Below, one piece after another: positions 1 to 64,000 of a stretch of 64,000 bases of DNA. A model generated the notes under the pieces. It was not told the origin of the DNA. It made no database searches and saw only the letters and a list, made by a program, of their open reading frames with translations. How positions within the stretch are numbered: the first letter of the stretch is position 1; every line of letters begins with the position of its first letter. Location of the stretch: positions 30,791 through 94,790 of the forward strand of contig JAADGG010000041.1 of assembly GCA_013152485.1 (NCBI GenBank), read 5' to 3'. Source of the DNA: Nitrospirota bacterium (lineage in GTDB: Bacteria > Nitrospirota > Thermodesulfovibrionia > Thermodesulfovibrionales > JdFR-85). The position numbers and the translations under genes were made by a program.

Positions 1-2207
1 CCAACGAGAGGGCCTTCGACATGGCCGTGGACCCCGCCGGCAACATATACCTGGCCGGATACACGTTCGGAGACCTCTCGGGAAGCGGCAAGTCTGTACG
101 GTTCGACGCTTTCATTGCGAAGTACGACACGGACGGCAACCGGACATGGTTGAAGCAGTCCGACACTTTAAACATCGGCAGATTCGCCGGTATCGCCATC
201 GACGCCGGGGACGGCATCTATGTGACGGGGGAGACGCACGGCGATCTCGCCGGAACAGGGAGTGCCGGATACCGTGACGTGTTCATCAGGAAGTACGACA
301 CCGATGGCAACGAGGTGTGGGTGTCGCAGTTCGGCACTGAATACGATGACAGCGGCATCAGCATCGCTGCGGATGCCTCCGGCAACACCTACGTGACGGG
401 ATACACGAAGGCAGACATGGCCGGGCCAAATTCGGGTTACAAGGACGTATTCATCGCAAAGCACGACCCCTCCGGCAACATGATATGGACTCGACAATTC
501 GGCTCCAAGGGCGACGACATCGGTATCGGCATCGCTGTAGACTCCTCCGGCAACACCTACGTGACCGGATACACGAAGGCGGACCTCGCCGGAACCGATT
601 CGGGCTCCAAGGACGTATTCATAGCAAAGTACGACCGTAACGGCAATCTCCTGATAAAGCAGTTCGGCTCTGAAGGGGAAGACGCCGGCTCAGGAATAGC
701 GGTGGATTCATCCGGCAACAACTACATAGCAGGGGATACGGACGGGGACCTCGCATCAGCCAACTCGGGGTCCAAGGATGTGTTCATCGCAAAGAACTAC
801 GAGTCTTCGGTACCGCCCGCAGATGCAACCTACAGCCTCGGTGGAACGGCAAGCGGTGTCGACGAGGCAATAGAACTCGAATTCCTCGTGAGAAAACTGT
901 ATCCGGACGGATCAGGCACACTACTGTACGGAAGGGCCTCGGTGGAGGGGGACGGACCGTTCGTGCTGGGTGAGTTCGAGGATGGTTCCATGTATGAAGA
1001 TGTGAAGGTCGCCACTCCACGCGTGGCCTGCATCGTTACAAACGGCAGCGGAACGATAAGCGGATCGGACGTTACGGATATAGACGTTACATGCAGCAAC
1101 GTCCCCATACTGACCGACATAGCCGCCGGCTATACGTACAGCGTGGCACTGAAATTCGACGGCACGGTCTGGGGATGGGGAAGCAACGGCCGTGGAGAGC
1201 TGGGTGACGGGACCCTCACGAAGAGTGCCACACCCGTGCAGGCGGTCGGACTCACGCAAGTCATTGCCATCACGGCTGGAGCATCTCATACCGTTGCGCT
1301 CAGGGACGACGGCACGGTCTGGGCTTGGGGAAACAACGGCTCAGGCCAGCTGGGAACGGCAACCGGCTTCTGCTCCACAGTCTTTCCGGATCTGCCGTGC
1401 ACTGCCACGCCCGTGCAGGTGGAGGGGATTTCAGACGTCACGGCCGTCGCGGCAGGAGCTTTCCACACGGTAGCCCTCAGGACGGACGGCACGGTCTGGA
1501 CTTGGGGAAGCAACATCTTCGGGACCCTGGGAGACGGAACCACTACGAACCGTATCTCCCCGGAGCAGGTACCCGGACTCACGGACGTCACCGCCATCGC
1601 GGCGGGAAGCGCCTATACCCTTGCGCTCAAGAAAGACGGCACGGTCTGGGCTTGGGGAAACAACGGGTTAGGCCAGCTTGGGTCGGCAACCGACTTCTGC
1701 AATTCAGACTATGATTACCTGCCCTGTTCCACGATACCCTTACAGGTGGAAGGGTTTTCGGGGGCCACGGCCCTTGCAGCCGGGAATTCACGGACCTTTG
1801 CACTGAAGGCCGACGGCACCGTCTGGGCATGGGGGTCCGGACTGCTGGGAGACGGGACCACTGGAGGCAGCATATCCCCGGTGCAGGTAACCGGACTCAC
1901 GGACGTCACCGCCATCGCGGCAGGAAGCTCACACACCCTTGCGCTCAGGGAAGACGGCACGGTCTGGGCTTGGGGGGATGGCAGCGACGGCCAGCTTGGT
2001 GACGGGGAGAGGAGTTCCAGTCCCGTTCCGGTACAAGCATACGGTCTTACGGACGTAAAATCCATTGCAGCCGGTTATTGGTTCTCTCTCGCACTTAAGA
2101 ACGACGATACGGTCTGGGGATGGGGTGACAACTACTCGGACGAGTTGGGTGAAGGGGTAACTGGCAGCTACAGCAACGTACCGGTTCAGGTGTACTGGCC
2201 GCTGTAA
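1..2207 (+). CDS. Secreted repeat protein with N-terminal SBBP-type beta-propeller repeats fused to C-terminal RCC1 repeats (5' end off window)
   Basis: ORF 21..2207. The frame stays open back to nt 3, so the N-terminus is missing. About five ~60-aa repeats of form GNxYVTGYTxxDLAG..KDVFIAKYDxxGNxxWxxQFG are followed by seven repeats of form DGTVWAWGxNxxGQLGDG (RCC1 signature). Confidence 0.8.
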   Translation, partial: NERAFDMAVDPAGNIYLAGYTFGDLSGSGKSVRFDAFIAKYDTDGNRTWLKQSDTLNIGRFAGIAIDAGDGIYVTGETHGDLAGTGSAGYRDVFIRKYDTDGNEVWVSQFGTEYDDSGISIAADASGNTYVTGYTKADMAGPNSGYKDVFIAKHDPSGNMIWTRQFGSKGDDIGIGIAVDSSGNTYVTGYTKADLAGTDSGSKDVFIAKYDRNGNLLIKQFGSEGEDAGSGIAVDSSGNNYIAGDTDGDLASANSGSKDVFIAKNYESSVPPADATYSLGGTASGVDEAIELEFLVRKLYPDGSGTLLYGRASVEGDGPFVLGEFEDGSMYEDVKVATPRVACIVTNGSGTISGSDVTDIDVTCSNVPILTDIAAGYTYSVALKFDGTVWGWGSNGRGELGDGTLTKSATPVQAVGLTQVIAITAGASHTVALRDDGTVWAWGNNGSGQLGTATGFCSTVFPDLPCTATPVQVEGISDVTAVAAGAFHTVALRTDGTVWTWGSNIFGTLGDGTTTNRISPEQVPGLTDVTAIAAGSAYTLALKKDGTVWAWGNNGLGQLGSATDFCNSDYDYLPCSTIPLQVEGFSGATALAAGNSRTFALKADGTVWAWGSGLLGDGTTGGSISPVQVTGLTDVTAIAAGSSHTLALREDGTVWAWGDGSDGQLGDGERSSSPVPVQAYGLTDVKSIAAGYWFSLALKNDDTVWGWGDNYSDELGEGVTGSYSNVPVQVYWPL

Positions 2208-2220
2208 CACGGAACCTCCG

Positions 2221-2257
2221 GCATCCGTTGCGGCTGACAACCAGCCGCAACGGATGC
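2221..2257. terminator. Perfect 16-bp stem / 5-nt loop hairpin between convergent genes
   Basis: gcatccgttgcggctg-acaac-cagccgcaacggatgc lies between the stop of the RCC1 protein (+) and the stop of ugd (-). The adjacent A5/T5 run is on the wrong side to be a canonical U-tract for either transcript, so it is not a textbook intrinsic terminator. Confidence 0.5.
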
Positions 2258-2280
2258 GCAAAAAGACGAACAAAACGATG

Positions 2281-3591
2281 TCAACCTATGCTGTTTCTTC
2301 CGACACAGTGGTAGTTGAACCCGAGGCTCTTCATCTTGTCGGGAGCGTAGACGTTCCTGAGATCAAAGAAGTTGGGCGACTTCATGGACGACTTTATCCG
2401 TCCGAGATCGAGGTTTCTGAACTGGTTCCACTCGGTCATCAGCACGAGGGCGTCCACCCCCTTTGCCGTTTCGTAGGCATCCTTCTTGTAGCTGATCTTC
2501 GGGAAGACGGCCTTCATGTCGGCTGACGCAACCGGGTCATAGGCCTGCACCTTTGCACCGTCCTTGAGCAGGCTCTCTATCATGTACAGGGACGGCGCCT
2601 CCCTGATGTCGTTCGTGTTGGGCTTGAACGACAGTCCCAGGATCCCTATCCTCTTGCCGCTGACATCGCCGAGGACGCTCCTGAGCCTGGAAAACATCAG
2701 ATTCCTCTGCTTCTCGTTGGCCTTCACCGCAGCCTCCACGACGCCGAGGTCTGCATCCTTCTCCCTCGCAAGATGCAGAAGAGCGAGGGTGTCCTTCGGA
2801 AAACACGAGCCCCCGAAACCCGGACCCGGGTGGAGGAACTTCGGACCTATCCTCTTGTCGAGCCCCATGGCCTTTGCAACCACGTGTACATCGGCACCAA
2901 CGAGGTCGCACAGGTTCGCTATCTCGTTTATGAATGATATCTTCACCGCAAGAAAGGAATTCGATGAATACTTGATGAGCTCGGCGGTCTCGATGTTGGT
3001 TATCACAAAGGGTGTCTCTATCAGGTAGAGGGGCCTGTAGAGGTCCCGCATTATGGCTATGGCCTGGGGGCTCTCCGCACCGATCACCACCCTGTCGGGC
3101 CTCATGAAGTCTCCGATCGCGGAACCCTCGCGGAGGAACTCGGGATTGGAGGCGATATCGAAGTCGACGTCACCCTTGAGCTTCTCCTTTATCCATGCGC
3201 GGATCTTCTTGCCGGTCCCCACAGGAACAGTGCTCTTCGTCACGATGATCTTGTAGTCGTTCATGTACCGGGCTATCTCCTCGGAGACCTCCTTTACATA
3301 GCTGAGGTCAGCCGTTCCGTCACCCCTCGGGGGTGTACCCACCGCTATGAAGATGACGAGCGATGACTCCACGGCATCCTTCACCTTTGTGCTGAAGTTG
3401 AGCCTCCCCTCGGCGGCGTTCCTCTTGACCAGCTCCTCGAGGCCGGGCTCATAGAAGGGTATCTCTCCCTTCTTCAGTGCCTTGACCTTCCGCTCATCCC
3501 TGTCTACACAGGTAACGGAGACGCCGAACTCGGAAAAGCATGCGCCTGTTACAAGCCCTACATACCCTGTTCCAATGATTCCTATGTGCAT
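2281..3591 (-). CDS. ugd: UDP-glucose 6-dehydrogenase
   Basis: The N-terminal Rossmann motif MHIGIIGTGYVGLVTGACF and the GGSCFPKD active-site motif are present. I moved the start to the internal ATG at 3591, which is preceded by GGAGGA. The 38 upstream codons of the ORF look non-coding. Confidence 0.9.
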   Translation of the reverse strand: MHIGIIGTGYVGLVTGACFSEFGVSVTCVDRDERKVKALKKGEIPFYEPGLEELVKRNAAEGRLNFSTKVKDAVESSLVIFIAVGTPPRGDGTADLSYVKEVSEEIARYMNDYKIIVTKSTVPVGTGKKIRAWIKEKLKGDVDFDIASNPEFLREGSAIGDFMRPDRVVIGAESPQAIAIMRDLYRPLYLIETPFVITNIETAELIKYSSNSFLAVKISFINEIANLCDLVGADVHVVAKAMGLDKRIGPKFLHPGPGFGGSCFPKDTLALLHLAREKDADLGVVEAAVKANEKQRNLMFSRLRSVLGDVSGKRIGILGLSFKPNTNDIREAPSLYMIESLLKDGAKVQAYDPVASADMKAVFPKISYKKDAYETAKGVDALVLMTEWNQFRNLDLGRIKSSMKSPNFFDLRNVYAPDKMKSLGFNYHCVGRNSIG

Positions 3592-3882
3592 TCGTCCTCC
3601 AGTTAAAGGTTTGTCCCTGATCCAGCGACGGACGGCTCGAGGTGTTGCACAGGGGGGATATTGCCGGTTCGTCGTCGCTGGATATGAGTTGTATCGAGAT
3701 GTCAAGAAATTCCGGTCGTCATACTAAAAGAATAACCAATATAAGCCCATGAAGTCCACACCCCGCATTAGATCACAAAAAACGTCCGCGAACAACACTG
3801 TTCGATAAAGAGAGCAGGTCATAGCAGGACAGTATAGGCTTACGGTATTTAATTGCCGAATCCTGCAACAATGATGGTTGTT

Positions 3883-4018
3883 GGGAGCGATATGACAGAG
3901 TCTGAACGGTTTTAAGTATCACGAAAGCTTCACCTGGATGGTGAAGCGTGATACTTACCTCGGAGTCCAGGCCGGATGCCTGGACGAGAATGAGTGAAGA
4001 GTCTGTCATATCGCTCTC
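3883..4018. other. Nested inverted-repeat element (candidate structured RNA or MITE-like element)
   Basis: A 15-bp perfect outer stem (3885-3899 / 4002-4016) encloses two hairpins. These are aagtatcac..gcttcacc-tggat-ggtgaagc-gtgatactt (3914-3956) and ctcg..tccaggc-cggat-gcctgga-cgag (3959-3988). The strand of any transcript is unknown. Confidence 0.3.
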
Positions 4019-4265
4019 TTCCCGTAATCGAGACGTTTTATCGATGGAGCTGGGAATAGTGAATAAGACCGCTCAACCCTCAGCATATGAAAACCTGACC
4101 CGGCAATAAAACACCCTGTGAATTTGCTGCGAAATTAAAACCGTTCAAAATCAACATCCCCTGTCCTCAATTATAGTTCCTGAGTTTTTACCTGACATTA
4201 ATTGTACAAACAACAGCTTATTTCACGGACACTCTATTTTGATCTAACGGGCACCCCTCCTGAAC

Positions 4266-5039
4266 TCAGTAGTCCCCGCCGACGAGTTCGGCCTCTATGT
4301 AACCCACGGCCACCTTCGTCCTGATCAGTACGGGTATGTGTCTTTCGTCATCCGTGAGATATATGTAGATATCGCCCTTTCTGTCGAAAATCCCTTCGGA
4401 CTTCATGTCGGGTTTCACCACCACGGTCCTGAACCTGCCTGCCCGCGTCTTCACTTCCTCCCTTCTCAATATATCCACCCTGACCTTCCAGACCCTGTTG
4501 CTGTCGAAGATCGTCACATGTACGGGACGGCCGACCTCGAGGGGTCTTTTCCTCAGGAGGAAGAACCCGGAGAGGGGATCGAACGTATCCTCCGGGACAG
4601 GATAGACCTTCTTCTTTTTCTCCAGATGGTTCACGAACAGCACCGTTGCGCTTTCGCGGTCGAATATGAGTTCCTTGTCCCTCCTGTAGCGGCCCTCCCT
4701 GATCTTGAGCCTGTAGCGGACGGCAGCCCAGCCGTCCGCCTCCCCGCCCGGATCGTCCTTCCTCACCACGACACTCTCCACGCGGTCATCCACCTTGTAA
4801 AAGACGGAGAGCCACTTTGCGGATTCCGCCCTCGAGACTATCCTCAGCGAGTCGCCGTCCTCCAGGAAATCAAGCCGTGCCTCGCCCGCCTTTATCCCCA
4901 TCCACCTCAGATCGTAGCGAAAGGACTCCGAGGCGTACAGGGAGCAGGGAGCAACAAGCACGGCGGCGAGGATGAAGATCACGACTGCCGACACACGGCG
5001 CGGGACTCCGGCCCTTCGCGCTGCTACTGCCTCTTCCAC
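4266..5039 (-). CDS. DUF3108-like exported protein
   Basis: An N-terminal signal peptide is followed by LRWMGIKAGEARLDF.. and a beta-rich body that I recognise as DUF3108-type. No catalytic motif. Confidence 0.6.
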   Translation of the reverse strand: MEEAVAARRAGVPRRVSAVVIFILAAVLVAPCSLYASESFRYDLRWMGIKAGEARLDFLEDGDSLRIVSRAESAKWLSVFYKVDDRVESVVVRKDDPGGEADGWAAVRYRLKIREGRYRRDKELIFDRESATVLFVNHLEKKKKVYPVPEDTFDPLSGFFLLRKRPLEVGRPVHVTIFDSNRVWKVRVDILRREEVKTRAGRFRTVVVKPDMKSEGIFDRKGDIYIYLTDDERHIPVLIRTKVAVGYIEAELVGGDY

Positions 5040-5527
5040 TGCTCGATCTCCTGATGAAGCCTTATGAACCTCTCGACAGCACCTTCACCGATGCCTGGAA
5101 TACTCCTGAAGTCCTCCAGGGCCTCATCAAAGCCGGTCTCTCTGTCTCCACTTATGAGATTGTCGGCATATGCCACTATCTTTTCCTCGGGGGTCCGGGG
5201 AACGAAATCCCTGGCCGGGAGCCCGAGCGAGCGGGCCTCCTCGGCGGTGATCCCGGCCCCGATATGCCTCTCTATGATACTGACGAGGCGCTCGTCAACC
5301 CCAAGCTCCCTCGCCATCTCGGCGCCGACAACTGCATGTTCGATCCCGTGGGTCCTCGCCCTGCCGATATCGTGAAGGAGTGCACCCATCCTTACGAGTT
5401 CCCTGTCCACGGGAATCCTGACTTCACCGGCAATCCTGAGGGCAAGTTCCTTTACGGCGAGAACATGCCTTATGACCCTCTCGGAACATCCGACGCTCCT
5501 TAGGAGCCCCGTCTCCTTGTCTTCCAC
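5024..5527 (-). CDS. HD/HDIG-domain phosphohydrolase (TIGR00295-like)
   Basis: LLHDIGR (HD motif) and ERHIGAGI are present. GTG start preceded by GAGAGGTGA. Confidence 0.7.
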   Translation of the reverse strand: MEDKETGLLRSVGCSERVIRHVLAVKELALRIAGEVRIPVDRELVRMGALLHDIGRARTHGIEHAVVGAEMARELGVDERLVSIIERHIGAGITAEEARSLGLPARDFVPRTPEEKIVAYADNLISGDRETGFDEALEDFRSIPGIGEGAVERFIRLHQEIEQWKRQ

Positions 5528-5643
5528 GGTTCACCTCTCAACCGGTTCCGCCTCCGTGACGTTTTTACCGGGACTTGCTTTTACACGTCCTTATATATTA
5601 AATTATTCACTACCAATAATTCACAGAACGCACAGGAGGCACC

Positions 5644-5925
5644 ATGGCAAGGAAGAACCTCTCGGCACTGAAGAGAGTGAGGCAGGCGGAAAAGAGAAGA
5701 CTGCGGAACCAGGACTACAAGTCGAGGATCAAGACCTGCACGAAGAAGGTCGAGTCTGCAGTGGCTGCAAAAGATGCAGAGGCCGCAGCAAGGCTTCTCC
5801 GCGAGGCCATAAAAATCATCTCGAAGGTCTCGTCCAAGGGTATCATACACCGCAACACGGCTTCAAGGAAGATCTCCCGCCTGACCAAGAAGGTAAACTC
5901 GATACTCAAATCCGAAGCAGCCTGA
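5644..5925 (+). CDS. rpsT: 30S ribosomal protein S20
   Basis: MARKNLSALKRVRQAEKRRLRN..IHRNTASRKISRL is a typical S20 sequence. AGGAGG lies upstream of the ATG. Confidence 0.95.
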   Translation: MARKNLSALKRVRQAEKRRLRNQDYKSRIKTCTKKVESAVAAKDAEAAARLLREAIKIISKVSSKGIIHRNTASRKISRLTKKVNSILKSEAA

Positions 5926-6787
5926 CGAACAGCTCTTCAAGGGGATATTCACCTCCGGAGGTCTTCAGCCTCCTGTCGGCCTCGGCAAGACACCTGAAGA
6001 CCTCGGAAAAGTATCCATCCTTGCGGAGGGCCCCCTTCTTTGACAGCTCCGAGTACTTCCAGTTCACGGCACCGAGCACGGCAAACGGATCCAGTGTGTC
6101 ACGCACTGCGCTGTATATCCTGAAGACCTTCGTCTTGTCTCCGGATGCAAGTGCGTCGACCAGGCTGAAGACACTGTATGAGGCGGAGCCGTGCATGAGC
6201 TCACTTATGTCATCAGCATCGACTCTCCTTTTTCCCAGGAGACAGGCCTTCTCCGCCTCCCCGTAAAGGACGCCCATGTCGGTGCCGGAGGTAGCCATGA
6301 GAAGGCTGACGGCAGCAGGGGTAATATCCACCCCCTTCCGCCGTACGACGTCCCTGAGCCACGACCTTATCTCCTGGGGGCTCATATCGAGCGACACGAC
6401 CCTGACGGCATCCTTGAACTTCTCCCTCATGGCCTTGTCGGGGGGCTTGAGCGAGAGCATGACGAAGACCGAACCGGAAGACGGGTTGTCGATGTAGTTC
6501 AGCAGGAGTCTGAGCTCCCTCTTCTTCATGGACTGAATGTTCCGCATCACGACGATCTTCCTGTCGCCGAAGAAGCCGGGTGTATTGAGAACGTCAATGA
6601 CCGCATGCGCCGGCGGGGCCGACTCGGCGTCATAAATCATGACGTTGAACTCCCTCGTCTCCTCGGGGACGAGTTCCCCTATCCGGTCAACGGCATCCTT
6701 GACGAGAAAGGAATCCTTTGCATGGAGATAGTAAAGCGGTGAAGGTAGTCCGTCCTCCATCTCTTTCAGAAACTGCCTGCGGCTCAT
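5906..6787 (-). CDS. holA: DNA polymerase III delta subunit
   Basis: N-terminal PLYYLHAKDSFLVKDAVDRI. Size and the position downstream of lptE match the conserved lptE-holA arrangement. Confidence 0.7.
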   Translation of the reverse strand: MSRRQFLKEMEDGLPSPLYYLHAKDSFLVKDAVDRIGELVPEETREFNVMIYDAESAPPAHAVIDVLNTPGFFGDRKIVVMRNIQSMKKRELRLLLNYIDNPSSGSVFVMLSLKPPDKAMREKFKDAVRVVSLDMSPQEIRSWLRDVVRRKGVDITPAAVSLLMATSGTDMGVLYGEAEKACLLGKRRVDADDISELMHGSASYSVFSLVDALASGDKTKVFRIYSAVRDTLDPFAVLGAVNWKYSELSKKGALRKDGYFSEVFRCLAEADRRLKTSGGEYPLEELFVRLLRI

Positions 6788-6817
6788 CTGTTCCTCCCCG
6801 CAAAACGAAACCGGAGC

Positions 6818-7354
6818 TCAGTCATCGTCGAGGTCCGAACCGTAAATCATCTCGGCGATTATCCTCTGGGCGAGGCCCCTGACCGCCTTCTCCGTCGCAC
6901 GCTCTCTCTGAGACTGTATGGCCTGAATGTCGTCTGCAGAGACGAACGTCTCCATGAACTCGGAGCCTATGTCCTTGATTTCCCGCACACTTCCGTCAGG
7001 GAATCCGAGCCTGACGTCGGCTGCTATGCGGATGATGTATTCGACGGAGAGATCGTCTTTTATGCTGAGCGTATCGAGCCTGTAGTCCGTCAGGACCGCT
7101 GACAGCACGTATGCGGATCTGTCAGCGAGAGCTATACCGTTTCTGAGCAGTTCTTCCGCCATGACGTTTATGAAAAGGTCCTGCAGCCCGGGCTCGAAGG
7201 TCTGGTTCTCGACCACGCCGATCCTGACGGATCCGAACGGCAGCACGGATGTCTTATGCACCCTGTAGCCGCACGAGACCAGAAGCGAACACTGCAGTAA
7301 GAACAACACAAACGTGAGGTTGCTCAACAGCTTCTTACGGTTTACGAAACTCAT
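6818..7354 (-). CDS. lptE: LPS-assembly lipoprotein LptE-like
   Basis: Lipobox LLVSCGY follows a signal peptide, and the gene sits upstream of holA. I chose the internal ATG at 7354, which forms an ATGA overlap with the stop of the upstream gene. Confidence 0.6.
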   Translation of the reverse strand: MSFVNRKKLLSNLTFVLFLLQCSLLVSCGYRVHKTSVLPFGSVRIGVVENQTFEPGLQDLFINVMAEELLRNGIALADRSAYVLSAVLTDYRLDTLSIKDDLSVEYIIRIAADVRLGFPDGSVREIKDIGSEFMETFVSADDIQAIQSQRERATEKAVRGLAQRIIAEMIYGSDLDDD

Positions 7355-7602
7355 CTCCTCCAGTTCCTGATGTGTCTTACGCCGGAGTTGAACCTCTCGA
7401 GCAGTTTCTTGGCCCATACGAACTCACCGGCCAGTATTGCAAGCGAGAGGGGAATCACAACCGTTGCAGGCCCCGGAAGCACGATCAGCACGATGCCGAC
7501 CAGCAACAGGGTAAAGCCTATGACGATCTTCGTGACCCTCTTGGCCTGGGGAAGGGTCTTGACAGTCAGCCTGCTGATGAATAATTTAAGCGCCGTATTC
7601 AT
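7351..7602 (-). CDS. PGPGW-domain small membrane protein
   Basis: Two TM helices with LIVLPGPATVVIPLSLAILAGEFVWAKK (PGPGW-type motif). Confidence 0.6.
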   Translation of the reverse strand: MNTALKLFISRLTVKTLPQAKRVTKIVIGFTLLLVGIVLIVLPGPATVVIPLSLAILAGEFVWAKKLLERFNSGVRHIRNWRR

Positions 7603-7686
7603 TACGTTGATTTATTATAGAAGTAAGCGCCCGCCGAATACAAGAAAGCTACCCCGACAGCGCATGTTTGTGCTAAAATGTAAGGC

Positions 7687-8706
7687 ATGCCGTGCAGGAC
7701 AAAAGTGACCCTTTCATGCAATGACGGATCAATGAAGACATACAAGCCGATCTCCTTGAGACAGGTCAGGAGATACTCCCTGGAGGACAGAAAGAGCAAG
7801 GTAGAGGCGTCGAAGGCGGCCGGGACGTTCCCGGAGGGGGGCACATTCAAGGACTTCATCGACTCCCTGCCGGACTTTCTCGCCGCCAGGGACTTCAGGG
7901 AAGTGGTCGGCTCGATAGTGAGGGCGCGGCTGAATGACAGACCGGTTGTTCTCGCCATGGGGGCACACCCGATAAAGGTGGGGCTCTCCCCGTTGATCAT
8001 AGACCTTATACAGAAGGGCATAATCACGGCGATTGCCTCAAACGGGGCCGCCGTAATCCATGACTTCGAACTCTCCTACAGGGGAGAGACCTCCGAGGAT
8101 GTCGCATCGGAGCTCGAGGATGGGACGTTCGGGATGGCAAAGGAGACGGCGGTCATGATAAACAGGGCCATAAGGAAAGGGGCCGGGGAAGGCCTCGGCC
8201 TCGGGAGCGCGGTCGGCAGGATGATACTGAACGGACGGGGGTTTCACAACAGGAGGATGAGCATATTTGCCGAGGCGTACAGGCATTCGGTCCCGGTCAC
8301 CGTCCATGTAGCCTTGGGCACGGACATAATACACATGCACCCCGAGGCGGACGGTGAGGCCATAGGCAAGGCGAGTCTCCTCGATTTCAGGACCCTTGCA
8401 TCCGTGGTCGCCGACCTCGAGGGAGGTGTTTTCATAAACCTCGGCTCCGCTGTAATAATGCCGGAGGTCTTCCTGAAGGCGCTTACACTGGCAAGGAACC
8501 TCGGTCACGGGGTAAAGGAGATAACCACGGTAACCATGGACTTCAACAGGCATTACAGGCCCATGGAGAACGTCGTACGTCGGCCTGCCGCCTCGGGAGG
8601 CCGGGGTTACTATATCACGGGACACCACGAGATAATGTTTCCGCTCCTTGCAGGGGCGGTGAAGGAAGAGCTGTCCACGAAACAATCGGGCCTGAGAGGG
8701 ACGTAA
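7687..8706 (+). CDS. Deoxyhypusine synthase-like family protein
   Basis: VVLAMGAHPIKVGLSPLIIDLIQKGIITAIASNGAAVIHDFE resembles the DHS fold core, though the match is weak. An extended -10 (TGCTAAAAT, 7671-7679) sits 7 nt before the ATG. An alternative start is at 7732. Confidence 0.4.
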   Translation: MPCRTKVTLSCNDGSMKTYKPISLRQVRRYSLEDRKSKVEASKAAGTFPEGGTFKDFIDSLPDFLAARDFREVVGSIVRARLNDRPVVLAMGAHPIKVGLSPLIIDLIQKGIITAIASNGAAVIHDFELSYRGETSEDVASELEDGTFGMAKETAVMINRAIRKGAGEGLGLGSAVGRMILNGRGFHNRRMSIFAEAYRHSVPVTVHVALGTDIIHMHPEADGEAIGKASLLDFRTLASVVADLEGGVFINLGSAVIMPEVFLKALTLARNLGHGVKEITTVTMDFNRHYRPMENVVRRPAASGGRGYYITGHHEIMFPLLAGAVKEELSTKQSGLRGT

Positions 8707-9905
8707 TGGACATAAAGAGACTCCTGGAAGAATCCTCGCGGTATCTGATGAACACCTACAACAGATACCCCCTGATATTGAGAAAGGGGCGGGGGACCAA
8801 GGTATACAGCATAGACGGCAAGGAGTATCTCGACTTCGTCGGAGGCATAGCCGTCAACATACTCGGGCATTGCCATCCCAAGGTGGTGGTGGCGATACAG
8901 AAGCAGGCACAGAGACTCCTGCACGTCTCCAACCTCTATCAGATAGAGCCACAGATAAAGCTCGCGAAACTCCTCGTGGAAAACTCCTTTGCCGACAAGG
9001 TCTTCTTCTGCAACTCGGGGGCCGAGGCAAACGAGGGAGCGATCAAGCTCGCCAGGAAATATGCAAAGGAGCGCCATGGAGAAGAGAAGTTCGAGATAAT
9101 CACTGCGCTCAACTCGTTCCATGGACGGACACTGGCCACCCTGACGGCCACCGGACAGGAGAAGTTTCACAAGGGATTCGAGCCCCTCGTCCCGGGCTTC
9201 AGACATGTCCCGTTCAACGACATCGAAGCGTTGAGAGCCGCAGTGAACGACAGGACCTGTGCCGTAATGCTCGAGCCGATACAGGGTGAAGGCGGTGTGG
9301 TGGTCCCCTCTCACGAGTACATGAAAGGGGTACGGGAACTCTGTGATGAAAGGGGCATACTGCTGATACTCGACGAGGTCCAGACCGGGGTCGGGAGGAC
9401 CGGCAGGCTCTTCGCCTATGAGCACTTCGGCATAGAGCCCGACATAATGACACTCGCAAAGGGGCTCGGTGGCGGAGTGCCCATAGGCGCGCTGCTCGCC
9501 AGGGAAGATGTGGCCGGCGCGTTCGTCCCCGGCAGCCACGCCTCCACCTTCGGAGGCAACCCGCTCACAACCCAGGCTGCGATAGCCACTGTCGAGACGG
9601 TCCTCGAAGACGGCATCCTCCTCGAGGAGTGCAGAAGGCTGGGAAGATATTTCATGAGGCGGCTGGCGGGTCTTAAAGATTCGTTTTCGAGTATAATAGT
9701 GGATATAAGAGGAATGGGCCTCATGATCGGGATGCAACTGACCAGGGACTGCGCCCCGATAGTGAAGGCCTGCATGGAAAAAGGCGTGCTGGTCAACTGT
9801 ACCGCCAACAACACTTTGAGGTTCACACCACCGCTCATAGTGACGGAGAAGGAGATAGACACGGTGACGGATATAGTCGAAGACATACTCGCGAGGCTGT
9901 CATGA
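8706..9905 (+). CDS. argD: Acetylornithine aminotransferase
   Basis: Class-III aminotransferase motifs are present: FCNSGAEANE, FHGRT, LILDEVQTGVGRTG, TFGGNP. Confidence 0.9.
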   Translation: MDIKRLLEESSRYLMNTYNRYPLILRKGRGTKVYSIDGKEYLDFVGGIAVNILGHCHPKVVVAIQKQAQRLLHVSNLYQIEPQIKLAKLLVENSFADKVFFCNSGAEANEGAIKLARKYAKERHGEEKFEIITALNSFHGRTLATLTATGQEKFHKGFEPLVPGFRHVPFNDIEALRAAVNDRTCAVMLEPIQGEGGVVVPSHEYMKGVRELCDERGILLILDEVQTGVGRTGRLFAYEHFGIEPDIMTLAKGLGGGVPIGALLAREDVAGAFVPGSHASTFGGNPLTTQAAIATVETVLEDGILLEECRRLGRYFMRRLAGLKDSFSSIIVDIRGMGLMIGMQLTRDCAPIVKACMEKGVLVNCTANNTLRFTPPLIVTEKEIDTVTDIVEDILARLS

Positions 9906-10804
9906 AGAGAGACTTCCTCAGGCTCTGGGACTTCACCCGGGAAGAGATCGGCGATATCATCGAGAGGGCCATCGCCCTGAAGGCAGGGACCGATGCAAAC
10001 CAGTGCCCGCTGATAGGCAAGAGCCTGTGGCTGCTGTTCGAGAAACCCTCGACGAGGACACGGATATCGTTCGAGGTCGGCATCTACCAGCTCGGTGGAC
10101 AGTCCATATACATGAAGCCCTCGGAGATTCAGATCGGCAGGGGAGAAAGCACCGCCGACACTGCAAGGGTGCTGTCGAGGTATCTCGACGGCATCATCAT
10201 AAGGACCTTCGAGCACTCGAAACTCGAGGAGTTCGCCGCAAATTCCGACATTCCGGTCATAAACGGCCTGAGCGACATGCATCATCCCTGCCAGGTACTG
10301 GCCGACCTCATGACCATCAAGGAGAAGAAAGGCAGGATCGAGGGTGTAAAGGTCGCCTACATAGGAGACGGCAACAACGTGGCCAACTCCCTGATGGAGG
10401 CGGCAGGCAGGATGGGACTGTCGCTGAACATAGCCTGCCCCGAAGGTTACGAACCGGACATAAACATACTCGAAGAGGCAAGGACCGGAAAGGGGGAGAT
10501 CATCATCCTGCGGGACCCCAAGGAGGCGGCAGGCAGGGCTGACATCATCTACACCGACGTATGGGTGAGCATGGGACAGGAGGACTCCGCTGAGATGAAG
10601 AGGAAGAAGTTCATCTCCTACCAGGTCAACTCCTCGCTGCTCGCCTGCGCAAAGCAGGACGTCATCGTCATGCACTGTCTTCCCGCACACAGGGGCGAGG
10701 AGATAACCGATGATGTCATAGACGGCCCGCACAGCGTGGTCTTCGACCAGGCTGAAAACAGGCTTCACACACAGAAAGCACTTCTCGAGATGTTGATACG
10801 GTGA
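9902..10804 (+). CDS. argF: Ornithine carbamoyltransferase
   Basis: STRTR, HPCQVLAD and HCLPAHRGEE motifs are present. ATGA overlap with argD. Confidence 0.92.
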   Translation: MKRDFLRLWDFTREEIGDIIERAIALKAGTDANQCPLIGKSLWLLFEKPSTRTRISFEVGIYQLGGQSIYMKPSEIQIGRGESTADTARVLSRYLDGIIIRTFEHSKLEEFAANSDIPVINGLSDMHHPCQVLADLMTIKEKKGRIEGVKVAYIGDGNNVANSLMEAAGRMGLSLNIACPEGYEPDINILEEARTGKGEIIILRDPKEAAGRADIIYTDVWVSMGQEDSAEMKRKKFISYQVNSSLLACAKQDVIVMHCLPAHRGEEITDDVIDGPHSVVFDQAENRLHTQKALLEMLIR

Positions 10805-11010
10805 TGCAGGATCCTGCGGGCTGAAGGACGTTTCTTCATCGCCGGATTCCGACGAGACGGAACGGCTATGCCGGACGGTCGTCTGAGCGGAAAGGGACTT
10901 CAACCTGGAGTCGAGCATTCCAGACAGCCGGATACACCGAAAAGGACTGTTTTTTTGGAAGTCTTCCATCTGCAGAGATTCACGGCTGAGCCGAACAACC
11001 AGTTTGCCTT

Positions 11011-12666
11011 GTGAGCGAGCCACTTTACATAATACCACTTGGCGGCGTCGAAGAGGTGGGAGGGTTGAACATGACCGTCCTGCAATACGGCGACGACATG
11101 ATAGTCATCGACGCAGGTCTGATGTTTCCCGAGGACGAGATGCTCGGCATCGACTTCGTAATCCCGGACTTCACCTACCTGCTCGAAAACCGAGACAAGC
11201 TCAGGGCGATAATCATAACACACGGACACGAAGACCACACAGGGGCCCTACCCTTTCTCATCAGGGAACTCGACGGAACCGTACCAGTATACGGCACGCC
11301 GCTTACACTCGGCCTTCTCAGGAACAAGCTCTCCGAACACAGGATCTCAACGCCGTTTCATACCGTAAAACCGAGGGACACGGTGAGGCTCGGGGAATTC
11401 ACGGTTGAGTTCGTCCGTGTAACGCACAGCATCGTCGACGGCGTGGGACTCGGAATCAGCACGCCGTATGGGCTGGTCGTCCATACGGGCGACTTCAAGA
11501 TCGACCCGACCCCTGTAGACGGTGAACTGCTCGACTTCCACAAGTTCTCCGAATACGGCGACAGGGGAACACTGCTGCTGATGTCCGACAGCACGAACGC
11601 AGAGAAAGGAGGTTTCACGTACTCTGAAAAAGAGGTCAGGAGGGTCTTCGAGGACATCTTCTCCTCCGCACCCGGCAGGTTGATAATAGCCACATTCGCC
11701 TCCAACATACACAGAATCCAGCAGGTGATCGATGTGGCGGTGAAGTACGGAAGGAAGGTGGCCCTGTGCGGCAGAAGCATCGTATCGAACGCACAGATAG
11801 CCCTCGACCTCGGCTACCTGAGGCTTCCGGAAAAGACATGGCTGAACCTCGAAGAGATACACACGCGGCCTGACAGGGAAGTGACGATAATCACGACCGG
11901 CAGTCAGGGAGAACCGATGAGTGTTCTGTCGAGGATAGCAACCGGGGAACACAAGACCATAAAGATCGGCCCCGGAGACACCGTCGTGCTCTCCGCAAAG
12001 GTGATACCGGGCAACGAACGCTCGATCGGCAAGATAATAAATCATCTGTTCCACAGGGGGGCGAACGTGATCTACGAAAAGGTCTCCGAGGTCCACGTCT
12101 CGGGTCATGCGTCAAAGGAGGAACTGAAGCTGATGCTCAATCTCGTGAGGCCGACGTACTTCATGCCCGTACACGGCGAGTACAGACACCTCGTCTATCA
12201 CTCAAAGCTCGCCGAGAAACTGAACATTCCCAAGGAAAACATATTCATAATGCAGGATGGCGACATCCTGGAGATCAACGGCGAGGGGGCCAGGAAGAAC
12301 GGAAAGGTCCACTCCGGCAGGATATTCATCGACGGCAAAGGAGACATTGAAGATGTCGTCCTGAGGGACAGGTGGCGACTCGCCCATGACGGCATAGTGC
12401 TCGTCATCCTGTCCATGGAGAAACCGTCGGGCCGCATAACCTCGGGCCCCGACATAGTATCGAGGGGCTTCATTTTCGAGGAGGCCTCGCCGGAGGTGAT
12501 CGCCGAGGCGAAAAAAGTGGTCGCCGACACCATAACAGGGCTCGATGCCGAACTGCTCCAGGACCTCACGCTCATGAAGGCCAGGATCAGGAACACTCTC
12601 AAGAAGCATATATACAAGACCATGAATCGCAGACCCATGATAGTGCCGATCATATTTGAAATATAG
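11011..12666 (+). CDS. rnj: Ribonuclease J
   Basis: The metallo-beta-lactamase motif ITHGHEDHTGALP and the beta-CASP body are present, and the length of about 550 aa fits. GTG start. Confidence 0.9.
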   Translation: MSEPLYIIPLGGVEEVGGLNMTVLQYGDDMIVIDAGLMFPEDEMLGIDFVIPDFTYLLENRDKLRAIIITHGHEDHTGALPFLIRELDGTVPVYGTPLTLGLLRNKLSEHRISTPFHTVKPRDTVRLGEFTVEFVRVTHSIVDGVGLGISTPYGLVVHTGDFKIDPTPVDGELLDFHKFSEYGDRGTLLLMSDSTNAEKGGFTYSEKEVRRVFEDIFSSAPGRLIIATFASNIHRIQQVIDVAVKYGRKVALCGRSIVSNAQIALDLGYLRLPEKTWLNLEEIHTRPDREVTIITTGSQGEPMSVLSRIATGEHKTIKIGPGDTVVLSAKVIPGNERSIGKIINHLFHRGANVIYEKVSEVHVSGHASKEELKLMLNLVRPTYFMPVHGEYRHLVYHSKLAEKLNIPKENIFIMQDGDILEINGEGARKNGKVHSGRIFIDGKGDIEDVVLRDRWRLAHDGIVLVILSMEKPSGRITSGPDIVSRGFIFEEASPEVIAEAKKVVADTITGLDAELLQDLTLMKARIRNTLKKHIYKTMNRRPMIVPIIFEI

Positions 12667-12683
12667 GACTGATATTCTATAAT
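12655..12683 (+). promoter_or_regulatory. Sigma70-like promoter of the cytochrome operon
   Basis: TTTGAA (12655-12660), a 17-nt spacer, then TATAAT (12678-12683), 27 nt upstream of the ATG at 12711. The -10 lies inside the perfect palindrome TATAATATTATA (12678-12689). Confidence 0.45.
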
Positions 12684-12710
12684 ATTATAAATTTCAACAA
12701 AGGGGTCGGA

Positions 12711-13721
12711 ATGAAACCGAGGTTGCTGCTGATAACAGCCCTCCTGCTGGGGTTGAGCATCGTGTACGCGTGCACTGAGCTGAAGAGGTCCAAGCCAATC
12801 CTGCCGCTGAACGAGTATGAGAGGATGATAGCCGGACGTCTCGATGCCGACTATGTCGGAACCGAGACCTGCCTGGCGGCATGTCATGCCCACGACGCGA
12901 TAAAGGCCGCCTTCGACGCAAGCACAATGGGGACACAGCTGAGGAGGGAATCCGGGCTACCTCTCGTCGACTGCGAATCATGCCACGGCCCCGGGAGCCT
13001 GGCGATCAAGGGGATAACCCGGGAGCTCGTCGAGGAAAACAGCAGGAAAGGCATAAAGACGGAATGCAACTACGAGACCCTGATCGACATAAAGAACCTG
13101 CCCGCGATCGCAAAGAGCCTCATCTGTCTCAAGTGCCACACCGGCAACGCCACGTTCAACCTTCACGAATGGAACGCAGGCGTTCATGCGGTAAACGACG
13201 TCTCATGCTCAGACTGTCACGACATACACGAAGGAGCCGACCTGAAGGTGAAACCGAAGGATACGGCAGCCATGTGCCTCGACTGTCATCAGGAGATCAC
13301 GGCCTACTACAGGATGCCGAGTCACCATCCAGTGACCGAGGGAAAGGTCTACTGCACCGACTGCCACAATCCCCACGGCACGTCGACGGAGAAACTCCTC
13401 AGAAAGGCCAGTGTCAAGGAGACGTGCACCAGGTGTCACGGGGAGAAAGAAGGCCCCTTCCTCTACGAGCATGCCGATCTGACGGATGACTGCTTGAACT
13501 GCCACATGCCGCACGGCTCCCCGAACAACAATCTGCTCACCTTGAGGGAACCCTTTCTCTGCCTGCAGTGCCATCAGAGCCACAGGATAAACACCGCCAC
13601 CGGCGAACCGAAGACCACCGCATTGAAAGGGTTTTTCTTCACCAGGTGCACCAACTGCCACAGCCAGATACACGGCACCGACATACCATCGCCCGGGGGC
13701 AAGGGAAGGTTCATCCAATGA
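12711..13721 (+). CDS. Decahaem c-type cytochrome, DmsE/MtrA family-like
   Basis: Ten CxxCH motifs: CLAACH, CESCH, CLKCH, CSDCH, CLDCH, CTDCH, CTRCH, CLNCH, CLQCH, CTNCH. The N-terminal signal ends IVYAC. The C-terminal block GPFLYEH..CLNCHMPHGSPNNNLL..CLQCH..FTRCTNCHSQIHG is typical of MtrA/DmsE. Confidence 0.85.
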   Translation: MKPRLLLITALLLGLSIVYACTELKRSKPILPLNEYERMIAGRLDADYVGTETCLAACHAHDAIKAAFDASTMGTQLRRESGLPLVDCESCHGPGSLAIKGITRELVEENSRKGIKTECNYETLIDIKNLPAIAKSLICLKCHTGNATFNLHEWNAGVHAVNDVSCSDCHDIHEGADLKVKPKDTAAMCLDCHQEITAYYRMPSHHPVTEGKVYCTDCHNPHGTSTEKLLRKASVKETCTRCHGEKEGPFLYEHADLTDDCLNCHMPHGSPNNNLLTLREPFLCLQCHQSHRINTATGEPKTTALKGFFFTRCTNCHSQIHGTDIPSPGGKGRFIQ

Positions 13722-15679
13722 CCAGGAGCCGGACTGCAACAGGAAGAGGAAAGGCACGCTGCGGACTCATCGTGCTGCTCGTGATAGTGGTCCTTACCGC
13801 CCCTGCACGCGAGATACTGGCAGAGGACGGGAGCAGGCAGGCATACAGTCCCGGCTACTCCCTGGGAGCCGGATACAACTGGACCGGACTCGACGGCTCC
13901 AGAAGGGTCATAGAGTACAGCTCAGGGGTCAAGTCACCAGTCCTCGGCGCGGACATCGAGGTCTACCCCCTGCCCCACAGGCTGTATCTCGATCTCTCAA
14001 CCCGTGAAAGAGACGACCTCTACCTCGACACGGGATATGCATACAAGGAGGTCCTCCTGTCGAGATTCATTGCTCGAGGACTCACCCACAACCTCGACCA
14101 TTACGTACTGCCGGCCTCAGACCCTGATGAGGCCACGAGGAAATACAGGGACCGAGACACGAACGCTTCCTACCAGACGGACGTCACGACAACCGACCTG
14201 TTTCTCAGACTGAAGACCCCGGACTATCCTTTCCACCTCTTCGGCAGGTATTTCGGTTATGACAAGGAGGGCACCGTTCAACAGCGGTTCCTCGTGGGAT
14301 ACTTCAACGACATGACAGTAACTTCCCGGAGCAGGCGGATCGACTTCAGGACCGAGGAGCTGACCATAGGGTCGAACGGCCACTTCGGACCTCTGGAGGT
14401 GGAATACACCCATGGCGAGAAGAGTTTCGTTCCAGCCGGCCCCAAGGTTCTCGAAGACCTGTATCCCGCAACCGCTCAAAGACCAGAGGACGTATATCCA
14501 CACAACCTGGTGCCCGAAACGCGCACGTCGTCGGACTATATCAGGGCGCATTCATCCTACACGGGACGCATAACGGCCTCGGCATCGTTCGGCAGCATCA
14601 GGCAATCAAACCAGGACAGCTCCGTGGAGAGGACGATTATCGTCGGCGCCGGACAGCTGGCGTTCATCCCCATGGACGCACTCTCCTTCTTCCTCAGATT
14701 CCGTTACAGGGATCTCGATGAGGAGGGCCCCGGGACCACCGTGCTCAGGGGACAGAGCAATGAACTGGCATACAAGGTCCGCCCGTCCCTCGACACAAGA
14801 CAGAGGGAGATCTCACTGTGCATCAGGACGCGCCCATCGAGGGGCGTAAACCTTGCGGGCAGCTACTCCGTCGGCAGAAAAGACCTCTCGGACACGGAAG
14901 AGTGGTTGCTGGCCGACAGGAACACAACGGTCAACACCTTTGAGTTCAAGGCTTACGGGACGGTGTTGAAGGGAGCCAGGTTCAGGACGACCTACAAATA
15001 CACCGACCTCAAAAACCCGCTCTACAACACCGACCCGGACACCTCTCACGAACTCGATCTCTACGCAAGCTACACACTGACCCCCGGGGTCTTCACCGTT
15101 CTGACCTACAAGCTCAGGAAGGAGAGGCGCGACAACCTCAGGTTCATCAACACGCGGACGGAAACGCCTACCGAAACCGGACAGAGAGACAACACCTTCC
15201 ACAACGTACTGGGTCTCCTCGTGCTGACTCCATGGGAAAGAACATCCGTCACCGTGTCATGCGGATACTACAAGAACGGCCTGCGACAGACTCTGCTTTA
15301 CTCCACATTCCTCGGTGACGGCTCCTCTGAACCCGGGGAACCGATTGCAGAAGACGGCGTACCCTACAGTGACGAATCCACATCCTACTCTGTCGGGATA
15401 ACACACAGGTTCAACGACAGAACCGACGTCTCTGCAGACATGGGACAGACATTCTCGAAAGGCAAGTTCCGGACCGAGAATACGCTGGCCGAAAGCATAT
15501 CATCCTTCTCCATGCTGAGGGTGACGGAGACGGCCCTGTCGATAAAGGGCAGGCACGAGATGAACAACGGATTCGGCATCGAAACGGTTCTCGGTCTGAG
15601 AGACTACAACGACCGTACAGACGACCAGAACGACGGCAAATTCTATCAGGCCATGCTGATCCTGACAAAGAGGTGGTAA
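13718..15679 (+). CDS. Large outer-membrane beta-barrel, MtrB/PioB-like (cytochrome-associated porin)
   Basis: The start at the internal ATG 13718 overlaps the cytochrome stop (ATGA). It has a signal peptide (..LLVIVVLTAPAREILA), a 653-aa Tyr/Arg/Asp/Thr-rich sequence with alternating pattern, and a terminal ..LILTKRW aromatic end typical of OMPs. Confidence 0.6.
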   Translation: MTRSRTATGRGKARCGLIVLLVIVVLTAPAREILAEDGSRQAYSPGYSLGAGYNWTGLDGSRRVIEYSSGVKSPVLGADIEVYPLPHRLYLDLSTRERDDLYLDTGYAYKEVLLSRFIARGLTHNLDHYVLPASDPDEATRKYRDRDTNASYQTDVTTTDLFLRLKTPDYPFHLFGRYFGYDKEGTVQQRFLVGYFNDMTVTSRSRRIDFRTEELTIGSNGHFGPLEVEYTHGEKSFVPAGPKVLEDLYPATAQRPEDVYPHNLVPETRTSSDYIRAHSSYTGRITASASFGSIRQSNQDSSVERTIIVGAGQLAFIPMDALSFFLRFRYRDLDEEGPGTTVLRGQSNELAYKVRPSLDTRQREISLCIRTRPSRGVNLAGSYSVGRKDLSDTEEWLLADRNTTVNTFEFKAYGTVLKGARFRTTYKYTDLKNPLYNTDPDTSHELDLYASYTLTPGVFTVLTYKLRKERRDNLRFINTRTETPTETGQRDNTFHNVLGLLVLTPWERTSVTVSCGYYKNGLRQTLLYSTFLGDGSSEPGEPIAEDGVPYSDESTSYSVGITHRFNDRTDVSADMGQTFSKGKFRTENTLAESISSFSMLRVTETALSIKGRHEMNNGFGIETVLGLRDYNDRTDDQNDGKFYQAMLILTKRW

Positions 15680-15704
15680 AATAAAGAGGCTGTTAATATC
15701 AATC

Positions 15705-16610
15705 ATGGTCCTTCTCTCTCTTCTTGCAGGGACAGTCCATGCTGCAACAAAGGACAAGATTGTCGCGGGCGTGGTGTTCTCGGGCGACCTGCCCTTTTAC
15801 AGGGAGATACACGAGGAACTCGTCAGGGAACTGCTCGAGAAGGGATACGACAAGCGGGTCCGCTTCATCATCCAGAGACCCAACCCGGATGCACTCGCAT
15901 GGAGCAACGCCATCAGAAAGATGATCGCCTACGACGCCTCCCTCATAATAGTTTACGGCTCGGGAGCCGCACGTGCGGCGCTCTACGAGTCCTCCTCGGT
16001 TCCGATCATTTATGCCGCGGTGTATGAACCTGAGAGATCCGGCATAACGGGCAAGAACATCAGGGGAGTCGGGTACAAGGTCCCCGTATCCAGCATAATC
16101 CGCTACCTCAGGAAGACCGGTGAGATAAAGAGGATAGGAGTCCTGTACTCGGATTCCGAACCGAGTACCAGGACCCAGTACATGGATGTAAAGAACGTCT
16201 GCAAGAATCTCTCCATAGATGTGGTGAAGATACCGATAAAGAGGCCGAGAGAGATAGGTCAGAGACTGAGACTCATGTCCTATGACAGTCTCCTGCTTAC
16301 GAGCAGCGCACTGATAAACAAGTACTTCCCCGACTACATCCTCGTCTTCAGGAAGAAACCGGTTCCTCTGGCCACGATAATAAAGGGACTCGAAGAATAC
16401 TCCGTCATCACGCTCTCCACCGACCCGCGCAAGCAGGGGGCCGTACTGGCCAGGAACCTCATCAAGTTCATAAACAACGGCGAGATAGGCAGCATAGAGA
16501 ACACCGCGCTCCTCAAGAACTCCCTCACGTTCAACATGCGTCTTGCGATAGACCTCGGGCTGGACATACCGGTGGAGCTCCTTACGGAGTCTGACAGGGT
16601 GATCAAGTAA
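15705..16610 (+). CDS. Periplasmic substrate-binding protein (ABC_sub_bind / PF04392-like), orphan
   Basis: A short signal peptide is followed by KIVAGVVFSGDLPFYREIHEELVRELLEKGY..LIIVYGSGAARAA, which matches the PF04392 layout. There is no permease or ATPase nearby. Confidence 0.7.
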   Translation: MVLLSLLAGTVHAATKDKIVAGVVFSGDLPFYREIHEELVRELLEKGYDKRVRFIIQRPNPDALAWSNAIRKMIAYDASLIIVYGSGAARAALYESSSVPIIYAAVYEPERSGITGKNIRGVGYKVPVSSIIRYLRKTGEIKRIGVLYSDSEPSTRTQYMDVKNVCKNLSIDVVKIPIKRPREIGQRLRLMSYDSLLLTSSALINKYFPDYILVFRKKPVPLATIIKGLEEYSVITLSTDPRKQGAVLARNLIKFINNGEIGSIENTALLKNSLTFNMRLAIDLGLDIPVELLTESDRVIK

Positions 16611-17500
16611 TGAAGAAGGTCCTTGCCATAGCCGTGCTGAGCTGCTTCGTCCTCCTCTCTCTATCGACGAGGACGGATGCGGACGATATGGAGCTGCTGA
16701 TAGGGCTCATCCCCGAGCAGAACATCTTCAAGCAGATAGAGAGGTACAAACCCCTCGCCGCCTACCTGTCCGAGAGGACGGGGATAAGGGTCAGGCTGAC
16801 GATACTGAGCCGCTACGGCGACATCATAGACAGGTTCGTCCAAAGGGGTCTCGACGGCGCGTTCTTCGGAGACCTGACAGGGGCCCTCGCCATAGAGAAA
16901 CTCGACATAGAGCCGCTTGTACGTCCGGTGAACATGAACGGTTCGACCTACTCGTACGGCTACATAATCGTCAGGAAAGACAGCGGGATAAGGAGTGTGG
17001 CCGACATGAAGGGCAAGGTGTTGGCCTTTGTGGACAGGGCGACCGTGACAGGTTACCTGTTTCCACTGTCCTACTTCAGGTCTCACGGGGTGGCGAACCT
17101 CGAGGGATACTTCTCGGAATACTACTTTACGGGCAGTCACGATTCCTCTGTCTATGCCGTGCTCGATGGAAGGGCGGACATCGGCTGCATAAAGAACACC
17201 ATATTCAACAATCTGGTCTCCAGGGATCCGACGATCAAGGAAGAGATACGGATCATTGCGAAATCCCCCCTGATGCCCGAGAGCACACTCTGCCTGAGGA
17301 GGGACCTTCCGGAAGGCATCAAGAAGATGATAAAGGAAGTGCTCTTGACCATGGACAGGGACCGGGAGGGCCGCAGGATCCTCGCAAAGCTGCACGCGCA
17401 GAGGTTCATCGAGGCCTCGGTCGAAGACTTCAAGCCCGTTTACGAGATGCTGAAGACACTCGGAGAGGATATAGAAACATACCAGTACAGGGTCAGATGA
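16610..17500 (+). CDS. PhnD-like periplasmic binding protein (PF12974-like), orphan
   Basis: A signal peptide is followed by LLIGLIPEQNIFKQIERYKPLAAYLSERTGIRVRL. One-nt TAATG overlap with the upstream gene. Confidence 0.7.
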   Translation: MKKVLAIAVLSCFVLLSLSTRTDADDMELLIGLIPEQNIFKQIERYKPLAAYLSERTGIRVRLTILSRYGDIIDRFVQRGLDGAFFGDLTGALAIEKLDIEPLVRPVNMNGSTYSYGYIIVRKDSGIRSVADMKGKVLAFVDRATVTGYLFPLSYFRSHGVANLEGYFSEYYFTGSHDSSVYAVLDGRADIGCIKNTIFNNLVSRDPTIKEEIRIIAKSPLMPESTLCLRRDLPEGIKKMIKEVLLTMDRDREGRRILAKLHAQRFIEASVEDFKPVYEMLKTLGEDIETYQYRVR

Positions 17501-17528
17501 AGGAATCCCGAACGCCGGAGCTCCACAG

Positions 17529-19505
17529 ATGCGGAAAAAAATAACGCAATACCTCTTGACCATCTTCCTGCTCTTCGCCCTGAGCGGTGGAATAGCGATA
17601 ACGGCCCTGTCCCAGGTCACAAAGGATCTGAACAGCCTGATAACCCTCCACAAGGTAGAGATCATTCGTCAGAACCTCGTCATCAACCTCCAGACCGTAC
17701 AGACCAACCTTTACACGATAGGGACGTCCTTCGGTCCCGACCTGGACGTGATCGTCGACAACGTAAACTCCCTCGACAAGGCGATAACGAGCTGCACGGG
17801 CTGCCACCACAGCGCGGCACTCACAAAGAAACTGACGCGGCTGAAAAAATTCACCGAAAAGTACAAGGAGGCGCTCAGCGCCTTCATAACCACGACCGCC
17901 AATCCCGAACGCGTGAAGAGGCTCCAGATGGCAACGGCGGAAATAGGTGAGATGTTGCTGCAGAGCACACGCGAGATGGCCTTCATCACGAATCAGAAAC
18001 TCAAGGAAAAGTCTGCAACGGCACTGCGCGAGGTCGAACGCATCAAGTGGATACTGCTTGCAAGCCTGTTGGGCATAATGCTCACGGGCTGCATCATTGC
18101 GGTAAACCTCACGAGCGAGATACTCAAGCCCATAAGAGAGCTCTCCGATGCTGCGAGAGAGGTTGCCTCGGGCAATCTCGGCTACACGATAGACACCTCC
18201 GACACCACGGAGTTCGGGCATCTCGCAAGGGTGTTCAACGAGATGAGCCTGTCGCTGAAAGAGAGTCACGAGCGCAGCATGAAGTACATGATGAGACTGA
18301 GCGGACTGTACAGGCTCACCCTCTCCTTCCACATGGTGACCAACGAGCAGGACATCATCAGGGAACTGGTCTTCGGGGTGGCCGAGATCATAAAGGCCGA
18401 GAAGGTGCTCGTCTTCCTGTACAACAAGGAGAAAGACCGGTATTTCTCGGCCTTCCCGGCATACGGATTCACAGACGGTGACATAGAGAACTGGTCCTAC
18501 GAGCCTTCCTTCATAAACAGCATCTATCTCAAAAGCAACAAGAGGTCCATGATAATCCATCCGGAAGACCGCATGGCGAAACAGCTCCTCTTCCGGGCGA
18601 CCGGCGTGCGTAACCTCGCCGTGATATGGCTGAAGCAGAAAGGCGTGCTCACCGGCTTTCTGCTGAGCATAAACAAGGAGGGAGAAGGGTTTACGGAGGA
18701 AGACATCCGGCTGCTCAGCATAATAGCAAACAACTTCTCCGTTGCGATGGACAACGCACAGCTGTACAGGGACCTCCACACCCAGATGCAGAAACTCAAG
18801 GACACACAGGAACAGCTTGTCCAGGCGGCAAAGCTCGCTGCCATAGGCGAGCTCGCAGCAAACATCGCCCACGAGATCAACAATCCCCTGACGAGCGTAC
18901 TCGGCTATGCCGAACTGATGAGGGAGGAGGAGGACATAGAGAGCATAATGAGGGATCTCGAGATCATAGAGTCCGAGTCGCTGAGGGCAAGGGATATCGT
19001 CCAGCAGCTGCTCGAGTTCTCGAGGAAGTGGCCTCTCAAGATAGGCAAGGTGGACGTAAACAGGCTGCTCAAGGACGTCATGGATCTCGTCTCCATCAAC
19101 ATCAAGAACTCCGGGATCGACATAACGACGGATTTTTCGGACCTGCCCGAGATAAACGCTGATGCAAACCAGCTCAAACAGGTCTTCCTCAACCTCATAA
19201 ACAATGCCATACAGGCAATGCCCGAAGGCGGCACGCTCTCGCTCAGGACGGCAAAGGTGGACAACTCGGTGATCATAGAAGTCTCCGACACGGGCACCGG
19301 CATTCCGGACAACGTAGCACAGAAGATATTCGAACCCTTCTTCACGACCAAAAGAGACAAGGGGACCGGGCTGGGGCTTCCGATAAGCTACAGGATCATA
19401 AAAAAGCACGGCGGGAAGATCGAGGTGAAAAGCAGGGTGGAGAGAGGCACCACGTTCAGGGTGATACTGCCGGTCAGGATGTCTTCTTTACAAATATCTC
19501 CTTAG
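17529..19505 (+). CDS. Sensor histidine kinase (TM - helical periplasmic domain with CxxCH - TM - HAMP - GAF - HisKA - HATPase)
   Basis: The H-box is AHEINNPLTSVLGYAELM. N, G1 and G2 boxes are present (LINNAIQAM, DTGTGI, GTGLGL). CTGCHH lies at aa 89-94 between two TM segments. No receiver domain. Confidence 0.85.
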   Translation: MRKKITQYLLTIFLLFALSGGIAITALSQVTKDLNSLITLHKVEIIRQNLVINLQTVQTNLYTIGTSFGPDLDVIVDNVNSLDKAITSCTGCHHSAALTKKLTRLKKFTEKYKEALSAFITTTANPERVKRLQMATAEIGEMLLQSTREMAFITNQKLKEKSATALREVERIKWILLASLLGIMLTGCIIAVNLTSEILKPIRELSDAAREVASGNLGYTIDTSDTTEFGHLARVFNEMSLSLKESHERSMKYMMRLSGLYRLTLSFHMVTNEQDIIRELVFGVAEIIKAEKVLVFLYNKEKDRYFSAFPAYGFTDGDIENWSYEPSFINSIYLKSNKRSMIIHPEDRMAKQLLFRATGVRNLAVIWLKQKGVLTGFLLSINKEGEGFTEEDIRLLSIIANNFSVAMDNAQLYRDLHTQMQKLKDTQEQLVQAAKLAAIGELAANIAHEINNPLTSVLGYAELMREEEDIESIMRDLEIIESESLRARDIVQQLLEFSRKWPLKIGKVDVNRLLKDVMDLVSINIKNSGIDITTDFSDLPEINADANQLKQVFLNLINNAIQAMPEGGTLSLRTAKVDNSVIIEVSDTGTGIPDNVAQKIFEPFFTTKRDKGTGLGLPISYRIIKKHGGKIEVKSRVERGTTFRVILPVRMSSLQISP

Positions 19506-20133
19506 CTATGTCTATATCGATCGCCACGGTGGTCTCGTCGACCTGGACCACAACCGAAGGCCATTTCTGGAGGAGCTTCAGGGTGGAGCCTGCATTTATG
19601 CCTATGGAGTTCAGTCTGTTCAGTCGTGACGGGTCGGACGGCACTATATAGACTATCCTGCCCTTTTGCCCCACCTCGAAGTCTGCAAGCCTCACGACCA
19701 GCGGCTCCACATCCACCTTGTACTTCTTGCAGCACTCTCCCCTCGGAATCGGCTTGTCATGAGGACACGTGGGGGGATGGCCGAGGAAGGTACAGACGCT
19801 GTCGGTCAGTTCCTTGCTCAGTATATGCTCCATCTTGCAGGCATCCTCGTGTATGTACTCCTCCTTCATCTCGAAAACGTCTGCAAAGAGCCTTTCGGCA
19901 AGCCTGTGTCTGCGCACCACGCCCCTGGCTATCTCCTTGCCCTCGGGGGTGAACTTCACGTCTTCGCCGTCGACGGTTATGAGCCCCCTCTTCTGCAGCT
20001 CGGCTATGGTCTTCTCTATGCCCTCATCGTCGGAGCAGCCCTTGAGGCGTTTCAGTCCGCCCTTCTCCTCTTCTTCCAGGACCCAAAGGAGCTCCAGCGC
20101 CTCTTCCAGCCGTTCCTGATCCATCGTCTCCAT
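19474..20133 (-). CDS. DtxR/MntR-family metal-dependent repressor with C-terminal FeoA (SH3-like) domain
   Basis: VRRHRLAERLF and metal-site residues (HEDACKMEH) are present, with a C-terminal FeoA-like LADFEVGQKGRIVYI. The 3' end overlaps the kinase 3' end by 32 nt (convergent). Confidence 0.85.
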   Translation of the reverse strand: METMDQERLEEALELLWVLEEEEKGGLKRLKGCSDDEGIEKTIAELQKRGLITVDGEDVKFTPEGKEIARGVVRRHRLAERLFADVFEMKEEYIHEDACKMEHILSKELTDSVCTFLGHPPTCPHDKPIPRGECCKKYKVDVEPLVVRLADFEVGQKGRIVYIVPSDPSRLNRLNSIGINAGSTLKLLQKWPSVVVQVDETTVAIDIDIAKEIFVKKTS

Positions 20134-20260
20134 TTGAATATTATACCCTAAACCCGTGCTGAACTTTCATCATGGTTCATCGCCGCCCCGCCCTCCGTGG
20201 TGCAGATGCACACGAACTTCCGGCCCGGAAGCGGGGAGAGAGGGTGCCGGCGCGCCTTCA

Positions 20261-21721
20261 TCACCGGTTGAGCCGGTCGATGCCAGGCCGCCTCTCGTGC
20301 CACCCGGTGGACTGCTCGAAGGCATATGAAACATTCAAGACGGCCGCCTCGTCAAAATGCTTTCCGATGATCTGGAGTCCCACGGGAAGGCCCTCGGTGG
20401 TATACCCGCATGGGATGGATATTGCGGGCACTCCGGCCAGGTTCACGGATATGGTGAATATGTCGCTGAGATACATCTGCAGCGGGTCGGAAACCTTGTC
20501 GCCGATCCTGAATGCAGCCGTCGGACTCGTCGGCGTCACTATGACGTCGACCTCTTCGAAGGCCTTCTCGAAATCCGACTTTACCAGGGTCCTCACCTGC
20601 TGCGCCTTCCTGTAGTATGCATCGTAGTAACCGGCCGAGAGTGCGTAGGTGCCGAGCATTATCCTCCTCTTCACTTCAGGGCCGAACCCTGACGCCCTCG
20701 TCTCCATGTACATGTCGATCAGGTCCTTGCCTTCAGCCCTGAACCCGTACTTTACGCCGTCGAATCTGGCAAGGTTGGAGCTCGCCTCTGATGTGGCAAG
20801 GATGTAATACGTGGCGACCGCATACCCGGTATGCGGCAGGGATACCTCGACAACCTCTGCACCAAGCCGTTCCAGCGCTTCTATGGCATCCCGGACGCTG
20901 CGTTCAACATCCGGATCGAGACCCTCTATGAAATACTCCCTCGGAACCCCGATCCTGAGCCCCCGGATCTCACGGTCCAGCCCCGAGGTGAAGTCAGGAG
21001 CCTCCACGGGCACGGATGTGCTGTCTCTCTTGTCATGGCCTGATATGACGTTAAGAAGCAGGGCTGCGTCCTTCACGCATTTCGTTATGGGACCTATCTG
21101 ATCGAGAGACGAGGCAAAGGCGACAAGCCCGTAGCGCGAGACCCTTCCATAAGTGGGCTTCAGACCGACAACCCCGCAGAAGGCCGCCGGCTGCCGTATG
21201 GAGCCACCCGTATCAGAGCCGAGCGCTCCCAGACACTCGTCCGCAGCCACTGCTGCAGCCGAGCCGCCGCTGGAACCTCCCGGAACCCGCTCCAGATCCC
21301 AGGGATTGCGTGTCACGAAGAACCCGGAGTTCTCGGTGGAGGAACCCATGGCGAACTCGTCGAGGTTCGTCTTGCCGACGAGCACATATCCGCTGCTGTT
21401 GAGCTTCTCGGTCACCGAGCTCTCATACGGCGGGACGAATCCTTCGAGGATCTTCGAGGAGCAGGTCGTCCTGATCCCCTTGGTGCATATATTGTCCTTT
21501 ACTGCAAGGGGGATACCGGCGAGCGAGCCGTCGTCACCTGTACGGGCCAGGGTTTCAATGCGTTCATATGCCTCGGCCCTCGTCAGGGAGACAAATGCCT
21601 TGACGCTGCCTTCGACCGCCTCGATCCTGCTGAAGACGGCATCCAGAATATCCTTGGCGGACACCTCGCCCCTGCGCAGAAGGTCGCGTGCTTCGGAGAT
21701 GCCGAGTCTGAAGAGTTCCAA
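20261..21721 (-). CDS. gatA: Glu-tRNA(Gln)/Asp-tRNA(Asn) amidotransferase subunit A
   Basis: Amidase signature [13 protein letters not shown] and the overall GatA layout. Confidence 0.92.
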
Positions 21722-21822
21722 TCAGATCCCCCGTGCCGAAATAATATAAAGTGGTATTAATTATATAGGCTCAACAAAGAAGTTTGCAAGTTTTACACAC
21801 TCTGAATTAAACTATCTTAAAT

Positions 21823-22725
21823 ATGGATCCTGCAACTCATATCCTCACAGGCACGCTGCTGTCCAGGTGTTTTCCCAAAAGGAAGGCATCTCTTGCAATG
21901 CTGGTATTTGCTGCAAACGCCCCGGATCTCGACTACATAACATACCTCTGGGGAGCCGATGTGTTTCTGAGGTACCACCGTGGGTTTACACACGGCATAG
22001 CCTCGCTTGTGCTCTTCTCTCTCCTTGCAGGTCTGCTGATGCATGCAGTCTTCAAGCGGGGATTCGCATACTTCGCGCTGATATCATCCGCAGGCTATGC
22101 AAGCCACATCCTGCTCGACCTCCTGAACCGCTATCCCGTAAGGGTATTCTCTCCATTCGACTGGTCGAAGTACTCGCTGGACCTCCTCTTCGTCATTGAT
22201 CCGTATATTACAGGGGCGCTCCTGCTGGGAGTGATCCTGACGATCAGGAGAGAGAACAGGAAGCGGCTGATCGTGGCCGCCACCATGATCGTCGTCTCGG
22301 TCTACCTGACGGGAAGGCTGTATCTCAAAGGGCTCGCCGAGGATTTCCTCAGGACACGGTTGGATGCTTACAGCTACAACCTCTTCCCCCTGCCGAACGA
22401 CTTTCTGAGGTGGTGGTTCGTCACCGACTCTGCAGGGGTCTACAGGATCGGCACAGTAGACCTCTTTACAAGGAGGGTCGGTGTTTACGAGGAGTTCACA
22501 TATTCCGAGGACGAGCCCGAAGTAAGGGAGTCCAAGCAGTTGCGGACGGTGAAGAACTTTCTCTTCTTCTCGAGGTTTCCCCTGCCGGAGATCGAGAGGA
22601 GAGGTGGAGAGGCCGTCGTGACCTGGCGGGAGCTCTCGTATTCATTCCTCCCCGGAGATCACTTCATAGCCCGTGTAAGGTTCGACAGGATGGGACGCGC
22701 GGTGCAGCAGAGCATCGAATTTTAG
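21823..22725 (+). CDS. YdjM-family membrane-bound metal-dependent hydrolase
   Basis: MDPATHILTG..HRGFTHG motifs and multiple TM segments. Confidence 0.7.
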   Translation: MDPATHILTGTLLSRCFPKRKASLAMLVFAANAPDLDYITYLWGADVFLRYHRGFTHGIASLVLFSLLAGLLMHAVFKRGFAYFALISSAGYASHILLDLLNRYPVRVFSPFDWSKYSLDLLFVIDPYITGALLLGVILTIRRENRKRLIVAATMIVVSVYLTGRLYLKGLAEDFLRTRLDAYSYNLFPLPNDFLRWWFVTDSAGVYRIGTVDLFTRRVGVYEEFTYSEDEPEVRESKQLRTVKNFLFFSRFPLPEIERRGGEAVVTWRELSYSFLPGDHFIARVRFDRMGRAVQQSIEF

Positions 22726-22746
22726 CGCCTGACGCGAACGGGAGCC

Positions 22747-24135
22747 ATGGATATCCTGAAGAAAGTAAAGCAGACGATAAAAGAACACTCCATGCTCAAA
22801 GGCGGAGAGAGGGTGTTGGTAGGGCTCTCCGGCGGACCTGATTCGGTCTCGCTGCTGCATATTCTGGACGAGCTGAAAGGGGAGTTGGGACTTACCCTAC
22901 TCGCACTCTACGTCGACCATGGTCTCAGGCCCGAGCAGACCCCGAAAGAGATCGAGTTCTGCGCCGGGGTGGCCGAACGGCTGAACGTACCCTTCAGCGT
23001 AAGGAGCGTCGACGTAAAGGGACTCTCTGTCAGGGAGCGGCTCGGCATCCAGGAGGCCGCGCGGGAGCTCAGGTACCTCGCCTTCGAGGAGCATGCATAT
23101 CAAACAGAGGCCGACAGGGTCGCTACAGGGCATAACGCCGATGATCAGGCCGAGACCCTCCTGATGAGGCTCCTGCGCGGCGCCGGACCACGGGGGCTCG
23201 CAGGCATACCACCTGTACGGGGAATGTTCATAAGACCGCTTATCCGTACGGAGCGCAGCGAGATCGAGAAGTTCCTGCACGACAGGGGGGTCGGGTTCAT
23301 TGTTGATGCTTCAAACCTGAAGCAGGACTACCTTAGGAACAGGCTGCGTAAGGAAGTGCTGCCCGCCCTCGGGAAATTCAATCCCAACCTGACGGCAACC
23401 CTCTGCAGGACAGCCGACATACTCCGTGAAGAGAACGAATATCTGGAAACAGCAGTCACGAAGGCCCTGATGAGGCTCATCAGCCGCAAGACCGACGAGA
23501 GCATAGAGCTGTTCCTCTCACCGCTTGAACACATGGAAAAGGTCATCCTCAGGAGGGCCCTTATGAGGGCCGTCGGAGAGACACGGGGACTGCGGGGCAT
23601 AGGTCTCGAACATATAGAGGAGATGATCTCCCTGATAAGGAGAGGTACGAGCGGATCAAGGATCTACCTGCCGGGGGGAGTCCGTGTCATAAGGGATTAC
23701 TCCACCCTGGTCATCACATCGGCGGCACCCCGGAAACTGAGCGAGTATGTGCTGAAGGTACCCGGCGAAACAGTGCTTAAGGAGGCCGGTATCGTCCTGA
23801 TAGCGAGCACTCTTGACTCTCCAACAAGTACAGGTGACGGCAGGACCGAGGCGGTCTTCGACCTCGAGAGGCTGAGTTTTCCCCTGAAGGTGCGCCCCAG
23901 ACGGGCTGGAGACTTCTTTTACCCCTCGGGGTTCGGAAAGAGGAAGAAACTTCAGGACTACTTTGTCGACGAGAAGGTCCCGAGAGACCTCAGAGACACC
24001 GTACCGCTGCTCCTTTCGGGAGAGGAGATCATATGGGTGGTCGGCTACAGGACGGATGATCGCTACATCGTGAGACCGTCGAGCAGGAAGGCTCTCAGGA
24101 TAACGGTCAGGATGGCAAGACACGACAGGCCTTGA
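22747..24135 (+). CDS. tilS: tRNA(Ile)-lysidine synthase
   Basis: PP-loop LVGLSGGPDSVSL. The length and C-terminal TilS domain fit. Confidence 0.9.
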   Translation: MDILKKVKQTIKEHSMLKGGERVLVGLSGGPDSVSLLHILDELKGELGLTLLALYVDHGLRPEQTPKEIEFCAGVAERLNVPFSVRSVDVKGLSVRERLGIQEAARELRYLAFEEHAYQTEADRVATGHNADDQAETLLMRLLRGAGPRGLAGIPPVRGMFIRPLIRTERSEIEKFLHDRGVGFIVDASNLKQDYLRNRLRKEVLPALGKFNPNLTATLCRTADILREENEYLETAVTKALMRLISRKTDESIELFLSPLEHMEKVILRRALMRAVGETRGLRGIGLEHIEEMISLIRRGTSGSRIYLPGGVRVIRDYSTLVITSAAPRKLSEYVLKVPGETVLKEAGIVLIASTLDSPTSTGDGRTEAVFDLERLSFPLKVRPRRAGDFFYPSGFGKRKKLQDYFVDEKVPRDLRDTVPLLLSGEEIIWVVGYRTDDRYIVRPSSRKALRITVRMARHDRP

Positions 24136-24227
24136 GGGGTCGGGCCAGCCGTGTTTTGTGGTATAATTTCTATGTAGGGACGGGGGAGTGCAGTTACAAA
24201 CCACGCAGTCATCAAAGGAGGGGATCC

Positions 24228-24845
24228 ATGGAGAAGGAGGGGACCATGAAAGAGGTCGATACGAGAGAGGCCGTATCCAAGATTCACGGGATGAGCCAGG
24301 GTCTCGAGGAGGCCATATCGCTTCTCTACAATGCTTTCATCTACAACCGGGACACGTTCATCGATGAAGCCGAAGTGATAATCAAGGGAGTGAAAGATGT
24401 CGAGAAAGACCTGACCGATGTCCTGATCACGGCTTCGAAGTCGGATGAGACGGCCCGTCTCTTCTCCACTGTTCCGGCCCACATAGAAAGGATGGCGGGC
24501 AACCTCGAACACATAGCCCGCGCCATAAGGACGAAGGTCAGGGAAAGCATCCTCTTCAGCGACAAGGCGATCTCGGAGCTCAGTTTTCTCTTTCAGAGGA
24601 CGAGGGAGATATTAAATACGATCAGTGACCTCATACTTGCAAGGAATACATTCATTGCAAACTACATCAAGAAGTCCGAACTCGAGATAGAACGGACCGC
24701 CGACAGGTTTGCGACACTTCACGAGGAGAGGCTGGTCGAAGGGCTCTGCCTTCCAAAGTCATCAGGACTCTACATACTCATGCTCGATTCGATCAAGCGT
24801 ATTGCGTACAATGCAAAGGAGATCGCCCAGAAACTCACGAAGTGA
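24228..24845 (+). CDS. PhoU-domain-like helical protein
   Basis: An all-helical ~205-aa protein with two PhoU-like repeats. The start was moved to the ATG at 24228, which is preceded by AAGGAGG. The family call is tentative. Confidence 0.4.
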   Translation: MEKEGTMKEVDTREAVSKIHGMSQGLEEAISLLYNAFIYNRDTFIDEAEVIIKGVKDVEKDLTDVLITASKSDETARLFSTVPAHIERMAGNLEHIARAIRTKVRESILFSDKAISELSFLFQRTREILNTISDLILARNTFIANYIKKSELEIERTADRFATLHEERLVEGLCLPKSSGLYILMLDSIKRIAYNAKEIAQKLTK

Positions 24846-25097
24846 GTCCATGCCCGCGTATCTGAGGCTCTCCACCGATGAGCTCGGCAGGAGGACCAGC
24901 GAATTGCGTACAATGCAAAGGAGATCATCCAGAAACTCACGAAGTGAGTCCATGCCCGCGTATCTGAGGCTCTCCTCGATGAGCTCGGAAGGAGGACCAG
25001 CGTATTGCGCACAATGCAAAGGAGATCATCCAGAAACTCACGAAGTGAGTTCATGCCCGCGTATCTGAGGCTCTCCACCGATGAGCTCGGCAGGAGG
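24801..25097. repeat. Tandem repeat, ~2.9 copies of a 102-bp unit spanning a gene junction
   Basis: Units start at 24801, 24903 and 25004 (periods 102 and 101 nt). Each unit carries the last ~14 codons plus stop of the PhoU-like gene and the first ~15 codons of the radical SAM gene. The copies differ by a few substitutions and one 1-nt deletion. Confidence 0.9.
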
Positions 25098-25958
25098 GCG
25101 GACGAAGCAGGAGAGAGGCTCACGTCGTGCAGACTCTGCCCGAGAGGCTGCGGGGTGAACCGCAGAGAAGGGGAACTGGGTTTCTGCCGCACAGGGGACA
25201 AACCCGTCGTCTCAAGCTGGGGGCCTCATTTCGGCGAGGAGAGACCCCTTGTGGGACGCGGTGGTTCAGGAACCGTCTTTTTCACAAACTGCAACCTCGG
25301 GTGTCTCTTCTGTCAGAACTACACCATAAGCCACCTCGGCGAGGGGGCGGAAACGAGCATCGAGATGCTCTCAACCATCATGACGGGGCTTCAGGCACGG
25401 GGCTGCCACAACATCAACCTTGTAACCCCGACACATCAGGTCCCCATGATACTGGAGGCCCTGAGGCTCGCAACAGAGGGCGGCCTGCGCATCCCTCTCG
25501 TATACAACACCGGTGGATACGAGTCGGTCGAGACACTGAGGATTCTCGACGGCATAGTGGACATATACATGCCTGATTTCAAGTTCTCCGATCCGGAGAT
25601 GTCCAAGCGGTACTCTGCCGCCCCTGATTATCCAGAGGTCGCCAAAGAGGCGATAAAGGAGATGCACAGGCAGGTGGGCGACCTCGTGATCAACGAGGAA
25701 GGGATTGCAGAACGGGGGCTGCTCGTAAGACACCTCGTCATGCCGGAAGGCATCGCGGGCACCGAAGAGGTTGTCCGGTTCATAGCAGAGGAGATATCCC
25801 CGCACACATATATCAATATCATGGACCAGTACCACCCTTGCTACAGGGCGTTCGACCACCCACCCCTGAACCGCAGGATAACGCCGGAGGAGTACCGGGA
25901 CGCGGTCCAGGCAGCCATACGCGCCGGACTCAAGCGTATCGACGGCGTTACGTGCTGA
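25053..25958 (+). CDS. Radical SAM protein, PflX-like (COG1313-type)
   Basis: CNLGCLFCQN (CxxxCxxC) and N-terminal CRLCPRGCGVNR..GFC are present. The start was taken at the third repeat copy ATG (25053). Confidence 0.8.
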   Translation: MPAYLRLSTDELGRRADEAGERLTSCRLCPRGCGVNRREGELGFCRTGDKPVVSSWGPHFGEERPLVGRGGSGTVFFTNCNLGCLFCQNYTISHLGEGAETSIEMLSTIMTGLQARGCHNINLVTPTHQVPMILEALRLATEGGLRIPLVYNTGGYESVETLRILDGIVDIYMPDFKFSDPEMSKRYSAAPDYPEVAKEAIKEMHRQVGDLVINEEGIAERGLLVRHLVMPEGIAGTEEVVRFIAEEISPHTYINIMDQYHPCYRAFDHPPLNRRITPEEYRDAVQAAIRAGLKRIDGVTC

Positions 25959-25960
25959 CG

Positions 25961-26440
25961 TCACAGGGGAATGATGTCAGCCTCCATCCTGCCGATATCC
26001 ACAACGGCAACCGTTGCCTTTCCGTAGAGCCAGTGCCCCGCCTCTCCGGGGTTTACGACGAGCGTATCGTCGATCCTCTGGACCTCCGCCCGGTGTGTGT
26101 GTCCGTAGACGATGAGGTCGAAATGCCCGCTTGCGGCAAGGTCGTCGACAAGGTCAGGCTCGTGCATCACAATTATCCTCTTGTCCGCAAAGGTGAACTT
26201 GTGGGGCTGGCGATGGATCCTGCCCTTTGAACGATCCCTCAGCAGGAGCTTGTCTCCGTCGTTGTTCCCGTAAATACCGACAAAGTCGGCCTTCAGATCC
26301 CCGAACGGCTTCAGGGAAAACGGCGAAGTGAAGTCACCTGCATGAATAACAAGGGAGACCCCCTTCTCATTGAAGACGGATACGGCCTCTGCTATCCTGT
26401 CCACATTGTCGTGGGTATCAGATATCAGTCCAACCAGCAT
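25961..26440 (-). CDS. YfcE/MJ0936-family metallophosphoesterase
   Basis: ISDTHDN, HAGDF and YGHTH motifs. Confidence 0.85.
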   Translation of the reverse strand: MLVGLISDTHDNVDRIAEAVSVFNEKGVSLVIHAGDFTSPFSLKPFGDLKADFVGIYGNNDGDKLLLRDRSKGRIHRQPHKFTFADKRIIVMHEPDLVDDLAASGHFDLIVYGHTHRAEVQRIDDTLVVNPGEAGHWLYGKATVAVVDIGRMEADIIPL

Positions 26441-26530
26441 AAGTCTCCTCCTCCGTAAACGACTACTGTCTTGACACTATTCCGGCAACCGCCTGAAACA
26501 CCAGGGACAAACCGCCGGTCGCTTTCCTGC

Positions 26531-27139
26531 TCAACGCAGTCTCACCGTATTTTCGATACCGATCCTTATCATCATCACGGCTATGGAGGCGAGCAGAATG
26601 GCCATCAGCTTGGAGAGTGCCATCATGCCGTTCTTTCCGAGCCAGCGGGTTATCCTTGCCGAGTTCCGGAAAAAGACCCATACGATCATGAGATTCAGCA
26701 ACAGGGCCGTAACGGTCAAACCGACTCCATAGTGCTCCATCAGAACAAGCAGCGTAGTGAGCACCGCCGGGCCGACTATGAGGGGCACCCCTATGGGGAC
26801 CACTCCCACCCCCTCGTCGAGGACCCGCCTCCTCCTGTCTTCGTGCCTGACGACCTCGAGAATCGCTATCACCAGAAGCAGGAGGCCGCCGGCTATCTTG
26901 AAATCATCCACCGTAATGCCGAGCAACGTAAATATCGCCTCACCGACCGCGAGGAATCCCGAGCTCACGAGCAGGGCGGTCAGAATGGAGAGCCTGATGA
27001 CCCGCTCGGTCTTTTTCTGCGGCAGGCCGGCCGTGTATGCCATGAAGAGGGGCAGCAAGGCAAAGATATCCACTGCAACGAAGATAGGAATAAAGGTGTT
27101 GGGGAGGTTACCTATGTATGACAGGACCGACTCGATCAT
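26531..27139 (-). CDS. MarC-family integral membrane protein
   Basis: FIPIFVAVDIFALLPLF and about six TM segments. The start is at the internal ATG 27139, forming an ATGA overlap with the upstream DedA gene. Confidence 0.8.
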   Translation of the reverse strand: MIESVLSYIGNLPNTFIPIFVAVDIFALLPLFMAYTAGLPQKKTERVIRLSILTALLVSSGFLAVGEAIFTLLGITVDDFKIAGGLLLLVIAILEVVRHEDRRRRVLDEGVGVVPIGVPLIVGPAVLTTLLVLMEHYGVGLTVTALLLNLMIVWVFFRNSARITRWLGKNGMMALSKLMAILLASIAVMMIRIGIENTVRLR

Positions 27140-27720
27140 TTCATGAACTTCAGGACGATGAAACCACCGACCAGCACAGCGGTGAACCCGTATGTGAGGA
27201 GGTTGAAGTAGCGGTCGATGAAGTTTCTGATGTGTCTGCCGAAAAGATATATCAGGCCTCCCACGAGAAAGAACCGCGCACCTCTGCTCAGAAGCGAAAC
27301 CACCATGAATACCGAAAAGTCCACCTGGAAAAACCCCGCAGAAATGGTAAAGACCTTGTACGGTATGGGAGTGAACCCGGCTATGGCGATCGCCCACGCC
27401 TCGTAGTCACGGAAGTATGTCCTGACCGTCTCGAAGGTCTCCTCGCTCACATAGTGAAAGAGTATGCCCTGACCGATCGCCCAGAACTTCATCCCTATGA
27501 AGAAGCCCAACGCACCGCCGATCACCGATCCGACCGTGCATACGGCTGCGTAATAGAAGGCCTTGCGGCGCAGCGAGAGGCAGAGGGCTATAAGGAGCAC
27601 GTCGGGGGGGACCGGAAAGAAGGAAGACTCAGCCACTGCAAGCAGAAAAAGGGCGGGAACACCATAGGGTGTCTCAGCCCAGTGCAAAACCCAGTCGTAG
27701 AGTCTCCTCAGTATCTTCAC
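27136..27720 (-). CDS. DedA/YqaA-family membrane protein
   Basis: LLAVAESSFFPVPPDVLLIAL is a typical VTT/YqaA motif. Confidence 0.8.
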   Translation of the reverse strand: MKILRRLYDWVLHWAETPYGVPALFLLAVAESSFFPVPPDVLLIALCLSLRRKAFYYAAVCTVGSVIGGALGFFIGMKFWAIGQGILFHYVSEETFETVRTYFRDYEAWAIAIAGFTPIPYKVFTISAGFFQVDFSVFMVVSLLSRGARFFLVGGLIYLFGRHIRNFIDRYFNLLTYGFTAVLVGGFIVLKFMK

Positions 27721-27980
27721 GGTATATTAATAATAAACAAAACTCGTTAGAAATACAAACCGCCTTACCAGAGCATTTTCATATGGATTTTATTTTGAGG
27801 CAACGTTTACCATTTCATCAAGATTCATTCTTGAGGCAACACGAACCGCCCTCACCCGTCGGCCGCCCCCTCCGCCCCGTTGGGTCAAGTCAGGTGGCCG
27901 CGAAATGAGATATTCGGTCAGACCATGATCTTCGTCCGTAAGGACCGATCCGGTTATTCAGCGGTTTCGCTGAAGTCGGG

Positions 27981-28068
27981 TTTCCCGCGAGGACAACGAC
28001 CCCCTTTCACGGACTCCTCTTCTTCCGACCGGAGCCGATCCCCGGACACTTTTTACGATCTGATGCGC
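27981..28068. repeat. Direct repeat copy 1 (88 nt) flanking the TA-like cassette
   Basis: tttcccgcgaggacaacgaccccctttcacgg...acgatctgatgcgc is identical to 28698-28784 except for one C in a C-run. Confidence 0.9.
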
Positions 28069-28108
28069 GACACTTCATTTAAACAGGCGATCATGATAAA
28101 ATACAGCC

Positions 28109-28354
28109 ATGAAATGTACGCGATACTTTTCGTTCATCAAGCAGCGTCCGGACAGGTCAATCATTAAAGAGGAGTGGATATTGGATGCTATCGAAAAACC
28201 TATAAAAACAGAGCTTCAATCTGATGGAAGAATAAGGAAATGGAGTTACGTTGAAAAAATGAACAAATATCTCAGGGTGATTCTCCTGGAAGACGGAAAA
28301 ACTGTTCATAATGCCTTTTTCGATAGAGGCTTTAAGGAGGAGGACGAAAAATGA
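28109..28354 (+). CDS. Small toxin-like protein (DUF4258-like), first gene of a two-gene cassette
   Basis: An 81-aa protein ending ..LRVILLEDGKTVHNAFFDRGF. Four-nt ATGA overlap with the DUF2283-like partner. The family assignment is from memory and tentative. Confidence 0.45.
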   Translation: MKCTRYFSFIKQRPDRSIIKEEWILDAIEKPIKTELQSDGRIRKWSYVEKMNKYLRVILLEDGKTVHNAFFDRGFKEEDEK

Positions 28355-28557
28355 AAATCAGGTATTTTCCAGATACAGATACGGCACTGATCGAGTTTTC
28401 AAATGAACCAGTCTTTGAGACAAAGGAAATATCAGAAAACCTCTATATCGACCTGGATGAAAACGGCAATCTTGTAAGCATGACCATTGAACATGCAAAA
28501 GAAAAAGCAAGTATATCTGAAGTAACCTTTTTACAAATGGAAAAGACCGGTGCCTGA
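28351..28557 (+). CDS. DUF2283-like small protein (putative antitoxin)
   Basis: MKIRYFPDTDTALIEFSNEP...ENLYIDLDENGNLVSMTIEHA matches the DUF2283 pattern (YDxExDxLYI..G.vvGieI). Confidence 0.7.
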   Translation: MKIRYFPDTDTALIEFSNEPVFETKEISENLYIDLDENGNLVSMTIEHAKEKASISEVTFLQMEKTGA

Positions 28558-28697
28558 CAACCCAAATCCAGCGGATGCATAAAAACGCACTGCTGATCCT
28601 GAAACAGTTTCCCCGGGTTTTCCCGGGCATCGAATCGGGATAATAAGGAGCCGTAAAAGTCTTACAGCCCCGGAATGTCAGCCCAGACTCATTCCTC

Positions 28698-28784
28698 TTT
28701 CCCGCGAGGACAACGACCCCCTTTCACGGACTCCTCTTCTTCCGACCGGAGCCGATCCCGGACACTTTTTACGATCTGATGCGC
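28698..28784. repeat. Direct repeat copy 2 (87 nt)
   Basis: See copy 1. It ends just before a TTGACT..TAATTT promoter-like sequence upstream of tal. Confidence 0.9.
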
Positions 28785-28874
28785 CGTATTGACTCTGAAA
28801 AATGATAAATGCTAATTTAATGCATGTCCCCAGCATCGGGCGGTGCCGCCAGCTTCTTCAAACGGGAGGATGAA

Positions 28875-30002
28875 ATGCACAGCAATCCGCTTTTAGAGCT
28901 CAAGCAATACGGTCAGAGTTTCTGGTACGACAACATAAGCAGGGGACTGCTGAGGTCCGGGGAGCTGAAGAGGATGATAGACGAGGAAGGGCTCAGAGGC
29001 GTGACGTCGAACCCCACGATATTTCACAAGTCCATCCAGGCCGGCAACGACTATGATGAACAGCTGCAGGAACTCTTCAAAACGGACGCCTCTGAAAAGG
29101 AGATCTTCTACTCCCTTGCATTACAGGACATAGCAGAGGCGTGTGAACTGCTCATGCCCGTCTACGAGGAGAGCAAAGGGTTGGACGGATACGTGAGCGT
29201 GGAAGTAGATCCTCACCTCGCCCATGACACGGAAGGGACCATAAGGGAGGCATGCGAGCTCGCGGAAAGGACGGGAAAACAGAATCTCATGGTGAAGGTC
29301 CCGGCCACAGCAGAAGGCCTCCCTGCGGTTGAAGAGCTCATATACCGCGGCTACAACATCAACGTCACCCTGCTGTTCTCGATAAAGCGGTATGAAGAGG
29401 TCATAGACGCCTACATGAAAGGCCTCGAAAGAAGGATAGCCGAAGGCAAGACGGTTGAAGGCATAGCCTCGGTGGCGAGCTTCTTTGTAAGCAGGGTGGA
29501 CACCCTTACGGACAGGCTGCTCGAAGACAGACTGAAGGAGGCGGATGCCGATGCCGAGAAGATAAGGTCCCTCAAGGGAAAGACCGCCGTTGCAAACGCA
29601 AGGGCGGCCTATCAGGTCTTCAAGGATGCATATTCGTCGGAGAGGTTCTTTGCCCTCATCAAGGAGGGCGCAAGGATACAGAGGCTGCTCTGGGGCAGCA
29701 CCAGCACGAAGAATCCCGACTACCGTGACGTCCTGTACGTCGAGGAGCTCATAGGCCCCGGCACCGTAAACACCATGCCGGATGCAACATGGCGGGCCTT
29801 CAAGGATCATGGCAAGGTCGGCAGGACTGTCGACGCCGATATCGACGAGGCATTGTCGGTCATTCAATCGATAGAAGGGCTGGGGATCAGTCTCGATGAC
29901 GTGACAAGGGAACTCGAGGAGGAAGGGGTGAGACTCTTTACAGAGTCGTTCGACGCACTGATGGAGCTCATAGCCGAGAAAAAAAGGGCCTGGACCTGTT
30001 AG
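28875..30002 (+). CDS. tal: Transaldolase
   Basis: GQSFWYDNISR, GVTSNPTIF and NLMVKVPAT motifs. The start is at ATG 28875, preceded by GGGAGGA. Confidence 0.9.
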   Translation: MHSNPLLELKQYGQSFWYDNISRGLLRSGELKRMIDEEGLRGVTSNPTIFHKSIQAGNDYDEQLQELFKTDASEKEIFYSLALQDIAEACELLMPVYEESKGLDGYVSVEVDPHLAHDTEGTIREACELAERTGKQNLMVKVPATAEGLPAVEELIYRGYNINVTLLFSIKRYEEVIDAYMKGLERRIAEGKTVEGIASVASFFVSRVDTLTDRLLEDRLKEADADAEKIRSLKGKTAVANARAAYQVFKDAYSSERFFALIKEGARIQRLLWGSTSTKNPDYRDVLYVEELIGPGTVNTMPDATWRAFKDHGKVGRTVDADIDEALSVIQSIEGLGISLDDVTRELEEEGVRLFTESFDALMELIAEKKRAWTC

Positions 30003-30008
30003 AATCTG

Positions 30009-30728
30009 ATGACCGCCATGAAGAGCCGGATCATTGTCATTCCCGTCACACTGGTTTTCATTATCTCCTGCGCAGCGCTTGGACAGGAGAGACTGAACCA
30101 GGCAGACGCCCACTTCAAACTCGCAATCTCCCACCTGAACAGGGGACAGATGCAGGCTGCCTTCGTAGAGCTGCAGAAGAGCATCGAACTCGACCCGAGA
30201 AACAAAAGGGCGCACAATGCCCTCGGCCTCGTATACCGCTACTTCGAGGACATGAAAAAAGCCGAGGAAGCCTTCAAGACCGCGCTCAGGATAGACCCGG
30301 AATATTCAGAGGCGTACAACAACCTCGGTGTGGTATACATGTATACCAAGCAGTGGGACCTCGCGATAGAAGCCTTCAAGAAGGCCCTGGAAAATCCCCT
30401 GTACCTCAAGCCTGAAACGGCTTTCACCAACCTGGGGAAAATCTACTACAGGAGGGGCGACTACGTAAGTGCGGTACGCGCATACAAGAAGGCGATCAAG
30501 CGAGCACCGGACTATGAAGCACCGTACTACGGATTGGCGCTCTGCTACAATGCAATGGCGAGATACGGAGATGCCTCCGAGGCTCTCACACAAGCCATCA
30601 ACCTCGACCCCTTCTTCAGGGGAGACAGGGAAAAAGCGGAAGCAAAGCTGACGGAGCAGAAACTCAAGGCCTCCGATGCGGACGAGGAAGCGGACTATAT
30701 CAACCTGATCGAGATTCTCCACTACTGA
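30009..30728 (+). CDS. TPR-repeat lipoprotein (PilW/PilF-like)
   Basis: Lipobox FIISCA, then about five TPR repeats (AHNALGLVY.., AYNNLGVVY.., AFTNLGKIYY..). Confidence 0.65.
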   Translation: MTAMKSRIIVIPVTLVFIISCAALGQERLNQADAHFKLAISHLNRGQMQAAFVELQKSIELDPRNKRAHNALGLVYRYFEDMKKAEEAFKTALRIDPEYSEAYNNLGVVYMYTKQWDLAIEAFKKALENPLYLKPETAFTNLGKIYYRRGDYVSAVRAYKKAIKRAPDYEAPYYGLALCYNAMARYGDASEALTQAINLDPFFRGDREKAEAKLTEQKLKASDADEEADYINLIEILHY

Positions 30729-30738
30729 CACCGACCTC

Positions 30739-31128
30739 ATGAAGACGAACGACTACATAGAACGCCTGTACGGCGAGGCCGTGAAGGCGATGCGGAACGC
30801 GGTTGCACCACTGTCAGGCTTCAGGGTGGGCGCAGCCGTGCTCACTTCCAGCGGGGAGGTATACACGGGCTGCAACATCGAGAACCCCTCACTGATGTTG
30901 AGTGCATGTGCCGAGAGGGTGGCCATACTCAAGGCCGTCTCCGAGGGGACGAGGGATATACGGGCTGTCATGGTCGTCTCGGACGGCGGAGACTACTGCT
31001 ATCCCTGCGGCTCGTGCCGGCAGCTGATTTACGAGTTCGCAACAGGGGCCGAGATATTCATAGCAGGAGGAGGCGGCATAAAGAAGTACTCGATCGAAGA
31101 GCTTCTTCCTTATGCCTTCAAGAGATGA
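30739..31128 (+). CDS. cdd: Cytidine deaminase
   Basis: CAERVA and PCGSCRQ zinc-site motifs, 129 aa. Confidence 0.9.
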   Translation: MKTNDYIERLYGEAVKAMRNAVAPLSGFRVGAAVLTSSGEVYTGCNIENPSLMLSACAERVAILKAVSEGTRDIRAVMVVSDGGDYCYPCGSCRQLIYEFATGAEIFIAGGGGIKKYSIEELLPYAFKR

Positions 31129-31153
31129 CGGAACGGCATCGAGGTGATACTCC

Positions 31154-32347
31154 ATGAAGAGAGACGTTGATATTCCCCTGGGCTACCGGTTTTCGGTCGC
31201 TGCAGCAGGCATCAAATACGAGAACCGGACCGACATGGCCCTGATATATTCCGAAAGGGAGGCCGTTGCCGCCGGCGTATTCACGACAAACAGGGTAAAG
31301 GCCGCCCCTGTCGTGCTCGACATGAAGAGGCTCAGGTCGGCAACTGCAAGGGCGATAGTGGTAAACAGCGGAAACGCGAACGCCTGTACCGGACAAAGGG
31401 GAATGAAAGACGCCGAGTCCGTATGCGTGAGGATATCGGAAAGACTCGACATACCGGAAAAGCATGTACTGGTCGCCTCCACCGGCGTCATCGGCATCCC
31501 GCTGCCCATGGACAGGGTATACGGCGGTTTGGAGGCGCTCACCGGCGGGACCGTCGGTGCCGACATGGAGGACGTTGCTCGGGCGATCATGACCACGGAC
31601 AAGTTTCCGAAGTTCGCCTCGAGGAGGATCAGGATCGGCAAGACCGACGCCGTACTGTCAGGCATGGCCAAGGGGGCGGGAATGATATCCCCGAACATGG
31701 CCACCATGCTCTGCTTTCTGCTGACGGACCTGGCAGTCGAGAAAAAGACACTCAAGCGTACACTGAGGGAGGCGACCGACAGGACCTTCAACCTGATCAC
31801 CGTCGACGGAGACATGAGCACCAATGACACGGTCATCATGATGGCGAACGGACTGGCCGGAAACAGCCCCCTGACGGAGACATCCCCCGGATACCGAAGG
31901 TTCAGGACTGCGCTCCTTGAGTTGATGGATGAGCTTTCACGCATGATCGTTAAGGACGGAGAAGGAGCCACGAGGCTGATGATCATACGGCTGCGCGGAG
32001 CAAGAAACGCCGCCGATGCCAAGAAAGCAGCATTCTCCGTCGCAAGGTCACCGCTGGTGAAGACGGCGGTATACGGCAGGGACGCCAACTGGGGCAGGAT
32101 AATGGCGGCTCTCGGCTATTCCGGAGCATTCATCCGCGAAGACAGCATAGACATATCGATCAACGGTATAAAGCTCGTGGGCAACGGACTGGCGACCGGC
32201 AGAGACCCCGAGGCGTCAGATGCCTTGAAGCACGGCGCCGAGACCGTCATCGACATCAACCTCAAGCTCGGCCCGGCATCGGAGAGGGTATACACGTGCG
32301 ACCTGACGGAGGAATACGTGAGGATCAACGCAGCATACAGAACATGA
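31154..32347 (+). CDS. argJ: Bifunctional ornithine acetyltransferase / N-acetylglutamate synthase
   Basis: The autoprocessing site is PNMATMLCFLLTD. NSGNANACTG and MSTNDT motifs are present. Confidence 0.92.
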   Translation: MKRDVDIPLGYRFSVAAAGIKYENRTDMALIYSEREAVAAGVFTTNRVKAAPVVLDMKRLRSATARAIVVNSGNANACTGQRGMKDAESVCVRISERLDIPEKHVLVASTGVIGIPLPMDRVYGGLEALTGGTVGADMEDVARAIMTTDKFPKFASRRIRIGKTDAVLSGMAKGAGMISPNMATMLCFLLTDLAVEKKTLKRTLREATDRTFNLITVDGDMSTNDTVIMMANGLAGNSPLTETSPGYRRFRTALLELMDELSRMIVKDGEGATRLMIIRLRGARNAADAKKAAFSVARSPLVKTAVYGRDANWGRIMAALGYSGAFIREDSIDISINGIKLVGNGLATGRDPEASDALKHGAETVIDINLKLGPASERVYTCDLTEEYVRINAAYRT

Positions 32348-32604
32348 CGGAGAGAGCCGCGCCACGGCACCGAAAGCGGCCTCACGCATGGATAGTAATC
32401 TCTGCGTTTTGCTATAATAAAGACTGAACCTCACCGGCGGTTTGCACGGCGACACACAGGGAACACGGCCTGTTGGTCGGCAGCCGATGGACAGGCCGAC
32501 AGCACGGCGGACACATATTTGTTCTATATTCATCACGGTGTCTCTGGTTGACATAAACTCTCAGGGTCTGAGAATACTACAAATCAGAAAACAACGGAGG
32601 AAAC

Positions 32605-33495
32605 ATGAGCTCAGTCACCAAGGCGTTACTACCTGCAGCAGGACTTGGAACGAGGTTCTTGCCGGCCACCAAGGCGTCTCCGAAGGAAATGCTTCCCATA
32701 GTGGACAAGCCCATGATCCAGTACGCTGTTGAGGAGGCCGAGGCCTGCGGAATAAACGAATTCATCATCGTCACGGGCAGGCACAAGAGGAGCATAGAAG
32801 ACCATTTCGACATCGTATATGAACTCGAAGAAGACCTGAAGCAGAAGGGCAAGAAGAAACTCCTCCAAATGATAAACAGACTCAGCCATCTCGACTTTGC
32901 ATATATACGCCAGGGCAGGCCTCTCGGCCTCGGGCACGCCATACTACGGGCGAAGCCCTTCGTCAAGAACGAGCCGGTCGCCGTGCTCCTGAGCGACGAC
33001 GTGATAGACCCCGAGGAGAACTTGCTGAAAAAGATGATACGCCTCTACGAGGAGCTCGACTGTCCCGTCGTGGCACTCGAGGAGGTCCCCAGGGACGAGA
33101 TCCACAGGTACGGCGTCATCGAGGGTGTCGCCGAGGGGGAAGACCTCTTCAGGATAACGGACTTTGTCGAGAAACCAAAGCCTGAAGAAGCGCCGAGCAA
33201 CCTGGCCATCATAGGCAGATACATACTTACGCCCGATATCTTCAAGATACTCGAGAACATGAAACCCGGCAGAGGGGGGGAGTATCAGCTCACGGACGCG
33301 CTCAAGATGCTCCTCAAGAAGAGATCCATATACGGTTACGTCTTCAGGGGCAAGAGATACGATGCGGGAGACAAGTTCGGATTCCTCAAGGCCACCGTCG
33401 ACCTTGCACTCAGGAGCTCGAACGTCTCCGAAAAGTTCAGGGAATACATCATTCATGTTGCAGAGAAGATAAAGGAAGCGGAACAGAAGAAGTAG
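32605..33495 (+). CDS. galU: UTP-glucose-1-phosphate uridylyltransferase
   Basis: KALLPAAGLGTRFLPATKASPKEMLPIVDKP. GGAGGA lies upstream. Confidence 0.92.
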   Translation: MSSVTKALLPAAGLGTRFLPATKASPKEMLPIVDKPMIQYAVEEAEACGINEFIIVTGRHKRSIEDHFDIVYELEEDLKQKGKKKLLQMINRLSHLDFAYIRQGRPLGLGHAILRAKPFVKNEPVAVLLSDDVIDPEENLLKKMIRLYEELDCPVVALEEVPRDEIHRYGVIEGVAEGEDLFRITDFVEKPKPEEAPSNLAIIGRYILTPDIFKILENMKPGRGGEYQLTDALKMLLKKRSIYGYVFRGKRYDAGDKFGFLKATVDLALRSSNVSEKFREYIIHVAEKIKEAEQKK

Positions 33496-33510
33496 ACCTG
33501 TAGACTCACT

Positions 33511-33888
33511 ATGGAATATCTCTTTGAAGAGGTCTTCTACTTAAAGTCGGGCCCCAGGAAGGATTATCCGCCCGTAGACATCTACGAAGGGAAGGACGAC
33601 ATCGTCTTCATGATAGACCTGCCGGGGGTGGATGTAAGGGACGTGCTTGTAAAGGTCTACCGCAATTTGTTTATAATTGAGGGGTTGAAGAGGGAACCGA
33701 TCAATGAACGTTGCGGGATTTACATCTGCATGGAGAGGGAGTTCGACAGTTTCAGGAGGATCCTTCCCATACCGGTCCCGGTCGATCCGGCTGACGGCAG
33801 GGCCACATACAGTGACGGCGTGCTCACGGTCACTCTGCCCAAACCGAAAGACAGGGTTTACAAAATAAAGATAGAAAAGGAGAAATGA
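33511..33888 (+). CDS. Hsp20/alpha-crystallin small heat-shock protein
   Basis: [21 protein letters not shown]...GVLTVTLPK. Confidence 0.9.
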
Positions 33889-36380
33889 TGGTTGATCCGA
33901 TAAAAGACGAAAAAGATATAGAGATTCCGGATACCCTACCCGTACTGCCGGTAAGGGACATCGTGGTCTTTCCATACATGATCATCCCCCTGTTCGTAGG
34001 CAGAGAGATGTCCATCAAGTCCATCGACCACTCTCTCAACACCAACAGGATGGTGCTGCTTCTGACACAGAAAGACCTCAGCGTCGAGAACCCTCAGCCC
34101 GAGGACCTCTACAAGGCAGGCACCGTGGGACTCATAATGAGGATGCTCAAGCTCCCGGACGGCAGGGTGAAGATCCTCGTCCAGGGGCTCTCAAAGGCGC
34201 GTGTCCTGGACATACACGTCAAGGACAGCTATCTGGAGGCCTCCATACAGAAGATCGAGGATACGAAGCCCGCGGAGATGACCATCGAGATCGAAGCACT
34301 CATGCGGACCGTGAAGGAACAGCTCGACAAGTCCGTCTCCCTCGGCAAGACCATACTGCCCGACATAATGGTGGTCATAGAGAACCTCGACGACCCTGGG
34401 AGGCTTGCCGATCTCGTGGCGTCGAACCTCGGACTGAAGACGGACCAGGCTCAGGAGATCCTCGAGATATCCGATCCCGTACAGAGGCTCAAGCGGGTCA
34501 GCGAGATACTGGGCAGGGAGATAGAACTGCTGCTCGTGCAGCAGAAGATCCAGACCGAGGCACGTGGGGAGATCGACAAGACACAGAGGGAGTACTTCCT
34601 GAGGGAGCAGCTCAAGGCGATACAGCGTGAACTCGGCGAGATCGACGAGCGCGCGGAAGAGATAAACGAGTTCAGAAAAAAGATCGAGGAAGCGAAGATG
34701 CCGGAAAAGGTGCTGAAAGAGGCGGAAAAGCAGCTCAAGCGCCTCGAGAAGATGCATCCGGACAGTGCAGAGGCGGCCACGGTACGGACATACCTCGACT
34801 GGCTCGTCGAGATTCCCTGGAGCAAGTCCACAAAGGATGTCCTGAACATAAAGGCAGCCAAAAAGGTCCTCGACGAGGACCACTACGACCTCGAGAAGGT
34901 AAAGGAACGAATACTCGAATACTTGAGTGTGAGGAAGCTGAAGGCAAAGATGAAGGGCCCCATACTCTGTTTTATCGGCCCTCCCGGTGTCGGAAAGACA
35001 TCCCTGGGCAGATCCATAGCAAGAAGCCTCGGGAGGGAATTCGTCAGGATGTCCCTTGGAGGCGTGCGGGACGAGGCCGAGATCAGGGGACACAGACGCA
35101 CCTATGTGGGAGCGCTTCCAGGACGCATAATACAGGGCATAAAACAGGCCGGCACCAACAACCCGGTCTTCATGCTCGATGAGATAGACAAGATAGGCAT
35201 GGACTTCCGGGGTGATCCATCCTCGGCACTGCTCGAAGTACTCGACCCGGAGCAGAACAATGCCTTCGTGGACCACTATCTCGGCGTCCCGTTCGATCTA
35301 TCGAACGTCATGTTCATAACCACCGGCAATATGGTGGACACCATACCCGGCCCGCTGAGGGACAGGATGGAAATAATTTACCTGAGCGGCTACACGGAAG
35401 AGGAAAAGCTCGGAATAGCCCGCAACTACCTCATCCCCAAGCAGCTCGAAGAGCATGGAATAACCGACAAGATACTGAGCGTCACCGATTCCGGACTCAG
35501 GGTCCTGATCTCCCAGTACACGCGGGAGGCAGGGGTGAGAAACCTCGAGAGAGAGATAGCGAACCTCTGCAGGAAGGTGGCGAAACAGATAGCAGAGGGA
35601 AAGAAGAAGAGGTTCGTCATAACCGCAAGGAACCTCCACAAATACCTTGGGGCACCGAAGTACCTCCCCGAGGAGGAGATGGAGAAAGACGAGATAGGGG
35701 TGGCAACGGGACTCGCATGGACAGAGTCGGGCGGCGACATCATCTATGTCGAGGCCACGATCATGAAGGGCAGGGGACAACTGACCCTGACGGGCCAGTT
35801 GGGTGACGTCATGAAGGAATCCGCACATGCCGCCCTCAGTTACATACGATCCCGGGCGAAGACCCTGGGCATAAAGGAGGACCTCTTTTCCAAGACGGAC
35901 ATCCATATCCATGTCCCGGCGGGTGCGATCCCCAAAGACGGCCCCTCCGCCGGTATCACGATGGCCGTAGCCATAGCATCAGCCTTCACGGGCAGGCCTG
36001 TCGACAAGAAGATAGCCATGACCGGAGAGGTGACACTGAGGGGAAGGGTGCTCCCGATCGGCGGGCTCAAGGAGAAGATCCTTGCAGCCAAAAGGATGGG
36101 CATCCCGAAGGTGATAATACCGAAGAGGAACGAAAACGACCTCGAGGACATCCCAAGGTATGTAAAGAAGAACGTGGAGTTCATCTTTGTCGACAAGGTG
36201 GACGACGTCCTGAAAGTCGCCTTGAAACCGAAGAATACCGCTGTAACGAAAAGGAAAACAAAGGCTGTTGCCACGAAGGCTGTCGCTGCAGCCAAGACGA
36301 AGGTCACCGCAATAAAGAAGAGGAAGACAGCCACAGCCGGCAAGTCAAAGGCCGCCACGGCAAAAAAGAGCAAGAAATAG
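33885..36380 (+). CDS. lon: ATP-dependent Lon protease with Lys/Ala-rich C-terminal tail
   Basis: LON N-domain, Walker [10 protein letters not shown], and protease site [12 protein letters not shown] overlap with hsp20. The last 51 aa are KA-rich. Confidence 0.95.
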
Positions 36381-36420
36381 CGGCCTGTTCGTTGCAGGGG
36401 ACCACAACAGCAATAAGCAG

Positions 36421-37410
36421 ATGAAACTTGGAGATGCCGGGGAGCTTAAGGTGCTGGAGAGACTGAGGGAACGGTTTCCCTCCGGCTCCCGCGACGTAAT
36501 CATCGGCATCGGGGATGACGCTGCAGCCCTCGATATCAATGGGCAGGCCCTGCTTCTGAGCACCGACACCATGACCGAGGGGATACACTTCGATCTCTCC
36601 CTGTTTACACCTTACCAGATCGGTTACAAGCTCGTCTCGTCAAACGTGAGCGACATTTTCGCCATGGGCGGAAGACCGAAATGGTCACTGCTGGGCATGA
36701 CGCTTCCTCCAGAGACGGACGAGGCCTTCCTCGAGGCCTTCCTTGACGGCGTATCGGATGGACTGAAGAGATACGGACTGACACTGGTCGGCGGAGACGT
36801 TACCGGGAGTACTGGTCCGCTCACCGTTTCCCTTACGGTTTCCGGCACAGTGGAAGGAAAGATCATAAGGAGATGCGGGGCTTCCGCCGGGGAAAGGGTC
36901 TACATATCGGGCCCTGTCGGAGAGGCGTCGTGCGGTTTGGAGTTTCTCAAGAGACTCGGCCGCTCCGTGAGCCTGGAGCTGGGCGAGGAGCTGCATCTCG
37001 CGGTGGAGTGGGAGAGTGTCGAACCCCTGCTGAAACGGTTCCTTCTTCCCGAGGCCTGTGACCTCTCAGAACATTCAGCCCATATAACTTCGATGATAGA
37101 CATAAGCGACGGACTGTTTCTCGACCTTACAAGGCTGTGCCGCGAGAGCTCGGTGGGTGTGAGGCTTTACGAAGAGAAGATCCCGGTGACCGGGGCACTC
37201 GAAGCGGTCTCCGCCTTTCTCGGCATCTCTCCTTACCGGTTCATCACCTCCGGCGGAGAGGACTACCAGCAACTGTTCACATCAGGCAAGGCGTTTCCCG
37301 CGTTTGCCGAGATAGGCGAGATAACGGAGACCGGCATGTATATCGTCAGAACGGACGGCTCTGAAGAAGAAATACGACCGGAAGGATACCAGCACTTTGT
37401 CTATCCGTGA
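36421..37410 (+). CDS. thiL: Thiamine-monophosphate kinase
   Basis: IGDDAAAL, the AIR-synthase-like fold, and GGEDYQQLF. Confidence 0.88.
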   Translation: MKLGDAGELKVLERLRERFPSGSRDVIIGIGDDAAALDINGQALLLSTDTMTEGIHFDLSLFTPYQIGYKLVSSNVSDIFAMGGRPKWSLLGMTLPPETDEAFLEAFLDGVSDGLKRYGLTLVGGDVTGSTGPLTVSLTVSGTVEGKIIRRCGASAGERVYISGPVGEASCGLEFLKRLGRSVSLELGEELHLAVEWESVEPLLKRFLLPEACDLSEHSAHITSMIDISDGLFLDLTRLCRESSVGVRLYEEKIPVTGALEAVSAFLGISPYRFITSGGEDYQQLFTSGKAFPAFAEIGEITETGMYIVRTDGSEEEIRPEGYQHFVYP

Positions 37411-37834
37411 CAGGCTCAAGATAATATTCAGTGTCAGGGAGACACCCAGGAAGATCGCGCTGGCATTCGCCATGGGTGTCTTCATCGGTATCTCGCCGTT
37501 TCTGGGGCTTCACACCCTGATGGCCATCGCCTTCGCCTCCGTCTTCAGGCTGAACAAACTGGTTACGCTCGCGGGGGCCTTCGTCACAAACCCGTGGACC
37601 ATAATCCCCATATACAGTTTCGCCACGTGGATAGGCATAAAGATGACAGGACACGAAAGCACACTGACTCAGACCAACTTCAAGGAGATAACGATCGTCA
37701 ACATATTCAGCATACTGAAGGAACTGATACTGCCCTTCTTCGTGGGCACGATATGCTTCGGCCTGGTGGCCGGCGCAGTCTCATATCTGTTCGTCTACTC
37801 GATAATGAAGCGGATGAGGAAGGCATCCGTATAG
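37397..37834 (+). CDS. DUF2062-family membrane protein
   Basis: TPRKIALAFAMGVFIGISPFLGLHTLMAIAFA..TNPWT. Confidence 0.75.
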   Translation: MSIRDRLKIIFSVRETPRKIALAFAMGVFIGISPFLGLHTLMAIAFASVFRLNKLVTLAGAFVTNPWTIIPIYSFATWIGIKMTGHESTLTQTNFKEITIVNIFSILKELILPFFVGTICFGLVAGAVSYLFVYSIMKRMRKASV

Positions 37835-37852
37835 ATACGGGCAGGATTCCCG

Positions 37853-38710
37853 TCACTCCCCGCCGCTCAGAGACTCATACCCGCTGATGATCTCCAGAAC
37901 CTCCGCAGTCACCTCCTCCTGCCTGACATAGTTGAACAGGGTCAAGAGATCTTCCCTCTTCCTTTCTATGTTCTGAGCGGCGGAGTCCATGCTCCTCAGC
38001 CTGCTAGAGTTCTCGCTTGCAAGGCTTTCGGCATAAGCCCTGTAAAGCGATATCAGCAGGTGTTCCTCGACGAGTCTTTCAAGCACGTCTTCCGGACTCA
38101 TGTACATCAGGGGCTCTCTCCGCATGGCCTTTCTCCTGCTGAACCTGCCTAGATCAGGCGGCAGCACGCGGGAGCTCATTATCCTGTACTCACCGAGTCT
38201 CCTGTGTAGCGCAAATACCACCGACAGCCGGTCGAAAGTCCCCTGCCTGTAAAGTTCGAACAGCTCGACGGTAAGGTTCATCACCTTGAGCTCTATGGAA
38301 TCGGCACTGACCGGCCCTTTCAGCGCCTTGAGCACCGGGATCCCCCTTGCGAGGGCCTCGTCCTGCCCTCTCCTGCCGGATATTATGAAAACGGACTTCG
38401 CTGAATCCTCGAGTCCCTGACAGTAATCGAGCAGCCGCTCGTTGAATGTCCCGCAGAGGCCCTGTTCAGAGGTGAAGACCACATACGCAGTCCTTCCGGC
38501 GTCAGGGCCGGGGGCCTCGGCAAGATATGGAAAGTGGTGCAGGACCTCCCCCATCGACTGATGGACATGCTCGTTGTACATCCTGATCGTCGGGAGCAGC
38601 TCTTCGACCTTTCTTACCGTAAGGGTCGCAAGGGCCTTCATGGAGTTTACGATCTCGTGGATCGTCTTCAGGTTCTCGATCTTGCGTTCGAGCTCCAGTG
38701 ATCCTGCCAT
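37853..38710 (-). CDS. atpG: ATP synthase gamma subunit (N-ATPase-type operon)
   Basis: Gamma-like N-terminal helix (KIENLKTIHEIVNSMKALA) and C-terminal helix (..RQEEVTAEVLEIISG), directly downstream of alpha. Confidence 0.8.
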   Translation of the reverse strand: MAGSLELERKIENLKTIHEIVNSMKALATLTVRKVEELLPTIRMYNEHVHQSMGEVLHHFPYLAEAPGPDAGRTAYVVFTSEQGLCGTFNERLLDYCQGLEDSAKSVFIISGRRGQDEALARGIPVLKALKGPVSADSIELKVMNLTVELFELYRQGTFDRLSVVFALHRRLGEYRIMSSRVLPPDLGRFSRRKAMRREPLMYMSPEDVLERLVEEHLLISLYRAYAESLASENSSRLRSMDSAAQNIERKREDLLTLFNYVRQEEVTAEVLEIISGYESLSGGE

Positions 38711-38712
38711 GG

Positions 38713-40224
38713 TCAGTGGATCCTCTCGAGGGCCTTCTCCATGAGGGACCTCAACTCTGCCTGGTGTGACTCCGTAAGGTCACCTGATGACTGTATGTCA
38801 TCGACAAGCCTGCGCCCCTCCCTTCTGATCTCCTCGAGAATCTCGGCGACATAGCCATGCACCCTGTCGACCTCTACGGCATCCAGATACCCCTCGTTGA
38901 GAATGAAGAACGTCATGACCTGTTCGGAGAGGGTCAGCGGAGAGTATCTTGGCTGTTTCAAGACCTCCCTCAACCTCTGCCCCCGCCTTATGAGTGCAGC
39001 CGTCCTCTCCTCGACTCTCGCTCCAAAGCGGGTGAATATCTCCACTTCGAGGAACCGTGCATAGTCGAGTTTCAGCTTTTCAGCCACCTTACGCATGGCG
39101 GGCATCTGGGTTTTTCCGCCGATCCGGGAGACGGAGCGCCTGATGTCGATCGGGGGCAGGATCCCCCTGTTGAAGAGCCCCCGGTCCAGGACTATCTGCC
39201 CGTCGGTTATCGATATGAGATTCGTGGAGATGTAGCCGGAAATCCTGCCCGCATAGATCTCGGCAATCGGCAACGCAGTGATGGAACCGCCTCCGATGGA
39301 ATCGTGCCTCCTTGCGGCCCTCTCGAGGAGCCTCGAGTGGATGTAGAAGACATCCCCCGGAAACGCCTCCCTGCCCGGCGTCCTTCTGAGAAGCAGGGAA
39401 AGCCCCCTGTAGGCATTGGCGTGCTTTGTAAGGTCGTCATAAACGACGAGGGCATCCCTGCCGCTGTCCATGAAGAACTCGGCCACCGCACATCCCGCAT
39501 AAGGGGCAAGGAAGCTCATTGCAGGAGAAGCATCTGCATCAGCCGCCACGACTACGGTAAACTTCATGGCATCATGCCTCTGAAGGTCTTCGACCACCCT
39601 CGCTATCTGTGCCTTCTTCTGTCCTATCGCCACGTAGACACAGATGACGTCACCGCCCTTCTGATTGACAATGGCATCGAGTGCTATGGATGTCTTGCCC
39701 GTACCGCTGTCGCCGATTATGAGCTCTCTCTGTCCGCGCCCTATCGGGAGCATCGAGTCTATTATCTTTATGCCCGTGTAAAGGGGCTCCCTGACGAAAT
39801 CCCTCTCTATGATGGAGAGGGCCTCTCTCTCTATCGGATAGTGCAACCGCTCCCCGATCTCTCCAAGGTCGTCAAGAGGAACGCCGAGCGGGTCTATCAC
39901 ACGGCCGAGGAGTCCGTCTCCAACAGGCAGCGAGGCAACCCTGCCTGTAAGCCCCACCTTGCCGCCGGCCTTTACGAGCGAGTGGTCTCCGAGTATGACG
40001 ACGTCAATAAACCTCCTGTCCATCCCGAAGACTATTCCCTGCACTCCGGCATCGAAACTGAGGAGCTCGTAGTAGCCTGCGTCCGGGAGGCCTTCGACGC
40101 GTGCAACCCCGTCACCAACGTCGGCAACAACCCCCTCCTGCGCAATGCGCACATCGAACCTCACCCCGCGCACACCGGTCTCTATCGATTCGAGCAAGCC
40201 CTCTATATTCAGCACCTCATCCAT
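38713..40224 (-). CDS. atpA: ATP synthase alpha subunit
   Basis: Alpha-type P-loop GDSGTGKTSIALDAI, plus YDDLTKHA and PGREAFPGDVFYIHSRLLER. The start is ambiguous (40224 or 40290). Confidence 0.9.
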   Translation of the reverse strand: MDEVLNIEGLLESIETGVRGVRFDVRIAQEGVVADVGDGVARVEGLPDAGYYELLSFDAGVQGIVFGMDRRFIDVVILGDHSLVKAGGKVGLTGRVASLPVGDGLLGRVIDPLGVPLDDLGEIGERLHYPIEREALSIIERDFVREPLYTGIKIIDSMLPIGRGQRELIIGDSGTGKTSIALDAIVNQKGGDVICVYVAIGQKKAQIARVVEDLQRHDAMKFTVVVAADADASPAMSFLAPYAGCAVAEFFMDSGRDALVVYDDLTKHANAYRGLSLLLRRTPGREAFPGDVFYIHSRLLERAARRHDSIGGGSITALPIAEIYAGRISGYISTNLISITDGQIVLDRGLFNRGILPPIDIRRSVSRIGGKTQMPAMRKVAEKLKLDYARFLEVEIFTRFGARVEERTAALIRRGQRLREVLKQPRYSPLTLSEQVMTFFILNEGYLDAVEVDRVHGYVAEILEEIRREGRRLVDDIQSSGDLTESHQAELRSLMEKALERIH

Positions 40225-40246
40225 GGCGGTCCGTCCAATGCCGTCT

Positions 40247-41002
40247 TCAAAGAGTCCATGTTTCTTCTTTGAGCTTCTCTGCCGCTGCATCGAGGTTTCC
40301 CCTCAGTGTGCCGTCCAGTACATGTCCGTCTATCTTCAGCCTCACCCCTGCAATGAGGGAAGGATCCCTACGTTCGACCAGGTCGACGCTGCACTTCAGG
40401 ATATTCCGGAGGGTGGACTTTATCTCCTCGGTCTGTTCGCTGCTCAATTGCGCCGCGGAGTGGACCTCTGCAGTGCACGTGCCGTCCCTGACCGTTTCGT
40501 TGAGCCTCCTCAGCTCTTCCTCCGGAAGGTGAGCGAGCCTCTCCGTCATCATCCTCAGCAGCCTTTCCTGCAGGAAGTCGTCGGAAACATCCGACAGCAA
40601 CCTCCCGGCCATCTCTACTGCAACCGAAACAACGCGTTCCCTCATCTCCTCGAGGGCCCTCAGCTTCTCCTGCCGTATGAGCCTGACCGTCTTCTTCCGC
40701 TCCGTGTCGATCTCCTGCATCGCCTCCCTCATGATCCTTTCTCTCTCCTTGAGAGCCTCAACCCTGGCATCCTCGAGATAACCGGCCTTCACTTTCTCAA
40801 GCTTTTCAAGGCCCTCTTCATACCTCTCCTTCAGCCCGTCCACCTCCCTCCGGGTTCTTTCGATATCGTCCCTCACCGTCTTTATCTCCCTCTCGCGCTG
40901 ACGGAGGATGTCTCTCACAGGACTGAAGAGGACCCTGTAAAGGATGTAGACCACGACAACAAAGTTGACTACCTCGAATATGAACGTCCAGGGATTGAAC
41001 AT
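40247..41002 (-). CDS. atpF: ATP synthase b subunit with delta/OSCP-like C-terminal region
   Basis: An N-terminal TM helix plus long coiled coil (b-like). The C-terminal DPSLIAGVRLKIDGHVLDGTLRGNL resembles the C-terminus of delta. No separate delta gene. Confidence 0.7.
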   Translation of the reverse strand: MFNPWTFIFEVVNFVVVVYILYRVLFSPVRDILRQREREIKTVRDDIERTRREVDGLKERYEEGLEKLEKVKAGYLEDARVEALKERERIMREAMQEIDTERKKTVRLIRQEKLRALEEMRERVVSVAVEMAGRLLSDVSDDFLQERLLRMMTERLAHLPEEELRRLNETVRDGTCTAEVHSAAQLSSEQTEEIKSTLRNILKCSVDLVERRDPSLIAGVRLKIDGHVLDGTLRGNLDAAAEKLKEETWTL

Positions 41003-41006
41003 GCCT

Positions 41007-41273
41007 CTACTTCATGACCAAGGATATGAGAGGATTGGCAAACAGGAGAATCAAAGAGATCACAAGGGAGTAAATAGCAACTGATTCCACCATGGCCATG
41101 CCCACGAAGAGGGTTCTGATGATCTGATTGGCTGCTTCCGGCTGTCTTGCTATGGCCTCTATGGCCTTGGTCAGTGCCTCTCCCTCCCCCCTCGAAGGGC
41201 CGTAACCGCCGATGGCAATGGTTATGCCGGCCGTCAGGATCGAAACTGCAACGACTATGCTGACTGCATCCAT
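41007..41273 (-). CDS. atpE: ATP synthase c subunit
   Basis: Hairpin protein with the ARQPE loop and the ion site VESVAIYSL. An extra Glu (E30) sits at the helix-1 position that is Gln32 in the I. tartaricus c subunit. Confidence 0.9.
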   Translation of the reverse strand: MDAVSIVVAVSILTAGITIAIGGYGPSRGEGEALTKAIEAIARQPEAANQIIRTLFVGMAMVESVAIYSLVISLILLFANPLISLVMK

Positions 41274-41292
41274 CTCACACCTCCCGATATTC

Positions 41293-41961
41293 TCAAGTTT
41301 CCGAAGCCTTTATGCCGCCTGCAATGAAGACAAGGGTCAATGCACCGAACAGGTAGGCCTGTATGACGTCACCGACAATGCTGAGCAGGATCAGGGGTAC
41401 GGGAACGATGAAACCTACGAGGAGCAGCAGTATTGCGACTATCATCTCCCAGCTCAACATGTTCCCGAACAGCCGTACCGCCATGGCTAGAGACCTCGAG
41501 ACCTCACCGAAGACATTGAAGGGCAGCAGAATGAAAACCGGCTTCGTATAGCGGCGCATATAGGCCTTCAATCCCAGATGCTTTATCCCGTAATAGTGAA
41601 CCGACATGAAGGATACAAATGCGAGGGAGGAAGCGGTCGAGAGGTCCCGCGTAGGATTATGGAGCCCGGGTATCAAGCCCACGAGGTTCAGAGATGCAAT
41701 GAACAGCCACATGCCCCCTATGAGGGGAACGAACTCCCACGGGTCCCTCTGCAGCACCCCCCTGATTGTATCGGAGATCGCCTGGTATAAGGCCTCGAGC
41801 ACGAGCTGCCGCCGCCCCGGCTCCCAGACGGTCAGCCCCCTGGTCAGAAGGGTTCCGGATACCGCCAGCACCAGCATTACACCCCACGTAGTCACCACCA
41901 CCTCCGTAACCTCCACGGGGCCGACCCTGAAGACGACTTCCGAGAAGATGCCGAACCTCAT
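41293..41961 (-). CDS. atpB: ATP synthase a subunit
   Basis: The conserved Arg region is LAMAVRLFGNMLSWE. The start was set at the internal ATG 41961, just after the atpR stop. Confidence 0.85.
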   Translation of the reverse strand: MRFGIFSEVVFRVGPVEVTEVVVTTWGVMLVLAVSGTLLTRGLTVWEPGRRQLVLEALYQAISDTIRGVLQRDPWEFVPLIGGMWLFIASLNLVGLIPGLHNPTRDLSTASSLAFVSFMSVHYYGIKHLGLKAYMRRYTKPVFILLPFNVFGEVSRSLAMAVRLFGNMLSWEMIVAILLLLVGFIVPVPLILLSIVGDVIQAYLFGALTLVFIAGGIKASET

Positions 41962-41963
41962 AT

Positions 41964-42242
41964 CTACCCTCCTAAAGAGCCGGAGCCGATCGCTTTCCAT
42001 CTGAAGATGAGCAGGTACAACGGCCTGCCCACCAGTATGCCCGGAAGAAGGAACAACAGGCACTCCCCGCCTGCCACGGCTGCAAAGAACAGGACCGCGG
42101 CAAGAGCGAGATATCTCGCCCAGAAAGTGTAGAACACCGAATCGTTCCTGCCGCGGCTGATCCTGATCACCTGCTGCCAGAGGTGCTCGTGATAGAGCAG
42201 TCCGAACAGAATCCCCAGGGACATGAACGCAAAGATTTCCAT
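41964..42242 (-). CDS. atpR: Small membrane protein, AtpR-like (N-ATPase subunit)
   Basis: 92 aa with hydrophobic segments and GILFGLLYHEHLWQQV near the N-terminus. Its position immediately upstream of atpB matches N-ATPase operons. The family call is tentative. Confidence 0.5.
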   Translation of the reverse strand: MEIFAFMSLGILFGLLYHEHLWQQVIRISRGRNDSVFYTFWARYLALAAVLFFAAVAGGECLLFLLPGILVGRPLYLLIFRWKAIGSGSLGG

Positions 42243-42248
42243 AAAACA

Positions 42249-42257
42249 ATTATATCA
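42249..42257 (-). promoter_or_regulatory. Extended -10 element (TGATATAAT) directly upstream of atpR
   Basis: The minus strand reads gTGATATAATtgttttATG, so the A of the start codon lies 7 nt after the -10. This suggests a leaderless or near-leaderless transcript. Confidence 0.35.
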
Positions 42258-42306
42258 CCTTTCATTCCTTATTGATACAAACGCGACGCATCTCCGCTTG
42301 TTCGCC

Positions 42307-42336
42307 TTGACTTCATCTCCCCATAACGTATACAAT
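42307..42336 (+). promoter_or_regulatory. Sigma70-like promoter upstream of tRNA-Asp
   Basis: TTGACT (42307-42312), 18 nt, then TACAAT (42331-42336), about 55 nt upstream of the tRNA. Confidence 0.4.
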
Positions 42337-42390
42337 AAACAACCTTGCCGGCGCTTCGTGTTGCGCTGTCCGGATCCTCATAGAGGTTAA

Positions 42391-42467
42391 GGGGTGGTAG
42401 TTCAGTCGGTTAGAACGCCGGCCTGTCACGCCGGAGGTCGCGGGTTCGAGTCCCGTCCACCCCGCCA
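42391..42467 (+). tRNA. tRNA-Asp (anticodon GTC), CCA encoded
   Basis: Manual cloverleaf. Acceptor GGGGTGG/CCACCCC, D stem GTTC/GAAC, anticodon stem CCGGC/GCCGG with loop CTGTCAC, T arm GCGGG-TTCGAGT-CCCGT, discriminator G, then CCA. Confidence 0.95.
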
Positions 42468-42584
42468 CACAATCCACAACAAAACTCCCATGTTTCATAC
42501 GTACAACAAGGCATTTGCGCCTGTTCAGGGAAAAGATCCGCCCGCCCATACCCCTGACACGCCCCTCATACCACTATTCCGCAC

Positions 42585-42618
42585 AAAAGTCACCTGTTCT
42601 TTGGAACAGGTGACTTTT
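42585..42618. promoter_or_regulatory. Perfect 15-bp inverted repeat containing a lux-box-like 20-mer (alternatively a bidirectional terminator)
   Basis: aaaagtcacctgttc-tttg-gaacaggtgactttt. The core ACCTGTTCTTTGGAACAGGT (42592-42611) has the ACCTGT-N8-ACAGGT layout. It is flanked by A4 and T4 runs. Confidence 0.5.
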
Positions 42619-42758
42619 GACGGTATTTTCGTGCTCAATAAATATGAGGGGGCGGGGAAATCGTACCACCAGGCAAAAGTAACAACTGGAATTACACCGG
42701 CACTTCAGTTGACACTTTTGTATCGATCCATGAGGGTGGATTCGTCGTCAAAAACCTG

Positions 42759-43412
42759 GTGTACGATGAAGAAAGGATTCAGGCTTACCACCTCAGGCAC
42801 AGGATATTCTGCAGAGAGCTGGGGTGGGTTCCGGGGAGGGAAGATCTCCTCGAGATCGACGACTACGACGATTATGCGGTCTTCTTCGGTGTCTTCGACA
42901 GCGAGAGAAGGCTGGCGGCATACCTGCGACTCATAATGCCGGAAAAGCCGTTCATGCTGGAGAAGGAGTTCCTGTCGCTGGTCGGCCCCGGACACAAGAT
43001 CGAGAGGAGCAGAGACAGGGCGGAGATCTCGAGGCTCTGCGTGGCGCCGGAGGCGAGAAAGAGCAGAATCGCCAGCGGCTCACGCACATACGGCATCTCC
43101 ATCTTTCTCTTCAAAGGGGTCTATCATTGGTGCATCGACAAAGGCATCCGGTATCTCTATGCAGTCACCGAGGAGAAAGTCTACAGGCTTTTCTGCGCAA
43201 AAGGTTTTCCCTACAGGCTCATAGGCGAACCGACGACAATGGCCGATGGAGTGACCGCAATGGCGGTGATACTGGACTGGAGGGAGTTCGAGGAGCTGAA
43301 TTCGGCAAAACGGCCGCAGATGCTCGAATGGTTCAGTCAACGTCGATCAGACGCTGCTCGATCGCAATGGCGACGGCATGAGTCCTGGTCACGGCATCAA
43401 GCTTTTGCATGA
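42759..43412 (+). CDS. LuxI-family acyl-homoserine-lactone synthase-like protein
   Basis: LRHRIFCRELGW, EIDDYDD, AAYLRL and AEISRLCV match the conserved R/F/W, E-D-D, R and E-S-R positions of the autoinducer synthase family. GTG start with no clear SD. The frame is open upstream to 42648, so the start is uncertain. Confidence 0.7.
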   Translation: MYDEERIQAYHLRHRIFCRELGWVPGREDLLEIDDYDDYAVFFGVFDSERRLAAYLRLIMPEKPFMLEKEFLSLVGPGHKIERSRDRAEISRLCVAPEARKSRIASGSRTYGISIFLFKGVYHWCIDKGIRYLYAVTEEKVYRLFCAKGFPYRLIGEPTTMADGVTAMAVILDWREFEELNSAKRPQMLEWFSQRRSDAARSQWRRHESWSRHQAFA

Positions 43413-44091
43413 CGTTACAGACATGAAACTTGACGGTCCGTTCACTCACCCCGAGGATCCTTGATATCTCCCACGTACTCTTGCCCTCTTTCACCCACTT
43501 CAGCACTTCCTTCTCCCTCGAAGAGAGCTGTACCTGCTTTCTCTTGTTGTCCTGTTCGACAATGCGTACGAGGACCTGATGAAAATGGGGAACGACGAGG
43601 CTCAGTATGAGCTCGGTCCTCGAGTTGTGCTCCATGGAGTCTCCGGAAAGGGAGAAGAGGCTGCCCTCGGTCTCCCTGTAGTTGCGTGCACCGTGTGTAT
43701 AGCCGTCCCTGAGGCCGAAGTCTTCGGCAAGCGAGAGGAATTCCGGAGGAGGAGGACCGTATGTCTTGTATGTATCCGACCATCTCTGCAGCTTGAACCT
43801 GGAGAAGTTTTCCTTGGCGACGGGATCTATCTCCTGATATCTCCTCGCAATATAGATGTCGATCCACTCGACTGGATAATTTATGTTTACGGGATTATGG
43901 AACTTCACAACGCCGTCCGCCTCCCTCTTTCCAAGCAGGCAGATGGCAAAATCGTAAGGGACCAGACACCTGAGTATACCCATGAGTCCGGCGAGGTCCT
44001 CTCTCGAACTGCACGAAAGGCTTCTGTGGATCAGATCCAGAAGAGAGAAGACGTCCTTTTTGGACAGCCAGCGTGTAAGCCCTGATATCAT
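43333..44091 (-). CDS. LuxR-family regulator (autoinducer-binding domain + GerE-type HTH)
   Basis: The N-terminal domain has WIDIYIARRYQEIDPV (W/Y/D ligand-pocket pattern). The C-terminal is LSSREKEVLKWVKEGKSTWEISRILGVSERTVKFH. AGGAGG lies upstream. Confidence 0.85.
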   Translation of the reverse strand: MISGLTRWLSKKDVFSLLDLIHRSLSCSSREDLAGLMGILRCLVPYDFAICLLGKREADGVVKFHNPVNINYPVEWIDIYIARRYQEIDPVAKENFSRFKLQRWSDTYKTYGPPPPEFLSLAEDFGLRDGYTHGARNYRETEGSLFSLSGDSMEHNSRTELILSLVVPHFHQVLVRIVEQDNKRKQVQLSSREKEVLKWVKEGKSTWEISRILGVSERTVKFHVCNVMQKLDAVTRTHAVAIAIEQRLIDVD

Positions 44092-44239
44092 GCAATCCTC
44101 CTGGATCGAGACCCCTCCGGGAGACTTACGCCCATATACAATTATACCTCCCTACGGAACAAAAACTGAACCACCGCATGAAGAAAGCACACGCCCGGAT
44201 GGCCGGCTTCCCGTGTTCTGTGTTATAATAACGCCGCCG

Positions 44240-44839
44240 ATGCTTAAAGCCGTTCTTATAAGCCTCAATCCCTCTTCCGACATCTACGGATGCCTGCGCA
44301 GCAAGGGCTTCCCTCTGTTCTTCATCCTCCTCGCGATGTTCCTCCTGTACGCCTGCACCGAAAAGTCCGCACCCCCGTATCCCCAGTCCTCCGCTGAAGG
44401 GACAGACCATTCACCCGCCAACATGGACGGCAGCATCGAGAAGCTGAGGGAGGCCGCCAGAAAAGAACCGGAGGACCTCAACATCCGCATCATGCTCGGG
44501 AACCTTCTCATGGATGCCGGAAGGCTCGAGGAGGCGATAGAAGTTTATGAAGAGATACTCAAGACAAGCCCCGAAAACTCCGACGTGAGAGTGGACCTGG
44601 GGACGTGCTACAGGAACTCCGGGGACCCTGAAAGAGCTGCCGCTGAATATCAGAAGGCACTGCGTTACGACCCTGGAAACCCTCATGCTCACAGGAACCT
44701 CGGAATCGTGCTCGCCTATGACCTCGGCAGGATAGAGGAGGCGATTACCGAGCTCGAAACCTACCTCAGAATCTCTCCCGATGTGCCTGACGCCGAACAG
44801 GTCAGACAAGCAATCAAGGAATTACGTGAAAGATCCTGA
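44240..44839 (+). CDS. TPR-repeat lipoprotein
   Basis: Internal ATG start, with a hydrophobic signal ending LLYAC. Three or four TPR repeats. TGTTATAAT (44221-44229) lies just upstream. Confidence 0.65.
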   Translation: MLKAVLISLNPSSDIYGCLRSKGFPLFFILLAMFLLYACTEKSAPPYPQSSAEGTDHSPANMDGSIEKLREAARKEPEDLNIRIMLGNLLMDAGRLEEAIEVYEEILKTSPENSDVRVDLGTCYRNSGDPERAAAEYQKALRYDPGNPHAHRNLGIVLAYDLGRIEEAITELETYLRISPDVPDAEQVRQAIKELRERS

Positions 44840-44855
44840 AGAACAAGCCTCCCGG

Positions 44856-45119
44856 TTATTCCCTGTCCTTGTCCTTCCTGATGCCTTTCATGAGCAGTCT
44901 GTACTTCTCCTCCCCGACACATTCCTTTGCAGCAGGGCACCACTCGAGACACGTGGGCTTCATCTCTCTCGTAACAACCCTTCCGCAATCATCACAGAGG
45001 GCCTCTGTCTCGTCTGACCATATTTCAACCTTGTTGCCGCAGAAGACACAGACGATCTCCTCGGGAAAGGGATTCTTTATCTCTTTGCTGCCAGGGCATC
45101 CTTCCTTCAAGTTGCTCAT
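44856..45119 (-). CDS. Small Cys-rich zinc-ribbon-like protein
   Basis: CVFCGN..(14)..CDDCG plus CLEWCPAAKEC, 87 aa. It lies 51 nt downstream of the HD-GYP regulator on the same strand. Confidence 0.5.
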   Translation of the reverse strand: MSNLKEGCPGSKEIKNPFPEEIVCVFCGNKVEIWSDETEALCDDCGRVVTREMKPTCLEWCPAAKECVGEEKYRLLMKGIRKDKDRE

Positions 45120-45170
45120 AACTCTATTATAACACTACCAGATCAAAAGGCCATGATCTATATCATAACC

Positions 45171-46352
45171 TCACACATCATAACGCCTCGTGCCTCCGTA
45201 ATCCCGGTGAGCATCGTAAATCTCCCTGAACATCCTGGCCGAGTCCTTGAAAGCCTCGAGCACATGCGGGTCGAAATGTTCGGGCCTGGTCCTCGTATCA
45301 CCGACGGTCAGTATGTTTACGACACTCTCGTGATCCAGCACGGGCTTGTAGGGCCGCCTGCTCCTCAGTGCATCATACTGGTCGACGATGTTCATTATCC
45401 TCCCGGATACCGGAATCTCTTCCCCCATCAGACCGTTCGGATAGCCGCCGCCGCTCCACCTTTCGTGATGGGTGAGGGCTATCTCCTCGGCCATCTTCAG
45501 ATAGGGGGACTTCGAGTTGCTCAGGATCTTTGCTCCTATGACGGTATGGGTCTTGACCAACTCCCATTCCTCGGGCGTGAGCCCCTCCTGCTTGAGAAGG
45601 ACACGGTCTGGAACACCCACCTTGCCGATGTCGTGCATCGGCGAGGCGTAGTAGATGGTCTCGATATATTCCTTGCTCATGCCGAGAGCAGATGCGAGCT
45701 CCTTTGCGTACAGACTGATCCTCTTTATGTGGGCGCCGCTGTCTTCGTCCTTGTACTCAGAGGCGAGGGTAAGGCGGTAAACCGTCTCCACATAGCCCGT
45801 CTTGATCCTCCTGTAGACCTTCTCAAGCCTCTCGAAGGCCCACTCGAGGGCTTTTATCCTCGTCGCCACCTGTTCCTCGAGCACCTGTTTGTGCTCTCTG
45901 AGAAAGTCGCGGCACTCCTTGAGCTTCAGCAGGTTCTTCACCCTGAGCGTAAACTCGATTGAGTCGAACGGCTTTACGAGAAAGTCGTCAACCCCCTTTG
46001 CAATGCCTGCCCGTCGTTCCAACGGGGAATCACAGACTGAAAGGACAACGATCGGAATGTGTTCGGTCAGCTCACTGGACTTCAGCCTCTCCACGATCTC
46101 GAATCCGTTCATGCCCCGCATGGTTACATTCATGAGGATAAGGTCCGGCAGGTACTGGAGAGTATGTTCAAACGTCTCATAGGCATCCTTCGCCACTATG
46201 GTTTCATAACCGTGGTCTTCACAGAATGCCTTCAAGAGCTTCACGTCCTTTTCATCATCGTCAACAATGAGGACCCTGAATACCTTCTCCCTATGGTTCA
46301 ATCCTGTTTTCACTATCCCCCCCTCAAAGGATCTCTTAGAAAGTTCACGCAC
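45171..46352 (-). CDS. Response regulator with HD-GYP phosphodiesterase domain (RpfG family)
   Basis: The receiver has [19 protein letters not shown]. The output domain has HDIGK and [14 protein letters not shown]. Confidence 0.9.
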
Positions 46353-46651
46353 TCTTGACGGCTCTCACCCCCGGCAGCAGCAAGGCATGCACGTCGTCCT
46401 TCCCGACTTCCCTCCACGTCCGGAAAGGTTTTTTCCCGTCCCGGCCGCCCCGTCCCGCAGCGCACTGCCCGGCGAGATACCGCAGTATTTCAGGCTTTCG
46501 GGGCATGACGGACGGTATCCATAAAAAAATTCTATCACAAAGAGACAAAAAAAACGAGAAAAAAATAAACCCATGCTATAAAATAGAAGAACCGGATGGT
46601 GGCTTCTGAATAAAGTCATTTGCCGACTCACAAAAAAACAAGGAGGTCGAG

Positions 46652-48637
46652 ATGTCTGAAAAGGGGATTTCCGTCTTACTCGAAGAACAGAGGAGCTTTC
46701 CTCCTTCCGAGGAGTTTTCTCGCAGGGCCCATATCAAGAGTATGGCCGAGTACGAAGCACTCTATCGCCGCTCAGTCGAAGACCCCGAAGGCTTCTGGGC
46801 GGAGATGGCCGAGAAGAACATCTCGTGGTTCTCGAAGTGGGACAGGGTGCTCGAGTACGATTTTGAGAAGCCTTATGTGCGATGGTTCGCAGGCGGCAAA
46901 CTGAACGCCTCGTACAACTGTCTCGACAGGCACGTCAGAACCCCTCTGAGAAACAAGGCCGCCATTGTGTGGGAATCGGACGAGGGCCAGTACAGGACAT
47001 ATACATACCAGCAGCTCCATCACGAAGTCAACAGGTTCGCCAATGTCCTGAAGAAGCACGGCGTGGGCAGGGGCGACCGCGTAACCATATACCTGTCAAT
47101 GATCCCCGAGCTTGCAATAGCGATGCTTGCATGCGCAAGGATCGGAGCCATTCACAGCATCGTATTCGGCGGCTTCTCCTCCAAGTCCCTTAGAGACCGG
47201 ATAAACGACTGCACGGCAAAACTCGTCATCACCGCGGATGAAGGCATAAGGGGCGGCAGAAGGGTTCCGCTCAAGGCGAACGCCGATGAGGCACTGCTTG
47301 AGTGCCCGTCCGTCGAGAAGACGATCGTCGTCAGAAGGTCGTCGGGAAACATAGAGATGAAGCCGGGCAGGGACTTCTGGTGGCACGAAGAGATGGCGGC
47401 AGAGGACATAGCCAACTACTGCGAGCCCGAGCAGATGGACGCGGAGGATCCCCTGTTCATACTCTACACTTCCGGATCGACCGGAAAACCCAAGGGGGTT
47501 CTTCACACAACCGGGGGGTATCTCCTGTATACGAACCTCACCTTCAAGTGGATCTTCGACTATCACGACGAGGACATCCACTTCTGCACGGCGGACATCG
47601 GATGGATAACCGGGCACAGCTATATCGTCTACGGACCGCTCTCCGCCGGTGCCACGTCTCTGATGTTCGAAGGGATCCCGAACTACCCCGACCCCGGCAG
47701 GTTCTGGGACATTGTGGACAAGCACCAGGTGAACATACTCTATACCGCTCCCACTGTAATAAGGGCCCTGATGAGGGAGGGCGAGCAGTGGGTCTACAAG
47801 TATGACCTGTCGAGCCTCAGGCTCCTCGGCACGGTCGGGGAACCTATAAACCCTGAGGCGTGGATGTGGTACTACACACACGTGGGAAAGAAGAAGCTTC
47901 CCATTGTGGATACGTGGTGGCAGACGGAGACGGGCGGAATACTGATCACCCCCTTGCCGGGCGCCATGACGCTGAAGCCCGGCTCCGCCAACAGGCCCTT
48001 CCCCGGGGTCGTGCCGAGGATATTGAAGGAGGACGGCACCCCGGCCGCAGTGAACGAGGGAGGGTATCTCGTCATGGAGAAGCCCTGGCCCGGCATGCTC
48101 AGGGGCATGTTCGGAGATGTCGAGGGAAAGAGATTCAAAGAGGTCTATTTCAGCAGGTTCCCGGGCAGGTATTTCACCGGAGACGGCGCAAGGGTCGACG
48201 AAGACGGAGACTTCTGGCTCATGGGCAGGATAGACGACGTCCTGAACGTCTCGGGCCACAGGATCGGCACTGCAGAGGTGGAGTCGGCCCTCGTCAGCCA
48301 CGAAAAGGTTGCAGAGGCTGCAGTGGTCGGTTATCCTCACGAGATAAAGGGCGAGGGTATATACGTATTCGTCGTGCTGCAGGAAGGGATCCAGCCTGAT
48401 GAGGCCCTGCAGGAAGAGCTCAAGAACCATGTGAGAAAGCTTATCGGACCGATTGCAAAACCCGACAAGATGCAGTTCGCTCCTGGATTGCCCAAGACCC
48501 GGAGCGGCAAGATAATGAGAAGGATCCTCCGGAAGATCGCGCGCGGGGACACCGAGGACCTGGGCGACATATCGACACTCGCCGATCCCTCCGTTGTCGA
48601 CGAGCTCGTGAGGAACCGGATTCAGGACACCGCATGA
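46652..48637 (+). CDS. acs: Acetyl-CoA synthetase
   Basis: [19 protein letters not shown], and the length of about 660 aa. Confidence 0.95.
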
Positions 48638-48849
48638 GGAAACAGCGGAAACGCTCGGGATAGGCGCTCCAAGGCCTCCTTTACATCTCGACGATCACTA
48701 TGGTATCCTTTATGGTACACTGTTTTGGTTCAGCTCAAATCGACCGAAATCAACGAGGAGGCCCGCGCCCAACCCGCAGCCGGGAGAAAGGGCCGTGTGG
48801 TTTGTCGCGGCCTTCAAACCATTCAAAACCAGGAGAAAGGGGTGATACA

Positions 48850-49119
48850 GTGCCTCTCACAAAAGAGAGAAAGAACGGCATCATCGAGGCATTCAAGGTA
48901 CACGCAAAGGATACGGGGTCACCCGAGGTCCAAGTGGCTTTGCTCACGGAGAGGATAACTTACCTGACGGAACACTTCAAGGTCCATAAAAAAGACCATC
49001 ATTCAAGGAGGGGATTGCTGAAGCTGGTCTCCCAGAGGAGAAAGCTCCTTGATTACCTGAAGTCCCGGGACAGACAGCGGTACGAGAAGCTCATTGAGCG
49101 CTTAGGATTAAGAAAGTAG
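48850..49119 (+). CDS. rpsO: 30S ribosomal protein S15
   Basis: The GTG start is preceded by [45 protein letters not shown]. Confidence 0.93.
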
Positions 49120-49133
49120 AGGTGACAACTCAG

Positions 49134-51275
49134 ATGTCAGAAATCGATGCTCCACAGAATTGTGACGGGACCGTTCCGTACAGGGAAAAGCATGAGATCA
49201 GAGAACACCAGCTTGTGATAGAGACCGGAGAACTTGCAAAACAGTCCGACGGCTCAGCCCTTATAAGTTACGGCGACACCGTAGTACTCGCCACGGCAGT
49301 GGCTGCGAAGAGGGAAAGGAAGGACATAGACTTCTTTCCCTTGACCATAGACTACCAGGAAAAGGCTTACGCTGCAGGCAAGATACCGGGGGGGTTCTTC
49401 AAGAGGGAAGGGAAGCCTTCAGAGAAGGAAGTGCTGGCATCCCGCCTGATAGACAGGCCCATCAGACCCCTGTTCCCGGACGGGTTCCGCTCAGAGACCC
49501 AGGGAATAGCTTCCGTCATCTCGTTCGGAGACGAAAACGTATCGGACATACTCGGGATAATCGGGGTGTCCACCGCTCTCATGATATCGGACATCCCCTT
49601 CAACGGTCCGGTATCGGCCGTGAGGATCGGCAGGATCGACGGCGAATTCGTGCTCTGTCCATCCCTTGAAGAGACGGAGAAGATGGAACTCAACTTTGTA
49701 GTCGCCGGAACGGACGATGCAGTCATGATGGTCGAAGGCAGTGCAACCGAGGTGTCGGAGGAAGTGGTCCTTGAGGCGATAGATACCGCCCATGAAGAGA
49801 TAAAGAAGATAAACGCCGTGCAGAGACGGCTTGCACAGGCATGCGGGAAACCGAAAAGACAGCTCACCCCGACCGAAATCGACGAGAACCTGAAGGAAGA
49901 GGTGAAAGGCTTCGTGCTCGAGAGGATGAAGGAGGCCGTGAGGATCCCCTCCAAGATGAAGAGACAGGAGGCCTTGGACCTTCTGCTCGAGGAAGCGCTC
50001 GAGAAGTTCGGCTCCGAGGAAGACGACAGGTCGAAGGAGATCTCGGGGATTTTCCATGACATTGAAAAAGACCTCGTGAGGAGGATGATCATAGACGAAG
50101 GCGTCAGGGCCGACGGAAGGAGGCCCGAGGAAATAAGGCACATATACAGCAAGGTGGGGTTCCTGCCTCGGGTACACGGGTCCGCCCTCTTTGTCAGGGG
50201 CGAGACACAGGCCCTCGTGGCGGTCACCCTCGGAACGGCATCCGACGAGCAGAGGATAGACGCGCTGGAAGGCGAGACATTCAAGTCCTTCATGCTGCAC
50301 TACAACTTTCCTCCGTTCAGTGTAGGAGAGGTCAGGAGACTGGGTTTCACGGGCAGAAGGGAGATAGGCCACGGTGCACTCGCTGAGAAGGCCCTGAAAC
50401 CGGTAATCCCGTCGAAGGAGAAGTTCCCCTACACCATCCGGGTCGTCTCGGATATCCTCGAATCGAACGGTTCCTCCTCCATGGCGACCGTCTGCGGCGC
50501 GACCCTCGCGCTGATGGACGCCGGAGTGCCCATAGAAACACCCGTTGCAGGCATTGCAATGGGACTCATACACGAAAGCGACAAGACCGTGATACTGTCT
50601 GACATACTCGGCCTCGAAGACCACCTCGGAGACATGGACTTCAAGGTAACGGGGACGCGAAACGGCGTAACGGCCTTCCAGATGGATGTCAAGATCAGCG
50701 GCATAACCAGACAGATCATGGAGGCGGCCCTCGAGCAGGCAAGAAGAGGGAGGCTGCACATACTGGACAAGATGAACGAGACACTCCCGGCACCGCGGAA
50801 GAACCTCGCACCGAACGCCCCGAGGATATACACCATCCAGATCAAGCCGGAAAAGATACGGGACGTCATCGGTGTCGGCGGCAAGGTCATCAGAGGCATA
50901 ACCGAACAGACAGGCGTGAAGATAGACATAAACGACAACGGACTCGTCAACATCGCATCTGCTGATGAGGCATCCGCCATGAAGGCCAAAGAGATCATCG
51001 AAGGGATCGTCCAGGAGGTGGAAGTCGGCAAGATCTACATGGGAAAGGTCAAGAAGATCGTGGACTTCGGCGCCTTCGTGGAAGTACTGCCGGGAGTGGA
51101 GGGACTCCTGCACATCTCCCAGATAGCAGAGGAACGGGTCGGGAAGGTTACGGACGTCATCAATTACGGCGACGAGGTCCCCGTCAAGGTCATCGAGATA
51201 GATGACATGGGAAGACTCAAGTTGAGCAGAAAAGAGGCCCTCCGCGAAGAGGCCAAGAGAAAGGCGAAGGGATGA
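49134..51275 (+). CDS. pnp: Polynucleotide phosphorylase
   Basis: Two RNase PH domains, a KH domain (VIGVGGKVIRGI) and an S1 domain (GKVKKIVDFGAFVE). The ATG at 49134 is preceded by GAGGTGA. Confidence 0.95.
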   Translation: MSEIDAPQNCDGTVPYREKHEIREHQLVIETGELAKQSDGSALISYGDTVVLATAVAAKRERKDIDFFPLTIDYQEKAYAAGKIPGGFFKREGKPSEKEVLASRLIDRPIRPLFPDGFRSETQGIASVISFGDENVSDILGIIGVSTALMISDIPFNGPVSAVRIGRIDGEFVLCPSLEETEKMELNFVVAGTDDAVMMVEGSATEVSEEVVLEAIDTAHEEIKKINAVQRRLAQACGKPKRQLTPTEIDENLKEEVKGFVLERMKEAVRIPSKMKRQEALDLLLEEALEKFGSEEDDRSKEISGIFHDIEKDLVRRMIIDEGVRADGRRPEEIRHIYSKVGFLPRVHGSALFVRGETQALVAVTLGTASDEQRIDALEGETFKSFMLHYNFPPFSVGEVRRLGFTGRREIGHGALAEKALKPVIPSKEKFPYTIRVVSDILESNGSSSMATVCGATLALMDAGVPIETPVAGIAMGLIHESDKTVILSDILGLEDHLGDMDFKVTGTRNGVTAFQMDVKISGITRQIMEAALEQARRGRLHILDKMNETLPAPRKNLAPNAPRIYTIQIKPEKIRDVIGVGGKVIRGITEQTGVKIDINDNGLVNIASADEASAMKAKEIIEGIVQEVEVGKIYMGKVKKIVDFGAFVEVLPGVEGLLHISQIAEERVGKVTDVINYGDEVPVKVIEIDDMGRLKLSRKEALREEAKRKAKG

Positions 51276-51284
51276 CCGTCTCCG

Positions 51285-51306
51285 CCTCGAGAAGGCCTTC
51301 TCGAGG
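51285..51306 (+). terminator. Hairpin after pnp
   Basis: cctcgagaa-ggcc-ttctcgagg lies 10 nt after the pnp stop. The T-tract that follows is weak (ctgatttg). Confidence 0.35.
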
Positions 51307-51455
51307 AGCAGGCCTTCTGATTTGTCCTTCAACAGAATGACCATGTGCCCTCTGGCCCAGCTCTCCTGCCCCATATCCTGTCCGCCTCAGGCTCGGGCAG
51401 ACGACGGAGAAACCGGAATATCAGACTGTCCATCGGATCATCAGGAGTGAAACAG

Positions 51456-52688
51456 GTGTTCAGAAGAGGATATCTTGACAACGGGATACCGGTACTGATG
51501 GAACGTATACGCGGCGTGCGTTCAGTGTGCCTCGGCATCTGGGTAAAGGTGGGTTCCCGATACGAAACTCGGCAGACGAACGGAATCTCCCACTTCCTGG
51601 AACACATGTTCTTCAAAGGAACCGAAAACCGCTCCCAGAAAGAGATAGCGGTTGAGATAGACTCGCTCGGCGGAGACCTCAACGCCTACACGTCCAAAGA
51701 GACGACGACGTTCTACATAAAGCTGCTCGACGACTATCTGGACAAGGGGATCGAGCTTCTCATGGACATCTTTCTCAACTCGAAACTCCCGGAGGACGAG
51801 ATCGAGAAGGAAAAGGGCATCGTGATCGAAGAGATAAAGATGGTGGAAGACACCCCCGATGACTACATACACGACCTCTTCAGTGAATACGCCTGGAACC
51901 GGGAGGGACTCGGCCTGGGGATTCTCGGCACCAGGAAGACCGTCAGGTCGTTCACCAGGAAGGATCTGCTTGAACATATCAGAAAATACTACACCGTCGA
52001 CAACATCGTCATATCGTGTGCAGGCAACATAGAGCATGAAAACGTCCTCGGGATGCTCAACGGCTACATGGGCTCTGCGAGCAACACCTCCTCGGCCAGC
52101 TCACTCTCGCGGCCGACGTTCCGTCACGGCACAAAGGTGGTGACAAAGGACTGTGCCGAGGTGCACCTGTGTATCGGTACGGAGGGCATTGCCCAGGGGA
52201 GTCCCGAACGGTACGCAATGCTGCTGATGAATACGGTAGTGGGTGCAGGGGTCAGTTCGAGGCTCTTTCAGGAGATCAGGGAGCAGCGGGGGCTCGCCTA
52301 CTCCGTCTATTCCTACATCTCCTCCTATCACGATTCCGGCCTTTTCAGCGTGTATGCCGGAACGGGCAGGAAGAGATACCAGCAGGTGATCGACCTGGTA
52401 AGGGACGAACTCGTCGGCCTGAGGGACACCCTGTCCGAAGACGAGCTGACAAGGGCGAAAAAGCAGCTCAAGGGGAACCTCGTCCTCGCACTCGAGTCCA
52501 CATCCGGCAGGATGAACAACCTCGCCCGGCAGGAAATATACTACGGAAAACACATTACCCCGTCAGAAATAATCAAGGCGATCGACGGTGTCCGGTTCTC
52601 AGAGGTCAGAGACCTCGCCGACAGGCTCTTCACAGACAGGAGGTTCGCTCTCACGGTTCTCGGTCCCGTCAAGAATGCATCGGTCTAA
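51456..52688 (+). CDS. M16-family (insulinase-type) zinc peptidase
   Basis: HFLEHMFFKGT (HxxEH zinc motif). The GTG at 51456 is preceded by AGGAG. Confidence 0.85.
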   Translation: MFRRGYLDNGIPVLMERIRGVRSVCLGIWVKVGSRYETRQTNGISHFLEHMFFKGTENRSQKEIAVEIDSLGGDLNAYTSKETTTFYIKLLDDYLDKGIELLMDIFLNSKLPEDEIEKEKGIVIEEIKMVEDTPDDYIHDLFSEYAWNREGLGLGILGTRKTVRSFTRKDLLEHIRKYYTVDNIVISCAGNIEHENVLGMLNGYMGSASNTSSASSLSRPTFRHGTKVVTKDCAEVHLCIGTEGIAQGSPERYAMLLMNTVVGAGVSSRLFQEIREQRGLAYSVYSYISSYHDSGLFSVYAGTGRKRYQQVIDLVRDELVGLRDTLSEDELTRAKKQLKGNLVLALESTSGRMNNLARQEIYYGKHITPSEIIKAIDGVRFSEVRDLADRLFTDRRFALTVLGPVKNASV

Positions 52689-53488
52689 CCCTTGATGATC
52701 CCGACCGTGTCCCCTATCCTGATGCCGAAACTCTCCGCCGCATTCCCCCTGCAGATGAAGAACTCGAGGAAGCCGAAACTGTTGATGAGACAGTACAGTT
52801 CCTTGTCGTCCACCTCTGCATAGCAGCTTTTGACCGGAACCACCCTGCCCTTCAGCACTATCCTCAACCTCCCGCCCCCGTTCACGGAATCATTGAGGAG
52901 GTCCGACGATATGTTGGTGATCGCATTACCGAAACGGTCGATGTATATGACCTCGCCCTCGATCGTGTTCCTCGACGGCATCCCGGGTTCAGGCAGGTGT
53001 ATGTTCATGAAGTCGTCTATACGGACGCCGAAATGATCGACCGGAATCCCCTTTGAAAGCCAGGCGGCCACAGGGGCGAAGATATCCCTGCCATGAAACG
53101 TCGTGGAATCCTTCTTCAGGAAGTAATGCTCGGAGGTTATGTGGATCACGCGCAAAGAGTCCTTCTCCTTCCTGTACACCATCGAAAACACACCATTGTC
53201 CGGACCGACGAAGTAGTGATTCTGAGTCGCCACTATGATGGGCCTCCTGCTCGAACCGACCCCGGGATCCACCACCACGAGGTGGATTGTTCTTACGGGA
53301 AAGTACTCGTAACTCATGCCTGTAAGGACGGCACCCTCCCTGATGTTGTGCGGTGAGATCTCGTGTGATATGTCCACAAGCTCAACGTCAGGGTTGGTAT
53401 TGAGAATCACGCCCTTCATCTGCCCCACGAAGGGGTCCCTCGTACCGAAATCGGATGTCAATGTGATCAAAGGTCTTCTCGTTCCCAT
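52685..53488 (-). CDS. SAM hydrolase / SAM-dependent halogenase family protein (DUF62)
   Basis: LITLTSDFGTRDPFVGQMKGVI and HVVVVDPGVGS. Confidence 0.85.
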   Translation of the reverse strand: MGTRRPLITLTSDFGTRDPFVGQMKGVILNTNPDVELVDISHEISPHNIREGAVLTGMSYEYFPVRTIHLVVVDPGVGSSRRPIIVATQNHYFVGPDNGVFSMVYRKEKDSLRVIHITSEHYFLKKDSTTFHGRDIFAPVAAWLSKGIPVDHFGVRIDDFMNIHLPEPGMPSRNTIEGEVIYIDRFGNAITNISSDLLNDSVNGGGRLRIVLKGRVVPVKSCYAEVDDKELYCLINSFGFLEFFICRGNAAESFGIRIGDTVGIIKG

Positions 53489-54390
53489 AACAAGCCTCCT
53501 TTAATAGTCGAAATATCCCCGATCCCATGGGCCGCCATATAGTCTCTGATGCCGGTTATTATATCCGTTGTCGCAGTCGGCGTAACAAAGTTTGCGGTGC
53601 CGACCGCCACGGCAGCGGCTCCGGCAAGCATGTATTCGACGGCATCCTCTCCGCTCATGATTCCACCGGAACCTATCACGGGAATGCCGACCGCCTTGAA
53701 GACCTCCCAGACCATCCTGACCCCGATGGGCTTGATGGCAGGACCTGACAGTCCTCCGGTTACGTTCGCCAGCTTGGGCCTCCTCGTATTTATGTCGATG
53801 GCCATTCCTGTAACGGTATTTATCAGGGACACTGCGTCGGCACCCGCATCCTCCGCAACCCTCGCCATTTGTGCGATGTCGGTAACGTTGGGCGAGAGCT
53901 TGACTATGAGGGTAAGGTCCGTCACCCTCCTCACAGCGCTTACGACCTCGAAGGTCACCTCCGGGTCAGTGCCGAAAACGAGCCAGCCCGCCTGCTTGTT
54001 GGGGCAGGATATGTTCATCTCGAGCCCGTCTATGCCGTCGGCGCGGCTCAGCCTCTCTGCAGCGCCGACAAACTCGTCTATGGAATCCCCGAAGAAGTTG
54101 GCTATCACTGGCACGTCAAACTGCTCGAGAAACGGCAGTTTCTCCTCTATGAACCTCTCCACCCCTATGTTCTGAAGGCCTATGGCATTGAGCATCCCGG
54201 CGGGTGTTTCGACGATACGCGGTGGCGGATTCCCCTCCCTCGGCTTCAGCGAAAGCCCCTTCGTCACGATCGCACCCAGCAGGGAAAGGTCGACGAACTC
54301 GGCATACTCTTCTCCGTAACCGAACGTTCCCGAGGCCGTCATGACCGGATTCTTGAGTGCAAGGTCCCCTATCTTGACCGAGAGGTTCAA
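53467..54390 (-). CDS. pyrD: Dihydroorotate dehydrogenase, catalytic subunit (class 1B)
   Basis: NPVMTASGTFG, NISCPN and GGLSG motifs. ATGA overlap with pyrK. Confidence 0.9.
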   Translation of the reverse strand: MNLSVKIGDLALKNPVMTASGTFGYGEEYAEFVDLSLLGAIVTKGLSLKPREGNPPPRIVETPAGMLNAIGLQNIGVERFIEEKLPFLEQFDVPVIANFFGDSIDEFVGAAERLSRADGIDGLEMNISCPNKQAGWLVFGTDPEVTFEVVSAVRRVTDLTLIVKLSPNVTDIAQMARVAEDAGADAVSLINTVTGMAIDINTRRPKLANVTGGLSGPAIKPIGVRMVWEVFKAVGIPVIGSGGIMSGEDAVEYMLAGAAAVAVGTANFVTPTATTDIITGIRDYMAAHGIGDISTIKGGLLWEREDL

Positions 54391-55151
54391 ACGGCTATCT
54401 CCCTTGCATCAAACACTGGGCCTTCCTTGCATACCCTCCGGTATCCCCGTACAGTCTCGACAACACAGCCCAGGCAGGCACCGACACCGCAGGCCATCCT
54501 CTCCTCGAGCGACACGTGCCCGGGGATCCCCCTCCTCCTCAGCATGCCGAGGAGAGACTTCGTCATACCTTCGGGGCCGCACGCATACACAACAGGACTT
54601 GGAACCGAGCTGCCATCCAGATACGCCGTCAAGCGCTCGACCGCATTGCCCCTGAAGCCCATGCTGCCGTCATCCGTGCTTACATGAAGATTCCGGGTGA
54701 GTCCCCTTATTTCATCGACGAGGTAGAGGTCCCCGGCACTTACGGCTCCATAGAAGAGCCGGACCTCGGGACGGAAACGCTCTATCAGCGGATAGACGGA
54801 TGCTATACCGACACCACCGGCAACGAGTATCGGGGTCTCGCCGTCGACTGGTTCGGGATAGCCGTTGCCGAGCGGCCCCAGGAGGTCTATCCTCTCGCCG
54901 GGCTTCATGTTCCTGAGAAGGAGCGTCCCCCTGCCCTTCAGCCTTATGAGGAATTCGAGACCGTCCTCGTCCCATCTCAGTATGCTCAACGGTCTCCGCA
55001 GTAGTGGATCGAGGGTCCCGGAGACTCTCAGAAGATAGAACTGTCCGGGATACGGCATTGTATGGGGTTGCAACGGTGTGATCTTGAGGATATTGTGAGT
55101 CCGGGACAGCAGAACATTCCCTGTGACCTCTGCCTGGAAGAACCTACTCAA
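54387..55151 (-). CDS. pyrK: Dihydroorotate dehydrogenase electron-transfer subunit
   Basis: FNR-like fold plus the C-terminal 2Fe-2S motif MACGVGACLGC. Confidence 0.88.
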   Translation of the reverse strand: MSRFFQAEVTGNVLLSRTHNILKITPLQPHTMPYPGQFYLLRVSGTLDPLLRRPLSILRWDEDGLEFLIRLKGRGTLLLRNMKPGERIDLLGPLGNGYPEPVDGETPILVAGGVGIASVYPLIERFRPEVRLFYGAVSAGDLYLVDEIRGLTRNLHVSTDDGSMGFRGNAVERLTAYLDGSSVPSPVVYACGPEGMTKSLLGMLRRRGIPGHVSLEERMACGVGACLGCVVETVRGYRRVCKEGPVFDAREIAV

Positions 55152-55617
55152 AACTGATCTCTATGATCTCATACTCTATGGTTTTCGCGGGAGCTTTCAC
55201 CACCACCGTATCCCCGACCTCCTTGCTCATCAATCCCCGGCCCACGGGCGAGGTGATCGAGATCTTGCCGCTGTTGACATCGGCCTCGTCTGGCCCGACG
55301 AGCTGGAACTCCTTCTCCTCGTCCGTCGACAGGTCATAAACCTTCACTTTTGCACCAAACGCCACCTTGCTGCCCTTGAGTTTCGAGGTGTCGATAACCT
55401 GGGCCATCGCTGTCTTGGCCTGTAGTTCCCTTATGCGGCCTTCGATGAAAGACTGCCTCTCCTTGGCGGCATGATATTCCGCATTCTCGCTCAGATCCCC
55501 ATGGGACCGCGCCTCCTCGATGTCCCTTATATTCTTCGGTCTCTCAACCCTGAGGAGATGCTCCAGTTCTTCCTTCAGTTTCCTGTAGCCTTCTTCTGTC
55601 ATGGGAACCCGGTTCAT
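55144..55617 (-). CDS. greA: Transcription elongation factor GreA
   Basis: HGDLSENAEYHAAKE and the C-terminal ISITSPVGRGL. Confidence 0.93.
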   Translation of the reverse strand: MNRVPMTEEGYRKLKEELEHLLRVERPKNIRDIEEARSHGDLSENAEYHAAKERQSFIEGRIRELQAKTAMAQVIDTSKLKGSKVAFGAKVKVYDLSTDEEKEFQLVGPDEADVNSGKISITSPVGRGLMSKEVGDTVVVKAPAKTIEYEIIEISFE

Positions 55618-55922
55618 GCTGACCTCCCCGATTCTGATCTAAGGTTGTAACATATTATGCGTGAATGATATAATGGTTGGTGACACAGTAATAATTTAAC
55701 CATTATTTTGCTTGCTTAGTCAACACTCGTCAAGTCGAAGTTTTTTTCAGACTCACAGTCTGTGGAGTTTGCTCACGATCCGGAAACACGACCGGAGAGA
55801 GGTTTTCCGGCAAGAGTACAGCAGAGGCCGCCGTATGGCACGGCTGCAGGAGATGAGGAGTTACACTGCGTGATCCATACGTCCTATTTTAACGATGCCG
55901 AACCCCGACAGACAGCGCTGAC

Positions 55923-57203
55923 ATGCCCGAAAACACCATAGCCCTCAGGAAGGAAGTTCAGGAGAAGGTCCGCGAACTCGGAGAGGCGGACATAGTCGTC
56001 GGCATCCCGAGCTACAACAATGCCAAGACGATAGGACACGTTGTGAGGGCCGTACAGGCCGGACTCTCGAAATACTTCCCGGACTCAAAGTCCGTACTTG
56101 TAAATTCCGACGGTGGATCAACCGACGGCACCATGGATGTCGTAAGGGAGACCACTGTAGACTTCGACTCCATTCTGCTTCATCACAGGGTCGGCAACCT
56201 GCACAAGATCATCACCCCCTACCATGGGATCCCCGGCAAGGGCAGTGCGTTCAGGACCATATTCGAGATAGCGAAGAGCCTCAACGTAAAGGCATGCGCC
56301 GTGGTGGATTCCGATCTCAGGAGCATAACACCGGAGTGGATCGAGCTCCTCGTCAGGCCGGTCCTGAATGCAGGCTACGACTACGTGGCGCCGTATTATC
56401 ACCGGCACAAGTACGACGGGACCATCACCAACACCATAGTCTACCCGATGACTAGGGCTCTGTACGGACACAGAATACGCCAGCCGATAGGAGGGGACTT
56501 CGGGCTCTCCGGCAAGCTCGCATCCTTCTATCTCTCGAAGAATGTTTGGGACACGGACGTCGCCCGCTTCGGGATCGACATCTGGATGACCACAACCGCC
56601 GTCGCAAACTCGTTCAAGGTCTGCCAGGCGTTCCTCGGCGCCAAGATTCACGACCCCAAGGAACCGGGATCCGACCTCAGCGCCATGCTTCATCAGGTGG
56701 TGATATCGGTCTTCAATCTCATGGAAGAGTATGCCGGGGTATGGAAAAACATCAAGGGATCCCGGCCTGTACCGACCTTCGGATTCGTATACTCGGTCGG
56801 GCTCGAACCCATCAAGGTCAACCTCGAGGGAATGATAGAGAAATTCAGGCTCGGCGTGAAAGAACTCTCGGTCATGTATGAATCGTTTCTTCCCGGGGAA
56901 CTGATGTGGTTTCTTGCAACCGTGGGAGAAAAGCCCAAGGAGAAGTTCTCGATTCCGGACAATGTCTGGGTGGAGATAGTCTATAACTTTGCAGTGGCGT
57001 GCCACAGAAAGCTCATGAGCCGCGAGCACATAATAAAGTCTCTCACGCCCCTCTATCTCGGCAAGGTGGCCTCGTTCGTGATAGAGACGTGGGAGAGCAC
57101 CGCTTCAGAGGTCGAGCAGAGACTGGAAGAACTCTGCATAGCCTTCGAAAAGGAAAAACCCTACCTTATAGACAGGTGGTTTGAAGAGGAGGAAGAGGAG
57201 TGA
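55923..57203 (+). CDS. GT-A fold glycosyltransferase (family 2-like)
   Basis: The N-terminal VVGIPSYNNAKTIGHVV..NSDGGSTDGT is typical of a GT2 nucleotide-sugar binding region. The specific function is unknown. Confidence 0.55.
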   Translation: MPENTIALRKEVQEKVRELGEADIVVGIPSYNNAKTIGHVVRAVQAGLSKYFPDSKSVLVNSDGGSTDGTMDVVRETTVDFDSILLHHRVGNLHKIITPYHGIPGKGSAFRTIFEIAKSLNVKACAVVDSDLRSITPEWIELLVRPVLNAGYDYVAPYYHRHKYDGTITNTIVYPMTRALYGHRIRQPIGGDFGLSGKLASFYLSKNVWDTDVARFGIDIWMTTTAVANSFKVCQAFLGAKIHDPKEPGSDLSAMLHQVVISVFNLMEEYAGVWKNIKGSRPVPTFGFVYSVGLEPIKVNLEGMIEKFRLGVKELSVMYESFLPGELMWFLATVGEKPKEKFSIPDNVWVEIVYNFAVACHRKLMSREHIIKSLTPLYLGKVASFVIETWESTASEVEQRLEELCIAFEKEKPYLIDRWFEEEEEE

Positions 57204-57272
57204 GTCTGGGAGGGGTAACGGTCGGCAAGCATCGGCCGTCAACGTGTTGCATCAAATCAAGGAGGGTCTTTT

Positions 57273-57974
57273 ATGGAAAACCTATTCGATAAAATCGTGA
57301 CTTCACCTATGAAGGACTGTTTCCAGAGACTCGTCGAGTTCCTGCCGAACCTTCTGAGTTCCATGGTCATATTTACGATGGGGTTCCTCTCGGGATGGGT
57401 CATAAAGAGTGTGATACAGAAGATTCTCGAAATATTCAACACCGACCGGTTCTGTCAGAGAATGGGGATCACGCCCGTGCTCGAGAAAGGCGGCATAAGA
57501 TCAACCCCGACAAAGCTCATAAGCCAGATATCGTACTGGTTCGTAGTGATCATTTTCTTCATAATGGCTCTGTACACCCTGAAGATTCCGGCAATCGAGG
57601 ACCTGCTCGAAAAGTTCTTCCTCTACCTGCCGAACGTCTTCGTCTCGGTGCTGCTCATCGTCGTCGGATACATACTCAGCAACTTTGCCGGAAGGGCAAC
57701 ACTGATAGCCTCTGTAAACTCCGGGATAAAGTTCTCCGGCCTGTTAAGCAAGACCGTCAAAACGATCGTCTTCCTGCTCGCATTCACAATGGCCCTCGAA
57801 CAGCTCGGCATAGGCCGTGATACGGTGATCGTGGCCTTCACGATCATATTCGGGGGAATCGTGCTCGCCCTCTCCATCGCTTTCGGACTCGGCGGCAAGG
57901 ATGTGGCGAGAGAGTATCTGGAAAGGAAGTTCAGGGGAGAAGCCGAGAAGGAAGACGACCTGAAACACCTCTGA
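57273..57974 (+). CDS. Membrane protein with conserved-TM-helix repeats (MscS N-terminal-like, no beta domain)
   Basis: Four or five TM segments with repeated LPNLLSSMVIF / LPNVFVSVLLIVVGY motifs. Confidence 0.5.
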   Translation: MENLFDKIVTSPMKDCFQRLVEFLPNLLSSMVIFTMGFLSGWVIKSVIQKILEIFNTDRFCQRMGITPVLEKGGIRSTPTKLISQISYWFVVIIFFIMALYTLKIPAIEDLLEKFFLYLPNVFVSVLLIVVGYILSNFAGRATLIASVNSGIKFSGLLSKTVKTIVFLLAFTMALEQLGIGRDTVIVAFTIIFGGIVLALSIAFGLGGKDVAREYLERKFRGEAEKEDDLKHL

Positions 57975-58170
57975 GGCCCGTATGGACGGTGTCAGGACCG
58001 CCACGGGCTGACACCGCCCGTGCGGAGGGAGCGAGGACGTGTCGTATCATCCATGCCGCCCTCCCCGTCACCGCGCCGTGCTCATTTCCGCACCCCGCGA
58101 GTCCCGCCTTGAGACCGTGCCGCAATGGTGCCACCGGACGGGAAGACCCGATGCAGAGCGGGACTTTTTT

Positions 58171-58211
58171 CTTGACTTTTCATATATACATATGTAAATA
58201 TGTTTATATGA
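58171..58211 (+). promoter_or_regulatory. Promoter-like sequence plus 34-bp imperfect palindrome (candidate ArsR operator)
   Basis: TTGACT (58171-58176), 17 nt, then TAAATA (58194-58199). The palindrome TTCATATA..TATATGAA (58178-58211) has perfect 8-bp outer arms and overlaps the arsR-like ATG at 58208. Confidence 0.4.
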
Positions 58212-58618
58212 AAGAGTTGACCGACACATTCAAGGCACTCTCGGACGAGCAGAGACTCCGCATACTCATGCTGCTCGACAGGAAGGAACTCTGTGTATGC
58301 CAGCTGATGGGCATACTCGGCGTGGCGCAGCCCCTTGTGTCGAGAAACCTCGCCATACTGAGCAGGGCGGGCTTCCTTCAGGAGAGACGGGAGGGAAAGC
58401 TGCGCTTCTACCGCATCAACGCAAGGCTCGCCGAAGACAGGAAGGCGGTCATGAAAATACTCAGGAGACACTTGAAGGACCACGAGCCGATACAGCGCGA
58501 CCTCGAGACCCTTCAGGAGTGCACCGAGTTTCAGAAGATGACCGGCAGGTGCGACATGAAGACGTTCACGGAGTTCCTGAAGAAGAGAAGGGCCGGAAAG
58601 GGAGGCAAAAGGCGATGA
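58208..58618 (+). CDS. ArsR/SmtB-family transcriptional regulator
   Basis: FKALSDEQRLRILMLL..ELCVCQL..GVAQPLVSRNLAILSRAGFL. Confidence 0.85.
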   Translation: MKELTDTFKALSDEQRLRILMLLDRKELCVCQLMGILGVAQPLVSRNLAILSRAGFLQERREGKLRFYRINARLAEDRKAVMKILRRHLKDHEPIQRDLETLQECTEFQKMTGRCDMKTFTEFLKKRRAGKGGKRR

Positions 58619-59964
58619 GGGCACATCGAAAGATCCTCATGCTGACCGTATTCACCGCCCTTATCCTTGCGGTGTCCGCTGCAGATGCAGAGGTGATGAC
58701 GCTGAGAAAGGCGGTGGAGGCGGCACTTGAGGAAAACGCGGTACTGAAGGCATACGCATGGAGGCTCGAGGGACAGCGGGAGGAGCTGAAGGCGGCACAG
58801 GGGCGGCTCTATCCGCGCATAACGGCGGAGGAGACGTTCACGAAGACGGACAATCCGACATACGGCTTCATGGCCAAGCTCGACCAGGAAAGGATCGCCC
58901 GTGAGGACCTCGGCGTGGACACCCTGAACAACCCCGCCCCCGTCACCGACTTCAGGACCGCACTGAGGTTCGACATCCCCCTCTACGTCCCGAGGACATA
59001 CGCGGGCATAGACCGGTCGGGAAGGGAACTGGAGGCGATGAGGGCTGAATACGAAAGGAAGAAGGAAGAGATCGTCCTCGAGGTGATAAGGGCATACCTC
59101 ACGGCACAGGCGGCCGAGGGACATCTAAGGGCCGCGCGGAGGGGGCTCGAGGACGCAAGGGAGCATGTGAGGCTTGCGGCGCTGAGATACGAGGGCGGCA
59201 CAGGACTCTATGCCGACCTGCTGAGGGCGAGGGTGGCGCTGAAGGAGGCAGAGGCCGCGGTTGTGAAGGCGGAGAGCGGCCTCGACACGGCCAAGAGGGC
59301 CGTCGGCCTTCTGACAGGCAGAGAAGGCAGGGTAGACGTGGGCAGTGAAAAGCCCCTCCTGCCCGTTCATGCCCCGGACACCTACATAGAAGCCGCCGCG
59401 GACAGACAGGACCTGAGGGCCCTGAGACTGAGGCATGAGAGCGCACTGAAGGCCGTAAGCATGGAGAAGGCCTCTCGGTTGCCGGAGATCGGGGTCGGGG
59501 GAAGTTACCAGCTGAACGACGGGGATATGCCGCTTGGCGCAGACGGACGAAGTTATCAGGTAATGGTCGTTGCAAGGCTGAACATCTTCGACGCCGCCAC
59601 CTCCCACAGGATAAGGAGGGCGGCCGCGGCCGCCCGGGAAGTGCAGGAGTATTACGAAGGGCTCGAAAAGGAGGTCCGGTTCAGGATATACCAGGCCTAC
59701 AGCAAAGTGACGGAGAAGGGCAAGAGGCTCGAGCTCTCGAGGGCTGCACTGGATGAGGCCGAAGAGGCGAAGAGACTCGTCGAGGTGAGGTACAGGAACT
59801 CCCTCTCGACGATGGCGGACCTGCTCGATACGCAGGCGGTGCTGGACAGGGCGAGGGCTGTGGTGCTCGAGGCCGAGAAGGAATATATCGTGTCGATCGC
59901 AGAGCTGTATTTCCACAGCGGCATCCTCCTGAAGTCGTTCGGCCGGGCAGAAAGCATCAAATAA
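58615..59964 (+). CDS. TolC-like outer-membrane efflux protein
   Basis: The internal ATG at 58615 forms an ATGA overlap with the arsR-like stop. A signal peptide is followed by two OEP repeats (LTLRKAVEAALEENAVLKAY.., ..DLLDTQ). Confidence 0.8.
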   Translation: MRAHRKILMLTVFTALILAVSAADAEVMTLRKAVEAALEENAVLKAYAWRLEGQREELKAAQGRLYPRITAEETFTKTDNPTYGFMAKLDQERIAREDLGVDTLNNPAPVTDFRTALRFDIPLYVPRTYAGIDRSGRELEAMRAEYERKKEEIVLEVIRAYLTAQAAEGHLRAARRGLEDAREHVRLAALRYEGGTGLYADLLRARVALKEAEAAVVKAESGLDTAKRAVGLLTGREGRVDVGSEKPLLPVHAPDTYIEAAADRQDLRALRLRHESALKAVSMEKASRLPEIGVGGSYQLNDGDMPLGADGRSYQVMVVARLNIFDAATSHRIRRAAAAAREVQEYYEGLEKEVRFRIYQAYSKVTEKGKRLELSRAALDEAEEAKRLVEVRYRNSLSTMADLLDTQAVLDRARAVVLEAEKEYIVSIAELYFHSGILLKSFGRAESIK

Positions 59965-59986
59965 TCGAGAACCGGAGGCATTTGAC

Positions 59987-61135
59987 ATGAAAAGGCTTGC
60001 AGTAGTCGTCGGGCTTGTGCTGGGACTGTCGGTCCTGGCCGGTTGCGCTGATAAGGCAAGAAGTGACAAGGGGGGTGGTGCCACCCCGGTGGTTGAAGGC
60101 ATAGAGACCGCAGAGGTGGAGTACTCGTATGTCAAGGACCTTTACGAGACAGCAGGGACCGTGAGGGCGGTGAGGAGGTCCTCGGTCTCGGCAAGGGTGA
60201 TGGGGGTCGTAAGGACCATCCATGTAAAGGAGGGACAACGGGTCAGGAAGGGTGATGTGCTCGTGGAGATCAGCTCTCCCGACATCGAGGCCAAGGCGAG
60301 GGCCGCCGGCAAGGCGGTCGAGGAGGCCGAGAAGGTGCTGGACATGGCCATAGAGGAGAAGCGGCTGGCTGATGCGACCTTTGAACGGTTCAGGGGACTG
60401 TATGATGGGAAGGCGGTCAGCGGGCAGGAGTTCGACGAGGTTAAGGCACGGAAGGAACTCGCCCTCCTCAGGTACGAACAGGCCCTGAAGGGGCTGGAGA
60501 GGGCGAAGGCGATGTCCGACGAGGCCCTGTCTTTCCTTGAATACACGTTCGTACGCTCTCCCATTGACGGCACGGTGGCACAGAAGAGGATCGACGTCGG
60601 AAGCATGGCAACCCCGGGCACCCCCCTGTTGATCGTCGAGGGCCGGGAGTACCTCGTCGAGGTGCCGGTGGACGAATCCATGACCGGCAGGATAAGGGAA
60701 GGGGTGGATGTGCTGCTGAGCATCGACTCACTCGGGGTGAAGGCGGACGGAAAGGTGAGTACCGTGGTGCGGCAGGTAGATCCAGTTACGAGGACCTTCA
60801 CGGTCAAGATACGGCCCGGGGGAGAGATCGAGGGGTTGAGAGGGGGCCTCTTTGCAAGGGCCGCCTTTCCCATGGCCGAAAGGCCCCGTCTCCTTGTCCC
60901 TGCCGGTGCCGTCGTAAAGAGGGGCCAGTTGCGGGGCGTCTATGTAGTCGACGGCGACGGAATGGTCTCGCTCAGGTTCGTCTCTCTCGGAAGGGTGAGG
61001 GGTGACAAGGTGGAGATACTCTCGGGCCTCGCCACCGGAGAGAGGATAGTCGTAAGCGGCACTGAACGGGTGGTCGGCGGAGGGCTCACGGCACAGAGGC
61101 AGGGACGGCCGCTCGGCAGCGCCGTCACCGACTGA
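59987..61135 (+). CDS. RND efflux periplasmic adaptor (membrane fusion protein)
   Basis: Lipobox LSVLAGC, plus lipoyl/hairpin/beta-barrel pattern (V..GD.L..I, SPIDGTVA). Confidence 0.85.
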   Translation: MKRLAVVVGLVLGLSVLAGCADKARSDKGGGATPVVEGIETAEVEYSYVKDLYETAGTVRAVRRSSVSARVMGVVRTIHVKEGQRVRKGDVLVEISSPDIEAKARAAGKAVEEAEKVLDMAIEEKRLADATFERFRGLYDGKAVSGQEFDEVKARKELALLRYEQALKGLERAKAMSDEALSFLEYTFVRSPIDGTVAQKRIDVGSMATPGTPLLIVEGREYLVEVPVDESMTGRIREGVDVLLSIDSLGVKADGKVSTVVRQVDPVTRTFTVKIRPGGEIEGLRGGLFARAAFPMAERPRLLVPAGAVVKRGQLRGVYVVDGDGMVSLRFVSLGRVRGDKVEILSGLATGERIVVSGTERVVGGGLTAQRQGRPLGSAVTD

Positions 61136-61160
61136 AGAAAAAAAGGAGGATTGACATAAA

Positions 61161-64000
61161 ATGCAGGTACTCGGCATATCAGGCCGGATCGCAAAGGCGT
61201 TCCTCAGATCCAAGCTTACGCCGCTCGTCGTGATCACCTCGATACTCCTCGGCGTCTTCGCAACAGTGATGACGCCGAGGGAGGAGGAGCCGCAGATCGT
61301 GGTCCCCATGGTGGATGTATTCGTCACCTATCCCGGCGCCTCCGCCAAAGAGGTGGAAGAGCGTGTCACGAGGCCGGTGGAAGAACTCCTCTACGGGATC
61401 CCTGGTGTGGAATACGTATATTCCACGTCGAGACCCGGCGCGAGCCTGATCGTCGTCAGGTTCTACGTGGGCGAGGATATGGAGGACAGCCTGGTCAAGC
61501 TGTACAACAAGCTCATGTCCAACTACGACATGATTCCACCAGGGGTCTCTCTCCCGCTTGTCAAGCCGAGGTCCATAGACGACGTACCGGTACTGACGCT
61601 GACGCTCTGGTCCGGCCGCTACAGCGGCTCCGAGCTGAGAAGGCTGGCTCAGGAACTGGATGACGAGATAAGAATGGACGAGGACGTCTCAGAGACGCGG
61701 ATAACCGGCGGACTGAAGAGAGAGGTCAGGATAACCCTCGACCCTGTAAGGCTGAGGGCATACAACGTCTCTCCCGCAGGCATCCTGAAGGCACTCAGGC
61801 AGGCGAACATACTGGTGCCGTCGGGGTCGTTTCAGAGAGACAACAGGGAATACCTCGTCGAGACAGGGGCATTCATCGAGAAGGCGGCCGAAGTAGAGCG
61901 CGTGGTGGTTGGCCTCAACAGGGACAGGCCCGTCTACCTCGGTGACGTTGCAGAGGTAACGGACGGCACCGAGGAGCCGGACAGTTACGTCTTCATGGGC
62001 GTGGGGCCGGGCTTCGGTACGGTGGACGGTAGAGAGGCCGGAAACGGGGCGGGCGTTTACGAGGCCGTCACCATCTCCGTCGCAAAGAAGAAAGGCGCCA
62101 ATGCATCACTCCTCACAGAGAGGACGTTGCAGAGGATCGAAAGGCTCAAGGGAACGCTCATACCTTCAGACATAGAGGTGACCGTCACGCGGAACTACGG
62201 GGAGACGGCCAGGGAGAAGTCGGACAGCCTGCTCGAACACATGAGTATCGCCACGGTCTCCGTCGTGATACTCATCGCACTGGTACTGGGCTGGAGGGAG
62301 GCGGTCGTTGTGGCCGTGGCGGTCCCCGTCACCCTGGCACTCACACTGCTTATAAACTATCTCTACGGCTACACACTGAACAGGGTCACACTGTTCGCCC
62401 TCATATTCTCGATCGGCATACTGGTGGATGACGCCATAGTCGTCGTCGAAAACATCCACAGACATTTCAAGACACACGGGATAAGCCCGCTGAGGGCCGC
62501 ACTGGCAGTCGACGAGGTGGGCAATCCCACCATACTGGCGACTTTCACGGTTATCGGGGCGCTTCTGCCCATGGCCTTCGTCAGCGGCCTGATGGGGCCC
62601 TACATGAGGCCCATACCCGTAGGGGCGTCGGCAGCCATGATCTTCTCCCTGCTGATCGCCTTCATCGTCAGCCCCTGGATGAGCTACAAGGTGCTCAGGG
62701 GAGTGAAGACAGCGGGGCCGGGACACGAAGGCAGGGGAGTGCAGCAGGCATACGGCAGGGTGCTGGGCCCACTGATCGAGAAGACGTGGGCGCGGTTCCT
62801 GGCACTCGGCTCTGTTGCGCTGCTTCTGGGATTGACGCTGCTGCTGGTGCCGCTCAAGAAGGTCACCATGAAGATGCTGCCCTTCGACGACAAGAGTGAG
62901 CTCCAGGTGGTGATCGACATGCCGGAGGGCAGCACCCTGGAGGAGACACTCAGGGTAACCCGCGAAATGGGAGAGTACCTGAAGACCGTCCCGGAAGTGA
63001 CCGACTTTCAACTCTACGTGGGCACGTCGGCCCCCTTCAACTTCAACGGGCTCGTAAGGCACTACTTCCTCAGAAGGGGACCAAACGTCGCAGACATCCA
63101 GGTCAACCTCGTAGGCAAGGAGCTCCGAACCAGCCAGAGCCATGACATCGCAAAGAGGCTGAGGGAGCCGCTGAACAGTATAGCAGGCCGCTACGGTGCA
63201 AACGTGAAGATCGCGGAGATACCGCCGGGTCCGCCTGTACTCAGCACCCTGGTGGCGGAGGTCTACGGCCCTGACCCGGAGCGCCAGAGAGAGATCGCCA
63301 GACAGGTGAGAGGGATCTTCAGGACGACTCCAGGCGTGGTGGATGTGGACTGGTACGTCGAAGAGCCACAGGTGAAATACACGCTCGAGGTCGACAGGGT
63401 CAAGGCGGCGCTCTCGGGCGTCAGCACGGAGGCCGTTGCACGGACGGTCAGGATGGGACTCGAGGGGACAAGCGCGGGACTCCTTCACCTGAGGGATGAA
63501 AAGGCCCCGGTCGAACTGGTGCTGCGCATGCCGAGAGGACAGAGGTCAGGCATGGGAGACCTGACGGCACTCACCGTGCCGTCTGCAAACGGGACACTCG
63601 TGCCGCTCTCGGGACTCGTGACCGTCAGGAAGGGGATCCAGGACACGGCCATATACCACAAGAACCTCAGAAGGGTGGTCTATGTAACGGGCGATGTGGC
63701 CGGCAGGGAGGAGAGCCCCGTGTACGCCATCCTCAAGATGAAGGAACGGATGGAGGAGCTGAAGATGCCCGAGGGATACGAGCTCAGGCAGTACTTCTCG
63801 AAACAGCCAGGCTCGGGCGACGACTACTCGCTGAAGTGGGACGGTGAGTGGCAGATCACGTACGAGGTCTTCCGCGACCTCGGGATAGCCTTCGCAGCAG
63901 TACTGGTATTGATATACGTGCTGGTGCTGGCATGGTTCAGGAACTTCGTAACGCCGCTCATCATAATGGCGCCCATTCCGCTGACACTCGTGGGTATTCT
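61161..64000 (+). CDS. RND efflux permease, AcrB/HAE1-like (3' end off window; absent from the ORF track)
   Basis: I translated it by hand from the ATG at 61161 (AAGGAGGA upstream): [45 protein letters not shown]... The frame stays open to nt 64000. The TM4 region is [17 protein letters not shown]. Confidence 0.9.

Follow-up and report, generated by a model that had tools for sequence, protein, structure and literature searches.

A conserved five-gene cluster combining an MtrAB-type conduit, two solute-binding-fold proteins and a putative haem-binding sensor kinase in a hydrothermal Nitrospirota genome

Organization of the gene cluster

The window, i.e. the whole 64-kb stretch of DNA analysed here, belongs to a hydrothermal Nitrospirota genome. 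ORF calling placed five genes on its + strand (12711-19505) in the order cytochrome, barrel, SBP1, SBP2 and sensor histidine kinase, with intergenic spacings of -4, 25, -1 (TAATG) and 28 nt, and comparably tight spacing was found in the related loci L001, L005 and L008. The first-pass annotation had described three + strand genes after the barrel with gaps of 25 nt, a 1-nt overlap and 28 nt, encoding a PF04392 SBP, a PhnD-type SBP and a HAMP-GAF-HisKA-HATPase kinase; the coordinates match and the domain profile matches agree.

A sigma-70-like promoter candidate, TTGAAA-16-TATAAT (12656..12683, + strand; 11/12 consensus matches), overlaps the RNase J gene at its end; the cytochrome ATG lies 28 nt further downstream. 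This candidate, identified by consensus match only, is the sole + strand promoter-like site at the 5' edge of the cluster, and its -35 element is common to the relatives with rnj upstream. All other + strand promoter-like matches are either situated further upstream, at 11004 where rnj begins, or represent an alternative spacing of the same site. No sigma-54 promoter signal was detected, the 17 matches comparing with 20 expected by chance. Internal terminators had been named earlier as an observation that would speak against a single unit, and no + strand terminator-like site was found within 12711-19505. The five genes may well be co-transcribed.

The cytochrome-barrel pair and SBP1

The first gene (12711..13721, +) encodes a decahaem c-type cytochrome of the MtrA/DmsE family, a predicted lipoprotein, which matched TIGR03508 with 252 bits (cut-off 192) and the MtrA chain 6r2q_A with an E value of 2e-41. 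It carries nine CXXCH motifs and one CX3CH motif, and the lipobox Cys is kept in all orthologues. Its stop is overlapped by 4 nt (ATGA) by the likely ATG start of the barrel gene at 13718, within an open reading frame spanning 13568-15679. The barrel (13718..15679, +) has a signal peptide and appears to be a divergent MtrB/PioB-like outer-membrane beta-barrel. Its own domain matches were weak (Porin_4, OMP_b-brl), it matched neither TIGR03509 nor PF11854, and no MtrB match was found in the PDB sequence searches; its assignment draws on orthologues, of which only 2/5 matched PF11854 MtrB_PioB (best E 3e-11), these being 43-47% identical to the barrel of the window. Of the proposed TIGR03508/TIGR03509 pair, the cytochrome thus holds as TIGR03508 while the barrel does not score as a TIGR03509 member.

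As in MtrAB, MtoAB and PioAB, a decahaem MtrA/DmsE-family gene shows translational coupling with the gene of a large beta-barrel (PMC7198977, PMC8805035), and as in MtoAB and PioAB the conduit is without MtrC. It differs from these three systems in the conserved lipobox of the cytochrome, in a barrel too divergent for a direct MtrB match and in having a PF04392-fold protein as constant third gene. The conduit surveys PMC7198977 and PMC8805035 make no mention of SBP or kinase accessory genes.

This third gene, SBP1 (15705..16610, +), encodes a secreted PF04392-type class I solute-binding-fold protein, scoring 46.4 bits against PF04392 (cut-off 25.9). A possible non-canonical start lies upstream at 15681. 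Its AF2 model (pLDDT 90.6) superposed on 3lft and 3lkv with TM 0.87-0.91 and rmsd 1.8-1.9 A. SBP1 therefore shares the fold of the PF04392 ABC SBPs (TrpX, 3lft, 3lkv, CD0873) at a score above the Pfam gathering score, but is only 17-20% identical to them, reaches 60 bits against the TrpX equivalog (cut-off 390) and stands without a nearby permease or ATPase, always beside the cytochrome-barrel pair. The SBP1 family is small (15 clusters), and SBP1 adjoins the barrel in all examined loci that carry it and reach upstream. The trio of cytochrome, barrel and SBP1 persists in genomes of other phyla where the kinase is lacking; the loci L021 and L022 have the trio with no kinase, and in L018 SBP1 is followed by an unrelated HD-GYP protein, a signalling protein of the membrane with a domain in the periplasm. 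SBP1 travels with the cytochrome-barrel pair and not with the kinase. Some signalling gene usually follows SBP1.

SBP2 and the putative haem-sensor kinase

SBP2 (16610..17500, +) is a secreted binding protein of the PhnD/PtxB family, with 211 bits against PF12974 and 173 bits against TIGR01098 (cut-off 112). Among its solved relatives, PtxB (1.5e-30) and phosphonate SBPs rank ahead of the sensor SBPs ArrX (8e-20) and AioX (1e-19). The pocket residues E36, N38, Y69, T145, H177 and K195 are near-invariant in 71 family members, and the PhnD/AioX oxyanion residues (those of AioX from PMC5908839) are kept. An HMM built from six orthologues was used to score adjacency on stop-to-stop ORFs of the contigs among the matches listed; a close SBP2 relative lay directly upstream of a putative haem-sensor kinase in 78/101 metagenome loci among these matches, and in 58/74 assessable clusters after removal of near-duplicates. 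This linkage of SBP2 with one kind of kinase, together with the presence of ArrX and AioX among its closest solved relatives, makes it very probable that SBP2 is a sensory co-receptor of the kinase. The earlier proposal that both SBPs are sensory co-receptors is supported for SBP2, whereas the loci L021, L022 and L018 tell against it for SBP1. SBP2 would dock on the kinase, and its pocket suggests the class of ligand.

The kinase (17529..19505, +) consists of a TM segment, a periplasmic four-helix bundle with a CxxCHH motif, a second TM segment, HAMP, GAF, HisKA and HATPase_c, and its translation shows the H, N, G1 and G2 boxes. Its periplasmic sensor domain (aa 28-172; 17610..18044, +) belongs to a family for which no Pfam or NCBIfam model was found and which comprised 253 clusters at E <= 1e-3 in an exhaustive phmmer search, with HAMP, HisKA, PAS, REC, GGDEF and EAL among its partner domains. 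The c-type haem attachment motif C89-T-G-C92-H93-H94 (codons 17793..17810, +) is identical in 6 orthologues and occurs at the aligned position in 148/149 representative homologues; C89, C92, H93 and H94 show no variation, H41 reaches at least 90% conservation and M150 is conserved. In the AF2 model of aa 1-250 (pLDDT 84.8), helices are predicted at 2-62, 72-90, 96-121 and 126-213, forming a four-helix bundle with the CxxCHH at the turn between helices 2 and 3. The best Foldseek matches were NarQ sensor-TM-HAMP fragments, with Adeh_2942 and the SBP-bound LytS sensor also among the best structural matches. From its CxxCHH motif the kinase is likely to bind a haem on its periplasmic side, putatively by covalent attachment, and it probably works with a binding protein. 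The motif had been missed when redox sensing was first suggested, and it is on this motif that any redox link would concretely rest; the kinase may sense redox state.

The layout resembles systems such as AioXSR: where the first-pass annotation knew of no described system with the composition of the five genes, AioXSR is a published case that comprises an SBP, a kinase and a sigma-54 regulator (PMC5908839). AioX and ArrX (PMC5908839) and TtrS (PMC5408782) are established cases of a PhnD fold that senses respiratory substrates, and the AioX-AioS-AioR, ArrXSR and ArxXSR systems control respiratory enzymes (PMC5908839). In common with these, a secreted PhnD-family SBP without an ABC partner lies beside a membrane histidine kinase, and, as in AioXSR, an AtoC/NtrC-type sigma-54 activator follows the kinase in most family relatives among the matches listed. 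SBP2 keeps the common Tyr/Ser(Thr)/His oxyanion residues of AioX, but the arsenite-binding Cys106 is replaced by Gly and the Asp210 position by Lys. Unlike AioXSR, the kinase sensor of the window has the conserved CxxCHH, no regulator is adjacent, and the neighbours are multihaem cytochromes and not molybdoenzymes. A free periplasmic SBP docking on a periplasmic kinase domain, as proposed here, is also a feature of XylFII-LytS, TorT-TorS and LuxP-LuxQ, and the N-terminal helical sensor of LytS bound to XylFII (5xsd, 5xsj) superposed on the kinase model with a TMt of ~0.8; those systems differ in their SBP families and ligands, and their sensors are without haem.

Conservation and genomic neighbourhoods

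All relatives of the cluster members were metagenomic. The full five-gene order was found in Nitrospirota, in one Desulfobulbaceae MAG (L020) and in unrelated metagenome contexts, which bears out the earlier view of the five genes as a unit and supports that they behave as a conserved one with tight or overlapping spacing. The suggested neighbourhood search for the SBP-SBP-kinase trio beside conduit genes recovered the same order in >25 independent contigs, so its recurrence is not due to chance. Within Nitrospirota the locus has a fixed position behind argD-argF(-rnj), and part of the conservation there may therefore reflect inherited gene order.

The absence of ABC and response-regulator genes nearby was likewise confirmed. 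No ABC ATPase was found in the whole 64-kb window by phmmer with MalK, and none of the loci examined had ABC importer genes next to the cluster; the ABC-2 set of L007 lies past the DtxR gene and is of an unrelated, export type. Neither the window nor the Nitrospirota relatives showed a response regulator near the kinase, the sole receiver domain of the window being that of a REC-HD-GYP protein (45171-46352, -) 26 kb away. Among the matches listed, a REC-sigma-54 (NtrC-type) gene lay directly downstream of the kinase in 36/63 loci, and multihaem ORFs lay near the kinase in 32/120.

A DtxR/MntR-like metalloregulator gene with Fe_dep_repr_C and FeoA (19474..20133, -) converges on the kinase gene with a 32-nt 3' overlap (19474-19505), as noted in the first-pass annotation; its protein gave no N-terminal HTH match in Pfam at E <= 0.01. 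The iron link drawn from it is not supported: the gene is a conserved convergent neighbour in Nitrospirota-type loci and was encountered in these alone, L020 and L023 lack it, and in L056 an NtrC-type regulator gene takes its place after barrel, SBP1, SBP2 and kinase. It is a lineage-specific neighbour.

Functional interpretation of the cluster

We consider it somewhat better than an even chance that two modules are joined here: an MtrAB-type conduit with SBP1, and a three-component sensor of SBP2 and haem-kinase whose regulator is encoded elsewhere. Rather unlikely is the original idea that both SBPs are kinase co-receptors and that all five genes make up a single machine physically coupling sensing to the conduit. 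The tight cluster with overlapping genes and an order conserved across phyla agree with it, as do the tree of SBP1-linked kinases, which form one near-monophyletic clade (18/24 tips under a common ancestor), and the membrane signalling protein that again follows SBP1 in L018. However, L021 and L022 keep SBP1 with cytochrome and barrel where the kinase is absent, and most SBP2-kinase pairs are without SBP1, which accompanies them in only 16/120 loci among the matches listed. SBP1 could in addition signal to the kinase.

There is a small chance that the kinase haem senses a small ligand (NO, CO, sulfide) like Cache_heme and that the link to the conduit is regulatory only. Signalling-linked Cache_heme domains with covalent c-haem act as NO sensors (PMC12889525), and the extra invariant H94 with the conserved H41 and M150 would permit a labile sixth ligand. 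The kinase shares with sCache_heme (GSU0582, GSU0935, Tll0287/DUF3365; PMC12889525) an extracytoplasmic sensor in which CXXCH is strictly conserved and which is fused to outputs such as kinases and cyclases, and both families are enriched in Nitrospirota and Desulfobacterota. Against this, the predicted fold is an all-helical NarQ-type four-helix bundle and not Cache, with no PF11845 match, the family has a dedicated SBP partner, and the neighbourhoods are rich in multihaem cytochromes and not in denitrification genes.

That the SBPs are ordinary transport components, with permease and ATPase genes elsewhere and the kinase adjacent by accident, is very improbable: both SBP families are named for ABC transport, orphan SBP genes are common and SBP2 keeps the PtxB/PhnD oxyanion-binding residues, but no ABC ATPase was found in the window, importer genes are missing from beside the cluster in every locus examined, SBP2 is paired with the haem-sensor kinase as counted above, SBP1 accompanies the barrel in essentially all loci, and ArrX and AioX work with sensor kinases (PMC5908839). 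Least credible is inherited synteny of functionally uncoupled genes, for although conservation in Nitrospirota extends over the entire block and takes in the unrelated argD-argF(-rnj), the five genes remain side by side with other flanks in L020, in L023, where argD-argF-rnj has moved to the opposite side, and in the metagenomic L058, L107, L109 and L140 without arg or rnj neighbours, the downstream context varies among six Nitrospirota-type loci, and the translational-coupling overlaps are conserved.

In the two-module reading, the lipoprotein decahaem MtrA homologue would sit inside the divergent MtrB/PioB-like barrel as an outer-membrane conduit without MtrC, and SBP1 would be its dedicated secreted partner on the periplasmic side, where it might, for instance, present a small ligand or dock on the cytochrome, rather than serving an ABC importer. 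We did not find such a widespread arrangement of conduit and haem-sensor/SBP described in the literature searched. The second module would follow the AioX-AioS-AioR layout, SBP2 binding a periplasmic solute and docking on the kinase, whose NarQ-like bundle would carry a covalent c-haem at C89/C92/H93 with H41 or M150 as the likely distal ligand. This haem may monitor how oxidised or reduced the periplasmic cytochrome pool is, or it may bind a small ligand. The inputs from SBP2 and from the haem would both reach the kinase core via HAMP and GAF and pass on to the usual partner of the kinase, an NtrC-type sigma-54 activator that would be encoded elsewhere in the Nitrospirota lineage and through which the sensory system would reach its regulatory targets.

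Gene organization and transcription

The cytochrome gene (12711-13721, + strand; TIGR03508) is followed on the same strand by the barrel gene (ORF 13568-15679, with a likely start at ATG 13718 that overlaps the cytochrome stop codon), the genes of two periplasmic binding proteins, SBP1 (15705-16610; PF04392) and SBP2 (16610-17500; PF12974, TIGR01098), and the sensor kinase gene (17529-19505; HAMP, GAF, HisKA and HATPase_c). The spacings along the five genes are -4, 25, -1 and 28 nt. A DtxR-like gene (19474-20133, - strand; Fe_dep_repr_C and FeoA) converges on the kinase gene, and their 3' ends overlap by 32 nt. The ORF list and the Pfam and NCBIfam domains agree with the genes, coordinates and spacings of the first-pass annotation, which had also seen no ABC ATPase and no response regulator nearby; the absence of an ABC ATPase extends to the whole 64-kb window. 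The single receiver domain in the 64 kb belongs to a REC and HD_5 (HD-GYP-type) protein at 45171-46352 (- strand), 26 kb from the cluster; in relatives of the kinase the usual partner is a regulator of the NtrC type, which this protein is not. The remainder of the window, which derives from a hydrothermal Nitrospirae MAG, consists of housekeeping genes. At its start (21-2207, + strand) lies a 728-aa protein with RCC1-like and beta-propeller (SBBP) repeats that is unrelated to the cluster.

A sigma-70-like site, TTGAAA-16-TATAAT, with 11/12 consensus positions, stops 28 nt short of the cytochrome ATG, and its candidate -35 element falls within the last rnj codons. A consensus scan found no + strand promoter-like or terminator-like site inside 12711-19505, and the sequence fits the presence of all five genes on one transcript. 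Sigma-54 -24/-12 sites were not enriched (17 vs 20 expected), and no palindromic operator was found close to the promoter of the cytochrome gene or the start of dtxR.

The DtxR-like protein matches PF02742 (98 bits) and PF04023 (52 bits) and so has both the metal-binding dimerisation domain and the SH3-like FeoA domain of DtxR, IdeR and MntR. It stays far below the equivalog cut-offs of DtxR (91 bits, cut-off 290) and MntR (80 bits, cut-off 350), and the N-terminal winged-helix domain PF01325 gave no match at E <= 0.01. Nitrospirota-type loci conserve the 3' overlap of its gene with that of the kinase, at 4-77 nt. A possible iron link had been proposed from this neighbour; the convergent DtxR/FeoA-type gene and its overlap are indeed present, but the gene is lineage-specific and the link is weak, as Pfam recognises no DNA-binding domain in the protein.

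The predicted outer membrane conduit and SBP1

The cytochrome scores 252 bits against TIGR03508 (cut-off 192) and is matched by the MtrA chain 6r2q_A at E 2e-41. It contains ten haem motifs, nine CXXCH and one CX3CH (CLAACH), the latter being its first haem site. Behind its signal peptide lies a lipobox cysteine (..VYAC) that is kept in the cytochromes of five other loci, L015, L018, L020, L021 and L022 (..WGC, ..SGC, ..NGC, ..VGC and ..GGC), and the MtrA-like decahaem protein is probably a lipoprotein. This status is not known to have been reported for Shewanella MtrA. As in MtrAB, PioAB and MtoAB, the gene of a decahaem MtrA/DmsE-family cytochrome adjoins a barrel gene; the two are co-oriented here and adjacent in 14/14 genome loci, and the 4-nt overlap seen in the window recurs in L005 and L008.

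The TIGR03509 label first given to the barrel could not be upheld, as the window protein scores against neither TIGR03509 nor PF11854 (no MtrB/PioB match at E <= 10 with Pfam or <= 0.01 with NCBIfam), and MtrB was not found from it in the PDB by sequence or by profile search. Its relationship to MtrB/PioB is drawn from its orthologues, since two of five, 43-47% identical to the window barrel, match PF11854 at E 3e-11. Shewanella-type MtrCAB encodes the extracellular decahaem MtrC together with MtrAB, whereas the window does not; the MtrA-like gene is the only one, with no second ORF carrying at least two CXXCH in the 64 kb. The conduit is read as MtrAB-type and is predicted to transfer electrons across the outer membrane.

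SBP1 scores 46.4 bits against PF04392 (cut-off 25.9) and 60 bits against the TrpX equivalog NF041285 (cut-off 390). Its structure model (pLDDT 90.6) superposes on 3lft and 3lkv, PF04392 binding proteins for aromatic amino acids with the same class I SBP fold, at TM 0.87-0.91 and a sequence identity of 17-20%. The SBP1 family is very small, with 15 clusters, and its orthologues carry signal peptides. From ATG 15705, SBP1 of the window would have a 13-residue signal peptide without a charged N-region, while the orthologues have full ones; in the region 15666-15707 an in-frame ATA at 15681, just behind a Shine-Dalgarno-like GAGGTGG, gives the alternative beginning KRLLISIMVLL..., and gene callers differ on the start in close relatives.

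Two loci show other genes behind SBP1. In L018 (Nitrospiraceae MAG, 11821-15236) it is followed by a protein made of a TM, a 120-aa periplasmic domain, a TM and PAS-PAS-GAF-HD-GYP, with no CXXCH, and because the cytochrome-barrel-SBP1 trio precedes this protein, SBP1 may also pair with other signalling proteins. In L022 (Deltaproteobacteria MAG, 6969-7562) the next gene encodes a 197-aa secreted coiled-coil protein.

SBP2 and its relatives

The solved proteins nearest to SBP2 are PtxB (1.5e-30), phosphonate SBPs, ArrX (8e-20) and AioX (1e-19). Of these, the sensor SBPs AioX and ArrX signal via the kinases AioS and ArrS; AioR and ArxR are AtoC-type regulators, and ArrR is CitB-like (PMC5908839). 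Tetrathionate is likewise sensed by PhnD-like domains, in TtrS (PMC5408782). As in AioXSR, a three-component system of SBP, kinase and regulator, the secreted PhnD-family SBP of the window adjoins a kinase without ABC genes; AioXSR has its response regulator in the same cluster, whereas none lies near the window kinase.

Residues Y69, Y118, T145/T147 and H177 of SBP2 align with Tyr88, Tyr131, Ser161/Ser163 and His192 of AioX, whereas Cys106 and Asp210 of AioX are replaced by Gly87 and Lys195. Arsenite sensing of the AioX type was rejected, as the arsenite-binding cysteine is absent. Among 71 SBP2-type proteins encoded beside haem-sensor genes, P35, E36, N38, Y69, T145, H177, K195, S219 and P223 are conserved at >= 85%, which suggests a coherent subfamily sharing one class of ligand. 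Positions 118, 146 and 147 of the pocket differ in the SBP1-linked subset. An oxyanion is a plausible ligand. We propose that SBP2 binds a solute and acts on the kinase.

A probable haem-binding helical sensor domain in the kinase

The periplasmic region of the kinase (about aa 28-172) holds a c-type haem attachment motif, C89-T-G-C92-H93-H94, which the first reading of the sequence had missed. The motif is invariant in six orthologues, whose SBP1s are 36-68% identical to that of the window, and the kinase probably carries a periplasmic c-haem. Word-indexed protein searches were of little use for breadth (three matches for the kinase N-terminus and 21 for the sensor profile, mostly short), and the extent of the family was taken instead from an exhaustive phmmer search with kinase aa 1-200, which gave 253 clusters at 50% identity. 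CXXCH stands at the aligned position in 148 of the 149 representatives listed from these clusters, the lone exception being a 92-aa fragment. C89, C92, H93 and H94 are invariant in the family, and H41, R47, L50 and Q58 are >= 90% conserved. The domain falls outside all Pfam and NCBIfam models, and kinase aa 1-195 have no Pfam match. In 52 of the 53 members scanned the sensor is fused via HAMP to its outputs, which are HisKA/HATPase_c (32), REC (13), GGDEF (9) and EAL (7); PAS occurs in up to 25 of the 53, depending on the PAS model used. In three long-read-type contigs, L023, L024 and L025, the barrel, kinase and regulator are split into two or three ORFs, which are probably frameshift errors and not real truncations; short database proteins with sensor and HAMP only therefore call for caution.

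The AlphaFold2 model of kinase aa 1-250 (pLDDT 84.8) is all-helical, with helices at 2-62, 72-90, 96-121, 126-213 and 228-249. In the model the topology is TM, four-helix bundle, TM and HAMP, as in NarX/NarQ-type kinases, with the haem motif where bundle helix 2 turns into helix 3; by residue counting along the antiparallel helices, H41 and M150 would lie level with it. The best Foldseek matches were NarQ sensor-TM-HAMP fragments (5jgp, E 4e-5; 16-17% identity to NarQ), followed by the helical sensor Adeh_2942 and the LytS sensor bound to XylFII (TMt ~0.8).

Haem-c sensors are known in the Cache_heme family (GSU0582, GSU0935 and Tll0287; PMC12889525), and haem-motif kinases have been noted in Geobacter genomes (PMC8396549). 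The sCache_heme domains (DUF3365/Tll0287) share with the window kinase a strictly conserved CXXCH in an extracytoplasmic sensor, but they have the alpha/beta Cache fold and match PF11845, whereas the window sensor is modelled as all-helical and has no PF11845 match. Membership in Cache_heme was rejected as the fold is wrong, and the NarQ-like helical fold therefore sets the domain apart from these haem-c sensors.

Conservation across genomes and metagenomes

Loci fetched through SBP1 have the same gene order wherever the contig is long enough, the convergent DtxR-like gene included, and the downstream context differs among the window and five distinct loci. A barrel-profile scan of species-representative genomes yielded 14 loci, annotated with HMMs built from the orthologues, of which seven, all Nitrospirota, hold the full set. 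A Desulfobulbaceae MAG (L020) lacks DtxR and holds the five genes from cytochrome to kinase, its haem sensor bearing CIECH at position 89; L015 has the cytochrome-barrel pair alone. In L021 ("Proteobacteria" MAG) and L022 cytochrome, barrel and SBP1 occur without a kinase, and SBP1 motifs such as AW(S/K)NAxRK are retained even there. These loci bear on the proposal that both SBPs act as sensory co-receptors, which agrees with SBP2 lying upstream of haem-sensor kinases but not with an SBP1 that stays with the cytochrome and barrel where the kinase is missing.

Less probably, the arrangement could be plain synteny. The Nitrospirota cluster always lies directly behind argD-argF, often with the RNase J gene rnj, on the same strand and with short gaps (window, 8706-12666; L001, L005 and L009-L017), and part of its conservation is therefore inherited position. 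The five genes are, however, found together in other contexts (L020, L058, L107, L109 and L140), and L023 keeps them with arg and rnj on the other side and strand. The five genes had been taken as one sensing-conduit unit, and the neighbourhood comparison bears this order out, as it recurs in Nitrospirota, in L020 and in metagenome loci with other flanks.

A scan of metagenome contigs with a degenerate DNA pattern of the conserved sensor residues gave at least 120 loci, and the sensor HMM confirmed all 120 listed. Redundancy among the sensors was low (101/109 below 90% identity). An SBP2-type gene ends at the start of the sensor gene in 78 of the 101 listed loci with >= 600 nt upstream, and SBP2 is kept in 58 of 74 assessable clusters when the listed sensors are clustered at 70%. 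A REC and sigma-54 gene lies directly downstream in 36 of the 63 listed loci with a complete sensor gene and >= 600 nt downstream, and 32 of the 120 have an ORF with four or more CXXCH. SBP1 stands upstream of SBP2 in 16/120, with barrel and cytochrome further upstream whenever the contig reached. Locus L056 runs barrel, SBP1, SBP2, kinase and NtrC-type regulator; in L025 five multihaem cytochrome genes precede a gene of the SBP2 type and those of a haem-sensor kinase and an NtrC-type regulator; and in L024 the kinase and a regulator are accompanied by a 961-aa MtrC/OmcA-like cytochrome. The SBP1-linked kinases are near-monophyletic in a neighbour-joining tree of 109 sensors (18/24 tips under their common ancestor), which suggests one or few fusions of the two modules. 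Where no SBP2 gene precedes the haem-sensor kinase, the place directly upstream is often taken by the gene of a very large multihaem cytochrome with 7-24 CXXCH (L040, L075, L081, L096 and L099), which hints that the cytochrome may replace the SBP as periplasmic partner.

A two-module model of conduit and sensor

We lean, by a modest measure, towards a composite of two modules, in which an MtrAB-type conduit with an SBP-fold partner is joined to an AioXSR-like sensor. In the first module the conduit would have a dedicated periplasmic SBP-fold protein, SBP1; in the second, kinase activity would depend jointly on SBP2 with its bound solute and on the haem state. The regulator, of the NtrC type in relatives, would be encoded elsewhere in the lineage of the window, and the DtxR-like gene would be a lineage-specific neighbour. 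Less probably, the haem of the kinase might sense a gas and not report redox state. Service of the SBPs in transport is improbable; TrpX-like PF04392 SBPs of ABC transporters are encoded with permease and ATPase whereas SBP1 has neither beside it in the window or in the loci fetched through it.

Beyond the composite of conduit and sensor, we put forward a broader reading only tentatively, and rather doubt that all of it holds. The large family of periplasmic four-helix-bundle c-haem sensors and the PhnD-type SBP would form a dual-input, three-component control system, responsive to redox and solute, for extracellular electron transfer genes of sediment and vent bacteria; one clade would have wired it onto an MtrAB-type conduit that has the SBP-fold protein as its constant third component, a new accessory subunit of the porin-cytochrome type. 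In the literature, incompletely covered and hence weak evidence of absence, we found no description of a four-helix-bundle haem-c sensor family, of the near-constant pairing of such kinases with PhnD-type SBPs, or of a PF04392-fold protein as constant partner of an MtrAB branch, the last also in the two Mtr-cluster surveys checked (PMC7198977, PMC8805035). Taken singly, kinases that depend on an SBP, haem-c sensor domains and MtrAB conduits are already known.

How uncultured iron- and sulfur-cycling bacteria time the building of outer-membrane conduits is largely unknown. The locus offers a concrete candidate sensor for this decision, a kinase with a probable periplasmic c-haem and a partner SBP, which hundreds of lineages from sediments and vents encode beside multihaem cytochrome genes, and it points to an SBP-fold protein as constant companion of one branch of MtrAB-type conduits. 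If true, this would open a way to study how extracellular electron transfer is regulated, and bioelectronic reporters would gain a new sensor domain.

Follow-up and report, generated by a model that had tools for sequence, protein, structure and literature searches.

The sensor histidine kinase studied here, encoded in a window of 64,000 nucleotides (the whole stretch of Nitrospirota DNA that was analysed), is best explained as a receptor whose periplasmic four-helix bundle carries a c-type haem and works as a redox or ligand sensor, co-sensing with a binding protein encoded beside it. We give this reading, taken as a whole, a probability of roughly 0.6. The covalent haem on the sensor domain we infer from the sequence, namely from a CxxCHH motif that is invariant across a sizeable and so far unannotated sensor family. 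Positions of the kinase, its domains and the neighbouring genes are given in Table 1.

Table 1. Features of the kinase gene and of the gene cluster ahead of it (positions are those of the window)
Feature	Position	Strand	Basis and remarks
Sigma-70-like promoter candidate, TTGAAA-16-TATAAT	12656..12683	+	11/12, consensus match only; upstream of five-gene cluster
MtrA-like decahaem c-type cytochrome	12711..13721	+	First gene of cluster; Pfam Paired_CXXCH_1, NrfB-like
Outer-membrane beta-barrel candidate, 653 aa, cytochrome's putative porin partner	13718..15679	+	Weak NCBIfam NF041027 match
SBP1, orphan periplasmic binding protein	15705..16610	+	Pfam ABC_sub_bind, PF04392; permease/ATPase genes absent nearby
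SBP2, PhnD/PtxB/AioX-type periplasmic binding protein	16610..17500	+	Pfam Phosphonate-bd, PF12974, E = 1.7e-62
Sensor histidine kinase, 658 aa	17529..19505	+	TM1, putative haem-c four-helix bundle, TM2, HAMP, GAF, HisKA, HATPase_c
TM1, aa ~8-28	17550..17612	+	Hydropathy
Four-helix-bundle sensor domain, predicted periplasmic, aa 29-172	17613..18044	+	AF2 model, Foldseek
His41 codon CAC, candidate distal haem ligand, helix 1	17649..17651	+	Conservation, helix register; putative role
CTGCHH, aa 89-94, putative c-type haem attachment motif and second His	17793..17810	+	End of helix 2/helix 2-3 turn
Met150 codon ATG, alternative candidate axial ligand or haem contact, helix 4	17976..17978	+	Conservation; putative role
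TM2, aa ~173-195	18045..18113	+	Hydropathy
HAMP, aa 196-244	18114..18260	+	Pfam E = 3.5e-13
GAF, aa ~272-408	18342..18752	+	PF01590, E = 2e-5, barely over gathering score
Transmitter: HisKA aa 440-499 and HATPase_c aa 545-650	18846..19478	+	Pfam

Topology and fold of the sensor domain

Kyte-Doolittle windows revealed two hydrophobic segments in the kinase, whose N-terminus reads MRKK, and the Pfam HAMP domain begins at aa 196, right behind TM2, which places CTGCHH and the whole of residues 29-172 in the periplasm. The earlier note had put the motif between two transmembrane segments inside a periplasmic domain of the kinase; the ORF translation and hydropathy located it exactly there, and TM1, TM2 and the HAMP domain following TM2 support its periplasmic side. 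C89 and C92 are the sole cysteines of the kinase outside TM2. The CxxCH thus lies within a segment predicted to be Sec-exported and periplasmic, as is expected of a c-type cytochrome. The presence of both HisKA (E = 3.8e-16) and HATPase_c (E = 4e-30) in the transmitter assigns the kinase, at the level of domain matches, to the Class I histidine kinases of the HisKA type.

AlphaFold2, run on a 56-sequence alignment and without cofactor, predicted four helices at aa 26-63, 72-90, 96-121 and 126-177 (pLDDT 88.5, pTM 0.75), and the helical domain of ~140 aa that had been claimed for this region emerged as an all-helical four-helix bundle. In the model CTGCHH lies at the C-terminus of helix 2 and in the turn that leads to helix 3. 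The predicted arrangement is that of the Tar/NarX type, an up-down four-helix bundle with helices 1 and 4 running into the membrane. The closest solved folds in Foldseek were the periplasmic four-helix-bundle sensor domains of Vc1313 and Adeh_2942 (8bsa, 4k0d; TM 0.73-0.78), sequence identity to the structural neighbours being only 10-14%, and the four-helix-bundle sensor of LytS, solved in the XylFII complex, was also found among them.

The sensor domain, compared with Pfam, NCBIfam and PDB sequences, gave nothing beyond chance coiled-coil or sub-threshold matches, and it stands outside any curated family. Pfam at E <= 1 gave no match for aa 1-204, that of Cache_heme/DUF3365 included, and this family was not among the 25 most often matched of the 31 Pfam families found in 77 full-length relatives. 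The 4HB_MCP, TarH and NarX-like models matched neither the kinase in Pfam or NCBIfam nor the 77 relatives in Pfam, and Cytochrom_C_2 likewise had no Pfam match in the kinase or these relatives. One relative is labelled by JGI as a NarX-like nitrate sensor, an identification which we rejected since no NarX-type model matches.

Conservation of the CxxCHH motif in the sensor family

An exhaustive profile search with the sensor domain yielded representatives of ~250 clusters at 50% identity, earlier word-indexed homologue searches having found 3 and then 16 relatives, largely fragments. The 150 best profile matches, as listed, and two short relatives from the word searches made up the 152 family proteins that we compared. 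Among these listed matches C-x-x-C-H-H was present in 151 of the 152, the sole exception being a 92-aa fragment which ends ahead of the motif; motif-less relatives could exist among the ~100 weaker profile matches. Across the 77 full-length members, which share 21-50% identity save one close orthologue at 88%, no alignment column is invariant except those of C89, C92, H93 and H94. Furthermore, CxxCHH was found in every sensor ORF detected by HMM (118/118; 116 sequences, from 115 loci and the window). The CxxCH which the earlier note had singled out as a haem attachment site is, thus, invariant in orthologues and distant relatives alike wherever the sequence is long enough (151/151; 118/118), its second His included.

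A lone CxxCH is, by its chance rate, unremarkable genome-wide (about 4e-5 to 3e-4 expected for one CxxCH per 140 aa), and it is the family-wide conservation which identifies the motif, encoded as TGC ACG GGC TGC CAC CAC, as non-chance. Haem-c sites are defined by a His that comes straight after CxxC. A simple mono-haem site gives no explanation for the invariance of the second His, His94.

The sensor domain keeps a constant position in family members, at aa ~30-172 with one TM segment ahead, and HAMP comes next in 76/77 of them. The output domains vary, being those of kinases, hybrid kinases or GGDEF/EAL proteins: among the 77 members we counted histidine kinase in 54, receiver in 22, GGDEF in 10 and EAL in 7. 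Those members for which an origin was given stem from MAGs of Nitrospirota, a single 'Deltaproteobacteria' MAG and unclassified bins. Family members are annotated merely as 'HAMP' or 'PAS' proteins, look-ups of 20 representatives giving generic names and hardly any taxonomy, and the input domain has been overlooked because of these labels. The literature that was searched on CXXCHH, on haem-c sensors of the four-helix-bundle type and on PhnD together with haem kinases contained no description of the domain; the perchlorate PcrS/PcrP system, which the searches brought up, proved unrelated.

Candidate haem-pocket residues

Besides the motif, H41, E44, R47, Y112 and M150 are nearly invariant. H41 is conserved in 95% of 137 sequences and in 99-100% of the loci set, and M150 in 80% and 96-100%, respectively. 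The helix register of the model and a noisy MI/APC covariation signal weakly support a position of H41, E44, R47 and M150 level with the motif. H41 and M150 did not show compensatory loss, as one of the 137 sequences lacked both where 1.4 were expected.

These residues bear on the question of what the haem would report. We consider it unlikely that it serves as a sensor for a diatomic or other small ligand (NO, CO, O2, sulfide) and not for redox poise, the ligand taking the place of a distal residue that is only weakly bound, as it would in Cache_heme NO sensors, DcrA or cytochrome c'. All evidence for haem binding counts equally for such a sensor, and Met150, a weak and displaceable type of ligand, is well conserved, but the near-invariant His41 level with the motif would suggest a strongly bound bis-His low-spin site, which is ill-suited to a gas. 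Class II four-helix-bundle haem proteins such as cytochrome c' bind gases, and the one family of periplasmic haem-c sensors that has been characterised is reported to bind NO; against this, the oxyanion-binding partner and the electron conduit encoded at this locus point to respiratory or redox physiology.

A periplasmic binding protein is the family-wide gene partner

The SBP2 gene sits 28 nt upstream of the kinase gene, and the closest solved structures to its product are PtxB, ArrX, AioX and PhnD. The group of PtxB, ArrX and AioX includes dedicated sensor co-receptors. In three sets of assessable loci of the family a PF12974 gene was found immediately upstream of the sensor gene on the same strand in 22/24, 5/9 and 50/63, about 80% overall, separated from it by -3 to 169 nt, and in a few further loci it lies immediately downstream; ~20% of loci have no adjoining binding-protein gene. 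Members with and without this gene did not differ in their conserved residues, and no conserved surface patch was lost where the gene is absent (n=10), so that this comparison gives no sign of docking. The partner proteins are 42-84% identical to SBP2 of the window, with anion-loop-like motifs conserved, and at a median of 47% they are more conserved than the haem sensor domain. The window's five-gene cluster contains no ABC permease or ATPase genes, and a PF12974 gene beside a kinase gene with transporter genes absent is the arrangement of AioXSR-type systems, to which the locus would belong by its gene content. No response regulator gene adjoins the kinase gene in the window.

The prominence of this partner raises the possibility, which we regard as quite improbable, that haem is attached but provides no signal input, the bundle being an anchored cytochrome or scaffold and the kinase being switched only by the ligand-loaded PhnD-like protein. 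AioX and ArrX suffice as ligand sensors for their kinases, and no other gene accompanies the sensor gene as consistently as that of the binding protein, whose product is also better conserved than the sensor domain. Nevertheless, the ~20% of members without an adjoining binding-protein gene retain every conserved haem-pocket residue. The haem site would, moreover, lie against the two helices that run into the membrane, from where four-helix-bundle sensors signal.

Linkage to a decahaem cytochrome and a candidate porin in Nitrospirota

The five genes of the cluster are tightly packed, with ATGA overlaps, one of them between the barrel gene start and the cytochrome stop codon, and gaps of 25-28 nt. 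The cytochrome contains nine CxxCH motifs and one CxxxCH, ten haem motifs in all, and matches chain A of PDB 6r2q (phmmer, E = 2e-41). Since this decahaem protein is encoded in the same operon, the cell should possess a cytochrome c maturation system. The barrel of the window had no match in Pfam or among PDB sequences; at its position locus L034 has a gene of Pfam PF11854, MtrB_PioB. Promoter-like sites such as the one ahead of the cytochrome gene are not more numerous in the region than expected from shuffling.

The order cytochrome-barrel-SBP-SBP-kinase is kept in 15-17/18 Nitrospirota loci, with synteny retained down to ~30% barrel identity, while in the wider family no more than 0-2/20 loci have multihaem cytochromes or barrels in the neighbourhood. 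SBP1 follows the same pattern, its place in the order being kept in 17/18 Nitrospirota loci vs 1/20 in the wider family. By gene order, the link of the kinase to an MtrA-like decahaem cytochrome and putative porin is limited to the Nitrospirota subfamily, and the proposal that the kinase reports on the adjoining conduit finds backing in these loci (15-17/18) but does not extend to the wider family (0-2/20).

It is very improbable that no haem is bound and that C89, C92, H93 and H94, possibly joined by His41 and Glu44, make up either a thiol/disulfide switch or a site for a metal (Fe, Zn, Cu, or As(III) as thiolate). Although two Cys with two or three His are a plausible ligand set for a metal, haem attachment does not need an invariant second His and a gene for a DtxR-type metal-dependent repressor lies convergently downstream in many Nitrospirota loci, an invariant CxxCH in a Sec-exported segment is a substrate of cytochrome c maturation with little else needed, the host makes multihaem cytochromes, adjacent His residues would be sterically poor co-ligands of one metal alongside CxxC, and the DtxR neighbour is on the opposite strand and confined to the Nitrospirota subfamily.

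Proposed mechanism and its significance

For the haem-c redox sensor with a co-sensing binding protein, the axial ligands, the redox sensing, the docking of the binding protein and the regulatory target are inferred as follows. Residues 29-172 would form a periplasmic Tar/NarX-type bundle which is matured to a mono-haem c-type cytochrome, with thioether bonds from Cys89 and Cys92 and with the iron bound proximally by His93. Helices 2 and 3, which are short, would hold the haem at their lower end, and it would pack against helices 1 and 4, the long ones predicted to continue into TM1 and TM2. The iron would be six-coordinate, its distal ligand being likely His41 of helix 1 or, alternatively, Met150 of helix 4. 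A change in oxidation state or axial ligation would shift helix 1 against helix 4, and this shift would pass through TM2 and HAMP to the GAF domain and kinase core, so that the sensor would read out how oxidised or reduced the cytochromes of the periplasm are as a pool.

The PhnD/PtxB/AioX-type protein encoded upstream would supply a further input; it may dock on the bundle as a ligand-loaded co-receptor in the manner of AioX-AioS, TorT-TorS or XylFII-LytS, and the module would then integrate 'oxyanion present' with 'periplasm reduced/oxidised'. In the Nitrospirota lineage this module appears to have been joined in an operon with an MtrA-like decahaem cytochrome, its putative porin and a second orphan binding protein, and the kinase probably controls the conduit, or is tuned by it, via an unlinked response regulator. 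We propose tentatively, as a less probable extension, that a four-helix-bundle haem c with a PhnD-type protein constitutes an undescribed class of extracytoplasmic sensor, an oxyanion/redox coincidence detector, which in Thermodesulfovibrionia is wired to an MtrAB-like conduit. In tetrahaem cytochrome c3 the second His of CxxCHH ligates a second haem. Within the coincidence-detector reading His94 might similarly ligate a second haem, across a dimer or in a partner cytochrome.

Periplasmic haem-c sensors are so far known with a single, Cache/PAS-like fold (DcrA, Geobacter, Tll0287), and it took until preprints of 2026 for these to be recognised as a large family that binds NO. If the reading proposed here is true, the four-helix bundle, the second major extracellular sensor fold, also became a haem-c sensor. 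The family would offer a testable handle on periplasmic redox sensing, and on the regulation of extracellular electron-transfer conduits, by uncultured anaerobes of the Nitrospirota/Thermodesulfovibrionia and other groups, and it points to a conserved oxyanion signal for which the binding protein beside the sensor would be the reader. Engineered two-component biosensors could also make use of a redox-responsive domain that is modular and, at ~145 aa, compact.

Relation to known sensors

The earlier note had compared the kinase with DcrA and with the periplasmic haem sensors of Geobacter. The comparison is valid at the functional level, in that the domain may work like theirs, but does not hold for the structure, the domain being all-helical and having no match to Cache_heme/DUF3365, the family of GSU0582, GSU0935 and Tll0287. 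The sensors of this family, which also comprises the NO-binding Cache_heme-HAMP receptors of Pseudomonas, likewise have a periplasmic domain between two TMs in which CxxCH is strictly conserved, with HAMP and a variety of outputs behind it. Their fold, however, is Cache/PAS-like alpha/beta with a helical insertion, whereas that of the kinase is predicted to be all-helical, and the invariant second His (CxxCHH) and the usual PhnD-like partner belong to the haem-bundle family. To our knowledge, a PhnD-like binding-protein partner has not been described for Cache_heme.

The haem motif of DcrA is CHHCH. This first haem-c sensor, from Desulfovibrio vulgaris, has in common with the kinase a haem c (putative here) in the periplasmic domain of a two-TM transducer of an anaerobe, but it is a methyl-accepting chemotaxis protein and described as PAS-type; we compared it by description only. 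DcrA has been proposed to sense redox potential or oxygen.

Tar, NarX/NarQ, Adeh_2942 and Vc1313 of Vibrio share with the sensor domain the fold, the placement between TM1 and TM2 and the long helices 1 and 4, but they bind small molecules without a cofactor, and identity is 10-14%. Class II cytochromes c (c', c556) and cytochrome b562 would be similar by analogy, with one haem at the end of an up-down four-helix bundle. In these a His at the C-terminus of one helix is faced by an axial ligand which the antiparallel neighbour contributes from its N-terminal part. In class II cytochromes the CxxCH, however, is near the C-terminus on helix 4, whereas that of the kinase ends helix 2, and class II cytochromes are soluble electron carriers or gas binders and not receptor domains.

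AioX-AioS-AioR, ArrX-ArrS-ArrR, TorT-TorS and XylFII-LytS have, like the window, a dedicated binding protein beside the kinase with transporter genes absent; AioX and ArrX are of the PF12974 family as SBP2 is, and LytS has a four-helix-bundle sensor. The sensor domain of AioS is, on the other hand, listed as sCache-like, and a haem motif on the kinase's own sensor domain distinguishes the kinase of the window from all of these. We know of no haem in the sensor domains of AioS, ArrS, TorS or LytS. In some members of the haem-bundle family a gene for a sigma-54 regulator was found directly downstream of the sensor gene, which is the layout of aioXSR.

Kinase layout and gene cluster

The kinase is a 658-aa protein whose N-terminus (MRKK), two transmembrane segments and HAMP domain starting right behind the second of them place residues 29-172 in the periplasm. 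The CTGCHH motif falls in this stretch, between TM1 and TM2/HAMP, at the same residues that the earlier note had read from the sequence, and outside TM2 the kinase has no cysteines other than C89 and C92 of the motif. The kinase gene belongs to five close-packed genes on one strand, downstream of a near-consensus promoter-like site.

Positions of the kinase, its domains and neighbouring features in the window
Feature	Position	Strand	Remarks
Promoter-like site	12656-12683
MtrA-like decahaem cytochrome	12711-13721	+	9 CxxCH and one CxxxCH (CLAACH, aa 54-59); E = 2e-41 to PDB 6r2q chain A
Barrel candidate, 653 aa	13718-15679	+	No Pfam/PDB match; weak NCBIfam NF041027 (GSU2204 family)
SBP1, orphan PF04392 binding protein	15705-16610	+
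SBP2, PF12974 PhnD-type binding protein	16610-17500	+	Nearest solved relatives PtxB, ArrX, AioX, PhnD
Kinase	17529-19505	+	ORF call and Pfam
TM1	aa ~8-28		Hydropathy
CTGCHH	17793-17810 (aa 89-94)		Periplasmic segment
TM2	aa ~173-195		Hydropathy
HAMP	aa 196-244		Pfam
GAF	aa ~272-408		Pfam
HisKA	aa 440-499		Pfam
HATPase_c	aa 545-650		Pfam
Antisense ORF, 638 aa	17493-19409	-	Covers nearly the whole kinase gene
DtxR-family metal-dependent repressor	19474-20133	-	C-terminal FeoA domain; convergent with kinase gene
Receiver and HD-GYP-type HD domain fusion	45171-46352	-

The best match of the cytochrome, 6r2q chain A, is presumably MtrA of the Shewanella MtrCAB complex; the search table labels it 'Cystathionine beta-synthase', a misfit for a decahaem protein and probably a labelling error for MtrA. 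The barrel candidate may represent a divergent porin family. No ABC permease or ATPase genes were found near the two binding-protein genes and the cluster in the window, and SBP1 and SBP2 look like dedicated sensor co-receptors rather than transport components. The cluster has no response regulator gene next to it.

The CxxCHH motif is invariant in the sensor family

The chance expectation for one CxxCH per 140 residues is ~4e-5 to 3e-4, and since such motifs do turn up by chance across a whole proteome, conservation is the real test. A word-indexed search gave three relatives only, all with C-x-G-C-H-H. When the periplasmic domain alone was the query, an exhaustive profile search yielded 250 cluster representatives at E <= 1e-3, 199 of them at E <= 1e-10, and in almost all of the 150 matches listed of these 250 the matched stretch was residues ~30-172. 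We retrieved 152 proteins, namely these 150 and two short relatives from the word-indexed search. C-x-x-C-H-H was present in 151 of them, the exception being a 92-aa fragment which ends before the motif; relatives devoid of it could sit among the ~100 weaker matches outside the 150 listed. Furthermore, a domain HMM found 118 sensor ORFs in 115 fetched loci and the window, every one of them with CxxCHH (118/118).

Across 137 aligned N-terminal regions, C89, C92, H93 and H94 were 100% conserved, followed by R47 (96%), H41 (95%), L40, E44, L50 and Q58 (~91%), Y112 (90%) and M150 (80%). Among 77 full-length members, which share 21-50% identity with the window protein, bar one close orthologue at 88%, the motif's two cysteines and two histidines were the only invariant columns. 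The domain serves as a modular N-terminal input: of 77 members scanned, 76 carried HAMP, 54 HATPase_c, 53 HisKA, 22 a receiver, 10 GGDEF and 7 EAL, and many had PAS domains. Public names of these proteins are merely 'HAMP domain-containing protein', 'PAS domain S-box-containing protein' or alike.

The sensor domain is modelled as a four-helix bundle

The helical periplasmic domain described earlier was borne out by a confident AlphaFold2 model run on a 56-sequence alignment (pLDDT 88.5, pTM 0.75), with four helices at aa 26-63, 72-90, 96-121 and 126-177. In the model C92-H93-H94 fall within the helix 2-3 turn, preceded by C89 in the final turn of helix 2. The long helices 1 and 4 (38 and 52 residues) run on into TM1 and TM2, whereas helices 2 and 3 have just 19 and 26 residues, so that the motif would lie at the end of a short hairpin, against the long helices. 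Helix-register arithmetic and a few plausible covariation pairs faintly hint that His41 of helix 1 may be level with this turn and Met150 of helix 4 about one to two turns from it.

The top Foldseek matches in the PDB were periplasmic four-helix-bundle sensor domains, including the ligand-binding domain of Vibrio Vc1313 (TM 0.73-0.77), the sensor of the Anaeromyxobacter kinase Adeh_2942 (TM 0.73-0.78), the LytS sensor as solved together with the binding protein XylFII, and KinB, NarQ and Tar; they share only 10-15% identity with our domain, and there is no haem protein among them. No sequence model in Pfam, NCBIfam or the PDB matched the domain, which rules out membership of Cache_heme/DUF3365/Tll0287 and led us to reject class II cytochrome c as well. 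The proposed parallel with Geobacter haem sensors thus fails as family membership, those sensors being Cache_heme/DUF3365/Tll0287 proteins, while some other Geobacter haem-motif transducers may belong to the present family. Haem-c periplasmic sensors are an already known kind. The putative four-helix-bundle version, which combines an invariant CxxCHH with a dedicated PhnD-type partner, is, as judged from sequence, not covered by Pfam/NCBIfam, and we found no description of it in the searchable literature.

The binding protein, not the conduit, is the consistent partner

Comparison of 25 genome loci, almost all from Nitrospirota/Thermodesulfovibrionia MAGs, revealed that the order cytochrome-barrel-SBP1-SBP2-kinase is kept down to ~30% barrel identity. 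Among the 18 with >= 4.5 kb of upstream sequence, the cytochrome was present in 15, the barrel in 16 and SBP1 in 17. In the more distant locus L034 the gene order starts with a further cytochrome and the MtrA-like cytochrome, continues with MtrB_PioB (PF11854), PF04392 and PF12974, and ends with the kinase followed by a sigma-54 regulator; a recognised MtrB_PioB in the position of the window barrel supports reading the latter as a porin. In locus L005, whose sensor region is 88% identical, a natural deletion has removed the cytochrome, the barrel, SBP1 and most of SBP2 from the operon, and the kinase is kept between RNase J and a DtxR-like gene, with a 28-aa SBP2 remnant at L005:5446-5661.

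For the wider family we examined nine independent look-up contexts and, from metagenomes, 80 loci that represent other subfamilies. Outside the Nitrospirota subfamily cytochromes and barrels were rarely near the sensor (2/20 and 0/20). The earlier proposal that the kinase monitors the conduit is therefore reasonable locally, the module being embedded in an MtrAB-like conduit operon in this lineage, but is not the logic of the whole family. The consistent neighbour is a PhnD-type binding-protein gene directly upstream on the same strand (gap -3 to 169 nt), found in 22 of 24 assessable genome loci, 5 of 9 look-ups (one more directly downstream) and 50 of 63 metagenome loci (two more downstream). 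These partners are unusually conserved, being 42-84% identical to SBP2 (median 47%) despite very divergent sensors, which suggests that they may bind one conserved ligand; motifs that are invariant among them look like the anion-binding loops of the PhnD family. Sensors also occur without such a partner: ~20% of loci have no adjacent PhnD-type gene, and those members retain every conserved sensor residue.

At L014:9069-14395 two copies of the binding protein and kinase pair lie in tandem, the second directly after the first, so the pair duplicates as a unit. A sigma-54 regulator follows the sensor gene in 11 of 51 wider-family loci, in an aioXSR-like layout. In L030, L031 and L034, from other subfamilies, the binding protein and kinase directly precede a sigma-54-dependent response regulator, and multihaem cytochromes are encoded a few kb away; the window kinase has no adjacent regulator gene.

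Proposed mechanism

Covalent haem attachment is most likely the state of the sensor domain, to judge from an invariant CxxCH in an exported segment of cells that make multihaem cytochromes; cytochrome c maturation systems need little beyond this motif. The sensor would be a mono-haem four-helix bundle with His93 as proximal ligand and His41 as likely distal ligand, Met150 being the alternative. The signal would reach HAMP through a shift of helix 1 relative to helix 4, set off when the iron changes its redox state or ligation. The haem-c sensors DcrA and GSU0582/GSU0935 reportedly show redox-linked ligation changes, and for DcrA a role in sensing redox potential and oxygen has been proposed. 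That our domain is a gas or small-ligand haem sensor is an unlikely reading, though the strongest of the rivals.

PF12974 proteins elsewhere sense respiratory oxyanions (arsenite by AioX, arsenate by ArrX), and PhnD-like domains are fused in TtrS and ThsS. By analogy with XylFII-LytS and TorT-TorS, the PhnD-type partner might dock on the bundle as a second, chemical input. That it is the sole input, the haem being structural or a mere electron relay, appears improbable. Because the haem motif is canonical, and because of where it lies, a non-haem Cys2His2 metal site or thiol switch is the least probable reading. A mono-haem site does not by itself account for the invariant second His. The corresponding His of a CxxCHH motif in tetrahaem cytochrome c3 ligates a neighbouring haem; an inter-subunit or inter-protein haem contact is therefore a possibility.

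Other features of the window

The receiver-HD fusion is the only receiver among the scanned window ORFs, and no kinase gene was found beside it among neighbouring ORFs, part of which were scanned. The antisense ORF over the kinase gene is most likely a compositional shadow and not a gene; further long antisense ORFs overlap neighbouring genes. The DtxR/FeoA-type repressor and kinase genes overlap by 32 nt at their 3' ends, a convergent arrangement kept in many Nitrospirota loci, and an iron or manganese link between this repressor and the conduit operon is possible.

Follow-up and report, generated by a model that had tools for sequence, protein, structure and literature searches.

N-ATPase operons have been described as strictly conserved units that are transferred laterally as a whole. 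To our knowledge, few split or partial N-ATPase loci are on record, and these have been read as degenerate. The operon, atpDCQRBEFAG, was described by Dibrova, Galperin and Mulkidjanian in 2010 (PMC2881411), and the enzyme is also called the alternative or 'Methanosarcina-type' F1Fo ATPase. Its hallmarks are an AtpR protein with Arg residues in its transmembrane segments, the absence of atpH, a long b subunit whose C-terminus aligns with delta, and a c subunit in which each helix has a central Glu and which carries an ES(T)xxY motif, the Thr of which is missing in several N-ATPases (PMC2881411).

Rearranged N-ATPase loci have already been published. The Persephonella marina operon, atpR-BEFAG-DCQ, is an exception to the usual order (PMC2881411) and is permuted at the junction at which the locus described here is broken. 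One N-ATPase locus of Nitrosococcus halophilus is split in half, and Chlorobaculum tepidum has half a locus only (PMC4154653). Split operons encoding canonical F1Fo enzymes occur in cyanobacteria, alphaproteobacteria, Aquificae, and Nitrospira (PMC4154653).

The DNA analysed here (the window) is a stretch of 64,000 nucleotides from a Nitrospirota MAG with the locus-tag prefix GXO94, in which the genes from atpR to gamma (GXO94_04140 to GXO94_04115) lie on a contig of 130,914 bp. Open reading frame calls and family searches placed six genes on the minus strand in the order atpR (41964-42242; 92 aa; PF12966, 29.1 bits against a gathering score of 26), atpB for subunit a (41293-41955; 220 aa, beginning MRFG; PF00119, 127.9 bits), atpE for subunit c (41007-41273; 88 aa; PF00137), atpF for a long b subunit (40247-41002; 251 aa; PF00430 and PF00213), atpA for alpha (38713-40224; 503 aa; NF009884, 667 bits against a cut-off of 554), and atpG for gamma, the final gene of the unit (37853-38710; 285 aa; PF00231, 176.5 bits). 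A 318-aa, TTG-initiated version of atpB that overlaps atpR was rejected as an artefact of mechanical ORF extension. The alpha length of 503 aa is that of the alphas of relatives, and the 525-aa ORF reaching 40290 is the NCBI gene call. In the NCBI annotation gamma (GXO94_04115), b, AtpR (GXO94_04140), and epsilon are named hypothetical proteins.

The initial annotation had read the same gene order, with no separate delta gene, no beta or epsilon, and a strand flip past gamma, and the present searches bore this out. The ORF list contained no delta gene and nothing between b and alpha, and the OSCP/delta domain sits in the C-terminus of b. A tblastn search of the whole 64-kb window with all six proteins as queries found no beta paralogue; beta and epsilon genes were absent throughout, and neither follows gamma. 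Downstream, the unit is bounded by a convergent DUF2062 gene on the plus strand (37397-37834; PF09835, 122.9 bits). Upstream, the 148-nt spacer and plus-strand tRNA noted earlier were also found, the latter being a divergent tRNA-Asp (GTC; 42391-42467; ARAGORN).

The subunits carry the N-ATPase hallmarks. Two Arg residues of AtpR, R43 and R73, were invariant in an alignment of six AtpR proteins from N-type loci. The b subunit matched PF00430 over residues 6-136 and the OSCP/delta family PF00213 over residues 155-244 (54 bits), and this C-terminal delta/OSCP-like domain substitutes for a separate delta gene. Alpha, identical in sequence to P0001, has the P-loop GDSGTGKT and the Arg-finger motif SVSRIG. 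Subunit c has E30 in helix 1 and E63-S64-V65 with Y68 in helix 2. It was aligned with the c subunits of Ilyobacter tartaricus (PDB 1yce) and Fusobacterium nucleatum (PDB 3zk1, E32); E30 falls on Gln32 of the former, E63-S64 on E65-S66, Val65 on Thr67, and Y68 on Y70, which upheld the earlier reading of two carboxylates in the ion site. In two further copies of the locus, L001 and L002, subunit c is 98-100% identical and subunit a 89% identical to those of the window.

All six subunits nevertheless fall under the curated cut-offs of the TIGR 'alternate F1F0' models that were applied (TIGR03306, 03321, 03322, 03323, 03324, and 03165). For b and gamma such a model was the best NCBIfam match (alt_F1F0_F0_B TIGR03321, 129.4 bits against 224.7; alt_F1F0_F1_gam TIGR03323, 154.6 bits against 282), whereas the best match of subunit a was NF009954 (262 bits; altF1_A TIGR03306, 192.5 bits against 302). 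Subunit c just passed NF009998 (116.6 bits, cut-off 116) and scored 112 bits against the 130.85 of alt_F1F0_F0_C TIGR03322; AtpR reached 17 bits in TIGR03165 (cut-off 55.5), and alpha 607 bits in the corresponding model (cut-off 750.5). Alphas encoded in intact N operons also stay below this last cut-off (P0004, 638.6 bits; L003, 643.2 bits), so the N-type as a whole is broader than the branch that these models cover. The intact-operon alphas share the NCBIfam model ranking of the window alpha, and canonical alphas rank in the opposite order. Pipelines that depend on the operon signature or on strict 'alternate F1F0' cut-offs will miss enzymes of this kind, and counts of ATPase sets made by operon in MAGs can mislead.

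The initial annotation had suggested that beta, epsilon, and AtpQ are encoded elsewhere and had proposed a genome search for atpD and atpC. In the same MAG, beta (NOZ24645.1) and epsilon (NOZ24646.1, GXO94_00915) were identified by their NCBI accessions and locus tags, adjacent to each other on a separate contig of 25,659 bp. The catalytic motifs of beta are intact (GGAGVGKT, GERVREG, and YVPADD). A query of concatenated epsilon and AtpQ returned epsilon homologues only, and AtpQ of this MAG was not recovered with it. In two sister MAGs, a stand-alone atpD-atpC-atpQ cluster was found (loci L018 and L101), flanked by pilus genes on one side and panC-ispG-groEL on the other, with a PF09527 (AtpQ) gene directly after atpC. 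Eight of the nine genes were thus traced in the window's MAG and all nine in the sister MAGs.

Both halves could be followed within one assembly, to which L101 (DRKX01000036, atpDCQ) and L002 (DRKX01000139, atpR to gamma) belong, and L001 and L002 repeat the window order of tRNA-Asp, atpR to gamma, and DUF2062. Both the window's MAG and HyVt-450 have atpR to gamma on one contig and atpD-atpC(-atpQ) on another, with gene order retained inside each half. In the window, the 22 kb upstream of atpR contain genes unrelated to the enzyme, as do the 9-10 kb downstream of atpQ in both L018 and L101. An assembly break was rejected as the cause of the split because of these long unrelated flanks and because the same two contexts recur in independent assemblies. 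The synteny comparison proposed earlier gave a divided result: atpDCQ lies beside atpR in the nearest outgroup (alpha 63% identical), which has an intact atpD-C-Q-R-B-E-F-A-G operon, and forms a separate cluster in the sister MAGs.

The atpR-to-gamma cluster is likely one of two units that jointly encode a complete N-type rotary ATPase. This was one of the two options offered by the initial annotation, and it is supported by the partner genes in the same MAG, the sister atpDCQ clusters, and low dN/dS. An ancestral single atpDCQRBEFAG operon would have broken at the atpQ|atpR junction, and each half would then have acquired or kept a promoter of its own. The window unit, atpR-atpB-atpE-atpF-atpA-atpG, would supply AtpR (as an assembly or regulatory factor), alpha, gamma, and a membrane sector of a, c, and the b/delta-fusion stalk; the distant atpD-atpC-atpQ unit would supply the catalytic beta, epsilon, and AtpQ. 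The products of the two halves would co-assemble into one enzyme, and both halves would have been retained under purifying selection in the host lineage of uncultured hydrothermal Nitrospirota. The assembled enzyme would most likely act as an ATP-driven export pump for H+ or Na+, with both ion and direction of pumping proposed by analogy, and its c-ring would use the two-carboxylate ion site (E30/E63). Val stands in place of the Thr of the ESTxxY Na+ motif, and the coupling ion (H+ or Na+) is therefore uncertain; the N-type ring of Burkholderia pseudomallei is H+-specific (PMC5376962). The accepted view of how the enzyme works is unchanged by the split.

Compared with the described N-ATPases, the lineage shares an AtpR with two Arg residues, the absence of a delta gene, the b-delta fusion, a two-Glu c subunit with ES..Y, an AtpQ that adjoins epsilon in the atpDCQ locus of the sister MAGs, the internal orders R-a-c-b-alpha-gamma and D-C-Q, and nearest relatives in intact N operons. 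It differs in having its nine genes in two distant loci rather than in a single operon, in the Val of its c subunit, and in subunit scores below the TIGR033xx 'alternate F1F0' cut-offs, a feature shared with intact-operon alphas. A break at atpQ|atpR can thus divide the nine genes between two distant transcription units. The P. marina operon likewise starts at atpR, runs R-B-E-F-A-G, and breaks the ancestral order at atpQ|atpR, but there DCQ follows gamma in the same operon as a circular permutation, whereas here it lies on another contig with unrelated flanks. The loci of N. halophilus and C. tepidum also do not hold the N-type set as one operon; they lack atpR or half the subunits and have been suggested to be degenerate, whereas the window lineage keeps atpR and the rest of the nine-gene set, under purifying selection. 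In Nitrosophilus alvini (AP022847.1, L100; alpha 56% and c 80% identical to those of the window) the N-type set also forms two transcription units, but there the set is interrupted between atpR and atpB, and atpDCQR and atpBEFAG lie side by side in divergent orientation. Canonical split F1Fo operons make it common for a functional rotary ATPase to be encoded at two or more loci; those enzymes have a separate delta, no AtpR, and the order a-c-b-delta-alpha-gamma-beta-epsilon.

The phylogeny was based on alpha only. In a neighbor-joining tree rooted with beta, the split clade had 100% support and was sister to the clade of intact N operons at 89%, and the window alpha lay outside the canonical F clade (96% support). 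Canonical references were F-type operons (54-60% identical; loci L019-L098) taken from a metagenome scan with beta P0133, which returned only canonical F-type operons, generic beta-subunit peptide patterns dominating the matches. The N-type alphas were not monophyletic in this tree (4% with L003, 48% without it), so the placement rests on exclusion from the F clade and on sisterhood to the intact N operons. A canonical F-type position of alpha and c, named in the initial annotation as one part of a refuting outcome, was not what was found: alpha groups as above, and c, with its two carboxylates, accompanies AtpR and a b-delta fusion. Gene content (no delta, and no beta or epsilon after gamma) and the tree led to the rejection of a canonical F-type identity.

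Should the split N-type enzyme be the only rotary ATPase of the lineage, it would therefore work as its ATP synthase, and the rule that N-ATPases are always a second copy and never a synthase would be broken. Such a case, which would match the refuting scenario of the initial annotation except that the enzyme is not canonical F-type, is unlikely. All complete genomes surveyed that encode an N-ATPase also encode a typical F- or A/V-type enzyme, and deletion of the N operon in Methanosarcina acetivorans left ATP synthesis unaffected (PMC2881411). No other ATPase genes were met in the 64 kb and the few contigs inspected, which is not positive support for a sole enzyme, as the MAGs are fragmented and the inspection was limited to that extent. 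Strong purifying selection on all subunits would fit an essential enzyme, and the high ion-to-ATP ratios of N-type rings (c17 in B. pseudomallei, PMC5376962) would suit synthesis at low membrane potential.

Beta and alpha were also compared for co-divergence. Their identity matrices agree on relationships and place the window nearest to HyVt-450; when the split clade is compared with the intact-operon clade, identity was 65-69% for beta and 58-64% for alpha, and within the split clade the two subunits give the same branching order. Such parallel divergence is expected of co-evolving partners and makes it very improbable that the alpha, gamma, and membrane sector of the window join a canonical F-type beta and epsilon while atpDCQ has another role, a hybrid that could arise since physically separated genes lose the co-translational coupling by which paralogous sets are normally kept distinct. 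The conservation of both loci together in at least three assemblies also argues against it.

All six reading frames of the atpR-to-gamma unit are intact in three genomes at a synonymous divergence (dS) of 0.65-2.2. By gene, dN/dS was 0.26-0.44 for atpR, 0.04-0.08 for a, 0.008-0.016 for c, 0.11-0.17 for b, 0.04-0.08 for alpha, and 0.07-0.13 for gamma; the range 0.008-0.17 spans a, c, b, alpha, gamma, beta, and epsilon. Both halves are held under purifying selection, and they have stayed so across substantial divergence. Decay, the other option of the initial annotation, in which atpDCQ was deleted and the atpR-to-gamma cluster is drifting to pseudogenes, is consistent with the lack of beta and epsilon inside the 64 kb, with the four products named hypothetical, and with the proposal of Koumandou and Kossida that N loci which are split or reduced to a half may not function (PMC4154653), but it was rejected because of the intact frames and low dN/dS in both halves, and with an equally constrained complementary atpD-atpC(-atpQ) cluster in the same genomes and catalytic and ion-site residues retained, it is the least probable of the readings considered. 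On the sequence evidence, the locus can with good confidence be taken for a rearranged but working operon.

Signals flanking the unit were read from the sequence. A weak terminator-like hairpin (37811-37829, minus strand), found by pattern scan as a consensus match only, lies 24 nt past the gamma stop codon, within the 3' end of the convergent DUF2062 gene. On the other side, the box noted earlier ahead of atpR was recovered as the extended -10-like element TGATATAAT (minus strand, 42257-42249), separated by 6 nt from the atpR ATG at 42242, and was found to be conserved in L001 and L002. The block TGTATCAATAAGG.AT.AAAG.TGATATAATT has three variable positions only across the window, L001, and L002, and the flanking intergenic DNA diverges. 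A two-hexamer promoter scan did not call an atpR promoter because there is no good -35; TGATATAAT is accordingly a candidate promoter of the atpR-to-atpG unit on the basis of the conserved extended -10 alone, and its spacing to the ATG points to a transcript with little or no leader. Both atpR and atpD have a conserved -10-like box 6-7 nt ahead of the start codon. The tRNA-Asp has its own conserved promoter-like site at 42307-42336 (TTGACT-18-TACAAT; promoter scan, 10/12 matches).

Six genes were found back to back on the minus strand of the window (37853-42242) using ORF calling and family searches: atpR (41964-42242; PF12966 with 29.1 bits, above the gathering score of 26), the genes for subunit a (41293-41955) and subunit c (41007-41273), a gene for a 251-aa b subunit (40247-41002) that matches the delta/OSCP family at residues 155-244 with 54 bits, and the genes for alpha (38713-40224, 503 aa) and gamma (37853-38710). 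For alpha, the NCBI call and the mechanical ORF start 22 codons earlier at 40290, giving a protein of 525 aa (38713-40290) that overlaps atpF by 44 nt, versus the 503 aa called by JGI and present in all relatives. No delta gene was found in the cluster, and tblastn with the six cluster proteins as queries revealed no beta paralogue in the whole 64 kb. The gene order, the delta-like C-terminus of b, and the lack of a separate delta and of beta and epsilon were thus as described in the initial annotation. The borders were also as described: a convergent DUF2062 gene lies on the opposite strand 3' of gamma, and 5' of atpR a 148-nt spacer, in which the extended -10-like box TGATATAAT (42257-42249) stands exactly 6 nt before the atpR ATG (42242), is followed by a divergent tRNA-Asp gene.

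Beta, epsilon, and AtpQ had been proposed to be encoded elsewhere or lost, and the first of these was found to hold for beta and epsilon in the MAG of the window and for all three in sister MAGs. The window alpha (NOZ25263.1) and the genes for AtpR, b, and gamma (GXO94_04140, GXO94_04125, and GXO94_04115) belong to a 130,914-bp contig of a Nitrospirae/Nitrospirota MAG. A beta (P0133, NOZ24645.1) and an epsilon homologue (NOZ24646.1, GXO94_00915) are encoded on a 25,659-bp contig; because the GXO94 prefix is shared and the accessions are consecutive, atpD and atpC were placed next to each other in the same assembly as the window. This link was made by accession and locus tag and covers atpD and atpC. 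The order tRNA-Asp (opposite strand), atpR-a-c-b-alpha-gamma, DUF2062 (opposite strand) is repeated in two related hydrothermal MAGs, JAADGU01 (isolate M_MetaBat.13; locus L001) and DRKX01000139 (isolate HyVt-450; locus L002), with alphas 87-89% identical to that of the window. The next-nearest alphas (P0004 and relatives), at 60-64% identity, are encoded in complete atpD-atpC-atpQ-atpR-a-c-b-alpha-gamma operons with a Na+/H+ exchanger gene immediately downstream (L015-L017), so that atpDCQ, whose synteny in relatives the initial annotation had marked for checking, lies directly before atpR there. Using the beta of an intact operon as the query, two Nitrospirae-labelled betas were retrieved at 68% identity. 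One (P0132, NOY39264.1), whose accession is 62 numbers away from that of the L001 alpha (NOY39326.1), belongs to a stand-alone atpD-atpC-atpQ cluster (L018) flanked, all on the opposite strand, by pilus-assembly genes upstream and panC, ispG, mltG, and groEL-groES downstream. P0244 (HEB75105.1), from the same 90% cluster, is located on DRKX01000036 (L101) with identical flanks; since L101 and L002 come from one assembly (DRKX01), both halves are present in HyVt-450. The three genomes showed the same pattern of relatedness in the alpha and the beta identity matrices.

The published definition of N-ATPases (Dibrova et al. 2010, PMC2881411) comprises an atpR whose product has two Arg residues within the membrane, atpQ, two-Glu c subunits, a long b subunit with a delta-like end in place of a delta gene, the order atpDCQRBEFAG, a cluster of their own in trees, and their occurrence as a second enzyme. 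AtpR with two Arg residues, the b-delta fusion without delta, and the two-Glu c subunit were found here, as was atpQ in the sister loci L018 and L101; the order atpDCQRBEFAG was not, and this departure is the finding itself. An alpha tree was built by neighbour-joining with beta subunits as the root and 100 bootstrap replicates. The clade of window and sister MAGs with the split layout received 100% support and was sister to the alphas of intact N operons (89%), and the alphas of canonical a-c-b-delta-alpha-gamma-beta-epsilon operons (n=16) formed one clade (96%) with the window's clade outside. Placement of alpha among canonical F-type enzymes, which would have spoken against the N-type assignment, was therefore not what the tree returned. 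A single clade of all N-type alphas was not recovered in this tree, the remaining ones branching basally. The NCBIfam model NF009884 scored above TIGR00962 by 43-79 bits for the window alpha and every N-context alpha, with the reverse for canonical alphas. All window subunits, and also those alphas of intact N operons that were tested, scored below the TIGR 'alternate F1F0' cut-offs, which accounts for the NCBI name 'hypothetical protein' given to gamma, b, AtpR, and the partner epsilon. The window enzyme adds to a known kind, the N-ATPase, and does not constitute a new system; what is uncommon is its gene layout. That it is the only rotary ATPase of the lineage is considered quite improbable.

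The initial annotation had left a choice between a split N-ATPase and a decaying operon. Pairwise Nei-Gojobori dN/dS was calculated for the three atpR-to-gamma loci and the two atpDCQ loci (dS about 0.65-2.2), leaving out atpQ, the dS of which was not computable. The values were 0.008-0.016 for c, 0.03 for beta, 0.04-0.08 for a and alpha, 0.07-0.13 for gamma, 0.08 for epsilon, 0.11-0.17 for b, and 0.26-0.44 for atpR. Reading frames were intact throughout, and the beta motifs (GGAGVGKT, GERVREG, and YVPADD), the alpha Arg-finger motif (SVSRIG), and the stator Arg of subunit a (within LAMAVRLFGN) were kept. Decay was rejected on the basis of these dN/dS values, frames, and motifs, and the split stood. 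An assembly break as the origin of the split was dismissed, as 22 kb of unrelated genes lie 5' of atpR in the window and 9-10 kb lie 3' of atpQ in L018 and L101.

Under the most likely reading, the products of both loci would form a single N1No complex, with beta and epsilon predicted to come from the atpDCQ locus and alpha, gamma, a, c, and the b/delta fusion from the window locus. AtpR, and probably AtpQ, would help c-ring assembly, a role put forward on the basis of Arg-Glu pairing between AtpR and the two-Glu c subunit (PMC2881411). The complex is predicted to export H+ or Na+ at the cost of ATP hydrolysis.

Two blocks of the 148-nt spacer are conserved in the window, L001, and L002, and the DNA between them diverges. 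The first contains a TTGACT-18-TACAAT site facing tRNA-Asp, and the second ends in the extended -10 box, 6-7 nt from the atpR ATG. A TTGCAA-17-TATCAT site ending 6-7 nt before the ATG is common to the 5' sides of atpD in L018 and L101 (L101 9965-10000). Judging from these elements, each half-operon appears to have its own promoter, and the position of both -10-like boxes, which end 6-7 nt before the first start codon, suggests that the atpR and atpD transcripts are leaderless or nearly so.

Rearranged N loci have been noted elsewhere. The Persephonella marina locus (atpR-BEFAG-DCQ; Dibrova et al., PMC2881411) is permuted at the same atpQ/atpR junction as the break in the window lineage. One N locus of Nitrosococcus halophilus is 'split in half' and Chlorobaculum tepidum has half a locus, and for both the authors suggested possible degeneration (Koumandou and Kossida 2014, PMC4154653). 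The window lineage, in which the split has been maintained, no gene of the set is missing, and constraint acts on both halves, is hereby added to the known rearranged loci. Two further loci, from the close phylogenetic neighbourhood, are also N-type by context. That of Nitrosophilus alvini (AP022847.1; L100 3957-10363) consists of adjacent divergent units, atpD-C-Q-R and atpB-E-F-A-G, with the break at R/a, unlike that of the window lineage. That of a Brocadiaceae MAG (JALDQZ010000003; L099 4271-10342) has the order D-C-Q-a-c-b-alpha-gamma with no called atpR, and K+ and Na+/Ca2+ transporter genes are in its neighbourhood. An otherwise standard N operon of a Thermoflexales MAG (SKLM01000175; L003), epsilon-Q-R-a-c-b-alpha-gamma, has an extra 103-aa ORF between alpha and gamma (4602-4913) and a 333-aa gamma with a Pro-rich insertion.

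The two-carboxylate c site recognized initially was borne out by alignment to the I. tartaricus c subunit (PDB 1yce), in which E30 of the window c occupies the position of Gln32, E63-S64 correspond to E65-S66, Y68 to Y70, and Val65 replaces Thr67. A Glu is found at the E30 position in the two-carboxylate ring of F. nucleatum (PDB 3zk1), and the helix-1 position in the Brocadiaceae c is Leu, not Glu. The coupling ion is not callable from sequence, because the Ser of Na+ binders is kept and the Thr is absent, and the N-type ring, likewise two-carboxylate, is H+-specific in the sole biochemically tested case (PMC5376962). In the outgroup loci L015-L017 (12351-13992), the exchanger gene (PF00999) shares bases with the gamma stop codon, and a CBS-domain gene comes next. 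Such an arrangement suggests co-transcription of the N-ATPase with a cation antiporter in these intact-operon relatives and may indicate a function in ion homeostasis.

About 115 nt after tRNA-Asp, the strongest terminator-like hairpin of the region (42584-42619, plus strand) has a perfect 16-bp stem, a 4-nt loop, and a T-rich tail. Just past this tRNA of the hydrothermal Nitrospirota MAG, a LuxI-type autoinducer synthase (42759-43412, plus strand; PF00765, 65 bits) is convergent with a LuxR-type regulator (43333-44091, minus strand; Autoind_bind and GerE), with a 3' overlap of about 80 nt. An 87-aa Cys-rich ORF (44856-45119), named 'phosphohydrolase' by NCBI and with no Pfam match, adjoins a response regulator with receiver and HD-GYP-type HD_5 domains (45171-46352, minus strand).
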